DNA of 64,000 nucleotides from Candidatus Stammera capleta (GCA_036689535.1 CP144850.1:203956-267955), one strand, 5' to 3'. Counted from the stretch's first letter, positions 1 to 64,000 are shown. The notes: a model not told the origin generated them from the sequence alone. Translations and numbers: made by a program.

Positions 1-1
1 T

Positions 2-445
2 TGATTAATTAATATCGTTAATGAAAATATCATAATAATACATGTATTATATATACAACATCCATATTTTGAATATTATTTACATAATAATTATAAAATA
101 GCTACTATTGTAATATGTAATAATACTAACAATAATTATCAAAATAAAAATAAAATAAAAAAAATAGCTATGCATTTAGCTGCTATTCCTTATAAATATA
201 TATATAAAAAACACATTCCTACTAAATATTTAAATGAATTTAAAACAAATATTATTAAAAAATATAAAAAAAAATATCAACAAAATATTTCTTTAAGTAA
301 ATATAAAAAATATTTAAATAATATGTACAAAAAAAATATATTTGTTGAACAATTATTTATTTTTAATCCTAAAATTACAGTTAAAAACTATTTAAATAAA
401 TATCATCTACAAATTCAATATTTATATAAATACAATATTAATTAA
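2..445 (+). CDS. tsf: Elongation factor Ts, C-terminal part (5' end lies outside the window)
   Basis: The frame is open from position 2. KIATIVICNN..IAMHLAA..EQLFIFNPKITVKNYLNKY aligns with E. coli EF-Ts RIGVLVAAKG..IAMHVAA..GQPFVMEPSKTVGQLLKEH. TAA stop at 443-445. Confidence 0.8.
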
Positions 446-578
446 TAATATATATTATTATTTATAATATAATTCAAATAAATAATAAATGAAGAATAAA
501 AATATACATCCGCTTATTTTTTAAAAAAAAGAATAAAATAAATTTTAATATTTAATGATATAATTAATTTTATAATAA

Positions 579-661
579 GGAGGTATGGCTGAGTGGTTTA
601 AAGCAACGGTCTTGAAAACCGCCGACGATTTCGTCCGAGAGTTCGAATCCCTCTACCTCCG
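579..661 (+). tRNA. tRNA-Ser(UGA)
   Basis: Acceptor GGAGGTA/TACCTCC, anticodon loop CTTGAAA, long variable arm, T-loop GTTCGAATC. No encoded CCA. Confidence 0.9.
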
Positions 662-687
662 TCTATTTAATTAAAACTCAATAAAAT

Positions 688-1431
688 ATGAACAATTTAC
701 ATTTAGAAAAAATAATTAATAAATACTTAAATAAACAATGTTATAAAGATATTGCCTATAATGGATTACAAATTACAGGACAAAAAAAAATTTATAATAT
801 ATGAATGGGAGTAACTGCTAACTTAAATCTGATTAAACAAGCAATATATAATAAAATTGATACTATCATTGTACATCATGGATTAATTTGGAATAATACA
901 CCTAAAAATATTTTTGGTATACAAAAAAAAAAAATTAAAAAAATTTTATTAAACAATATAAATTTATATGCTTGACATATCCCATTAGATATACATCCTA
1001 TCATAGGTAATAATATATTATTAGCAAAAATACTGAAAATAAATGTAATACATTATCCTAATTATAAATATCCACTATTAATAGGTAAAATAAAAAAAAA
1101 TATTAAATTAACAAATTTTCTTAATAAAATAAAAAAAATATTTCCATGAAATATTAAAGTTTATACAAATAATATATATAAATATCATAATATAGCTATA
1201 TGTAGTGGATCAGGTTTTTTATCTGAGAAATACATGATACAGAAACATTCTATTAATACTTATTTAACAGGAGAAATTAACGAATATATATTATCTATAT
1301 TAATAGAATATAAAATTAACATTATCCTTTTAGGACATCATTACTCTGAAATTTATGGAATTAAATTTTTAGGAAAATGAATTACAAAATATTTAAATAT
1401 TAATACTAAATTTCAAAATATACCTATATAA
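688..1431 (+). CDS. ybgI: Nif3-family metal-binding protein YbgI (GTP cyclohydrolase 1 type 2 homologue)
   Basis: Matches E. coli YbgI: YNGLQITG, VHHGLIW, NLYAWHIPLDIHP, LLGHHYSE. There are 4 in-frame TGA codons (for example LYA-W-H) plus one TGG. Confidence 0.85.
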
Positions 1432-1751
1432 TAGGTACTTAAATTTATTATTTATATTCAAAAAAAATATTTTTATATATCTTATTTATTAATAAATAAG
1501 ATAAAAATTTATAAATATAAATATATTTTTTTTACTTTACCTATATACTAAATTTTAAATTATTTTTGTATCATTAAATTAGTTATGTATTAAATACATA
1601 AAAAATTAATGTGATAACAATAATCATTAACACTAAATAATTAATTAAACAATATATCAATCAATAAATATATATACATTCTATTATATAGAATAATAGA
1701 TATTATGTTATAAATATATAAATTTATATATATAAAATAAATATTATATGT

Positions 1752-3497
1752 ATGATACATGAATATATTAAAACAAAAATGTTTCTTTTAACAAAAAGAT
1801 TAAATAAATATTCACTAGATTATAATAACTTAAAAAAATTAAAAATTACTCATTATAAATATGATTTATTATTAAATAAATTAAAATTATTAGAAAAAAA
1901 ATATCCAGAATACCAATTATCTAATTCACCCAACAAACAAATATATTATAAATATAATAAAAAAACACTATTAATTAAACATAATATACCTATGTTATCT
2001 ATTAATAGCATTTATTCATATAAACAATTAAAAAAATTTTTTGAAAATATTAAAAAAAAATTTCTGAATATTAATTATATATATTGTTGTGAACTAAAAA
2101 TTGATGGTATAGCAATTAGTATAATATATAAAAATAAAAAAATATTTCAATCTATGACTAGAGGTAATGGTAAATATGGAGAAGATATACTCTCACATAT
2201 TAAATTTATACCATGTATACCCCATACATTAAAAACAAATATCAATAATACTTATATAGAAATAAGAGGAGAATTATTTATTAATAAAAAAAAATTTCAT
2301 ATTTTAAATAAATATAATTATAGTAGGGGAAAAAAAATATTTTCTAATACTCGTAATATGGTATCTGGAACTATTAAAAAAAAAAAAATTAATAAATTAA
2401 TAAATAATCAATTATCTTTTATTGCATACGATCTAATAATAGATCAAAAAAATAGACTAAGTATAGAAACTAATCATTATCTATTATTAAAACAAATAAA
2501 AAATTTAAATTTTAAAACAGATAATAATACAATTATATGTAAAACATATAATGAAATTAAACAATTTTATAAATTCATAAAAAAACAAAGACCTTTTTTA
2601 CCATATAATATAGATGGTTTAGTTATCAAAATAAATGACAGAATTACACAAGAAAATATTAAATATAATAACAAATATATTAAATGAGCTATTGCATGAA
2701 AATTTAAATCTTATAGTGCATGAACTAAATTAGTTAATATTAAATATCAGATTAGTAAACAAGGAATAATTAATCCTATAGCTATAGTAAATACAGTTCA
2801 TATTAATGGCGTAAATATTAATAAAATTAATTTACATAACTTAAATTATTTAAAAAAACTATCATTATCTATAAATGATAAAATATTAGTTAAACGTTCA
2901 GGTGATGTTATTCCTGTTATTACTAAAATTATTAAAATAAATAATCATAATTACATTAATATACCTAATATATGCCCATCATGTCAAAACAAATTAGATT
3001 TTACTTACTCTTCTCCAAGATGTACTAATATATCAATATGTCCAGAACAAAAAATACATTATATACATCATTTTATTTCTAAAAATGGTCTTAACATTCA
3101 AGGAATAGGTCTAAAAATTACTAAAAAATTAATTAAATACAAAATTATTAAAAATATTATTGATTTATTACAATTAACTAAACAAAAATTATTACTGGTA
3201 CCTCATTTTAAAGAAAAATTATCTAATAAAATTATAACATCTATACAGTATGCAATTCAACATACACAACTATATAATATAATATATGCTTTATCTATAC
3301 CCTCTATAGGGATTAATACTTCATATATAATTGCTAAAAAATACATTAAAATGAAATATTTTATTAATGATAGAAAAAATAATTTTGATCAAATAAAAAA
3401 AATTGGACCTACTAAAATTAGTATCATAAAAAAATTTTTATACAATAAAAATAATTTTTTATTACTTAAAAAACTATTTTTTATACTAAATATTTAG
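1752..3497 (+). CDS. ligA: NAD-dependent DNA ligase LigA, short form of 581 aa without a BRCT domain
   Basis: Adenylation motif CELKIDG, OB fold, Zn finger CPSC..C..C, HhH region. In-frame TGAs at K-W-AIA-W-KF (E. coli PRWAVAFKF). TAG stop at 3495-3497. Confidence 0.93.
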
Positions 3498-4924
3498 TTT
3501 TTTATTCACATTAATTGTTTAGATAAAAAAATAATTTTTCTTAAAGAACAAAACAATCTATATTTTACATTAATAATCTTAAGTAATAATATTATTATAT
3601 ATAAATTAATAGTAATTAACTTACCTGTTAAAAAAAAACGCAAAGTTAAAAAAATATCTTTTTTTAAAACTCAAAAAAATTTTTTAAATAATAATGAAAA
3701 AATTCTTTTTATATTCAACAAAGTTCATAAGAATTTTTTATTTAATAATTTTAAAAAATAAGATAACATAGAATATGTATCTCAAGAATATAAATTCAAT
3801 AAAATATATTTATCTATATGAAAATAATTATTATCAAATAATAAACAACATAAACTTAATTCCTGTAAAGTAGATACTTTACATCTAAAATAACTAATAA
3901 TTTCATCAATATTAGTAATTATTTGATAATCAATATTATTTTGCAAAAAAAAAGGTTTTAAATAAAATCATAATAATTTATTACTAATACTAGATATATG
4001 ATATTTATTAATCCAATATAATTTACTTATATTAAGTAAACAATTAGATTTATTTAAATTACTAATATTAAACAAAGATATCATTTCATTTAATGAAAAT
4101 AATTCCTTATTTTTAAAAGATCATCCTAATCTTAACAAATAATTTAATAGAGCAATAGGTAATATACCTATATCCATATAATATTTAACATTAGAAATTT
4201 TATTACGTTTAGATAATTTCTGTCTATTATTATCTAAAATTATAGGTAAATGTATATATTCAGGAACTAACATTTTTAATGCATGTAAAATATATATTTG
4301 TTTTGGCGTATTATTAATATGATCCCCACCTCTAATAACATGAGTAATATTCATTAAAAAATCATCTACTGCTACGCAAAAATTATAAGTAGGAATCCCA
4401 TTTGATCTCTGAATAATAAAATCATCCATAATAATATATGAAATATGTATAGTAGAATATAATAAATCATTAAAATATATATTTTTACTAGGCAATTTAA
4501 ATCTAATAACATAAGGATCTTTTCGTTTACTAAAAATTTTATTCCTACAATAACCATCGTATGACAACTGTTTTTTTAAAGATTTATTTAATATCTTTAA
4601 TTTAGTTAATCTATCATAAGTACAATAACATTTATATGCTCATCCTGTATTTAAAAGTAATTGTAAATAATATTTATATATATCAAACCTTTTTGATTGA
4701 TAATAAACATGTTCGTCTCAATATAATCCTAATCATTCTAATATAAAAAAAATATGATCTATATATTTTTGTTTACATCTAATCAAATCAGTATTTTCTA
4801 TACGTAAAATAAACTTACCATTATTTTTTTTAGCAAATAATCAATTAAACAAAGCTGTACGTATATTACCTATATGTAAATATCCTGTAGGACTAGGAGC
4901 AAATCTAGTTCGTATATGCAACAT
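3494..4924 (-). CDS. gltX: Glutamyl-tRNA synthetase
   Basis: N-terminus MLHIRTRFAPSPTGYLHIGNIRTA (HIGH motif), KLSKR (KMSKS motif), LLRLG-W-S with W encoded by TGA. One frame throughout. TAA stop at 3494-3496 overlaps the ligA stop. Confidence 0.93.
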
Positions 4925-4990
4925 ATTTATTTATTAAAATAAAAATTATTAATATTTTATTAATATATAATTAATATATCACATATTATA

Positions 4991-5023
4991 ATATATATAT
5001 ATATATATATAATATATATATAT
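4991..5023. repeat. Interrupted (AT)n dinucleotide tract, (AT)10 A (AT)6
   Basis: Read directly from the sequence. It lies in the 131-bp divergent gltX/lepA intergenic region. Confidence 0.9.
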
Positions 5024-5055
5024 TACATTTAATATAAATTTTTATATATGAACAT

Positions 5056-6840
5056 ATGCAAACATTAATTCGTAATTTTTCTATTATAGCTCATATTGAC
5101 CATGGTAAATCTACATTATCTGATCGTATTATAGAAATATGTAATAACATAAAACTTAAAAAACACGAAAAAAGAATATTAGATAATTTAGAAACAGAAA
5201 AAAAAAGAGGTATAACTATAAAATCACAAAGTATACAGTTACAGTATAAGTTTCAAAATATAATATATTATTTTAATTTAATTGATACACCTGGACATAT
5301 AGATTTTTCTTATGAAGTCTCTAGAGCATTATATGCAAGTGAAGGAGTATTATTATTAATAGATGCTACCCAAGGTATAGAATCTCAAACATTATCTCAT
5401 TATAATATAGCAAAAAAATTAAATTTACAAATTATACCTATTATAAATAAAATTGATTTATTACAAAATAATATCAACATTTTATATAAACAAATTAACG
5501 ATTTATTAAATATAAAAAAAAAAGATATCCTTATTTGTTCTGCAAAAACAGGATATGGTATAAAAAAAATTATTCGTACTATCATTACTAAAATATCACC
5601 ACCGAAAGGAATACAATCAAAACCATTACAAGCTTTAATTATAGATAAATACTATAATGAATATATAGGAGTATATTTATTAGTTAAAGTGTATAATGGT
5701 ATAATTAAATCTGATTTATCTATCAAATTAATTAAAGATAAAAAAAATTACAAAATTAATAAAATATTTATTAATAAACCTCAAATAACACCAAAACATC
5801 AATTATCTTGTGGAGAAGTAGGATGAATAGTATGTAACACAAAGAATCTCCTAAATTTACCTATAGGTAGTACTATTACCACCACATATAATTCATCTAT
5901 TCATAAATTACCTGTTTTTGATAAAATTATACCAAAAGTATATGCTAGTATTTATCCTAAACACAAATATAATTTTAATTATTTTAAAAAAACATTAATT
6001 AAATTAAATGCTAATGATCCATCATTAACTTTAGAAACAATACATACTCCACTATTAGGTTATGGATATAAATGTGGTTTCTTAGGATTATTTCATATAG
6101 AAATTATTAAAGATAGATTAAAAACAGAATATAATTTATCTATTAATATAACACCACCTAAAATTAAATATTTAATAATATTAAAAAATAAAAAAAAAAT
6201 ATATATAGATAATCCTATAGATTATCCTAATAACAATTATATTAATATAACTAAAGAACCTATTTGTATATGTAACATTACTACACCTATTACTTATTTA
6301 AGTAATATAATAAATATTTGTATTAAAAAAAGAGGTATAAAAAAAAATATTTTTATTTATGATAAAAATGCTGTATTACAATATAAAATACCTATGATAG
6401 AAATCATCACAAATTTTATTAATGAATTGAAATCTATTTCACATGGATATGCAAATTTTGAATATTTTTTTTGGAAATTTAAAAAAACTCATTTAATTAT
6501 TATAGATATATTAATTAATAAAACTAAATTTTATGGATTATCAATTTTTATTCATAAAACACATCTTAAAAAATATAATAAAACTTATCTAAATCAAATA
6601 AAAAAATTGATATCTCCTCAACAATTTGTAATAACTATACAATTAGTAAATAATAATACTGTCATCGCTAGTACTCATATTAAAGCTTTAAGAAAAAACG
6701 TTACAGCTAAATGCTATGGTGGTGATATAACAAGAAAAAAAAAATTACTACTAAAACAAAAAAAAGGTAAAAAAAAATTAAAACAAATGAATAATTTTTC
6801 TTTACCTAAAAATATTTTTTTTAAAATACTAAAAATATAA
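5056..6840 (+). CDS. lepA: Translation factor LepA (EF-4)
   Basis: NFSIIAHIDHGKSTL, DTPGHIDF, NKIDL G-motifs. GEVG-W-IVC with W encoded by TGA at 5824-5826. Both ORF-track pieces share one frame. Confidence 0.95.
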
Positions 6841-6891
6841 ATATTTTTATATTTATATGAACTATAATATATATATTATTTCTGTATACTT

Positions 6892-7836
6892 ATGACACAT
6901 ATTAATTTATTTATCTTTATAATAATAATTATTATTAGTTTTTGAAAAATACTTACTAAATTTAATATATATAAAAAAATATTAAAATATAAATACATTA
7001 ATATTATTTATAATAATAAATTTATATATACTTGATTACAATCTTTAAATAATATATATTTACCAACAATTATAATTCTTTTATTTCGCTGATTTATATA
7101 TGAACCATTTTTTATACCATCATCATCAATGATGCCCACATTATTAAATGGTGATTTTATCATAGTAGAAAAATTTACATATAATCTCCACAATCCTTTT
7201 AATGATAACATATGAATTTATACTAATGAACCTCAATATGGAGATATAGTAGTATTTAAGTATCCTAAAAACCCAAATATATATTATATTAAAAGAATAA
7301 TAGGTTTACCATTAGATAAAATTACTTATAATGAAATTACTAAACAAATTACAATTCATAAACCATGTCTATATAATACTAAAAAATACTGTGCTACTAA
7401 TAATATTACTTATACAAATATAAAAAATAGTAAATTTATTACAGAATTTATTCAAAATAATAATATATATACAGAATATATATGAGAAGATAATGATATT
7501 ATTAAAAAACATTCAAAAAATTCTATTATTATCCCACTTATAGAAAAAACTGAATATATTAATAATATACCACATCAAATTTTATTAATACCTAATAATT
7601 ATTTATCTTATATTAATAATAAGAAAAAAAAATACATTAAAACTTGAATAATACCAAAAAACATGTATTTTGTAATGGGTGACTATAGAGATAATAGTCA
7701 AGATAGTAGATATTGAGGATATCTAGATAAAAAATTATTAATAGGAAAAGCTAAATATATTTGATTTAGTATAAATAAACAAGAGAATTATTGACCTACA
7801 TCATTTAGAATAAAACGAATAGGTAATATTTACTAA
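6892..7836 (+). CDS. lepB: Signal peptidase I
   Basis: IPSSSMMPTLLNGDFIIVEKF (catalytic Ser box), GDIVVFKYP, YIKRIIGLP, GDYRDNSQDSRYWG with W encoded by TGA. The antisense ORF at 7008-7211 is spurious. Confidence 0.9.
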
Positions 7837-7885
7837 ATAATATATTTATATATAATTCATTTCATATAAAATATAAAACATATGT

Positions 7886-8569
7886 ATGTTTAACTTAACT
7901 AATTTAGAAAAAAAAATAAAATATAAATTTATAAACATTAATATATTAAAATTATCATTAACACATAGAAGCTATAGTAAACATCATAATGAAAGACTGG
8001 AATTTTTAGGAGATTCATTATTAAACTTTATTATCACTAAATATATATATAAAAAATTTTCCTTTAAAAAAGAAGGATATATGACTAGAATAAGATCTAA
8101 TTTAGTAAATAGTAATAATTTACTAAAAGTAGCAAAAAAATTAAAATTAAATAAATATATCTTATTAGGACAAGGAGAAATAAAAATGAAAGGACAATAT
8201 AAAAAATCTATATTATCAAACACAGTAGAAGCTATAATAGGAGCAATTTTTATAGATAGTAAAAATATATACAGAGTAGAAAGAATTATTAATATTCTCT
8301 TTATAAAAACATATAATCAACAACAAATAAATAGAATCAATAATAAAAAAGATCCTAAAACTATTTTACAAGAATATTTACAAAAATATAATTTACCTTT
8401 ACCTCAATATTTATTAATTAATAAAACTGGTTTAGATCACAAACAAATATTTACTGTTCAATGTATTATTAATAATATTAATAAATATTTTCTAGGTATA
8501 GGAAACAATAAAAAAGAAGCAGAACAAATAGCTGCAAAAAAAACTTTAATTAAATTAGGAATATTATAA
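7886..8569 (+). CDS. rnc: Ribonuclease III
   Basis: Uninterrupted ORF. RNase III signature NERLEFLGDS and a C-terminal dsRBD (NKKEAEQIAAKK). Conserved lepB-rnc-era order. Confidence 0.93.
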   Translation: MFNLTNLEKKIKYKFININILKLSLTHRSYSKHHNERLEFLGDSLLNFIITKYIYKKFSFKKEGYMTRIRSNLVNSNNLLKVAKKLKLNKYILLGQGEIKMKGQYKKSILSNTVEAIIGAIFIDSKNIYRVERIINILFIKTYNQQQINRINNKKDPKTILQEYLQKYNLPLPQYLLINKTGLDHKQIFTVQCIINNINKYFLGIGNNKKEAEQIAAKKTLIKLGIL

Positions 8570-8599
8570 ATATATATAGATCAATAATCTCAATCTTCT

Positions 8600-9448
8600 A
8601 TGCAAAAATGTCTTGTTATTTCTATAATAGGTAATACTAATACAGGAAAATCTACATTATTTAATCAATTAATCAAAAAAAAAATTTCTATTACATCTAA
8701 TAAAAAACATACCACCATAAAATCTATTATAGGAGTAAATACTAAAAAAAATAAACAATATATATATATTGACAATCCAGGTTTAGATAATATTAATCCT
8801 ATAATATATCTAAAAAAAATTAATATTTTTATAACAAAAAATATTTATATTAATCATTATCCTGATTTATATATTCTTACATTATACAAAAAAACAAATT
8901 TTATAATTCAAAAAATAATTAATATAATTCTATACCAACATATACCATTAATTCTTATTTTAACTAAAATTGATAAATATTCTAAATCTTTATTATTAAC
9001 ATATATAAAACAACTTCAAATATATAAAATACCTATTATCCCTATATCAACACACAAAAAAAAACATATTATATATGTAAAAAATATATTAAAAAAATAT
9101 TTAATATATAAAAAACACTTTTTCCACAAACAATATATAACTAATTTAAATAATAAACAATATATAATAGAATTATTACGTGAAAAAATAATAAGATTAA
9201 CTGGAGAAGAAATACCATATTCTATTCATTATAAATTAATTAATTTTATAAAAACTAATAAAATATTTATACATATTAATATATTAATTAAAAAATTACA
9301 ACATAAAAAAATATTAATAGGTACACAAGGGAAAAAAATTAAAAAAATTATTGCATTATATACACATGATATATGTAATTATTATCACATATGAAATAAA
9401 AAATTAATAAAAATTATATTAATCATTAAATTATTAAAAAAAAAATAA
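8600..9448 (+). CDS. era: GTPase Era
   Basis: P-loop GNTNTGKST, DNPG, TKID, and a KH-like C-terminus. One in-frame TGA at 9392-9394. TAA stop at 9446-9448. Confidence 0.88.
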
Positions 9449-10029
9449 TTTACTGAAAAATATTCATAATAAATAAATTATACTTCCCATACTAATTACT
9501 TATATAATACAAATAAATTACTTAGTAACTTACTTATCTATATTTAGATTGAGTCCAATATTAAAAATAATTTTATAATTAATCATAACTATACATTTAT
9601 CACATTAATAAATAAAAATCTTAACAAAAAATATATTTTTCTATAACATATATTATACATATATTCATTAAATTAAAAATTAAATATAATAATTAAAATA
9701 AATATATATACAAAAAAAAAATATTTTTAAATAAATTATATGTTTATAGTATAGTATATAACAGTATACTACTATATATACTTATATTTATTAAATATAA
9801 TAATAATATATAGATTATATATCTAATATATATTTCAAATATTAACAATAATTCTATTATTTTTTATATAAAAATATAATTTTTATTATCATTAACAATA
9901 TATTACATATATAAAATCCATTAAATAAAAATATAATTTTTTTCACTATATCAAATATATATTTTTAATAATTATATATCCTGAAATTAATTGTATATAT
10001 TAATACAAAACAAATTATTTCTATATTTT

Positions 10030-10686
10030 ATGATTACCTGAAAACAATTATTTTTAGTAGAAAAACAAAAAAAATACTTTAAAAAATTGATTGCCTTTTT
10101 AAATCAAGAATATAAACAAAATAAGATTATCTATCCATTAAAAAATAATATTTTCAATGCATTTATATATACACCATTCGAAAAAATCAAAGTAGTAATT
10201 ATAGGACAAGATCCCTATCACGATAGGGATCAAGCACATGGTTTAGCATTTTCAGTACCACCTACATTACTTAATATACCAGCTTCACTTAATAATATTT
10301 TTAAAGAAATACAACGTGAATTTCCTAATTATAATATACCTAACAATGGATGTTTAATAAAATGAGCTAAACAAGGTATTTTGTTATTAAATAGTATTTT
10401 AACTGTAGAAAAACATAAACCCACATCACATAAAAACATTGGATGAGAAATTTTTACCAATAATATTATTACTTATATTAATAAATATTGTAACAAAATT
10501 ATTTTTTTATTATGAGGTAAATACGCTCTGCAAAAAAAAAAAATTATTAATACTAAAAAACATATTATTTTATATACTTCACATCCTTCTAATTATTCTG
10601 TTAATAAAGGATTTATAGGATGTAACCATTTCATTACTACTAATAAATTATTAGTCAAATATTTTAAAACTATTATTAATTGATAA
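10030..10686 (+). CDS. ung: Uracil-DNA glycosylase
   Basis: VVIIGQDPYH, AHGLAFSV, W-AKQGILLLNSILTV, IG-W-E, HPS. Several conserved Trp residues are encoded by TGA. Confidence 0.95.
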
Positions 10687-10720
10687 TTATATATAATATA
10701 TTTATTATGAAAAATAATTA

Positions 10721-11704
10721 TTAACCTAAAACTAAATCTATTTTTCGTTTAGCTATTATATTAGCTTGTTCTGCTCCAGACAATAATAAATCTAACAAAT
10801 ATTTTTTATGATTATAATAATATAAATATTTTTGTTGTATAGAAAATAGAAATTTATTTAAACGAAATGACAAATATTTTTTAAATTTACTATAAGTTTC
10901 ATATAAAAACCATTCTTCTCATTTAGAAATAGAAATATTACTTATACCAGATAAAATAGTTAACAAATTAGAAATACCTGGTTTATGTAATCTATCATAT
11001 ATAATTTTATGATCTCGATCAGAATCGGTAACTGCTTGTCTAATTTTATGAACAATTATTTTAGGACTATCTAATAATAATAAAAGATTATTTATATTTT
11101 TATCAGATTTCGACATTTTTTTTTGAGGATCTAATAATCCCATAATTTTACTACAATGTCTAGACAATAAATATTTAGGTTTTAAAAAAATATGTTTTTT
11201 ATATAAATTATGATATTTATCAACTAAATTTCTAGTAAATTCTAAATGTTGTATCTGATCTTTTCCAATAGGTACATAATACGTATTATACAATAATATA
11301 TCAGCTGCCATCAAAATAGGATAACTAAACAAACCTATATTACAAAAAGATCAATTTTTCTTAAGAAATAAAGATTTAAACTGAGTCATCCTTTTAAGTT
11401 CACCTATATACGATAAACAATTTAATACTCAATATAACTGAGTATGTGCTGGTACATGAGATTGTACAAAAATAACACATTTATTAGGATTAATACCTAT
11501 AGCTAATAATATAGATAATATACTATATATATAATCATGTAATAACTTTTTATTATGATATATAGTTAAAGCATGTAAATCAACAATACAATAATAACAG
11601 TGAAAATTATATTGTAATCTTAATCATTGTTTAAAAATACCTAAATAATGACCTATAGTTAATATACCAGTAGGTTGAATACCACTAAATACTATTTTAC
11701 ACAT
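10721..11704 (-). CDS. trpS: Tryptophanyl-tRNA synthetase
   Basis: MCKIVFSGIQPTGILTIGHYLG, YPILMAADILLY, KMSKSD. Single frame joined through TGA codons. Confidence 0.93.
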
Positions 11705-11719
11705 TTATTAACCATTAAA

Positions 11720-15949
<4,230 letters not shown>

Positions 15950-15976
15950 AACTTAACTAAGTACAACTTTACTAAA

Positions 15977-20020
<4,044 letters not shown>

Positions 20021-20077
20021 ATATACTTCAATTATAAAATATACTAATATAATTAATTAAAAAATTTTATAATTTTA

Positions 20078-20443
20078 TTATTTTATTTCTACTACTGCAC
20101 CTACTTCTAATAAAGATTTCTGTAAAATATCAATTTCTTTTTTAGATATTTTAGCTTTAATTAATACTGGAGCAGATTCTACTAAATCCTTAGCCTCTTT
20201 TAATCCAATATTTAAATAACTACGTACTACTTTAATAACAGCGATTTTATTAGTACCAATATTTTGTAAATAACAATCATATTCTGTTTTAATTTCTACA
20301 GGAGATACTTCTTTTTGATTAAAATTAGTATAAGTATCAGCAGTAATATTAAATTTTCTTTCTATATCATTAATTAAATCTACTATTTCTAGTACTGACA
20401 TAGAATATATTTTTTCTAAAATTTGTTCTTTTGTAATTTTCAT
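20078..20443 (-). CDS. rplL: Ribosomal protein L7/L12
   Basis: MKITKEQILEKI..KIAVIKVVRSYLNIGLKEAKDLVESAP matches E. coli L7/L12. The ORF-track start at 20458 is 5 codons upstream and less likely. Confidence 0.93.
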   Translation of the reverse strand: MKITKEQILEKIYSMSVLEIVDLINDIERKFNITADTYTNFNQKEVSPVEIKTEYDCYLQNIGTNKIAVIKVVRSYLNIGLKEAKDLVESAPVLIKAKISKKEIDILQKSLLEVGAVVEIK

Positions 20444-20477
20444 TATATAAATACTCACAAAAATATTCTATAAACAA

Positions 20478-20969
20478 TTATTTTTTTAAATTTTTAATTA
20501 AAACTAATACATTTAATAATTTATTAATTGTTATTTTCTTCAACAATTGAATAAAAACAAATAAAGCTATTTTTTGTGTATAAATAAAAGATAATTTTTT
20601 AAAAACATTATATGTTATACATTTTTTATCTAAAATTAAATCTCTTACAATTAATTTATCTTTGTATTTTTGTATATAAAATATTAATAATTTATTAATA
20701 ATAAATAAATTAACAAAAACATAAATTACTATAGTAGGTCCTACTATAGGTTTAATTAAAGATTTATAACAAGTATTCTTAATCACTAATTTAAACAAAT
20801 TATTATGTATTACTTGTACTAAAGCATTATAATGATTAAAACTACTACGCAATATATTTAATTCAGTAGATAATAAATTTTTATAATTCATTACTATTAA
20901 CATAACTGTTTTATTAAGATAATTTTGCGTATTAGCCACTATCTTTTTTTTAATAATATAATTTAACAC
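20478..20969 (-). CDS. rplJ: Ribosomal protein L10
   Basis: Position between rplA and rplL. Weak but collinear similarity to E. coli L10 (..VGPTIVIY..). Confidence 0.8.
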   Translation of the reverse strand: MLNYIIKKKIVANTQNYLNKTVMLIVMNYKNLLSTELNILRSSFNHYNALVQVIHNNLFKLVIKNTCYKSLIKPIVGPTIVIYVFVNLFIINKLLIFYIQKYKDKLIVRDLILDKKCITYNVFKKLSFIYTQKIALFVFIQLLKKITINKLLNVLVLIKNLKK

Positions 20970-20995
20970 TATAAATATCCTTTTTTCTAAATTTA

Positions 20996-21667
20996 TTAAA
21001 TATTCATTTTTAAATAATGACTTTTACCCATAGTACTAGAAACATATATGGTATTAATAAATGGAATATATTTATTAGTTCAATATCTATAATTTTTAAT
21101 AGAATTAATTAAACATAATAAATTTTGATATAAATGTTCATTACTACTTTGTATAGTACCTATAATCGTATGAATAATACCATATTTATCATTTTTATAT
21201 ATTACTTGATAACATAAAAAATTTTTAATACTATCTAATAAATTATCTGTTAAAGTTCCTAATTTATTATTAGGAATTAAATTACGAGGACCTAAAATAG
21301 AACCTAATTTACTTAATTCATTAATATAACTAGGAGTAGATAACAAAACATCAAATTGTATATCCTTTTCTAAAATTTTTTTCCTTAATGTATTAAAACC
21401 AACTAAATATGCACCTGCTTCATAAAAATATTTTTTTTCTATATTAGAAACAAAAACAGCTATTTTTTTATTTTTACCTAAACTATAAGGATATAAAACT
21501 GTATTATGTATTAATAATTGATTAACATATTTTTGTTTAATATTTAAATTAATAGATACTTCAATAGATTCAAAAAATTTTTTCCTACAATTATTTCTAA
21601 TAACATCAAAAATATGAAAAATATTATTTTTAATTTCAACACTACCATTATATATATTTCTATTCAT
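20996..21667 (-). CDS. rplA: Ribosomal protein L1
   Basis: FESIEVSINLNI, GSILGPRNLIPNNKLGT, YGIIHTIIG. One TGA at 21080-21082, then ..YVSSTMG. TAA stop at 20996-20998. Confidence 0.9.
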
Positions 21668-21675
21668 AGATAAAA

Positions 21676-22104
21676 TTATTCTTTTATATTAATACCCATA
21701 GATTTAGCTGTACCACAAATAGATTTAACAATAGAATTAATATCCTGCCCATCCATATCTGATTTTTTAATATCAGCTATCTTTTGTATATCTTTATACG
21801 AAATAGTAGATATTATATTATGACCTGGTTTATCAGAACCTTTTTTAAGAAACAAATTTTTTTTTAATAATACAGTAACTGAAGGAGTTTTAATAATATA
21901 AGTAAAACTACGATCACTATTAACTGTAAGTAAAACAGGTAAAAGTAAACCTTTTTCTAATAATTTAGTTTTTTCATTGAAAGATTTACAAAAATCCATA
22001 ATATTAATTCCTTTCTGACCTAAAGCTGGACCTATAGGTGGACTAGGATTTGCAAGACCCGCTGGTACTAATAATTTAACAAAAGATACTTTAAGTTTTA
22101 ACAT
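21676..22104 (-). CDS. rplK: Ribosomal protein L11
   Basis: AGLANPSPPIGPALGQKGINIMDFCKSFN is a near-invariant L11 motif. Confidence 0.96.
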   Translation of the reverse strand: MLKLKVSFVKLLVPAGLANPSPPIGPALGQKGINIMDFCKSFNEKTKLLEKGLLLPVLLTVNSDRSFTYIIKTPSVTVLLKKNLFLKKGSDKPGHNIISTISYKDIQKIADIKKSDMDGQDINSIVKSICGTAKSMGINIKE

Positions 22105-22141
22105 ATTAATATATATACATTATATTTATATTATTTATAAA

Positions 22142-22690
22142 TTAATTTTTTTCTACCTGTGAAAAATCTAATTCTACTGGAGTAAAACGACCAAAAATTG
22201 ATACAGAAACTTTTAATCTATTTTTATCATAATCTACTTCTTCTACTACACCATTAAAATCAGTAAAAGGACCATTATTAACACGTATTTTTTCACCTAA
22301 ATCATATAAAATTTTAGGTACTAATTTACCATCTATCTGTTGTAATTTTTGTTTAATAACTGTAATATCTTTTTTATTCATAGGTATAGGATAACCTAAA
22401 TCCCCACCAATAAAACCCATAATACGAGGTATACTGCGTACTAAATATCAATTTCTTTCATTCATTATCATATGAATTAAAAAATAACCTGGATAAAAAC
22501 GTCTTTCACTTTTCTTACGTATTCCTTTTTTAATCTCTACTACCTTTTCAGTAGGTATTAAAATATCACCAAATTCATCTTGTAATTTATATAAATTAAT
22601 ATAATTTTTTAATGATGTAACTGCTTTATTTTCGAAACTAGAAAAAACTTGTACTACATATCAAAATTTTTTATTTTTTACATTAAACAT
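22142..22690 (-). CDS. nusG: Transcription termination/antitermination factor NusG
   Basis: [29 protein letters not shown], and the C-terminal KOW motif [47 protein letters not shown]. Confidence 0.95.
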
Positions 22691-22695
22691 AATAA

Positions 22696-23064
22696 CTACC
22701 TTAAATCAGTCATAAAAGAAATAATTTTTAATAAGATTAAATCTACAAATCAAACTAAACAAGATACTAAAATACTAAAAATACACACAATAATAGTTAA
22801 ATACAATGTATTTTTTACAGTAGGTCAATATAAAGAAGCCACTTCTATTTTAGATTTATTAAAAAATATAATAATTTCCTTTAATAAAAAAGTAGTTTTA
22901 AGTAAATAAAATAATCAAAATGATGTAAATACATTAACAATTAATTTAATAAATAAAAATCAATTAGAACTAAAATAATTAACTTTTATCAAAATTGCTA
23001 TTAACATTAATATAATTAATAATTTAGAATATTTCTCTAATATATCCCAAAAAAAATTTATCAT
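22696..23064 (-). CDS. secE: Preprotein translocase subunit SecE (122 aa)
   Basis: Found only with table 4. EVASLY-W-PTVKNTLYLTIIV..LV-W-FVDLILLKIISFMTDLR aligns with E. coli [40 protein letters not shown]. It lies 5 bp upstream of nusG. Confidence 0.85.
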
Positions 23065-23210
23065 ATATGTACTCAAACAATATTAAAAAATAAATTAGCA
23101 TTAATTATAATATAAAATAATATTTATATACAAGTACTAAGTATTATATATAAAAAATTACTAATACTTAAAAAATATTAATTTTAATTTCATATATATA
23201 AATAAATCTA

Positions 23211-23675
23211 TTAAATACGATATTTATTTTTTAAAAAAAAAATTTCTAAATGATGCATTAAACAATAATTAATATCATTATTATGATGAAAACCTAAAAT
23301 ATGTAATATTCCATGAATTAATATCTTACATAAATAATTCTTGTTATATTTATAATTAGTACAATGAAAAACTATTTCCGTACAAATAATAATTTCTCCT
23401 AATGGCATTTCAAATAAAAAAAACATTGTCCTATTATTAATATAATAAGATAAATTACTAAAAGACAAAACATTAGTAATCGTATTTTTTTTTTTATATA
23501 AATTATTAAAATACAGCATTTGTATTTTATTAACGAATATAATATTAACTGGAGCAGTTAAATTAAAAAACTGGAAAATATTATATATAATATATTTAAT
23601 ATCATTATTATATTGTTGATATGTAAAATTTTCACATATATTATATATACGATATTTATAATCAATTTTATTCAT
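23211..23675 (-). CDS. ybeY: Endoribonuclease YbeY
   Basis: Metal-binding motif HGILHILGFHH. Position next to ybeZ and miaB as in E. coli. Confidence 0.88.
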   Translation of the reverse strand: MNKIDYKYRIYNICENFTYQQYNNDIKYIIYNIFQFFNLTAPVNIIFVNKIQMLYFNNLYKKKNTITNVLSFSNLSYYINNRTMFFLFEMPLGEIIICTEIVFHCTNYKYNKNYLCKILIHGILHILGFHHNNDINYCLMHHLEIFFLKNKYRI

Positions 23676-23685
23676 ATCAATAATA

Positions 23686-24291
23686 TTAATTATTTAATTC
23701 ATAAACTTTAATAATATTAGCAACTATATTAGATCTCATAACATCATTTACACCAAAAAAAGTAAAACCAATATCAGAAACATTTTGAAAAATATTCAAA
23801 GCATGTACTAATCCAGATGTGATATGACCAGGTAAATCAATTTGTGAAACATCTCCATTAATAACCGCTTTAGTATTAAAACCTAAACGTGTTAAAAACA
23901 TTTTCATCTGTTGTTTTGTAGTATTCTGTGCTTCATCTAAAATAATAAACGAATCATTAAAAGTACGACCTCGCATATAAGCTAAAGGTACTACTTCAAT
24001 AATATTATTAAATAAATATTTTTTATTATAATCAGATCCTAAAAGTTCAAACAAAACATCATATATAGGAGATAAATATGGATCTATTTTTTGGGTAAAA
24101 TTACCAGGTAAAAAACCTATTTTTTCTCCAGCTTCTACTATAGGTCTAGCCAAAATAATACGATAAATTTTACGTTTCTTTAATAAATTAATAGCTGCAG
24201 CTGTAGCTAAATATGTTTTTCCTGTACCAGAAACACCTACACCAAAAGTAATTATTTTACTAAAAATATTCTCTAAATATTTAACTTGCAT
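23686..24291 (-). CDS. ybeZ: PhoH-like ATPase YbeZ, ATPase core only
   Basis: GVGVSGTGKTYLA (Walker A), RPIVEAGEKIGFLPG, PLAYMRGRTFNDSFIILDEAQNTT. The frame stays open about 22 codons further upstream (LQPRTK aligns with E. coli IQPRTK) but has no ATG, so the start is uncertain. The N-terminal ~110 aa of E. coli YbeZ is absent. Confidence 0.85.
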   Translation of the reverse strand: MQVKYLENIFSKIITFGVGVSGTGKTYLATAAAINLLKKRKIYRIILARPIVEAGEKIGFLPGNFTQKIDPYLSPIYDVLFELLGSDYNKKYLFNNIIEVVPLAYMRGRTFNDSFIILDEAQNTTKQQMKMFLTRLGFNTKAVINGDVSQIDLPGHITSGLVHALNIFQNVSDIGFTFFGVNDVMRSNIVANIIKVYELNN

Positions 24292-24383
24292 TTTAGTTCT
24301 AGGCTGTAGTAAACTATATTTACTACATAAGGAAAATATAATATTATTTTTTTTTTTTTAATAATCATATTATTTTTAAATAA

Positions 24384-25715
24384 TTATAAAGATTGTATAA
24401 TACCATAAAGACAATTATAATATACATTTACTAATTTAACTGTTATAATACTCCCTAATAATTCTTTATAACCTGTTAAATAAATAATTTTATTATTATC
24501 TGCTCGTCCATACATAAAATTATTTTTTTTATTAATAAATCCTTCTACTAATACTTTTTGTAAACTACCTAATAACTTATTATTCCAATAATAAATATTT
24601 CTTTTAATTAATTTCTGTAATTTAAATAAACGATATTTCTTTTCTACTAACGAAACATTATCTTGCATATTACATGCTACAGTACCAGGTCTAGGAGAAT
24701 ATATAAACAAATAACTAGTATCAAATTTAATATCTAATGCTAACTTTAAAGTTAAAGCAAAATCATCTTTAGTTTCTCCTGGAAATCCTACTATAAAATC
24801 TGTACCAAATAACATATTAGGTCTAACTAATAATATCTTTCTTATAATTTCTTGATATAATTCTACTGTATAATTACGACACATTTTTTTTAAAATTATA
24901 TTAGAACCACTTTGCACTGGTAAATGTAAATAATTAACTAACTGTTGTATATCTTTATATGCCATAATTAATTCATCAGTAAAACAAATAGGATGACTAG
25001 TCGTAAATCTTAAACGAGTAACACCAGGTATTTCAGATATTTTATATAATAAATCTACAAAACTACATTTACGTCCATCTTTATAAAAACTAATATAAGA
25101 ATTAACATTCTGACCTAATAAATTAATATCTTGTATACCTGTACTAACCAAATACTTAATTTCTTTAATAATAATTTCTGGATTACGACTAACTTCTTTA
25201 CCACGAGTAAAAGGAACTATACAATAAGTACAATATTTGTTACATCCTTCTGTAATAGTAACATAAGAAAAAAACTTTTTCTGTAATAAAGTATTACCAT
25301 ATTTATAATCATTTTCTGGCACAAAATCAAAATTTATAATTTTTTTATGATTTAATCTAAATTGTGTAATAAAATGATGTATTTGACTAATATTTTTAGG
25401 TGTAAAAATAATATCTACTGCTTTACTACGTAAAAATATATTTTTTTTTTCTTGTACTGAGACACACCCTCCTACACAGACAATTACATTAGATTTTTTA
25501 TATTTATATTCTTGTATACGTCCTAATAAATGAAATAACTTTTCCTGAGCATTATGTCTAACTGAACACGTATTTAAAATAATTATATTAGCAATATCAT
25601 AAGAATCAACAAGAATATATTTTTCAAATTTATTTAAATAATAAACAATTTTATTGGAGTCATATTGATTCATTTGACATCCTCAAGTTTTGATATATAA
25701 ATAATTACTTTTCAT
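24384..25715 (-). CDS. miaB: tRNA-i6A37 methylthiotransferase MiaB
   Basis: MKSNYLYIKT-W-GCQMNQYDS, radical-SAM motif CNKYCTYC, HLPVQSGS, C-terminal TRAM domain. Confidence 0.94.
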
Positions 25716-25803
25716 ATAAAATTTAAATATCCATATATTTAATATAAAAATTTAACTAACTCTCATAATTTTATAGAAATATACTACAAACTATAAATTG
25801 TAT

Positions 25804-25876
25804 TAGCTATGACAGGAATCGAACCTGTATCTTCAGCGTTATGAATGCTGTACTTTGCCTATTAAGTTACATAGCC
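25804..25876 (-). tRNA. tRNA-Met(CAU), elongator type
   Basis: Cloverleaf with anticodon CAT. Acceptor and T arms resemble E. coli metT, and the metT-leuW-gln-type cluster sits next to miaB. It lacks initiator features (no 3 G-C pairs in the anticodon stem). G1-U72 wobble pair. A tRNA-Ile2 identity is not fully excluded. Confidence 0.8.
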
Positions 25877-25896
25877 TAGTCCTATATAATTATATA

Positions 25897-25967
25897 CAGG
25901 GGTACTAGGACTCGAACCTAGGATAGCGGGATCAAAACCCGATGCCTTACCTCTTGGCTATACCCCA
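25897..25967 (-). tRNA. tRNA-Gln(UUG)
   Basis: TGGGGTATAGCCAAGAGGTAAGGC..TTTTGAT..GGTTCGAGTCC is closely similar to E. coli tRNA-Gln. U1/U72 mismatch, G73, no CCA. Confidence 0.88.
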
Positions 25968-26019
25968 ATATAATAAATATTATATTATGAATATACAAAT
26001 TCATATAAATACAGTACAA

Positions 26020-26102
26020 TACGGAAGACGAGACTTGAACTCGTACACTTTAATAAGTACTAGAACCTAAATCTAGTGCGTTTACCATTACGCCACTTCC
26101 GT
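26020..26102 (-). tRNA. tRNA-Leu(UAG)
   Basis: Anticodon loop TTTAGGT, long variable arm, T-loop GTTCAAGTC. leuW-like position. Confidence 0.88.
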
Positions 26103-26183
26103 ATAAAAATAATAAATGTATTAAACTCATTATATATATAATAATATCATATTTTTAATCAATAATTATAATTTTTTTTCTTT

Positions 26184-27059
26184 ATGAAATATATCATTAA
26201 TACATGAAAATTTATTAAATATTATATTAAACTATTTAAAAAACATAAATTATATTACGGACATGGATTTAATACTGCATATACTGAAATTATATATTTA
26301 ATTAAATATATTTTAAATTATAAATACCAAAGAAGTTTAAAAAAAAAAATTAAATTTTATAACAAAAAACAATTTAATAAACTTAAATATTTATTAAAAC
26401 TAAGAATTAATAAAAAAATACCTATAGTATATTTAACAAAAGAATCTTGATTTTGTAATAAAAAATTTTATATTAATAATCAAGTGATTATACCTAAATC
26501 ACCTATAGGAAAAATTCTTAAAATAAAAATTAAAAATATTATATCCCCTAAAAAAATTCTAGATTTATGTACCGGTAACGCTTGTTTAGCTATTATATGT
26601 TCATATATTTATCCTTTTAGTCAAATAGATGCTACTGATATTTCTAATCAAGCCTTGAAATTAGCTAAAAAAAATATCATTTTACATAAAAAAGAAAAAC
26701 AAATTAAATTAATTAAAAGTAATTTATTTAATAATTTAACAAAAAATAAATATGATTTAATATTATCTAATCCTCCATATGTAGACCCAAAAGATTTAAA
26801 ATTATTACCAAAAGAATATTCATATGAACCTATTATAGGATTAACTAGTAATTTAAAAGGTACCGAAATAATAACGAAAATATTATTAAATGCTAATAAA
26901 TATTTAACAAAAAACGGATGATTATTATGTGAAGTAGGATATCAAAAAAAAAAAATAGAAGAAAAATTTATGTTTTTAAAATCTTTTTGAATTAAAATAC
27001 ACTCTAAAATAGAAAATATATATTTTATACCTAAAAGATATTTACTATTTAATAAATAA
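26184..27059 (+). CDS. prmB: Ribosomal protein L3 glutamine N5-methyltransferase PrmB
   Basis: YGHGFNTAYTE, IPIVYLTKES-W-FCNKKFYINNQVIIPKSPIG, NPPY. Aligns better with E. coli PrmB ([38 protein letters not shown]) than with PrmC. Confidence 0.85.
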
Positions 27060-27131
27060 TATTAACTGTATATAAAGTTTACATACACATTATTAAATTA
27101 TGAAAATCAATATACATATTGATATATATAT

Positions 27132-28127
27132 TTATATATATATATGTACACATCTAATAATATACGATATTGTATCATAAAATAAATTTTTTCTATTAAT
27201 AAATTTTATTTTTAATAAAAGATGCAAAGAAATAATTAATTTTTGTACAATTAAATATTGTACTTTACTAGGTAATACTTTATAAAAATATTGTATTCAT
27301 TTCATTTGATCTAAATTAATAAAATTATTTTTAACTATCAATAAATATATATTAGAATATTTACAAACATCCAAAAAAAAAGTCATTAATCAATACAAAT
27401 TATTTTCTAATATATTAAAATTAATATTTTTTATTAAATTATTAATATTTTTTAACAAAATATATTTAATATTTTTAAATAAAATTAATCTATAGATCCA
27501 AAATTTTTTAAGCAATAATAAAGTTAAATAAGGAGAATAATTACTTAATCTAATAGCAGTAATAATACTTAATCTATTTATGTTTTTTACACGACGCATT
27601 ATCCAACACATAATTATATGTTCACTAGGAGTATGTAATTGATAGATTAAACATCTACTATAAATAGTGGGAGGTACTTGAATATAATTAAAACAAGTAA
27701 AAATAAAATTTAATTTATATGGAAAATCTTCCATTAATTTTAAAATAGCATTAAAAGTATAATTAGTTAAAAAACTAGTATTAGAAAAATATAAAATTTT
27801 ACTATTACCTAAATACAATATACTCTGTTGAAGATGATGAATAATTTTTAAAATAGTATTTAAAGATATAATATTATTTTTATCAACATCTACATGATAA
27901 TAATCAGGATGTATATTTTTATTTAACAATCTACAGTTAATACAATTATTACAATATTTATTATTTTTAAGATATTTACAATACATCCATTTAACTATAG
28001 ATAATACTAAAACATCAACTTTTAAATCAGTATTATATTGAATTAATAAATTATAATTTTTTTCTTTTATAAAACTATTTTTAGTTATCTTATTATATAA
28101 ATTAATATATCATAAATCTAATTTCAT
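27132..28127 (-). CDS. holB: DNA polymerase III delta' subunit
   Basis: MKLDL-W-Y.., C..NNCINCRLLNKNIHPDYY (Zn module), NAILKLMEDFP, SRC motif IYSRC. Its 331 aa compares with 334 aa in E. coli. Confidence 0.85.
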
Positions 28128-28312
28128 AATTATCCTTAATTTATATTTAATTATTTATATTTTATAAATATAATAACATCTAATTTTTTTTTTATAGATC
28201 CTTAAGTTATAATTCAATAGCTATTATTAATAATAATCTATCACTTTTAAAAAATATATTATATAATATATAATAAATTCTAATACTAAAGTAATATAAA
28301 CAGGTAAAAAAT

Positions 28313-28912
28313 ATGTTAGTAACTAAAAAAGCACCTAATTTTATAGCTGATGCAATTTTACCTAATGGTGAAATTATTACTAATTTAAATTTTAAAGAAT
28401 ATATATATCATCAAAAAACAATAATTTTCTTTTGACCTTTAGATTTCACATTTATTTGTCCTACTGAATTAATTACATTAAATAATAAATTTAATTTATT
28501 TCTAGAAAAAAATACTAAAATTTTAGGTATATCTGTAGATTCTATTTACACACATCTTAAATGAAGAAATACTTCATATAAAAATGGAGGTATAGGACCT
28601 ATATTATTCCCTATGATATCAGACTTAAAAAAAGAAATTATTTCATTATATGACATACAACATATATCAGGAGTAGCATTAAGAGCCACTTTTATTATTG
28701 ATAAACATAGGATCATAAGACATCAAAGTATAAATGACCTAGATATAGGCCGTAACATAAATGAAATATTAAGAATAATAGATGCCTTAGATCATATTCA
28801 AAAACATAACAAAGTATGTCCTGCACAATGAGAAAAAGGAAAAACATCTATTACACCTAATACAGAAGGAATTAAACAATATTTAACTGATAATATAAAT
28901 GATTTAAAATAA
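28313..28912 (+). CDS. ahpC: Typical 2-Cys peroxiredoxin (AhpC/Tsa family)
   Basis: FF-W-PLDFTFICPTE (peroxidatic Cys) and VCPAQ-W-EKG (resolving Cys). No ahpF gene is adjacent. Confidence 0.92.
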
Positions 28913-29020
28913 TTACTATAAAAAATATTAATATATATTAATAAATACTTTCATAAATATATATAAAAATATATATACTAATAAATTAAAAAATTCAATA
29001 CTATTGGAAAATAAAAAACC

Positions 29021-29311
29021 ATGAATCTATTATATCAATTATACCCATTTATTATTTTATTTTTAATATGTATTATATTTTGTTATCTAACATTAATTTA
29101 TCCTAAACAACAATTATATATAAATCAAAAAAATATAGAAAAAGATCTTAAAATTAATACTATTGTTCTCGTCAACGGAATAATAGGAAAAGTAATAAAA
29201 ATACAAAATACTCCATATTTAACTATACTTATAAATAAAGACACCCAAATATTAATACACAAAAAATATATATCTAAAATATTACCTGAAAATATTTTTA
29301 CTAAATTATAA
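29021..29311 (+). CDS. yajC: Sec translocon accessory protein YajC
   Basis: Single TM segment followed by VLVNGIIGKVIKI..ILINKDTQILIHKKYISKILP, matching E. coli YajC VLTNGGLVGRVTKV..VVIKRDFVAAVLP. Confidence 0.82.
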   Translation: MNLLYQLYPFIILFLICIIFCYLTLIYPKQQLYINQKNIEKDLKINTIVLVNGIIGKVIKIQNTPYLTILINKDTQILIHKKYISKILPENIFTKL

Positions 29312-29316
29312 TTAAT

Positions 29317-29484
29317 TTAATTAATTTTTATTTCTTTATATAAAACATGTTTCTTAAGGTAAGGGTCATATTTAATAAGACTTAATAAATTATTAGTATT
29401 ACGACTATTTTTAGTAGTAGTATAAAAATGACCTGTACCTGCAGTTGATAATAATTTAATTTTTATTCTTAATTTTTTAGCCAT
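29317..29484 (-). CDS. rpmG: Ribosomal protein L33
   Basis: [28 protein letters not shown] matches E. coli L33. The ORF-track start at 29517 is an upstream extension. Confidence 0.93.
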
Positions 29485-29517
29485 AATTTTATTTTCTATA
29501 ACTACATTAAACAACAA

Positions 29518-29730
29518 TTATATTTTAATATATTTATTAAGACCATTTTTATCAATCATTCGTAATGCTTTAGTAGTAATTTTAAGTGTCAAAAACTTTT
29601 TTTTCTTAGACAACCAAAATTTATGATTATGTAAATTAGGAAAAAATTTTCTAGAAGTTTTATTCATAGCATAAGATCTTCTTTTACCAAACAATACTTT
29701 TTTTTTAGTAATAAAACATATTTTAGACAT
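29518..29730 (-). CDS. rpmB: Ribosomal protein L28
   Basis: RRSYAMNKTSRKFFPNLHNHKFW matches E. coli L28. rpmB-rpmG operon order is conserved. Confidence 0.93.
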   Translation of the reverse strand: MSKICFITKKKVLFGKRRSYAMNKTSRKFFPNLHNHKFWLSKKKKFLTLKITTKALRMIDKNGLNKYIKI

Positions 29731-29750
29731 ATATAAAATAAATTCCTATT

Positions 29751-32700
29751 TTAATTATTTATGATACGTTTTATATAATTAACTACAACGACATAATTAT
29801 ATCGTATATTTTGATTATTAATAAAACCATTTACTAATACAATAATATTTTTTTTTAAAAAAAAAGAATATTTTAAATACAAATTTTTATATAAACAAAT
29901 TTTTATTTCACTAGTACTATCGTCTAAATATAAATAACATATTTTCTTATTATTTTTAGTAACATAAATACTCATACTTACAATGACACCAACTATATTA
30001 ATAGTATCACAAATATTATCAACTAATAAAGATTTAATACTTACTATTTTTGTATGTGTTATATATAAAAAATTCTGTATTTTTTCCCTATATCAAATAA
30101 TAGGATGATTAGTAATATAACTACCTAATACTGTTTTTTCTCAAAATAACTGTTCTAACATAGATATAGAAGTAAATTCTTTTAAAGATTCATTAATTAA
30201 ATTTTTTTCTAAATTTTTTAAATGAATATGTACATTAAATAATGTTAATTGTTTACTAGACAATAATTTTTTTTTATATTTAGATAAATCAATTATTTTA
30301 AACATAATATATATCAAAAAACTACGATCCATATTAAAAACATCAAAAGTACCAGATAGAATTAAATTCTTAATGATCATTTTTGTTATTAATTTAGATA
30401 ATGTTAAATAACAAAAATTAAAAAAACTTTTAAAACATATATACTTTTTACGTACATTAAGAATAAAAGCAACAATTTTTTTACCTATACCTTTAATAGC
30501 ACCCAAACCATATATAATTTCATTTTTACTATTAACACTAAAATAATATAAACTTGTATTAATATTAGGAGATTTAATAATAAAATTATTTCATTTTAAT
30601 TCATTTAAAATTAATGTAATTTTATCTAAATTATCAATATCAGTATTCATTACAGAAATTAAAAATTCTATAGGATAATTAGCTTTTAATCATAAAGTCT
30701 GATAAGCAGTATAAGCATACGATACTGAATGTGATTTATTAAATCCATATGAAGCAAAATATTCCATTAAAGAAAATATTTTTTCTGCTAATAATCCATC
30801 AATTTTTTTTTCTTTAGCTTTATTAACAAAAATAGAACGATGCTTTCTCATTTCCACAATATCTTTTTTACCCATCGCCCTACGTAACATATCAGCATAA
30901 CCTAAACTATAATTAGCTAAAACACGAGCTATTAACATAACTTGTTCTTGATATAAAATAATACCATAAGTACTTTGTAATATTGGTTTTAATAAAATAT
31001 GTTGCCATTTACTATCAGGATAACATATTTCTTCTCTACCATATTTACGATCAATAAAATTATCTACCATACCCGTTTGTAAAGGACCAGGTCTAAATAA
31101 TGCTATTATAGCTACTATTTCTTCAAAATTTTTAGGTAATAAACGTTTTATTAAATTTCTCATACCATAAGATTCTAATTGAAAAATAGCAGTAGTATTA
31201 GCTTTATTTAGTAAAATAAAACTCTTCTCATCATCAAAATTAATACTATTTAAATTAAAATTAATAGAAGGATAACGTATTTGTATTAAATTAACACAAT
31301 TATTAATAACAGTCAAAGTACGTAACCCTAATAAATCAAATTTAATTAAACCTATATATTCTATATCAATTTTATCAAATTGAGTTAATATTTTATTACT
31401 ATCAATATCTTTATAAATAGGACAAAAATCAGTAATTAATGTAGGAGAAATAACTACACCACCAGCATGTCTACCAATACTTTTAATAACACCTTCCAAT
31501 ACGAAAGATATATCTATTAAAATTTTACACTCAGCATTAGATGAATATAAATATAACATTTTTGGTATATTTGATAATATATTACATAAAGTATTATTTA
31601 TATGTCTAGGTATTAAACGGATTATTTTATCAACAAATATATAAGAATACCCTAAAACTCTTCCTACTTCCCGAATAACAGATTTAATAGTTAATTTATT
31701 AAAGACTACTATCTGTGCTACAGAATTTATTCCATATGTTTTTTCAATATGTTCAATTACTTTATCACGTGTTAACATACAAAAATCAATATCTAAATCT
31801 GGTAAAGATATTCGTTCAGGATTTAAAAAACGTTCAAAAAACAGCCCATATTTAATAGGATCAATATCAGTAATAGATAATACATATGCTACTAAAGATC
31901 CCGCACCTGAACCTCTACCTGGACCTACTGTAATATTATTTTCCCTAGCTCAAACAACAAATTCCATAACAATTAAAAAATAATCAAAATAATTCATACT
32001 ATTAATAATACTTAACTCATATTTTAATCTCCTCATATAAATATATTTTTTTTTTATGTCAATAACATTAGATAAAAGTTTTTGACGTAAATTTTTATAT
32101 GAAATATACACTAAATACTTACTTGCATTAGTAATTTTCCTATCATTAATAGGTACATGATATTTAGGTAAAAAAAAACCTCTATTTCTAAAAATAAAAT
32201 TACATCTCTTTGCTATTTCAACACTATTAATTAATACCTCTGGTATATCTTTAAATATACTTACCATTTCTTTTTCAGTTTTAAAATATTGATGTTTAGT
32301 ATAAGTAATATATTTATTTACTTGTTTTAATAAACACCTATAGTAAATAGCAGTACGTATTTTATTATAAAAAAAATCTTTTTTAGAAATAAATAATACT
32401 TTATTAGTAGCTACAAGAGGTATCTTAATATATGAAGATATATATAATAAAAATTGAATATGTTTATATTCATTTTCTATACCTATCCTATAAATTTGTA
32501 AATATAAACAATCCTTTAATTGTGTTTTCCAAAAAAATAATTTTTCTATAATATATTTCTGTTTCGTTAAATAAGGATAAATATCAAATAAAAAAATTAA
32601 CCCTTGACAATATTCTATTATTCATGTTTGATATAATAATAATAATTTATTTTTATTCAAATAACTCATTTTATGACTTAATGTAATTAATTGAATAAGA

Positions 32701-32987
32701 TTTTTATATCCTATATCATTCATAACTAAAATAACAAGAGGAAATAAATATTGAGGATCATTATCATGAATAAATACAGCATCTATACCAATAATAGGTT
32801 TAACACCTATTTTATAAAACATATTAAAAAATTTAACTAAACAAGATATGTTAAAATCATCAGTAATCGCTAAAGCCGGTACATTATATAATTTAACAAT
32901 TTGTAATAATGAATTTAACTTACATAAACCATCTTTTAATGAATAATCACTATGTATATTAAGATGTATAAATTTAATATCATACAT
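29751..32987 (-). CDS. dnaE: DNA polymerase III alpha subunit (1078 aa)
   Basis: Five ORF-track pieces in one frame. The 29976-30140 junction was checked codon by codon and contains only TGA. PHP N-terminus FIHLNIHSDYSLKDG and palm/fingers FDLLGLRTLT, FRPGP, GFNKSH. Confidence 0.95.
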
Positions 32988-33111
32988 ATATATTATGTTT
33001 ATTATAATATGAAAGACATGTAATGGAATATATAAAAATATATATATTAAAATTTAATTTTTAAATATTTTATATATTAAATGACAAAATAATATTGTAT
33101 ATAAATATTTA

Positions 33112-33134
33112 TTACTGGGTATAATACCCAGTAA
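33112..33134 (-). terminator. Perfect 11+11 nt palindrome TTACTGGGTAT-A-ATACCCAGTAA; candidate stem-loop or terminator downstream of skp
   Basis: Read directly. It is the only G/C-containing perfect inverted repeat I saw in an intergenic region. It ends 28 nt past the skp stop and lies ~125 nt upstream of the dnaE start. No clean U-tract follows it. Confidence 0.35.
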
Positions 33135-33162
33135 AAGATATATAACAAAATAACTAAAAATA

Positions 33163-33771
33163 CTAATTTACCATATTATTATTGAATTTATTATTAGAAG
33201 ATAACATATTTTCATCAAATAATTGACGATGACTTTCTGATAATAACAACTTAGACAAACTAACTATATTAGATTCTTTATTAATTAAATAAATTATATC
33301 ATCAGTAATATTAGTAATAGTATTATCACTATATATAACTACATTAGTATTTAAAACTAAATTATATTTATTTAATACATAGTTTTTTACTAAATTCTGA
33401 ATATTAGTAATTAATACATGATATGTATATAAATTATCTTGATTTAATTTATTTTCTATATCACGTATTTCATTATAAATTTTATTACGTTGTATATTTA
33501 TTGTATCTTTTGTATTTTCTATTTCTTCTTCAGTAATTAAATCTACTTTATCATTAACTTCTTTTTCTTCTTTATTAAGTTTTGCTATCTTATCATTAAA
33601 TTTTACATAATTTAAATTAATCTGTTTATTTACATCTTTTAAAAATTTTTGATATACAACAGATTGTTTTAGTACTAAATCAATATCTAATATAGCTTTC
33701 TTAGCAATACTTAAAAATGGACAAAATACAAACATAAATAAAACTATAATACGCATCAATTTATTTTTCAT
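33163..33771 (-). CDS. skp: Periplasmic chaperone Skp (OmpH family)
   Basis: Signal-peptide-like N-terminus and a Lys/Glu-rich coiled-coil body. Position immediately downstream of bamA as in E. coli. Sequence similarity is weak. Confidence 0.7.
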   Translation of the reverse strand: MKNKLMRIIVLFMFVFCPFLSIAKKAILDIDLVLKQSVVYQKFLKDVNKQINLNYVKFNDKIAKLNKEEKEVNDKVDLITEEEIENTKDTINIQRNKIYNEIRDIENKLNQDNLYTYHVLITNIQNLVKNYVLNKYNLVLNTNVVIYSDNTITNITDDIIYLINKESNIVSLSKLLLSESHRQLFDENMLSSNNKFNNNMVN

Positions 33772-33815
33772 CTTTAATAACCTAATTTAATATAAATAGT
33801 TAATATTTATTACTA

Positions 33816-36290
33816 TTAAGAATTAGTAATATGTAACTGATAAATATTTACTTTATCATGTATTTCTCTTAATACAGGTAAACCAAATGAAACATTAATT
33901 ACACCAAATGGTGTAGAAACTTTAAACACAATACCAGCAGATATTCTAAATATCTTATAAAATTGACTATACTTATGTGACTGTAAAATAGTTAGTATAT
34001 GTTCATATAATAACTGATTATTAATAATTAAACCATTATCTACAAATAAAGACAAACGATAATAATCTTTATAAAAATTACCTAATCATTTATTTAATGG
34101 AATTGATAATTCAGTATTAAAAGATCACATAATATTTCCATGAAATAATGTACTAATATGACGACAATCCCAATAAAATTTATCATTACATTTTTTATGT
34201 ATATCAGCATAATAAAAAATTGAATCTAAACTATCACGTTCAAATCCTCTTAAATAATTATGAACATATGGTGTAAAATATTCATATAAAGGTATAGTAC
34301 TATTATGATAACTTTGTATATATCCTAAAAAATTATTAAAATTTAGAACAAAAGTATCTTTTTTATTTAAAGAAAAATATTTCTGTCACGTAAATGTCAT
34401 TTGATAATATAAATTATCTGATACTAACAAAGCAATATTACCATTAAAATTTAAATAATGACCTGATACAGGAAAAATTATTTTCTTTAAATTATTAAAA
34501 GTATAATCAAAAGATAATTGTATTTGATTAATTTTATTTGATTTCAAATAAGGAATATTTACAAATTCATACTTTTTATAAGGATCATAACATAATTTCG
34601 GAGTAGAAGTAGGATCAGTTACATAACTAGGTTCTAAATTCCCTAAAACATCAATATGTTTATATTTAGATACATATCTAAAATTATAATTTGCTCCAAA
34701 AGCAATAGAGATTTTAGAATTATAATAATAAATTACTTCTTTACTCATATTTAAATTAATATCGGGATTAATATAACTATTTTTAACTAAATCATATTTA
34801 TATATTATATTAAATTTATCATTAATATCAATATTATTATAATCATATAAACCAGGATAAGATCATGAAGTATTAATAATATATCTATTATTACCTTTAG
34901 TAAAATCAAAAATTAATGTATTATCTATACCGAAAAGATTTTTTTTAAAAAAAGAAAACTTATAATTTAATAAATTATTTCTATTTAATCCTAAATTAAA
35001 AGAAAAATTACCATAATTAATTACTTCTTTTATAGTAAAAGTAATATCTACAACATTAGTGTTCTGAACATTAATTTTTTTAATTTTCAATTTAACATCT
35101 TCAACAAATCCTGTTTTTAATAAATTTTGAATACTTAAATGTACTAACGATTCATTATATGTATTACCTTCTAATAAAAGAATTTCTTTACGTAAAATAT
35201 TATCTTCCGTATAAACATTTCCTAATATCTTAATATTACGTACAGAAAATTTTTTCCCTAAATGTACATCAAATTTTAAATCTACATAAAAATCTTTTAA
35301 TTTATGATGATCAATATTAATTACTACATTTAAATAACCTTGATTCTTATAAAAAGATAATAAATTTTCATAAAAATTATGAACAAAATCTGTAGTATAA
35401 ATAATATTTGGTACAAAAAAATTTTCTTTTATTATTTTAGTTTGAGAATCAAATAAAAATAAATCATCCTGTATCGTAATATTTAATATTCTATATACTT
35501 CCCCTTCATATAAATAAATATACAAATCAATAAATTTATTATCTAATACTAATGATTTAACAACTCTTTTAATAGTAAAATCTAAATAACCTTTATTAAA
35601 ATAAAAATATTTTAATTTTTGTAAATCATTTTCAAACTCATTAACTCTATAAATACTATTTACTATAGTATTATATAAAAAATTTTTATATACTTTAGTA
35701 TATCAATTTTTAGTTAATTGTACATCATTAAACTTTTTATTACCAGATAAAATAATTTGACGTACCTTAGGTCATTTAAATTCTTTTAATATCACTTGTA
35801 AAATAATATTTTTATCTTTTAATGATATAAAGTTAAAATCAATCTTTACATCTATACCCTCTTTTTGATATCTAGTATAAAGATAATTTTTCATCATTAA
35901 TAAATTATATGTATTTAACATATATTTTTTTTTAATATTAAATTTATTAAATATATCTATTAAAGTTTTATTATCAATATATTTATTATTAATAAATTGA
36001 ATATCTGATATATTATCATTATATATTAATGAAAAATATAATTTATCTTTTATATAAGATCATTGAATGTCTTTAAAATTACCAGTATTATATAAATATT
36101 CTACTAATAAAGAAATATCTTTTTTATCTATCACATTACCAAATTTATCTAGTAATAAATGTGTATAGTAAATTTGATCAATTTTATTATTAAGTCCTAT
36201 TAATGATATAGTACGTATGTTAATATCATTACTAGCGAATATTTTTATATTAAATAGTAATATTATTACTATTAGCAATAGTTTATTCAT
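33816..36290 (-). CDS. bamA: Outer-membrane protein assembly factor BamA (824 aa)
   Basis: Four ORF-track pieces in one frame joined by TGA. Signal peptide, POTRA-like repeats and a beta-barrel C-terminal half. rseP-bamA-skp order is conserved. Confidence 0.88.
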
Positions 36291-36305
36291 ATTATTTATA
36301 TATAT

Positions 36306-37703
36306 TTAATATTTATTAAAATCTTTACTATAATTAAAAAATAAAATTCATATACCTACTATTATATCTTTATATAATACATATAAAAAGGTTATAAATA
36401 ATAATGCTATACCAAAATATGTATATATATATTCTATTATAGAATTATTAATCCTAGTTAAAAAACGTATTAATAATACAACTACATTTCCACCATCTAA
36501 TGGCATTATTGGTAATAAATTACATACAAATAAATTAATACTAAATATACTAATTAATAATATATAACGTAAAAATTCATATTTACTTAAAATAGTACGA
36601 AAAATATTAAAAAGAGCAACTGGACCAGTAAGCTGTTTTAAATTACGTATACGTCCTGTAAATAATGCAAATAAATGAACATAAATATATTTAATTAAAA
36701 AAAATATTTTATTAAAAGTATATTTAAATGATAATCAATAACCAATTTTACTAAAATATAAATAATCTCTTTGTATTTTTGTAAAATATTTATTAATATT
36801 ATTATTTTTAATTAATAATGTATAAATATCTTCATATTTCATTTTTTTTACAAGACATTTACTATTCCTAATAATATGCAAAGTAATATACTTATCTTTA
36901 TAAAAATCTTTATCTTTTAATAAATTAACAAAATTATTATATTTACTCACTAAATTATTATTAATCATATAAATTTGATCATTATTTACCAACAAAGATA
37001 AAAATTTATTACTAACATGAGGTAAAATATTTTTTACTAATAATATAGTATATATAAAAGAATTATTAATAAATGAAGAAAAATCTTTTATAAATTTAGA
37101 TCTGGGGACCATATATTCAAAGATTTCATTAGTATTGAGATCTTTCATCATTAATAATAATTGTTCATCATGAATATTATTCAATATATATTGTATATCA
37201 ATATTATTAATAACATTATAATTATTAATACTTAATAAATGATAATTACGAACACTAAAATTATTATTTTGAATATTATTATAATTATAATTTATCTTTT
37301 CTAATATAGGAGGTGTAATAGGATTACCAATATTAAATATAATAAAATATATTAATATAGATAATAATAAATTCATTATAGGACCAGATACTATAATAAA
37401 TAATCTCGTTAAAAAAAAAATTATTTTTTCTTTATTAAAAATTGACTGTTGTAATTTAAAAGGATAAGATAAATAATCTATATTAGATTCTACATAACCT
37501 CCTAAAGGAAATAACCTTAATTGATAATTTGTATCACCTAAATAAATATTATATAATAACGGACCCATTCCTATAACAAATGAAGTAATAGGTATTCCTA
37601 TAATTTTCATTGCTATTAAATGTCCTAATTCATGAAATATAATTATTAACATAATAGTTAATATTACTATTCCTGAAATTAACATATTTTTTAAAATATA
37701 CAT
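36306..37703 (-). CDS. rseP: Site-2 zinc metalloprotease RseP
   Basis: HELGH motif in TM1 and a C-terminal LLPIMPLDGG motif found after reading through the TGA at 36735. Its 465 aa compares with 450 aa in E. coli. Confidence 0.88.
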
Positions 37704-38016
37704 ATATTTTTATATTTATATATAATGTATATATATAAATCCCAATATAAAATATTAATTAATAATATTATTAATTATAACTTTTATCTTTAATACAATA
37801 TATTAATTCTTAATTATATAATTCATAAAATACTTAATATTTAATAACAATACATTGTATAATCAAAATATATTTATACATATAGACATATATTTCTATA
37901 TAATATAGATAATTTAAATTATATTTTTATATATTAAATTAAAATAATTTCAAAAAATCTTTTAATCATAATATTATACAAATATACAAACATATATTTT
38001 TTATAAATAAAAAAAA

Positions 38017-38565
38017 TTAATATTCATTTTTCTTACTTAGAAAAAGTTTCTGAATAATATTAATATATTTGTTAGTCAATATCTGTAATTCTTTATTCCA
38101 TTTAATTTGTAAATCTTTACTTATTCTTTTTTTTCGATAAAAATTATCTATTTTATGTTTATAAAACTGTCTAATATGTCTAATAGATATTTTATATAAT
38201 TCAGTTTTCTTTAAAATAAGTTTTAAAATTTTTTTTTTATCTTCTTCTGTTAAAGGTGATAAAGATACTAAAATATCTGTATGTTTAATAATGGGATTAA
38301 AACCTAAATTTGCTTTAATTATAGTATTTACAACTATTTGTATTAAAGTTATATCAAATAAAGATATTTTAAAAACATGAAAATTATCTTTAGTAATCTT
38401 AGCAAGATTTTTTAATAAATAATTTTTATTATATACATTTACCAATATATTAGATATAATATTAATATTTAAAAAATTAGTACGATATTTATATATAATA
38501 TTTTTATATACATCAACACATTTTAACATTTTATTATTAATATTATTAATATTAATTATACACAT
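38017..38565 (-). CDS. frr: Ribosome recycling factor
   Basis: Collinear with E. coli Frr: MLKCVDVYKNII..YRT, LGFNP, SLSPLTEEDKKK. Confidence 0.9.
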   Translation of the reverse strand: MCIININNINNKMLKCVDVYKNIIYKYRTNFLNINIISNILVNVYNKNYLLKNLAKITKDNFHVFKISLFDITLIQIVVNTIIKANLGFNPIIKHTDILVSLSPLTEEDKKKILKLILKKTELYKISIRHIRQFYKHKIDNFYRKKRISKDLQIKWNKELQILTNKYINIIQKLFLSKKNEY

Positions 38566-38676
38566 AATTACATATCCTAATATTCATTATTTTTACTAAA
38601 TCATTATATTTAACAGAAAAAATCTTATCGATATTTAAATAATATATATTATTTAAAATAGTATAAATAAAAAATA

Positions 38677-40248
38677 TTATTTATCATCTAAAAAACTACG
38701 TAATATTCCAGATCTACTAGGATGACGTAATTTACGTAGAGCTTTAGCTTCTATTTGTCTAATACGTTCTCTAGTAACATCAAATTGTTTACCAACTTCT
38801 TCTAATGTATGATCACTATTCATATTAATACCAAAACGCATACGTAACACTTGAGCTTCCCTTGGAGTTAAACTAGATAAAATATTTTTAGTAACATAAC
38901 GTAAATTATCTATTGTAGCTGATTCTAATGGTAATTCTAAAGAAGAATCCTCAATAAAATCACCTAAATATAAATCTTCATCTTCACTCACTGGTGTTTC
39001 TAAAGAAATTGGTTCTTTTGCTATTTTTAATATTTTACGTATTTTATCTTCTGGTATTAACATACGTTCAGATAATTCTTCAGACGTAGGTTCTCTTCCT
39101 AATTCTTGTACTATTTGTCTTGATATTTTATTTACTTTATTAATAGTTTCTATCATATGTACTGGTATACGTATAGTACGTGCTTGATCAGCTATAGATC
39201 TAGTTATAGCCTGACGTATCCATCAAGTAGCATATGTAGAAAATTTATAACCTCGTCTATATTCAAATTTATCAACTGCTTTCATTAAACCTATATTCCC
39301 TTCTTGAATTAAATCTAAAAATTGTAATCCTCTATTAGTATATTTTTTTGCTATTGATATTACTAATCTTAAATTAGCTTCTACCATAGTTGCTTTGGAT
39401 AAATGTATTTTTTTCTCATTTAAAAGAATATATTTTTTTAAATGTTTAAACAAACATATTTTATACCCTATATAATTTTCAATTTTTTTTAAAAACATGA
39501 ATTTAATTTTTAATAATTTAATTTGCTTAACTAAATTAGATGATCATAATCTTATATTACTATTAATAATATTAAATATTAATTTCATATTAATTAAATT
39601 ATTATGTATATAAAAATGTTTTTTAGATATCAATAAATTTTTAATACATATGTATTTTATATCTTTTTCAGTAATATCAATTAAATAAATAATTCTTTTT
39701 ACTTTTAATAATAATAAATCTAATTGTTTTGGAGATAACTTAAAACACATAAAAATACTAACTAATTGATACAATTCATATTTTGTATATGGATGTTTAT
39801 AAGTATATTCCTGTAATGAATGAATAAACCTATTATATTGATACAATAACTTATCAAACTTCTGATTAATATAATACACAGCAATCTGATTATTATCTAA
39901 TGTAATATTTTTATATATTTGATTAATATCCAAAAAATATTCAACATTATGTAAAAAAAAACATTTTCTACCATTATTATAATTAATAATACCACTAATT
40001 AAATCACATAAACGTAATTTACCATTTTTAACTAAAACATATCTATTTAAAAAACATTTAATTAAAATATATAATTTAGATAATGATAATTGAGTTTCTC
40101 TAATATAATTTTCAATTTGTTTAGCTATAGATATTTCATCAAATTTAGTTAATAAATTTACAGTACCCATTTCTTTTAAATACATACGTACTGGATCATT
40201 TCCTTTACTCAAACTATTTCCTATTTTAGATAAAACTTTTTTTATCAT
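38677..40248 (-). CDS. rpoD: RNA polymerase sigma-70 factor RpoD, lacking region 1.1 (523 aa)
   Basis: Three pieces in one frame. It starts near [13 protein letters not shown] (region 1.2). Regions 2-4 are almost identical to E. coli ([77 protein letters not shown]). Confidence 0.96.
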
Positions 40249-40388
40249 TGTTAACCATTTAGTAAATAATACTAATATTAAATAAATTAAAATTATTTAA
40301 TAATATTCTTATTAAGAAATATCCATAATATTCATTAATAATATTAAATTTATATATTATATATATAAAAAATATATTTAATAAAATA

Positions 40389-42161
40389 TTATTTATAATA
40401 ATATTTATGCAAAGACAAATTTTTAATTTTTAATAAAGATCACAATTGTTTTTGTTCTATACTATTTAAATCTCTATTTTTATTAATCATAATAATTTTA
40501 TCAATTTGTTTATTAATAAAAAATATTTTTAATTTTACTAACATTTCTAAAAATACTAATTTTTGATTATTTTCTATAAAAATAAAATTATGAGTAAATA
40601 ATTTGTATAAATAACATTTAATTCTTTTTTTATGAAATTTTTCAATAATTAATACTGATGTAACATGTTTATATTTTAAACAAATATTAACAATATCAAT
40701 AAATAATAATATACATATATGTCAATATATCCCTTCATAGCTATCTAAATTAACATATTTACTAAAATATGGATTAATTAAAATTAAATAAATTAAACTA
40801 CGAAAAAAATGAAATTGTCTCTGTATCAAACATTTATTAATCTTTTTAGAAAATATAAACTGTAAATTATAAAAATTTTTTTGATAATAATGTATAAGCT
40901 TATTCTGTAACTCAATTTTTAAAAATATTTTAATTATACGTGATTTAATCAAAGAAATAAAAGTAAATAATTTACTAGTTAATAAAATTTTTTTCTGATA
41001 TGGTAAATAAGATACACCTATGTTATACAACATAAACAATACTTCATAAATAGAACGAGCATGTTCTATTCTAGATAAAAATTTTTCTTTACCTTCTTTA
41101 CGTATTAAAGTATCAGGATCTTCATCAACTGGTAAAAACACAAAAAAGGAACATTTATTTTCTGTCATATAAGGTAATATCTTTCTTAAAGATGCTTTAA
41201 TAGCTAACTGTCCAGTTTTATCACCATCATAACAAAAAATAATTTTATTTGTATATTTAAATAATATTTGAATCTGTACATCATGCACAGATGTACCTAA
41301 TAACCCTACAGTATAATTAAAACCATATGTATGTAGAACTATTACATCAATATATCCTTCTACAACTAAAATTTGCTTTAATCTATTGTATTTATGTATT
41401 ACATAATATAAACCATATAGATACTGTTTTTTATGATAATACAAATTATTCATAGAATTAATATATTTATTATTATTACTACTATATAAAACTCTACCTC
41501 CGAAAGCTACAACATTACCATGTATATCATGAATAGGAAAAATAATTCTATTAATAAATCTATCACAAATGATATTATATTGATTTTTATTAACTATACC
41601 TAATTTTAATCATATATTTATATTATGAAATTTTATATAATGATTTATGAATTTAGTAACTAAAGGCATATAAGAAAAACCAATAGAAAATTTCATAATT
41701 CAATATAGAGTTATACCCCTTTTAAATAAAAATTTCCTTACAAAAGATAAATTTTTTTGATATAACAGAGTATTAGTATATAATGTATTATATCTTTTCA
41801 TAAAAATAAAATATTTATTCTGAAAACTACTTATAGTACAAAAAAAATTTCTTTTATTTTCTGTTGTATACTCAACTGATATATTTAAAATATTTGCTAT
41901 TTCATAAATACTATCTACAAAATTTAAATGACAATATTTCATAATAAAATCAATACTATTACCACTAATTTTACATCCAAAACAATAAAAATATTTTAAC
42001 TCTTTATTCACAATAAAAGAAGGATTATGATCTTCATGAAAAGGACAACATGCTTTATAAAATTTACCTATTTTCTTTAAAGAAATTTTAGAAGAAATAA
42101 TTTTAACAAGATCACTATCTTGTACTAAACGTTTAATAAATATTTTTGATATATATTTCAT
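40389..42161 (-). CDS. dnaG: DNA primase
   Basis: Zn-ribbon CCPFHEDHNPSF..YFYCFGC, TOPRIM motifs VVEGYIDV and DGDKTG. One frame through TGA codons. The start at 42161 (MKYISKIF) is preferred over 42176. Confidence 0.92.
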
Positions 42162-42213
42162 ATATAGACTAAACAAATATATTATTTATAATATAAAAAT
42201 ATTCCTAAGTACT

Positions 42214-42426
42214 TTATCTATAATAATGTTTTATTTTATCACGTGCTATTTTTTTACAATGTCTTTTAACTGCTGAAATTTTCGCTCTTTTACGAATAGT
42301 AGTAGGTTTTTCATAAAATTCACGTTTACGTACTTCAGTTAATATACCAGATTTTTCACACAAACGTTTAAATCTACGTAATGCTATTTCAAAAGATTCA
42401 TTATTTTTTATTTTTATATTAGGCAT
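42214..42426 (-). CDS. rpsU: Ribosomal protein S21
   Basis: [35 protein letters not shown] is near-identical to E. coli S21. Confidence 0.96.
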
Positions 42427-42437
42427 ACTACTAACAT

Positions 42438-42443
42438 CTCCTT
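42438..42443 (-). promoter_or_regulatory. Shine-Dalgarno sequence AAGGAG for rpsU
   Basis: AAGGAG lies 11 nt upstream of the rpsU ATG on the minus strand. Confidence 0.5.
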
Positions 42444-42507
42444 AAATAAAACAATATTTTTTTTATATATATATTATATATCAAAAATTTTTCATATATA
42501 AAATAAT

Positions 42508-43521
42508 ATGTTAATCTTAGCTATAGATACATCTTGTGATGAAACTGCAATTAGTATATATAATACTTTAACAAAAATATTTACTAATAAAATTTATAAT
42601 CAAATAAAAATACATGAAAAAACCGGTGGTATTATACCTCAGAAAGCTACATACTATCATTATATAAATATCATTCCTTTAATAAAAACATTACTCAATA
42701 AAAATAATTTATCTATAAAAAATATCCAATTAATTGCTTATACTGCTGGACCAGGTTTAGCTAATTCATTATTAATAGGAGCTACAACAGCAATTAGTTT
42801 ATCTTATTTGTATAAAATTCCTTACATAGCTATTAATCATCTAGAAGGACATATTTTATCAGTCATGTTAAATAAAAAAAAACCTAATTTCCCTTTTATT
42901 TCTTTATTAATATCTGGAGCTAATACATTATTAATTTTAGTAAAAAATTTTAATAAATATAAAATTTTAGGTAAATCTCTAGATGACTCTATTGGTGAAA
43001 TATTAGATAAAATTTCTTCTTTAATGAAATTAGGTTTACCTGGTGGTAAACAAATCTCACAAACTGCTAAATTAGGACAAAAATATTTTATTTTTCCTAA
43101 ACCTATGTATAATCAAAATAATCTTAATTTCAGTTTTTCTGGACTTAAAACACATATAACTAACTTATGATATAAACTAAAAAAAAAAATAAATATTAAT
43201 ACATTAAAACAAAATATTTCATATACTTTAGAAAGAACTATATACCAAATTTTAATCAAAAAAACTAAAAAAGCACTAAACCAATACAAAATCAAAACAT
43301 TATCTTTAGTAGGTGGAGTTAGTGCAAACAAAACATTACAAAAAAAAATATCAGCATGAACAAAAAGACATAACATACAATTATATACATTACCTACTAA
43401 ATGATGTACAGATAATGCGGATATGATAGCTTATACTAGTTGAATTATATTCAACAAAAAAAAGTTTATAAAAAATAATTGAGTTATTAAAACAAATCAT
43501 AAATTACCATTAAACACATAA
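42508..43521 (+). CDS. tsaD: tRNA t6A37 threonylcarbamoyltransferase TsaD
   Basis: ILAIDTSCDETAISIY, AYTAGPGL, INHLEGH, GGVSAN, CTDNADMIAY. Divergent from rpsU as in E. coli. Confidence 0.93.
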
Positions 43522-43533
43522 ATATTTTCGATA

Positions 43534-44730
43534 TTAACTAAATATTTTTTTCATAAATAATTCTAAAGATTTTATACGTAAATATCTCATGTGCTGAGCA
43601 ATATATTTACCTTGATATCCTAATTTAATTACATCATCACTTATAATTTGACATGTATTTTGATAAAAAATTAACAAATAATGATCTAAAATTTTTAATA
43701 ACATTTTATTTTTAAATGGAATAAAAAACATTACTTTCAAAAATAATAAAAATTTATTTAAGAAAAAAGAATGTCTTCACACATTCATAATATGAAATAT
43801 ATCCATAATTAATATAGTTATTTTTTGTTTCCTATCATAAAAATATATAAGATATAATATATTAATTATCACTTTATATAATATATAAAATTTCTTAGTA
43901 ATATTAAATCTTTTACAAAATAAATGAACTAATTTTAATAAATAATTTTTATTTAAAAAAAATTCATGTACTAAAAAAGTTTTATAAAAAAACAAACATA
44001 AAAAAACAAAACGTAAATCTAAAGTTAAATTCATACTAACAATAATTTTAAAAATTTTTTTAAAATAATGACATATATATGTAGAATCAAAAATATCAAT
44101 AAGTTCTGGAAAACTAATATTTAATGCTCCACATTTATATAAAATTAAAAAATAAAAACTAGGTGCAGTAGAATTAAGACCTTTTACTGTTTCTTTCCAA
44201 ATCCTTTCAGGTATTATATATAATAATTCACCAGAACGAACTATTCACATAAGTAATTTAAAAGTATTATCATCAATAACAAATTTTAAATTATAAAAAC
44301 GAGAATATAATTGAGCTACTCTAAAAATACGTAATGGATCATCTATAAAATTAAAAGATACATGTTTAATTAATCTATTATTTAAATCTTGTATACCATT
44401 ATAAGGATCATATATCTTACCATATAAATCTATAGCAATAGCATTAATAGTTAAATCTCTTCTAAATAAATCTTCTTCTAAGGTAACAGACACAGAACTA
44501 TCACAAATAAAACCACAATATCCTTTACCATTTTTAATTTCTGTACGTGCTAAAGCATACTCTTCATTAGTTTTAGGGTGTAAAAATACTGGAAAAGAAT
44601 TACCAACTTGTCTATAACCTAAAGATAACATCTCATTTATAGTAGACCCTACTACTAATCAATCTTTATCACGTACTTTTAATCCTAATAATTTATCTCT
44701 TACTGCTCCTCCTACTAAATAAATTTTCAT
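43534..44730 (-). CDS. cca: tRNA nucleotidyltransferase (CCA-adding enzyme)
   Basis: [59 protein letters not shown]. The C-terminal HD-domain region is degenerate (LCLFFYK where E. coli has LCHDLGK). Confidence 0.9.
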
Positions 44731-44811
44731 AACAATCTCTAAATTATTAATTTTAGTTGATATATAATTTAGCTATTTATTCCTACTATTATAGTAAAAT
44801 ATAATAAAATA

Positions 44812-45000
44812 TTAAGTTATATGAAACATATGTAATATATCATTACTTAACAATCCTTGACGTATTTCTTTCAAAGCTTGTATAATAGGTTTATTTATAT
44901 ATTTTTTATCTATTAATATATTATTCAATTCAAATTGAATTTGACGAGCTCTATAAGCTGCTATTAATACTAGATGGAATCTACTTTCTATATTATTCAA
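44812..45000 (-). CDS. rpoZ: RNA polymerase omega subunit
   Basis: SRFHLVLIAAYRARQIQ..ALKEIRQGLL matches E. coli NRFDLVLVAARRARQMQ..ALREIEEGLI. Confidence 0.85.
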   Translation of the reverse strand: MNNIESRFHLVLIAAYRARQIQFELNNILIDKKYINKPIIQALKEIRQGLLSNDILHMFHIT

Positions 45001-45072
45001 TATTATTATATTAAATTTATATTTAAAATTTTAATAATTTAAATAAAATATTCTTTAAAAATTTTATTTAAA

Positions 45073-46704
45073 CTAAAGAAAATGTTTCACACAAGAAATA
45101 TCTAATTTATTATAAAGTTTTTGATATGTCAAAATCTTATGATTTAATAAAGGATATTTTAAACTATGTCAAGTTAATTCTATATTTAAAAAAATTTCTA
45201 TTCTTTTACATAAATCAGGAACTATAGGAAATAAATAAATCGATATTATTCTAAATATATTAATTATAGTAGTACAAAAACGATGTAATTGTTTTTTTTT
45301 ACTATCATTATGAAATAATAATCAAGGCTTATATTCATTAATATAAATATTTACACTATCTAACAAATTATTAATGATATTTAATACTTTCTTATAATTA
45401 AAAGAATTAAAATAATAACTAATTATACCTGATTGATTAACTATCATATCATAAAAACTACAATTATATAATTTATCAGCTAAATAATTGTCAAATTTCA
45501 CAATAAAAAACTTAGATATTCTAGAAGCTATATTTACAAATTTATTAACAATACCTGTATTTATTTTAGTAATAAAATCATAAATATTAAAATTAATATC
45601 TTTCACAGACATAGATAATTTACTAGCTAAATAATATCTTAAACTATCTGAATCAAAATATTTTAATCATTTTTTAATAGTAATAACATTATTAGTAGAT
45701 TTTGAAATTTTTGAATAATTAATTAACAAATGACCATGAACAAATAATTTACTGGGTTTATTATAATGTAAAATATTTAAAATTATTGGTAACAAAATTC
45801 CATGATGATATAAAATATCTTTACCAAAAATATAATAAATCTTATAATCATCAGATTTTTGTTCTCAAAACAAATTAAATAAATGAATATTATTATTCTT
45901 ACAATAATATTGAAAATTACTAATATAACCTAATAAAGCATCTAATCAAACATATATAAATTTATTAATAATCAAAAAATTTGGAGTTTGAAAACCAAAA
46001 TAAGGAATATCTCTAGTTATATTTCAATCACATAATTGCGTTTTTAATCAAATATTCAATTGTTTGAATATTATTTTTTGTAAATGACATACAGATAATC
46101 ACTTAATTAAACAATTTTTAAAAGATGATATCTTCATAAAAACTTGTTTAGTTAACTTGAGTATAGGTATACTATTACTTAATATTGATATAGGATGTAA
46201 TAAACCATATTCTTTATATGTATTACCACAATTATTACATATATCACTATATTGATTAAAAGATTTACATTGACTACATTGTCCTTTAATCAACCTATCT
46301 GATAAAAACATTTTTAATTTAACATCATAAAACTGATAAATATTTTTAATATATATTAATTTGTCCCTAATCAAAATATTTAAAAATTTTAATAATAATA
46401 AGTAATTCTCATTACTATGTGTAGTATGATAATTATCATGAATAATATTTATTAATTTAAAATCTCTTAAATGACTTCTATAATACCTATTAATCATACA
46501 TTGTGGTTGAATATTTAACTCACGAGATTTTAATAAAATAGCTGTACCATGTGTATCATCAGAACAATTAAAATAAATTTTATTTATTCCTAACAATCTC
46601 TGATGTTTTACTCAAATATCTGCATATACATGCTCCATAATATGACCAATATGTAAAGATCCATTAGCATATGGAAACGCACAATAAATTAAAATATTTT
46701 TCAT
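45073..46704 (-). CDS. metG: Methionyl-tRNA synthetase, core only (543 aa)
   Basis: [32 protein letters not shown], Zn knuckle CSQCKS..CNNCG, KMSKS-region equivalent. TAG stop at 45073. The C-terminal tRNA-binding/dimerisation domain of E. coli MetRS (677 aa) is absent. Confidence 0.92.
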
Positions 46705-46782
46705 AATATACTTCGACTAACAACTAATATTTATACAATTTTAAATTATAAATATTATTATTATAAATATTTTTATTTATAC

Positions 46783-46856
46783 TCGGTGAGAGAGGATTTG
46801 AACCTCCGACCTACTAGTCCCAAACCAGTTGCGCTACCAACCTGCGCTACTCACCG
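46783..46856 (-). tRNA. tRNA-Pro(UGG)
   Basis: CGGTGAGTAGCGCAG.., anticodon loop TTTGGGA, T-loop GGTTCAAATCC. Confidence 0.9.
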
Positions 46857-46875
46857 TTATATTATTTAATATAAA

Positions 46876-46949
46876 GGTGGTTAATGGGACTCGAACCCAT
46901 GACAACCGGAACCACAATCCAGCACTCTACCTACTGAGCTATAACCACC
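46876..46949 (-). tRNA. tRNA-His(GUG) with encoded G-1
   Basis: GGTGGTTATAGCTCAGTAGGTAGAG..ATTGTGG.. is very similar to E. coli hisR. The extra 5' G pairs with C73. Confidence 0.92.
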
Positions 46950-47164
46950 ATATTTAAAAAATATTATTTATACTAATAACATATTTTAATAACAATATTT
47001 ATTTATCTATAATTATATATATTATATAGTAACATAAAATAAAAATAAATATAAAAAATAATCATATGAAAAAATTCATCAATTCAATATATTTTTTAAG
47101 AACTATTAATCCTAATTAATAATATTTAATATTATAAATAATAAAAAATTATACAATTAAATAA

Positions 47165-48427
47165 TTAAGATCTCTTCATCATTTCAAAAAAACTATCATT
47201 AGTTTTAGTCATAGATAATTTTTTTATTAAAAATTCCATAGCATCAATTTCATTCATAGGATTAATAATTCGTCGTAAAATTCACATTTTATGTAATTCT
47301 TCTACAGTAGTTAATAACTCTTCTTTACGAGTACCAGACTTATTATAATCAATAGCAGGAAAGATACGTTTTTCTGCTATTTTTCTAGACAGATGTAATT
47401 CCATATTACCAGTACCTTTAAATTCTTCATATATTACTTCATCCATTTTAGAACCAGTATCTACTAAAGCAGTAGCTATAATAGTTAAACTACCACCTTC
47501 TTCTATATTTCTTGCTGTACCAAAAAATCTTTTAGGTCTATGTAAAGCATTAGCATCTATACCTCCAGTTAATACTTTACCTGATGCTGGTACTACTGTA
47601 TTATATGCTCGAGCTAATCTCGTAATAGAATCTAATAAAATTATTACATCTTTTCTATGTTCTACTAATCTTTTAGCTTTCTCTATCACCATTTCTGCTA
47701 CTTGTACATGTCTTAAAGGTGGTTCATCAAAAGTAGAAAAAATTACTTCTCCTTTAACTGTACGATACATATCAGTAACCTCTTCAGGTCTTTCATCAAT
47801 CAATAAAATAATTAATACACAATCAGAATGATTATGACTAATACTTTTTGCAATACTTTGTAATAAAACAGTTTTACCTGCTTTAGGAGGAGCTACTATT
47901 AAACCTCTCTGTCCTTTACCAATAGGAGCAGCTAAATCCAATATTCTTGTAGTTAAATCCTCTATAGTACCATTACCTTTTTCCATATACAATCTACTGT
48001 TAGCATGTAAAGGAGTTAAATTTTCAAATAAAATTTTATTTTTATTATGACTAGTAGGTTTATCATAATTAATAGTATCTACTTTTAATAAAGCGAAATA
48101 TCTTTCTAAATCTTTAGGAGGTCTTATTTTACCAGTAATTGTATCTCCTGTACGTAACTTAAACCTTCTTATTTGACTAGGTGATACATATATATCATCA
48201 GGGCCAGCTAAATATGAACTATCAGAAGATCTTAAAAAACCAAAACCATCTTGTAATATTTCTAATACACCATAACCAAAAATATCTTCACCACCTTTAG
48301 AATGTTGTTTAAGAATAGAAAAAATAATATCCTGTTTACGCATTCTAGATAAATTTACCAAAGATATTTTTTCACCTAAAATGACTAACTCTGACACTGA
48401 CATACTTTTTAATTCAGTAAGATTCAT
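47165..48427 (-). CDS. rho: Transcription termination factor Rho
   Basis: About 85% identical by eye to E. coli Rho from MNLTELK to FFEMMKRS. One TGA at KM-W-ILR (47282-47284). Confidence 0.98.
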
Positions 48428-48572
48428 AACCATTTAATAAAATATTACTATTTACTCTCGTAAAAATTATTTAATATTAAATTTGAATGTTATTAAAATT
48501 AAATAAAATCTATAATAATTGTTATAAATATATATTTATATATATAAAAATATATATACTAGTACTTAAATA

Positions 48573-48905
48573 CTAAACAATATTATTAATTTCTAAAAAT
48601 TTTATAACATCTGATTGACTTAATAAACCTATTTTATTAGCTATTACTTTCCCTTGATTAAATAAAATAATTGTAGGGATACTTTTTATATTATATTCAT
48701 GACTAATATGTATAGCTTTATCTACATTAAGTTTAAATAAATTTAATTTAGTTTGTAATTGACTAATAGCATTTTTTAAAATCGGTAAAAAACTTACACA
48801 AGCATTACATCATTTAGCACTAAACACCACTAAAACATTTTCTTTATTCTTTAATACCATCTCTTTAAAATTAAGATCATTTATTTTTATATATTCTATA
48901 CTCAT
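48573..48905 (-). CDS. trxA: Thioredoxin with non-canonical WCNAC active site (110 aa)
   Basis: Found only with table 4. VLVVFSAK-W-CNAC..SIPTIILFNQGKV..KIG. Position upstream of rho as in E. coli trxA-rho. Confidence 0.85.
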
Positions 48906-49541
48906 TATAGACCTCTAATTTATGTTATTTTTATATATATTTAAAATAATAATCATAAAAATATTATATATAAATATATATAATTAATAAAATTTTTATT
49001 TAATATATTTATTTAATTAAATACCACAAAACATATATTTATCTAAAAAATAATAATTTTAATTAATCTAATAAAATATTATTACTCATAATAATATTTG
49101 TTTATTTATCTATATATAGATATATATTAATTGTCATATATATTACAAATATATATATGAAAATTATTAATAATAAAAATGAAATATATAATTAGTAATT
49201 ATTACATAATGTAATTTCATATATAATCAAAATTAATAAAGAAATTTATAAAAACTAAATTAAATATACTTATTATAAAATATATATATCATTAATTTTT
49301 ATAAAATATTTAAGAATAATTAAATATATATAATTAGATAATTATTAATTATAATGATTAAAAGTTTATATAAATATTAAAAACTTATCATTTAATAAAT
49401 AATATTAAATTCATATTAATTTTACATATAAAATTATATAGTTAATAACTATTGATTATTAATCAATACTATTGAATAACTTATTTTAATTATATACTTA
49501 ATAAAAAATAAAATATAAAAAATATTTTATAAAGAATTAAG

Positions 49542-50381
49542 TCAATTAATTTCATTTAACCATAAACTAGGATTTTTTGTTTCTAATATTACTGGCATAT
49601 TATCAAATATAATATTACGTACTAACCAATAAAAAATAATATTACCTAATAAACTATTTCTTAATTCATCATGTCTATCTTTCTTACTAGCAAAAGATCC
49701 TTTACTACCATTTAAATGAATACCTTTTAAATATTTAATACCTATAATTCGATTAAAATCATTAAAAACTTTTTCACAATCATAAAATGTACGTAAATCA
49801 TATCCTGCTACAAAAGCATGACATGTATCTATACATACTCCTATACGACTTTTATCTTCTACAGAATCAATAATTTGTGCTATATGTTCAAATTTATATC
49901 CTACATTAGTTCCTTGACCTGCAGTATTTTCTAATACTATAATAATTTTTTTAGTTTTTGCCAAAATATAATTAATAGAACAAGCAATTGTTAATAAACA
50001 TTTATCAAGAGATAACATATTTAAATGACTACCTGGATGTATATTTATATATCGTAATAATAAATCATCACAATAATTAATTTCTTTTATTAATAAATCT
50101 CTAGATTTAGATAAAATATATCTATTATAATGACCTAAATTAACTAAAAAACTACCATGAGGTAAAATATATTTATTAGAAATATTATATTTTCTACATT
50201 CTAAAATAAAATTATTAATTTCTGTATTAGATATATATTTATATCATTTAATATTACTACCTAAAAAAAAGGAAAAGGCTTTAGCATTAATAGAAAATGC
50301 ACGTATTACAGTTTTATCTATACCATATAAAGAACTAACATGAGCACCTATATATTTATTATTTAATTTTAAATGAGTCAT
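49542..50381 (-). CDS. nfo: Endonuclease IV
   Basis: YIGAHVS, LPHGSFLVNLGH, NIHPGSH, VLENTAGQGTNVGYKFEH, GVCIDTCHAFVAGYD, HLNGSK, DRHDEL, ILET. Confidence 0.93.
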
Positions 50382-50500
50382 AAAAACTTTTGTATAATAT
50401 TGTTATATTCATATATAATGAATATATAAATTAATTTTTTTATATAATATAAATATACAAAAAATGTATATTTTCATATATCCATATTAAATAAAACATT

Positions 50501-50791
50501 ATGCATACTATATCTTTACTAGCTTATTTAAGAAAAAAAATAGGAACTAAAAATAGTAGAAAATATCGAAAAAAAATATTAATACCTGCTATTATTTATA
50601 AACATCATAAAAAAACTTTATTAATTAATATATCTCATAATATTTTTTATCCAATTTTTAATAAAATTAATATATATAAAAAATTTTTTTTATTAATTAT
50701 CAAAAAACAAAAAATACTAACATATATTAAAAATATACAAAATCATCCATTTAAACCTAAAATTTTACATATTGATTTTATCTATCAATAA
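50501..50791 (+). CDS. rplY: Ribosomal protein L25
   Basis: IPAIIYK..IQNHPFKPKILHIDF matches E. coli FPAIIYG..VQRHPYKPKLQHIDF. Confidence 0.88.
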   Translation: MHTISLLAYLRKKIGTKNSRKYRKKILIPAIIYKHHKKTLLINISHNIFYPIFNKINIYKKFFLLIIKKQKILTYIKNIQNHPFKPKILHIDFIYQ

Positions 50792-50803
50792 CTCAGTAAT
50801 TAC

Positions 50804-50876
50804 TAGGCCGTACAGGAATTGAACCTGTGACCAATTGATTAAAAGTCAACTGCTCTACCGACTGAGCTAACGACCC
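50804..50876 (-). tRNA. tRNA-Lys(UUU)
   Basis: GGGTCGTTAGCTCAGTCGGTAGAGCAGTTGACTTTTAATCAAT.. is close to E. coli tRNA-Lys. G1-U72 wobble pair, no CCA. Confidence 0.92.
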
Positions 50877-51072
50877 ATATATATCAACATTATATATAAA
50901 AAATAATTTTTAGTCTATAATATATAAGAATATATATTCATATTCATTAATAAAATTTTATATAAAATATTCTATATTTATATAATAAAAAATATTATTT
51001 TTAATATATATATTTAATATATATAAATATTAAAATAATAATAAATATTATTATTTAATTATAATAAAAATT

Positions 51073-52404
51073 ATGAATAACAAAATTATTATAAGTTTAA
51101 TTAAACTTATAAATAAACAAAAAAAATTTTTAATTGGTTTTAGTGGAGGTATTGATTCTACAGTTTTATTACATGCATTATATACAATTAATAAACAATA
51201 TTCTCAAATTTCTATAAGGGCTATTCACATTAATCATTATTTCAATAAAAATTCTACAAAAATAGCTGTTCATTGTAAAACAATATGTAATCAATGAAAA
51301 ATACATTTAATACAAGAACATATTAATTTATCATTTGATAGTAATAAAGAATCTCTATATCGTAAAAAAAGATATGATTTATACAAAAAATATTTACTAC
51401 CAAATGAAATTATTCTCACTGCACATCATCAAAATGATCAATGTGAAACATTATTACTTTCACTTAAAAGAGGTAGTGGCTTAAAAGGATTAGCAGGAAT
51501 ACATAAATATATTTTTATTAAAGATAAACTAATTATCGTTAGACCATTTTTATATATTCCTAAATATATAATAAATATGTATGCTATAAAAAACAAATTA
51601 AAATGAATAGAAGATATTAGTAATAATAATATTAATTTTGATAGGAATTTCCTACGTTGTTCAATTTTACCTCAAATTATTAACAAATGACCATCTTTTA
51701 TAAAAACAACTACTAGATGTAGTAAAATATGTTATCAACAAAATAAATTAATTACATTACTCATTGATAATCTTATACCCACTAACTATTTTAAAAAAAA
51801 AAAAATTTCTTTAATACCAATAATTAATTTACAAAAAGAAATACAAATTTATATACTAAAAAAATGAATAAATGAATATATTTCTATCAATATTAGTTAT
51901 AAATGAATACATATATTATGAAATAATATTTTTATGAAAAAAAAAATAAACAAATATTATAAAATATGTATAAATAAATATTTTATTATTTGATATAAAA
52001 ACTATTTATATCTTACTAAAAATATACAATGATATAAAGAAACTTCTTTCATATGAGATAAAAAAAAAACAAAATTTGTTTTACCTTATCAATTAGGTTT
52101 TTTAAAATGATATAAAAGCAATAATAATTTATATAATATTAGGAAACCTTATAAACATGAAATTATTTATGTTAAATTTAACATACAACAAAAAATAACA
52201 ATTTTAAACAAAAATATACAAAGAATTAAAAATATATGACAATCATATAATATAAAACCATGAAATAGAAAACTAACTCCTATAGTATATTATAATGAAC
52301 TACCTATAGTATGCCCGAATCTTTTTATTACTAAAGAAAGCCAAATATATAATTTTAAACTTAATTATACTATTAAATGATATAAAAATAATTTAATTAA
52401 TTAA
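51073..52404 (+). CDS. tilS: tRNA-Ile lysidine synthetase
   Basis: PP-loop FLIGFSGGIDSTVLLH, TAHHQNDQCETLLLSLKRGSG, W-IEDISN, NFLR. Many in-frame TGAs. TAA stop at 52402-52404. Confidence 0.9.
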
Positions 52405-54115
52405 AAAAATTATACAAAAAATTATATATACAAGATAAAGAAATAAAATGTGTTATTTGATTTAATCTATCTCTTATTTCTATTAAATTATTAATTATAG
52501 TTTTATGACTTAATATCATTATAATAGGTATTCCTAATAATTCCAAATCAGTTAACATCTGTCCATAAAATAATTTACGATCATCTAAAATTACTTTAAT
52601 TTTATGTATTTTACAATATCTATAAAGTTTATTTACTAATAAAAATAATTTATTATAATTATACATATCAATTGGTAATATCCCTATAACTCAATTAGCT
52701 ATTGATAAAGGTCAAATAATACCTTTATTATCATGATAATGATCAACAATAGCAGCTACTACACGTGTTATTCCTATACCATAACATCCCATATATAAAT
52801 GACTTAAATGAGAAAAATGATTATGTTGTAAAAAATTCTTGATATACTTATCAGATAATTTGAAAATATGCCCTAACTCAATAGAAGAAAAAATATTTTT
52901 TTTATTTACATAATTTATAAAACATGCATCTTTTTTTTTCATACTAAATATATTTATATTATAACAAATATCAACAAACTGACAATTTTTAATATCTATA
53001 AATCAATTAACATTAATAAATAAATAATTATTTTTTCCAGATCCTATAGTAAAATATTTATAATAAAAAATATGATAATCTACAATTACTGAATAATTTT
53101 TTATCAAAGGACCTAAAAAATATTTTTTTAAACCTAAATAATGATATATTTTTATATCACTTAATATACTAATATTAATAGCTAATGGATAAATTTTATA
53201 TAATTTATATATATCTATTTTAGATTTAATTGGGAACATTACAAACACTAAAAAAATTTTTTTTACATAAGTAATTTTTACTAATTTAGTAAATACAAAC
53301 TGATAATAATCTAAAAAAACTTGTTTAGTATATACTTTATGAGATATTAAATATAATATCTTTTCAGAATAAAAATTTTTACTATATATTCTATAATTTC
53401 GTAAATTATTCTGGAATAACTCAGCATATGAATAAATTATATTATTATAGTTAATAACTAACTTATCTTCCCCATATTTTGATAAAGAATGAAATTCATG
53501 AGATTCAATACCACCCATAGAACCACAATTAGCTATATTAAAAAAAATATTTAAACCTAATTGATTAAAAATTTTTAGATATATATCAAACATTACATTA
53601 TAATATTCATGTAAACAATTTAAAGTTTTATGAAAAGAATAAGCATCTTTCATAATAAACTCTCTTGATCTAATTACCCCTGCTCTAGGTCTTAATTCAT
53701 CCCTAAATTTAGTCTGTACTTGATAAAAACTCTTAGGATACGTATCTGTACTAAAATTATCTAATATAATTTTTGTTATTAATTCTTCATGAGTAGGTGC
53801 AAGAATAAATTTTTTTTTATTTCGATCTAAAACTTGAAATAAATCTTGGCCATATTGATAATATCTATTACTTTGTAATCATAAATAATCAGGTTGTAAA
53901 ATAGGCATTAAAAGTTCTAATGCTCCTATTTTATTCATTTCATATTTAATAATTTGAATAATATTATTAATAATTTGTCAACCACTAGGTAATCAAACAT
54001 AAATACCAGTTGATATTTTACGTATTAAACCACCTCTACACATTAAATTAACAATTTTATTCTTTTTATCAAAAATATTCATAGATGTAAATAAAGAATA
54101 TTTAGTTAGTTTCAT
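52397..54115 (-). CDS. proS: Prolyl-tRNA synthetase (572 aa)
   Basis: [26 protein letters not shown] (motif 2), [14 protein letters not shown] (motif 3). All pieces in one frame. Same length as E. coli ProRS. Confidence 0.94.
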
Positions 54116-54128
54116 ATATGTATAAATA

Positions 54129-54488
54129 TTACTTATTTTTTAAAGAAAGCATATTCCCTAAAAAACATCCTCCTAATAAATGTAAATGTAAATACTCAAC
54201 AATTTGACCACCATATTTTTTACAATTAATAATAATACGATAACCATCTTTACTTAAATTTTTCTCTTTAGCTATAAGAGAAGCTACTAATAAAAGTTTA
54301 CCTAAAATATATATATGTTTATATGTAACTTTATTCATATTCTTAATATAAATATTAGGTATAATTAAAATATGGCAAGGTGCTAAAGGAACCTTATCAT
54401 AAAAAGCTGTTACATATTTATCTTGATAAATTAAATCAACTTTAATTTTTTTATTAATAATTTGACTAAAAATCGTTTTTTTATCCAT
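54129..54488 (-). CDS. hinT: HIT-family purine nucleoside phosphoramidase
   Basis: IFSQIINKKI..DKVPLAPCHILIIP.. with histidine triad HLHLHLLGG. Confidence 0.88.
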   Translation of the reverse strand: MDKKTIFSQIINKKIKVDLIYQDKYVTAFYDKVPLAPCHILIIPNIYIKNMNKVTYKHIYILGKLLLVASLIAKEKNLSKDGYRIIINCKKYGGQIVEYLHLHLLGGCFLGNMLSLKNK

Positions 54489-54693
54489 AAATATACCTAA
54501 AATATTTTTTATTGTTACTAAAAAAATTACTTATATACACAATTAACAATAAAAATTAAAAATAAATTAAATATTTTTTATATATATAAAAAATAATATT
54601 TACTAATGAATATATTATATATTATAATATAACTAATTATACACATGAATACTATTTCAAATATATAATTAATACTATGAGTTAACCTTATAA

Positions 54694-54767
54694 AGGTCTA
54701 TAGCTCAGTCGGTAAGAGCACACCCCTGATAAGGGTGAGGTCAGCGGTTCAAATCCACTTAGACCTA
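54694..54767 (+). tRNA. tRNA-Ile(GAU)
   Basis: AGGTCTATAGCTCAG..CACCCCTGATAAGGGTGAGGTC.. is close to E. coli ileT. It is not flanked by rRNA genes here. Confidence 0.92.
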
Positions 54768-54780
54768 TATATAAAAATTT

Positions 54781-54853
54781 AGGGGTATAATTTAACTGAT
54801 AAAATAGTGGTCTCCAAAACCAAAAACTGAAGGTTCGACTCCTTCTACCCCTG
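54781..54853 (+). tRNA. tRNA-Trp(CCA)
   Basis: A canonical 73-nt cloverleaf. Acceptor AGGGGTA/TACCCCT with G73. D stem ATTT/AAAT. Anticodon arm GTGGT-CTCCAAA-ACCAA, with anticodon CCA at 54814-54816. T arm GAAGG-TTCGACT-CCTTC. Collinear with E. coli trpT. Confidence 0.9.
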
Positions 54854-54893
54854 TTAAATAACACTCCTCAAAAAATATATTAACATAATTCAT

Positions 54894-55127
54894 ATGAATA
54901 ACATATTCAAAAATATTAATATTTACGTTAAAAAATATATCAGCCCTATATTACAAATACACGGAGGAAATATAAAAATTATTAAAATAGACCCTCAAAA
55001 TACCTTATGAATACAATTGACAGGTCAATGCCTATCATGTAATATGTCATGACATACCATAAAATATGAAATTAAACAAAAAATAACATCTAATTTTCCA
55101 CAAATTAAACATATAAAACATATATAA
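54894..55127 (+). CDS. nfuA: Stand-alone Nfu-type Fe-S cluster carrier domain (77 aa), equivalent to the C-terminal half of NfuA
   Basis: ISPILQIHGGNIKII..LTGQCLSCNMS-W-HTIKYEIKQKI..FPQIK matches NfuA [38 protein letters not shown]..FPEL. An in-frame TAA 13 codons upstream of the ATG precludes an N-terminal domain. Confidence 0.7.
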
Positions 55128-55129
55128 AT

Positions 55130-55678
55130 TTATTTACGTGAAATATAATGATCATTTCAAGTATTTATTTTAATTAAATCCCCTAACTTAACAAATAAAG
55201 GTACTCATATATAATATCCTGACACCAATTGTGCTAATTGTTGTTTTTTATGAATAATTTTATTACTTAATTTAATTACTTTTATATAAATATAATGATC
55301 TATAATTAATTCTATAGGTCGATTGTTTCATAATACAATCTGATATTCATAATCTTTAACTAAAAATTTATATTTATTATTAATCACTATTTTATTTAAA
55401 ATAATTAAATCTAAAGTTTTTTTATGTAAAAAATATCAGTTCAGTCCCGTATGATATAAAAATATATATTTATCTCGAATAACATTCGCTATTTGTAAAG
55501 AATTAAAATTTTTAAAATTTTTTACCACTAAACTAGTAGTTAATATATTACGTAATTTAATCCGTACAAAAGATTGTCCTTTACCTGGATTAATAAAATT
55601 AAAAGATTCTATATTATATAAATTATTTAAATAAACTATTTTCAAATTAATTTGAATATTATTCTTACTAAGCAACAT
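55130..55678 (-). CDS. efp: Elongation factor P
   Basis: FINPGKGQSFVRIKLRNILT (Lys34 loop), VL-W-NNRPI, VPLFVKLGDLIKINT. Confidence 0.9.
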
Positions 55679-55823
55679 AATATTTACAATAAAACTAAAA
55701 ATATATCCATATTTTATAATAATACTAAGTATAATATATAATTATATATATATTATCTTATCCCGAAATAAACCATTAATAGATATTAACAATATAATTA
55801 ATAAAATATTTTTTCTTAAAAAA

Positions 55824-57308
55824 ATGAAAATTATATATTTTAATAATTTAAATTATATCAATAATTCTTATATTATTTTAGGTATGTTTCAAAAAAATAT
55901 ACTGAAAAATATACAACTTCTATATATTAATAAAAGTTATTACAATATTAATGATAAAATATTAGAATATAATTTTAAAGGAAAATTAAATACTCATATA
56001 GTCATACCATACCCTAATAATATACCAAATATCTTAATTATAGGATGTGGTAATATTCATACTATTAATATCTCTACATATAAAAAAATTATAAGATATT
56101 CTTGAAACATTATAAACAATAATCAATATTCGCATATTATATATCACTTATATACATTAAATATAAAAAATATATATTTTAGTAAAAAAATACAAATTAT
56201 TATTAATATTTTTGAAAAATTAAATTATAATTTTAATATATTTAGAAGTAAACAAAATAAAACACCAAAAACAATATATATTAATTGAGCAACTAAAAAT
56301 AATACACGAATAATCTCACTTACTAAACATATAGTTAAACAAAATCTTATTATCTGTAAAGGTATTAAACATAGTAAAAATCTAAGTAATCTACCTGCTA
56401 ATATATGTAATTCCTATTACATAGCTAAACAAATACAAAAAAAAATTAATAATAAACATACATATATTAAATTTTTAAACAAACAAGATATTATTAATAA
56501 CAAAATGTATGCTTATTTAGCTGTAGGACAAGGATCACATAATAAACCTTTAATATCTATTATTCACTATCAATATAAATGTAATATACAACCTATAATT
56601 TTAATAGGTAAAGGTGTCACATTTGATTCAGGTGGAATATCTTTAAAACCAGCATTAAATATGCATCATATGAAATACGATATGGCAGGAGCTTCAGCAA
56701 TATATGGTATTATGTATATAATAACACGTTTAAAACTAAAACTTAACATTATTGGTATATTATCATGTACTGAAAATATGTTAAGTAGTAAAGCTACTAG
56801 ACCAGGTGACATAGTAACTAGTATGTCAAAAAAAACTATAGAAATTACTAATACTGATGCAGAAGGTAGATTAATTTTATGTGATACTTTAACTTATGTT
56901 AAAAAATATAATCCTAATATAGTTATTGATATAGCTACCTTAACAGGTGCCTGTTCTATTGCACTAGGTGATCAAATTAGTGGATTAATGTCTAACAATA
57001 GAAAACTTACTCAAGCTTTATTAAAAGCCAGTAAAATATCTCATGATTATATTTGAGAATTACCTATATTTAAAAAATATAAAACCTTATTAACATCTAA
57101 AATAGCTGATATTAAAAATTGCGCTTCTACATCTGTAGGAGGTACAATAGTCGCAGCATATTTTCTTTCTCTTTTTACAAAAAAATACAAATGAGCACAT
57201 TTAGATATAGCTAATACTGCTTGGAATAAAAAAGGAGCTACAGGTAGACCTATTAAATTAATTATACAATTTTTATTAAACTTTATTAAAAATAAATATC
57301 AAATATAA
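55824..57308 (+). CDS. pepA: Leucyl aminopeptidase PepA
   Basis: [59 protein letters not shown]. The frame was checked continuously from 56105 to 57308. Confidence 0.94.
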
Positions 57309-57326
57309 TTTTATCTATATCTAAAA

Positions 57327-59939
57327 ATGAAAAAAATATACCAAAGAAATATTATAGAACCTATATTATATAAGTGATGAAAAGAAAAACAAATAAATAA
57401 AAATAATACATCAAAAACATTCTCTATAATTATGCCACCACCTAATATCACAGGTAATCTCCATATAGGACATGCTTATCAACAAACAATAATGGATATT
57501 ATTATCAGATATAAAAAAATGTCTAAATACAAGACATTATGAATAATGGGTATTGATCATGCTGGTATAGCTACACAAACTTTAGTAGAAAAAAAAATTA
57601 AAAAAAAATATTCTATATATTCTAAATTATTTTTAATAAAACAATTATGAAAATGAAAAAAAAAATACGAAAAAAAAATTTTAGCACAAACCAAATTATT
57701 AGGTAGTTATATTAACTGAGATCACATATACTTCACATTAGATTCTAAATTTAATTATGCAGTAAAAACTGCTTTTATAACACTATATAATAATAAATTA
57801 ATTTATCAAGATAAAAAAATTATATCTTGAGATACTCAATGAAAAACTGTTATATCAGACTCAGAAATCATTACACACACAAAACAAATACCTCAATGAA
57901 TACTAACATTACCTGTTTTTAATAAATATAATAATAAATATATTACACATATTCTTATTACAATTAGTAAACTAGAATATTTATTAGGAAGTACAGCTAT
58001 TGTTATAAACAAAAAATACTATTTACATAATAAAAACATTAATGATACATATTGTATCAATCCACTTAATAAGTTCCTAATACCAATTATTTTAGATAAC
58101 ATTATCTCAAAAAATAAATCAAATAATATATATGGAATATTAATTGTTCCTAGTCATAGTATTAAAAGTTATAAATATGCAATTCAACATAAATTACCAT
58201 TTATTAATATATATCATAAAAATGGTTTTATTAAAAAGCATATGTCCCTATATAATTATATTGGTACCAAATACTCAAAAAAAATAAATAATAACATTTA
58301 TCCAATATATAATATCCATTATTTTATAGCACGTAAAAAAATTCTTAATATTTTATTACATAAAAAAATTATTTTACATAAAAACAACATTAAAAAAAAT
58401 ATTTTATATAGTAATAAATCTAATACTGAAATAATTCATCTATGAAAAAAACAATGATTTATTAAAACAAAACTACTTGCCAAAAATACTCTTGATATAA
58501 TTAAAAAAAAAAAAATTCTTTTATATCCTATCAATAAATATGAAAAATTATATTATTGATGACTATATAATAATCAAGACTGATGCATTTCAAGACAAAT
58601 AATTTGAGGACATAAAATACCTATTTGATATGATAACAATCATCTACCTTATACAGGTTATAATATTGCTGATGTAAGTAAGAAATATAACATACCTCAA
58701 ATACAATTAACTCAAGATACAAATACTTTAGATACTTGATTCTCCTCAGCACTATGAATACTAACAATTAATGGATGACCTAAAAAACCATTAAATAATT
58801 ATCCTATTGATTTAATAGTAAGTGGATTTGATATTATTTATTATTGAATAATTCGTATGATAATGCTAAGTACTTATTTAAATAATAATATTCTTGCTAT
58901 ACCTTTTAAACAAATATATATTACAGGATTAATTAACGATGAAAACAACCAAAAAATGTCTAAATCATTAGGTAACGTTATTGATCCTAAAGATATAATT
59001 TATGGAATTAGTTTACAAAAATTAATAAATAAAAGAATTAAAAATATTCTTAATGATAGTACAAAAAAAACTATTATCCAAAATACGAAAAAACATTTTC
59101 CTAATGGAATATCAGCATATGGAGTAGATACTCTCAGATTAACATTAACTAAAATATCTATACCTAACAAAAATATTACCTTCAATATACAACATTTAAA
59201 TGATAGTAATTATTTTTATAATAAAATATGAAATATATATAAATACTTTCTTCATATCGTTAAAAATAAAGAATATTTTTGAATCAAACGAAAAATACAT
59301 TATAAAAAATTATCAATTATTAATCAATGAATTATATATAATTATAATAAATTATTATATTTATATAAAATATATATACATAACCTTAGATTAGATTTAG
59401 TTTATCATCATTTATTCCATTTTATTGTACATATTTTTTGTGATTGATATATAGAGTTTACGAAAAAAATTTTTATTTATCAAAAAAAAGAATATAATAA
59501 CACATTATATGTTTTATTTTGACTTATTCAAAATATTTTGAAATTATTACATCCTATTATGCCATTTATCACAGAATATTTATGATCCAAAATACAAAAA
59601 TTTTATATCAATAAAAAAAAAACAATTTTATTAGAACAAACAATACCTACATATAAGTATAAATTACACCCAAATAATTTTTATTTTATATCTATTATCC
59701 AAAAAATAATATTTTATCTTAGAAAGATATCATTCAAAATACAATATAACTATATATTAATAATATTTAATCTTCATAAATTATATATAAAAAATTTTAA
59801 GAAATATTTTTTTTTAATAACTAATAATTATATTAAAAAAATAATATTTATTAATAATAAAAAAATAAAAAAATACCAAAATATAAAAATATTAATAAAA
59901 AATATATATATTATGATCAAACAAATTAAATATAAATAA
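57327..59939 (+). CDS. valS: Valyl-tRNA synthetase (870 aa)
   Basis: [72 protein letters not shown]. The C-terminal coiled-coil of E. coli ValRS (951 aa) is largely missing. Confidence 0.95.
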
Positions 59940-60010
59940 GCGAGTAGTGGGATTCGAACCCACATCATTAACTTGGAAGGCTAATATAATAACCTTTATA
60001 CAATACTCGC
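59939..60010 (-). tRNA. tRNA-Gly(UCC)
   Basis: GCGAGTATTGTATAAAGGTTATTA..CCTTCCAAG..GGGTTCGAATCCC is close to E. coli glyT. Its discriminator base coincides with the last base of the valS stop codon. Confidence 0.9.
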
Positions 60011-60028
60011 TATAACAATAAAAATATA

Positions 60029-60110
60029 TGGTGGGAGTAGGATTTGAACCTACGAAGTCAATGACAACAGATTTACAGTCTGCCCCCTTTAACCACTCGG
60101 GAATCCCACC
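60029..60110 (-). tRNA. tRNA-Tyr(GUA)
   Basis: GGTGGGATTCCCGAGTGGTTAAAGGG..GACTGTAAATC.., long variable arm. Like E. coli tyrU. Confidence 0.92.
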
Positions 60111-60148
60111 TAATTATATATAAGTACCACAAAAATTATTTATCAATA

Positions 60149-60221
60149 TGCCGGTTACCGGACTCGAACTGGTTACCGACTGATTACAAATCAGTTGCTC
60201 TACCTATTGAGCTAAACCGGC
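60149..60221 (-). tRNA. tRNA-Thr(UGU)
   Basis: GCCGGTTTAGCTCAATAGGTAGAGC..GATTTGTAATC... thrU-like position in the cluster. Confidence 0.92.
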
Positions 60222-60261
60222 ATAAAAAATAAACATTAATATCAATATATATTAATTAATT

Positions 60262-60334
60262 TGGAGTTAAGCGGAATCGAACCGCTAACCTTCTACTTGC
60301 AAAACAGACGCTCTACCTATTGAGCTATAACCCC
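60262..60334 (-). tRNA. tRNA-Ala(UGC)
   Basis: GGGGTTATAGCTCA..TTTTGCAAG.. with the G3-U70 identity pair. Not flanked by rRNA genes. Confidence 0.9.
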
Positions 60335-60467
60335 TATATATATTAATATATATTTTATTATATATGAAATATAAATTATTTTAATATATAAAATATATAA
60401 TAGCAAGTAATAATAATACTATTATTTTTATAAATAATTTTTATTTCATAATAAAAATTATTATTTT

Positions 60468-60896
60468 TTATTTATATAAATCTAAAAATTTTATAAAAAA
60501 TAAATAATTTTTTTCTTTCATAAAAGAAATAAATTTTCATTGAATATGATATTCTATACATATATTTGTAAATAAATTAAAATTATTAATAATTTTATTA
60601 TTATCAAACAATAATACATTATTCATATTTTGCATATCAATATATTGTAAAAGCTCATCACCTACAATAGTTAATACATTATTACTAAATTCTAACAAAC
60701 CTTTAGACAAAAAAAAACGTAATATTCTATGATGAGAATATAAATATAAAAATGTATGATGAACAAAAAATAATATTGGTGTATGATCAGGATAAATTTC
60801 TATATTATTAGATAGATTAATAATTTTAATAAAATTAATTAATTTTTTATAACAAATTATATTTTTCAATAAAATTACACAACAAAAATTTTTCAT
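60468..60896 (-). CDS. atpC: ATP synthase F1 epsilon subunit
   Basis: IEIYPDHTPIL..SKGLLEF..NVLTIVGDE aligns with E. coli LGIYPGHAPLL..SGGILEV..NVTVLAD. The start at 60896 matches E. coli spacing. The TGA at 60537 is read through, giving a TAA stop at 60468. Confidence 0.82.
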
Positions 60897-60918
60897 ATAT
60901 ACAGATCTCAAAATATAT

Positions 60919-62313
<1,395 letters not shown>

Positions 62314-63192
62314 TTACACATACAAATTAGATATTAATTCTAATAATTCATTAGTAACAGAAATTTGTCTAAATTTATTAGATAATGTAGTATACAAAGT
62401 AAATAAATTATTAGAACTTTGTACTGATCTATGCATTACCATAATTCTTACTATATATTCAGATAATATATTATTTAATATATGATAAGTAATCATAGTA
62501 TTAATATAATTAATTAATAAATTGTCAATATACTTATATATTTTAGTACTATATATATATTTAAGATTAACATTATTTAAATTTATCTTAATAGGTAAAA
62601 TTTGACTAATATTAGGTATAATATGATGTTTATTTATAAATATATTATTTACTAAATAAATAGTAACATCATAATTTCATTTAATAAAAATATTAGTAAT
62701 ATATACAGTAATATATCTTTTTATATTAATACCATATATAGTATCTAAATTATTAATATATAAAACCTTATATTTAATATTTTTTTTTTTAAACAAGATT
62801 AAATAATCTTTACCTTTTTTACCTATAATAATTAATGATATAATTTTATTTTGATATTTATTATCAATAATATATTTAATTAAGTATTGAAATAAATCTA
62901 AATTTAAATGTGCACAAAAACCATGATCTGTGGTCACTATAATATAAATATGATTTAATGTCTTTACTATTTTAGTATCTATTTGAACAAAAGGAATAAT
63001 ATATTCATAATATAAAAAATTTATTTTCTTATGTATTAAATCAAAATAATACTGATAATAATCATTATATATCTTATATTCAAAATATAATTTTTTATAT
63101 TTAGATAATGAAAGTAATTCTACAGATTTAGTTAATTTATATATATAATAAATACTGTTTTTTTTATCACTAATTTTTTTTATATTCCTCAT
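62314..63192 (-). CDS. atpG: ATP synthase F1 gamma subunit
   Basis: MRNIKKIS..IYKLTKSVELLS (E. coli [22 protein letters not shown]), TTDHGFCAHLN, C-terminal ..ISVTNELLELIS. Two pieces in one frame. Confidence 0.85.
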
Positions 63193-63239
63193 ATATAACA
63201 CCTTTTAACTAATATTAATATTATTATATATAATTATCA

Positions 63240-64000
63240 TTAGTTAGAAAAAAATTTTTTATTAAAATTCATTAAAATTTTTTTAATAGTTTTTATAATA
63301 TGTTTATTAACTAAACCATATTTATTTATATAATCTTCTAAAATGATATATTTATCATTAACATATTGATATAATTTATATTCATATATACTAATTTGTG
63401 TAATAAGAATATGATTTAAATATTTATATTTTAAAGCAAAAAAAATTAATATTTGTTTAAATAAAGATAAAGGTGAATAAGGAGATTGTTTTAAAACTTC
63501 TACTATTCTTTTACCATAATTTAAATAATATGTAGTATTAATATCTAAATTACTAGTAAATTGAGTAAAATGTAATAAATCATAATATTGAGATAATATA
63601 GTACGTAATGAACTTGTAACTAATTTCATAATAGGATATTGTGCTGATGTCCCCACTCTTGAAACAGAAATCCCAGGATTTATAGCAGGTTTAATACCAC
63701 TATGAAATAAATTAGATTCTAAAAAAATTTGTCCATCAGTAATAGAAATAATATTTGTAGGTATAAAAGTTGAAATATCACCATCATAGGTTTCTACTAT
63801 AGGTAATGCAGTTAATGAACCTGTAGTATTTGTCAATAAATAATTTCTATTATAATGCCTAATAAAATCAGCATTAACATAAGCTGCACGTTCTAATAAT
63901 CTAGCATGTAAATAAAAAATATCTCCTGGATAAGCTTCTCTACCTGGAGGACGACGTAACAACAAAGAAATTTGTCTATATGAAATAGCATGTTTAGATA
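63240..64000 (-). CDS. atpA: ATP synthase F1 alpha subunit, C-terminal part (5' end lies outside the window)
   Basis: [62 protein letters not shown]. The frame stays open to the window edge. Confidence 0.96.

Follow-up and report, generated by a model that had tools for sequence, protein, structure and literature searches.

How can one tRNA-Trp whose anticodon is CCA serve a genome in which UGA is the main tryptophan codon? This question is raised by a stretch of 64,000 nucleotides (64 kb, hereafter the window) from Candidatus Stammera capleta, a bacterium that digests pectin as a symbiont of tortoise leaf beetles. The window represents ~23% of a Stammera genome of ~274 kb, and the HIT protein encoded beside its tRNA-Trp gene matches one from a 274,464-bp NCBI record at 100% identity. 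The use of CCA in UGA-rich genomes is a current question, and one answer, an anticodon stem reduced to four base pairs (4 bp), reached bacteria only in 2025-2026. This answer left the mechanism of Stammera unexplained, since Stammera capleta appears as a 5-bp-stem case in its entry of a recent survey (PMC13092985). The retention of CCA and the absence of a UCA anticodon in code-4 Stammera are already published, as are the phenomenon in general and its candidate mechanisms, and this general picture is unchanged. What appears to be new, judging from the sequences, is a Stammera subclade whose tRNA-Trp(CCA), probably its sole Trp tRNA, has a 4-bp stem, like those of Zinderia and XS4, combined with A24.

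UGA is indeed the majority tryptophan codon of the window, as the original prediction had claimed. Long non-overlapping open reading frames (ORFs) contain 170 TGA and 22 TGG codons (~88% of tryptophan codons being TGA), and lowering the ORF length cut-off gives 177 and 25, respectively; with a minimum length of 100 codons, stop-to-stop ORFs amount to 67 kb when read in code 4 and to 44 kb when read in code 11. Alignment with standard-code relatives agrees with this, as TGA of the window stands opposite TGG in 38/55, 44/63, and 34/55 cases (62-70%) at three standard-code Stammera loci, each compared through nine orthologous gene pairs. With ~88% of tryptophan codons being UGA, efficient decoding of this codon is needed. 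An A following UGA is described as favouring read-through in E. coli (PMC10540940); in the window, A is not enriched after UGA (34% vs 43% for all codons).

The tRNA-Trp gene and the positions relevant to its decoding are the following, together with the neighbouring tRNA gene:

54694-54767 (+), tRNA-Ile(GAU), 13 nt upstream of tRNA-Trp on the same strand (ARAGORN)
54781-54853 (+), tRNA-Trp, anticodon CCA, 73 nt without an encoded 3' CCA (ARAGORN; Rfam RF00005, 62.2 bits, full-length)
54790-54793 (+), 5' strand of the D stem, A10 U11 U12 U13 (ATTT; sequence and cloverleaf)
54799 (+), A19 replacing the conserved G19 (alignment; the 12 other tRNAs of the window have G18-G19)
54802-54805 (+), 3' strand of the D stem, A22 A23 A24 U25 (AAAT; sequence and cloverleaf)
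54807 (+), G27, unpaired top of the anticodon stem, 5' side (Rfam alignment and cloverleaf count)
54814-54816 (+), anticodon C34 C35 A36 in the 7-nt loop CUCCAAA (sequence)
54823 (+), A43, opposite G27 (Rfam alignment and cloverleaf count)
54839 (+), C59 in the T loop (alignment)

The Rfam model bounds the gene at 54781-54853, and the ARAGORN call (54780-54854) is one base longer at each end. The gene sequence is AGGGGTA TA ATTT AACTGATA AAAT A GTGGT CTCCAAA ACCAA AAACT GAAGG TTCGACT CCTTC TACCCCT G. ARAGORN identified 13 tRNA genes in the window, none of the window tRNA genes encoding the 3' CCA, and this is the single Trp tRNA found within the 64 kb by ARAGORN and the Rfam tRNA model. As reference we used E. 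coli trpT, whose sequence is annotated as tRNA-Trp in every one of 5426 complete E. coli genomes; the alignment to it contains no gaps and the D loop has 8 nt in both genes, so the tRNA numbering can be transferred to the window gene. On this basis the D-stem pairs are A10-U25, U11-A24, U12-A23, and U13-A22, with A24 at 54804, and position 9 is A (54789), the A9C change being absent. The gene and anticodon coordinates, D-stem pairs, position-24 numbering, and D-loop length of the original prediction are thus all reproduced, as is its claim that the family-box tRNAs of the window carry U34, seen by ARAGORN in 6/6 (Ser-UGA, Leu-UAG, Pro-UGG, Gly-UCC, Thr-UGU, and Ala-UGC). Only its figure of ~15% GC needs revision, the window being 19.5% GC.

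Several traits set this tRNA apart from the others of the window. An all-A-U D stem is found only in tRNA-Trp among the 13, and the pair U11-A24 occurs in two of them, Trp and Gly(UCC), the other 11 having C11-G24. The tRNA-Trp of other Stammera lineages retain G18-G19, where the window gene has A19. Loss of G19 should abolish the G19-C56 pair that joins the D and T loops at the elbow.

Comparison with relatives was based on six Stammera loci, namely the window, L001 (CP144822), and four loci reached through homologues of the HIT protein (L009, L012, L013, and L015). Codon counts in these last four cover called genes only:

L009 (CP144787), TGA/TGG 0/52, TGA as stop in 1 gene, standard code; 27:43 U-A, 30:40 G-C, 11:24 U-A
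L012 (CP144777), TGA/TGG 0/63, TGA as stop in 2 genes, standard code; 27:43 U-A, 30:40 G-C, 11:24 U-A
L013 (CP144774), TGA/TGG 0/51, TGA as stop in 1 gene, standard code; 27:43 U-A, 30:40 G-C, 11:24 U-A
L015 (CP144853), TGA/TGG 55/1, TGA as stop in none, code 4; 27:43 U-A, 30:40 G.U, 11:24 U-A
Window and L001 (CP144822), TGA 88-89% of Trp codons in long ORFs, code 4; 27:43 G.A, 30:40 G-C, 11:24 U-A

Other HIT homologues (P0006, P0008, P0009, P0010, P0013, and P0016) belong to other Enterobacterales, with a different gene order and no tRNA-Trp nearby, and were discarded. Apparent in-frame TGA codons in the standard-code locus L012 were due to spurious antisense ORFs, and the counts were redone with real genes only. 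Both genetic codes therefore occur inside one named species, three loci being standard and three having TGA at 88-98% of tryptophan codons. This split matches the basal standard-code clade of the gTranslate preprint, which describes five basal Stammera genomes with the standard code and a retained prfB.

The tRNA-Trp of L001 (CP144822.1) is 100% identical to the window gene. The proteins of the two genomes have diverged: ValS is 78% identical, with the flanking gene and tRNA order shared, and mean orthologue identity is 82.6%. The order tRNA-Ile(GAU) then tRNA-Trp(CCA) is kept in 6/6 Stammera loci, and the two genes are probably co-transcribed. The anticodon CCA is unchanged in E. coli and in 6/6 Stammera loci. 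Identity between the tRNA-Trp of the window and those of the other lineages is 59-63 of 75 positions, compared with 66-71 of 74-75 for the Ile, His, and Lys tRNAs, so that tRNA-Trp belongs to the more rapidly changing end of the shared set. At position 59, E. coli has G, the three standard-code Stammera loci A, and the three code-4 loci C.

The original prediction drew attention to U11-A24, the pair produced in the Hirsh suppressor of E. coli (trpT G24A). The likeness is genuine, as in both cases CCA is unchanged and U11-A24 stands in place of U11.G24. Apart from this change the Hirsh tRNA is described as wild type: its anticodon stem is G-C-rich and has 5 bp, positions 19 and 59 are both G, and against RF2 it suppresses weakly. 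A24 is a mutation in that tRNA, whereas in Stammera it is common to standard-code lineages. A cloverleaf count found U11-A24 in the tRNA-Trp gene of each of the six Stammera loci, including L009, L012, and L013; the pair is thus ancestral in Stammera and untied to recoding, and its presence under the standard code means that it cannot by itself cause recoding. A24 is consequently not a derived change limited to UGA-reading lineages, and the comparison of code-4 with standard-code relatives proposed in the original prediction does not separate the codes at this pair. Of the Hirsh-type decoding suggested there, the pair itself and the role of the CCA tRNA as the most likely UGA decoder stand, but not the specificity of the pair for recoding; the accompanying caveat that A24 might reflect AT drift was well placed, as G24->A runs along the AT bias and the pair is found in standard-code lineages too. 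At best, U11-A24 is a permissive pre-adaptation, and A24 alone should not be taken as a sign of suppression. Across bacteria, A9C and/or G24A are present in 2,414 of 3,438 4-bp-stem tRNA-Trp(CCA) genes (PMC13092985). The proposal that tRNA-Trp mutations away from the anticodon, of the Hirsh or Schultz-Yarus type, precede recoding in symbionts is not new; such distal changes could let CCA decode UGA ahead of an anticodon change or in its absence (PMC2704378; PMC10540940).

A feature that was overlooked in the original prediction is located at the top of the anticodon stem. In the Rfam alignment, positions 27:43 of the window tRNA-Trp form G.A and are marked as a non-standard pair, leaving an anticodon stem of 4 bp (28-31 with 39-42). 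Position 27 is G in the window and L001, U in the other Stammera lineages, and C in E. coli. When six distinct tRNA-Trp sequences including that of E. coli were placed on a fixed cloverleaf, standard pairs occupied 125 of the 126 stem-pair cells, and the only unpaired cell was 27:43 in the sequence of the window and L001. Compensatory double changes were observed at 10 stem pairs, which, together with the 125 standard cells, indicates that the stems of tRNA-Trp are under purifying selection. The same G27.A43 is found in two genomes that share only ~83% protein identity. The 4-bp stem is derived within the subclade of the window through U27->G, a change that, like the code-4-specific A59->C, runs against the AT bias (19.5% GC in the window).

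The unpaired 27:43 is not confined to tRNA-Trp. It is also observed in tRNA-Ser(UGA) (A27.C43; 579-661, +) and tRNA-Gln(UUG) (U27.C43; 25897-25967, -), so that 3 of the 13 window tRNAs have 4-bp anticodon stems; among bacterial genomes, 85.6% have 4-bp stems (PMC13092985). The nearest-neighbour energy of the isolated anticodon arm hardly differs between the window arm (-2.1 kcal/mol) and that of standard-code Stammera (-2.2 kcal/mol), which suggests that the 4-bp stem, if it matters, acts through hinge geometry and not through bulk stability. According to the mutational experiments related in PMC13092985, C27A, which unpairs 27:43, gave ~2.5-fold more UGA read-through in E. coli. In published work, changes at the hinge of E. 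coli tRNA-Trp ease the distorted A/T state and hence the acceptance of a mismatch. The unpaired 27:43 is the tRNA-Trp feature with the strongest published experimental backing, and its effect would extend to Stammera by extrapolation.

The association of stem and code in Stammera rests on very few independent lineages: a weakened anticodon stem is found in both code-4 lineages (G27.A43 or G30.U40) and in none of the three standard-code ones. In L015, where UGA represents 55 of the 56 tryptophan codons, tRNA-Trp(CCA) keeps five anticodon-stem pairs, of which only G30.U40 is a wobble. A 4-bp stem is thus not required for code 4 in Stammera.

Taken together, it is rather probable that a single CCA tRNA reads UGA through a tolerated C34.A mismatch, helped by a loosened tRNA body and by reduced competition from RF2. 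The sole tRNA-Trp(CCA) would then read both UGG and UGA, the latter with the mismatch at the third codon position, and this near-cognate reading would be enabled by changes in the tRNA body and not in the anticodon. The unpaired G27.A43 would provide a 4-bp stem, a solution of the Blastocrithidia, Zinderia, or XS4 type, superimposed on the ancestral U11-A24 pair within an all-A-U D stem, and A19 and C59 may contribute further. Positions 27:43, 11:24, 19, and 59 all lie at or near the hinge between the D arm and the anticodon stem or at the elbow between the D loop and T loop, and these body features probably raise UGA decoding. The loss or weakening of RF2 competition would complete the capture of UGA.

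A more tentative extension, possible though on the doubtful side, is that Stammera represents a stepwise natural series of code change driven by the tRNA body and not by the anticodon. Ancestral U11-A24, still present in standard-code lineages, would first have made UGA leaky; after UGA capture, the code-4 lineages would have loosened their stems independently (G27.A43 in the window, G30.U40 in CP144853), and the code-4 clade would additionally have gained C59. If this were true, the window tRNA would be a natural counterpart of an in-vitro-selected triple mutant at positions 24, 27, and 59, and the genus would offer ready variants for measuring the contribution of each position.

Tryptophan decoding in the window can be related to other retained genes involved in tRNA charging and maturation:

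10721-11704 (-), trpS, tryptophan--tRNA ligase, which charges tRNA-Trp (NCBIfam TIGR00233, 294 bits vs a cut-off of 177)
24384-25715 (-), miaB, methylthiotransferase making ms2i6A37 (NCBIfam TIGR01574, 458 bits vs a cut-off of 355)
42508-43521 (+), tsaD, retained (NCBIfam)
43534-44730 (-), CCA-adding enzyme, retained (NCBIfam)
51034-52404 (+), tilS, C34-modifying enzyme, 2.4 kb from tRNA-Trp (NCBIfam)

The tRNA-Trp of the window has A36-A37-A38, the same as E. coli trpT, and from these bases it is probably a substrate of MiaB. The conservation of miaB, tsaD, the CCA-adding enzyme, and tilS in a genome of ~274 kb indicates that A37 and C34 modification, as well as 3'-end repair, are apparently still under selection.

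Other explanations for the decoding of UGA would assign no role to the tRNA body. One is that another part of the genome contains a tRNA-Trp(UCA) gene, decoding UGA and leaving the CCA gene as an ordinary UGG reader, an option contemplated in the original prediction. The part scanned directly here is ~23% of the ~274 kb genome, and among 70 code-4 genomes in which tRNA-Trp(CCA) has a 4-bp stem, 65 also carry a UCA tRNA (PMC13092985), which would favour such a gene. However, no tRNA-Trp(UCA) was found in the 64 kb window by ARAGORN or the Rfam tRNA model, nor in the six Stammera loci (~170 kb in total), and published tabulations agree: Table 2 of PMC13462651 gives tRNA-Trp(CCA) as present and tRNA-Trp(UCA) as absent in 49 Stammera genomes, Table 2 of PMC10540940 has no tRNA-Trp(UCA) for the Stammera genomes it includes, and the gTranslate preprint describes code-4 Stammera as 'always' without it. 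With none in the ~49 published genomes, a hidden UCA gene is scarcely conceivable. An alteration of C34 after transcription, by C-to-U editing or a lysidine-like modification that allows pairing with A, is very unlikely, although less so. C34 is kept in every Stammera lineage compared despite the dominance of UGA, C-to-U editing of tRNA-Trp for UGA is known from kinetoplastid (trypanosomatid) mitochondria, as treated in PMC8677022, and the TilS gene is retained 2.4 kb away. Against this, tilS is equally beside tRNA-Trp in standard-code lineages. In E. coli tRNA-Ile2, TilS recognises C4-G69 and C5-G68, and the window tRNA-Trp has G4-C69 and G5-C68 instead. No candidate tRNA cytidine deaminase was seen in the window (~23% of the genome), where 9 ORFs were compared with NCBIfam and the others judged by eye from their first 70 residues, and we know of no bacterial case in which C34 is edited or modified for UGA-Trp. 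C34 is moreover an identity element for TrpRS, which may be the sole reason for its retention.

The explanation that competes most directly with relaxed decoding by a loosened tRNA body is that no dedicated tRNA adaptation exists: with RF2 lost or weakened, UGA would be read slowly but unopposed by any tRNA-Trp(CCA), and the body changes would be drift, with G27.A43, A24, A19, and C59 neutral or slightly harmful in a decaying genome. RF2 competition has been reported as lost or weakened in most code-4 Stammera, with prfB listed in 15 of the 49 genomes of PMC13462651 (Table 2), and in E. coli the wild-type tRNA-Trp itself shows some UGA reading, of low efficiency (PMC12213064). No release-factor GGQ motif was detected within the window (~23% of the genome), and RF2 may be absent from this genome. 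In addition, L015 uses code 4 despite a stem of five pairs, A24 is older than recoding, both G24->A and G19->A follow the AT bias, the window tRNAs Ser-UGA and Gln-UUG are equally unpaired at 27:43, and tRNA-Trp is among the fastest-evolving shared tRNAs; the commonness of 4-bp stems across bacteria and the small difference in arm energy are likewise consistent with G27.A43 being a product of decay. Pure decay fits less well with the remainder of the molecule, since all other stem pairs of tRNA-Trp are maintained with 10 compensatory double changes and selection on its pairing is thus active. U27->G and A59->C oppose the mutational bias, the anticodon stem is weakened in both code-4 lineages and in none of the three standard-code loci, and ~88% UGA among tryptophan codons needs efficient decoding. 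We therefore consider the loss of RF2 competition as a sufficient cause unlikely, and retain it as a contributor to UGA capture by a tRNA with a loosened body.

Relaxed decoding by a tRNA-Trp(CCA) whose anticodon stem is short has parallels in other organisms. One was described in Blastocrithidia (2023), whose tRNA shares with the window an unpaired top pair of the anticodon stem and a retained CCA; as outlined in PMC13092985, the 4-bp stem has been shown experimentally to raise CCA decoding of UGA in Blastocrithidia and Condylostoma. The tRNAs concerned are cytosolic and eukaryotic, and they act alongside a mutant eRF1. Two bacteria, XS4 and Zinderia, were subsequently suggested to use the mechanism (PMC12213064; PMC13092985). 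Zinderia is also an insect symbiont with a tiny, AT-rich, code-4 genome and a sole Trp tRNA with the anticodon CCA, and it shares with the window an unpaired 27:43 at the top of the stem, a 7-nt loop, and no tRNA-Trp(UCA), the latter established for the window over its 64 kb (PMC13092985). It differs in having A27.C43 and C11-G24, without the Hirsh pair, where the window has G27.A43 and U11-A24. Stammera is in addition a separate, gammaproteobacterial symbiont lineage, and Zinderia has no known standard-code sister lineage. Such a relative is available for XS4 (Fastidiosibacteraceae), a code-4 bacterium with only a 4-bp-stem tRNA-Trp(CCA), whose standard-code relative RS3 has a 5-bp stem (Nakayama et al. 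2025, PMC12213064). XS4 and RS3 parallel the window and L009/L012/L013, although XS4 retains the RF2 gene (PMC12213064), and the correlation of stem and code in Stammera, unlike that of XS4 and RS3, is not one-to-one because the code-4 locus L015 keeps five pairs.

The window tRNA-Trp agrees with the 'Blastocrithidia-like' class in its CCA anticodon, 4-bp stem, 7-nt loop, and absence of A9C. This class is defined without G24A (PMC13092985), and the presence of A24 places the window tRNA in the class set aside there (4-bp stem with G24A) and not among its strict members; by analogy, we propose that it may nevertheless work in the same way. The combination of changes is also reminiscent of the UGA-reading mutant C27A+G24A+G59A obtained by in-vitro selection (Ortiz-Meoz & Green 2010), in which, as recounted in PMC13092985, C27A was essential. 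The window differs from E. coli at the same three positions with other bases at two of them, G27.A43 and C59 in place of A27.G43 and A59, and the likeness may serve as a lead and not as a test. Among symbionts, Providencia siddallii PSAC resembles the window in having in-frame UGA-Trp codons and trnW(CCA), with off-anticodon mutations proposed to allow an A-C mismatch. As portrayed in PMC10540940, PSAC represents an early stage, with UGA in 20% of genes and prfB present, compared with the late stage of the window at ~88% UGA.

Three states of the anticodon stem are thus found in one genus, a 5-bp Watson-Crick stem under the standard code, five pairs with a G.U under code 4, and a 4-bp stem under code 4, and all three share the Hirsh pair. 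Stammera therefore offers a natural series from the standard code to code 4, in which relaxed decoding could be reduced to a few swappable point differences at positions 27, 40, 10, 19, and 59.

Some additional observations concern the surroundings of the tRNA genes. Between efp and tRNA-Trp, the Stammera genomes of larger size (312-326 kb) encode a histidine kinase and a response regulator (L009 7629-9658, L012 7659-9676, L013 7647-9673, and L015 7773-9582); the corresponding segment of the window (54854-55130) has neither, which represents a lineage-specific gene loss. A tRNA-Leu(CAA) gene adjoins the Ala-Thr-Tyr-Gly tRNA cluster in L012 (2248-2330, -) and L013 (2076-2158, -), and no such gene occurs at that position in L001, L009, L015, or the window. 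Long antisense ORFs opposite tilS (51240-51731, -) and rho (47349-48065, +) are uninterrupted when read in code 4 and similar enough between genomes to produce BLAST matches; they are artefacts of AT-rich composition that can inflate TGA counts if they are not removed. ATP synthase genes are present in the window, with AtpD at 60919-62304 (-); together with the match to Stammera, they led to the rejection of Zinderia, Nasuia, and Vidania as the origin of the sequence. The exact AtpD sequence has no database record, unlike the HIT protein of the same genome, most likely because the deposited gene call uses another start codon. Immediately downstream of tRNA-Trp, an ORF of 77 residues (54858-55124, +) contains two UGA codons and resembles NfuA in its C-terminal Nfu domain alone (NCBIfam, E = 1e-10, covering 106-177 of the 190 profile positions), and in L015 a 79-residue NifU-domain gene occupies its place.
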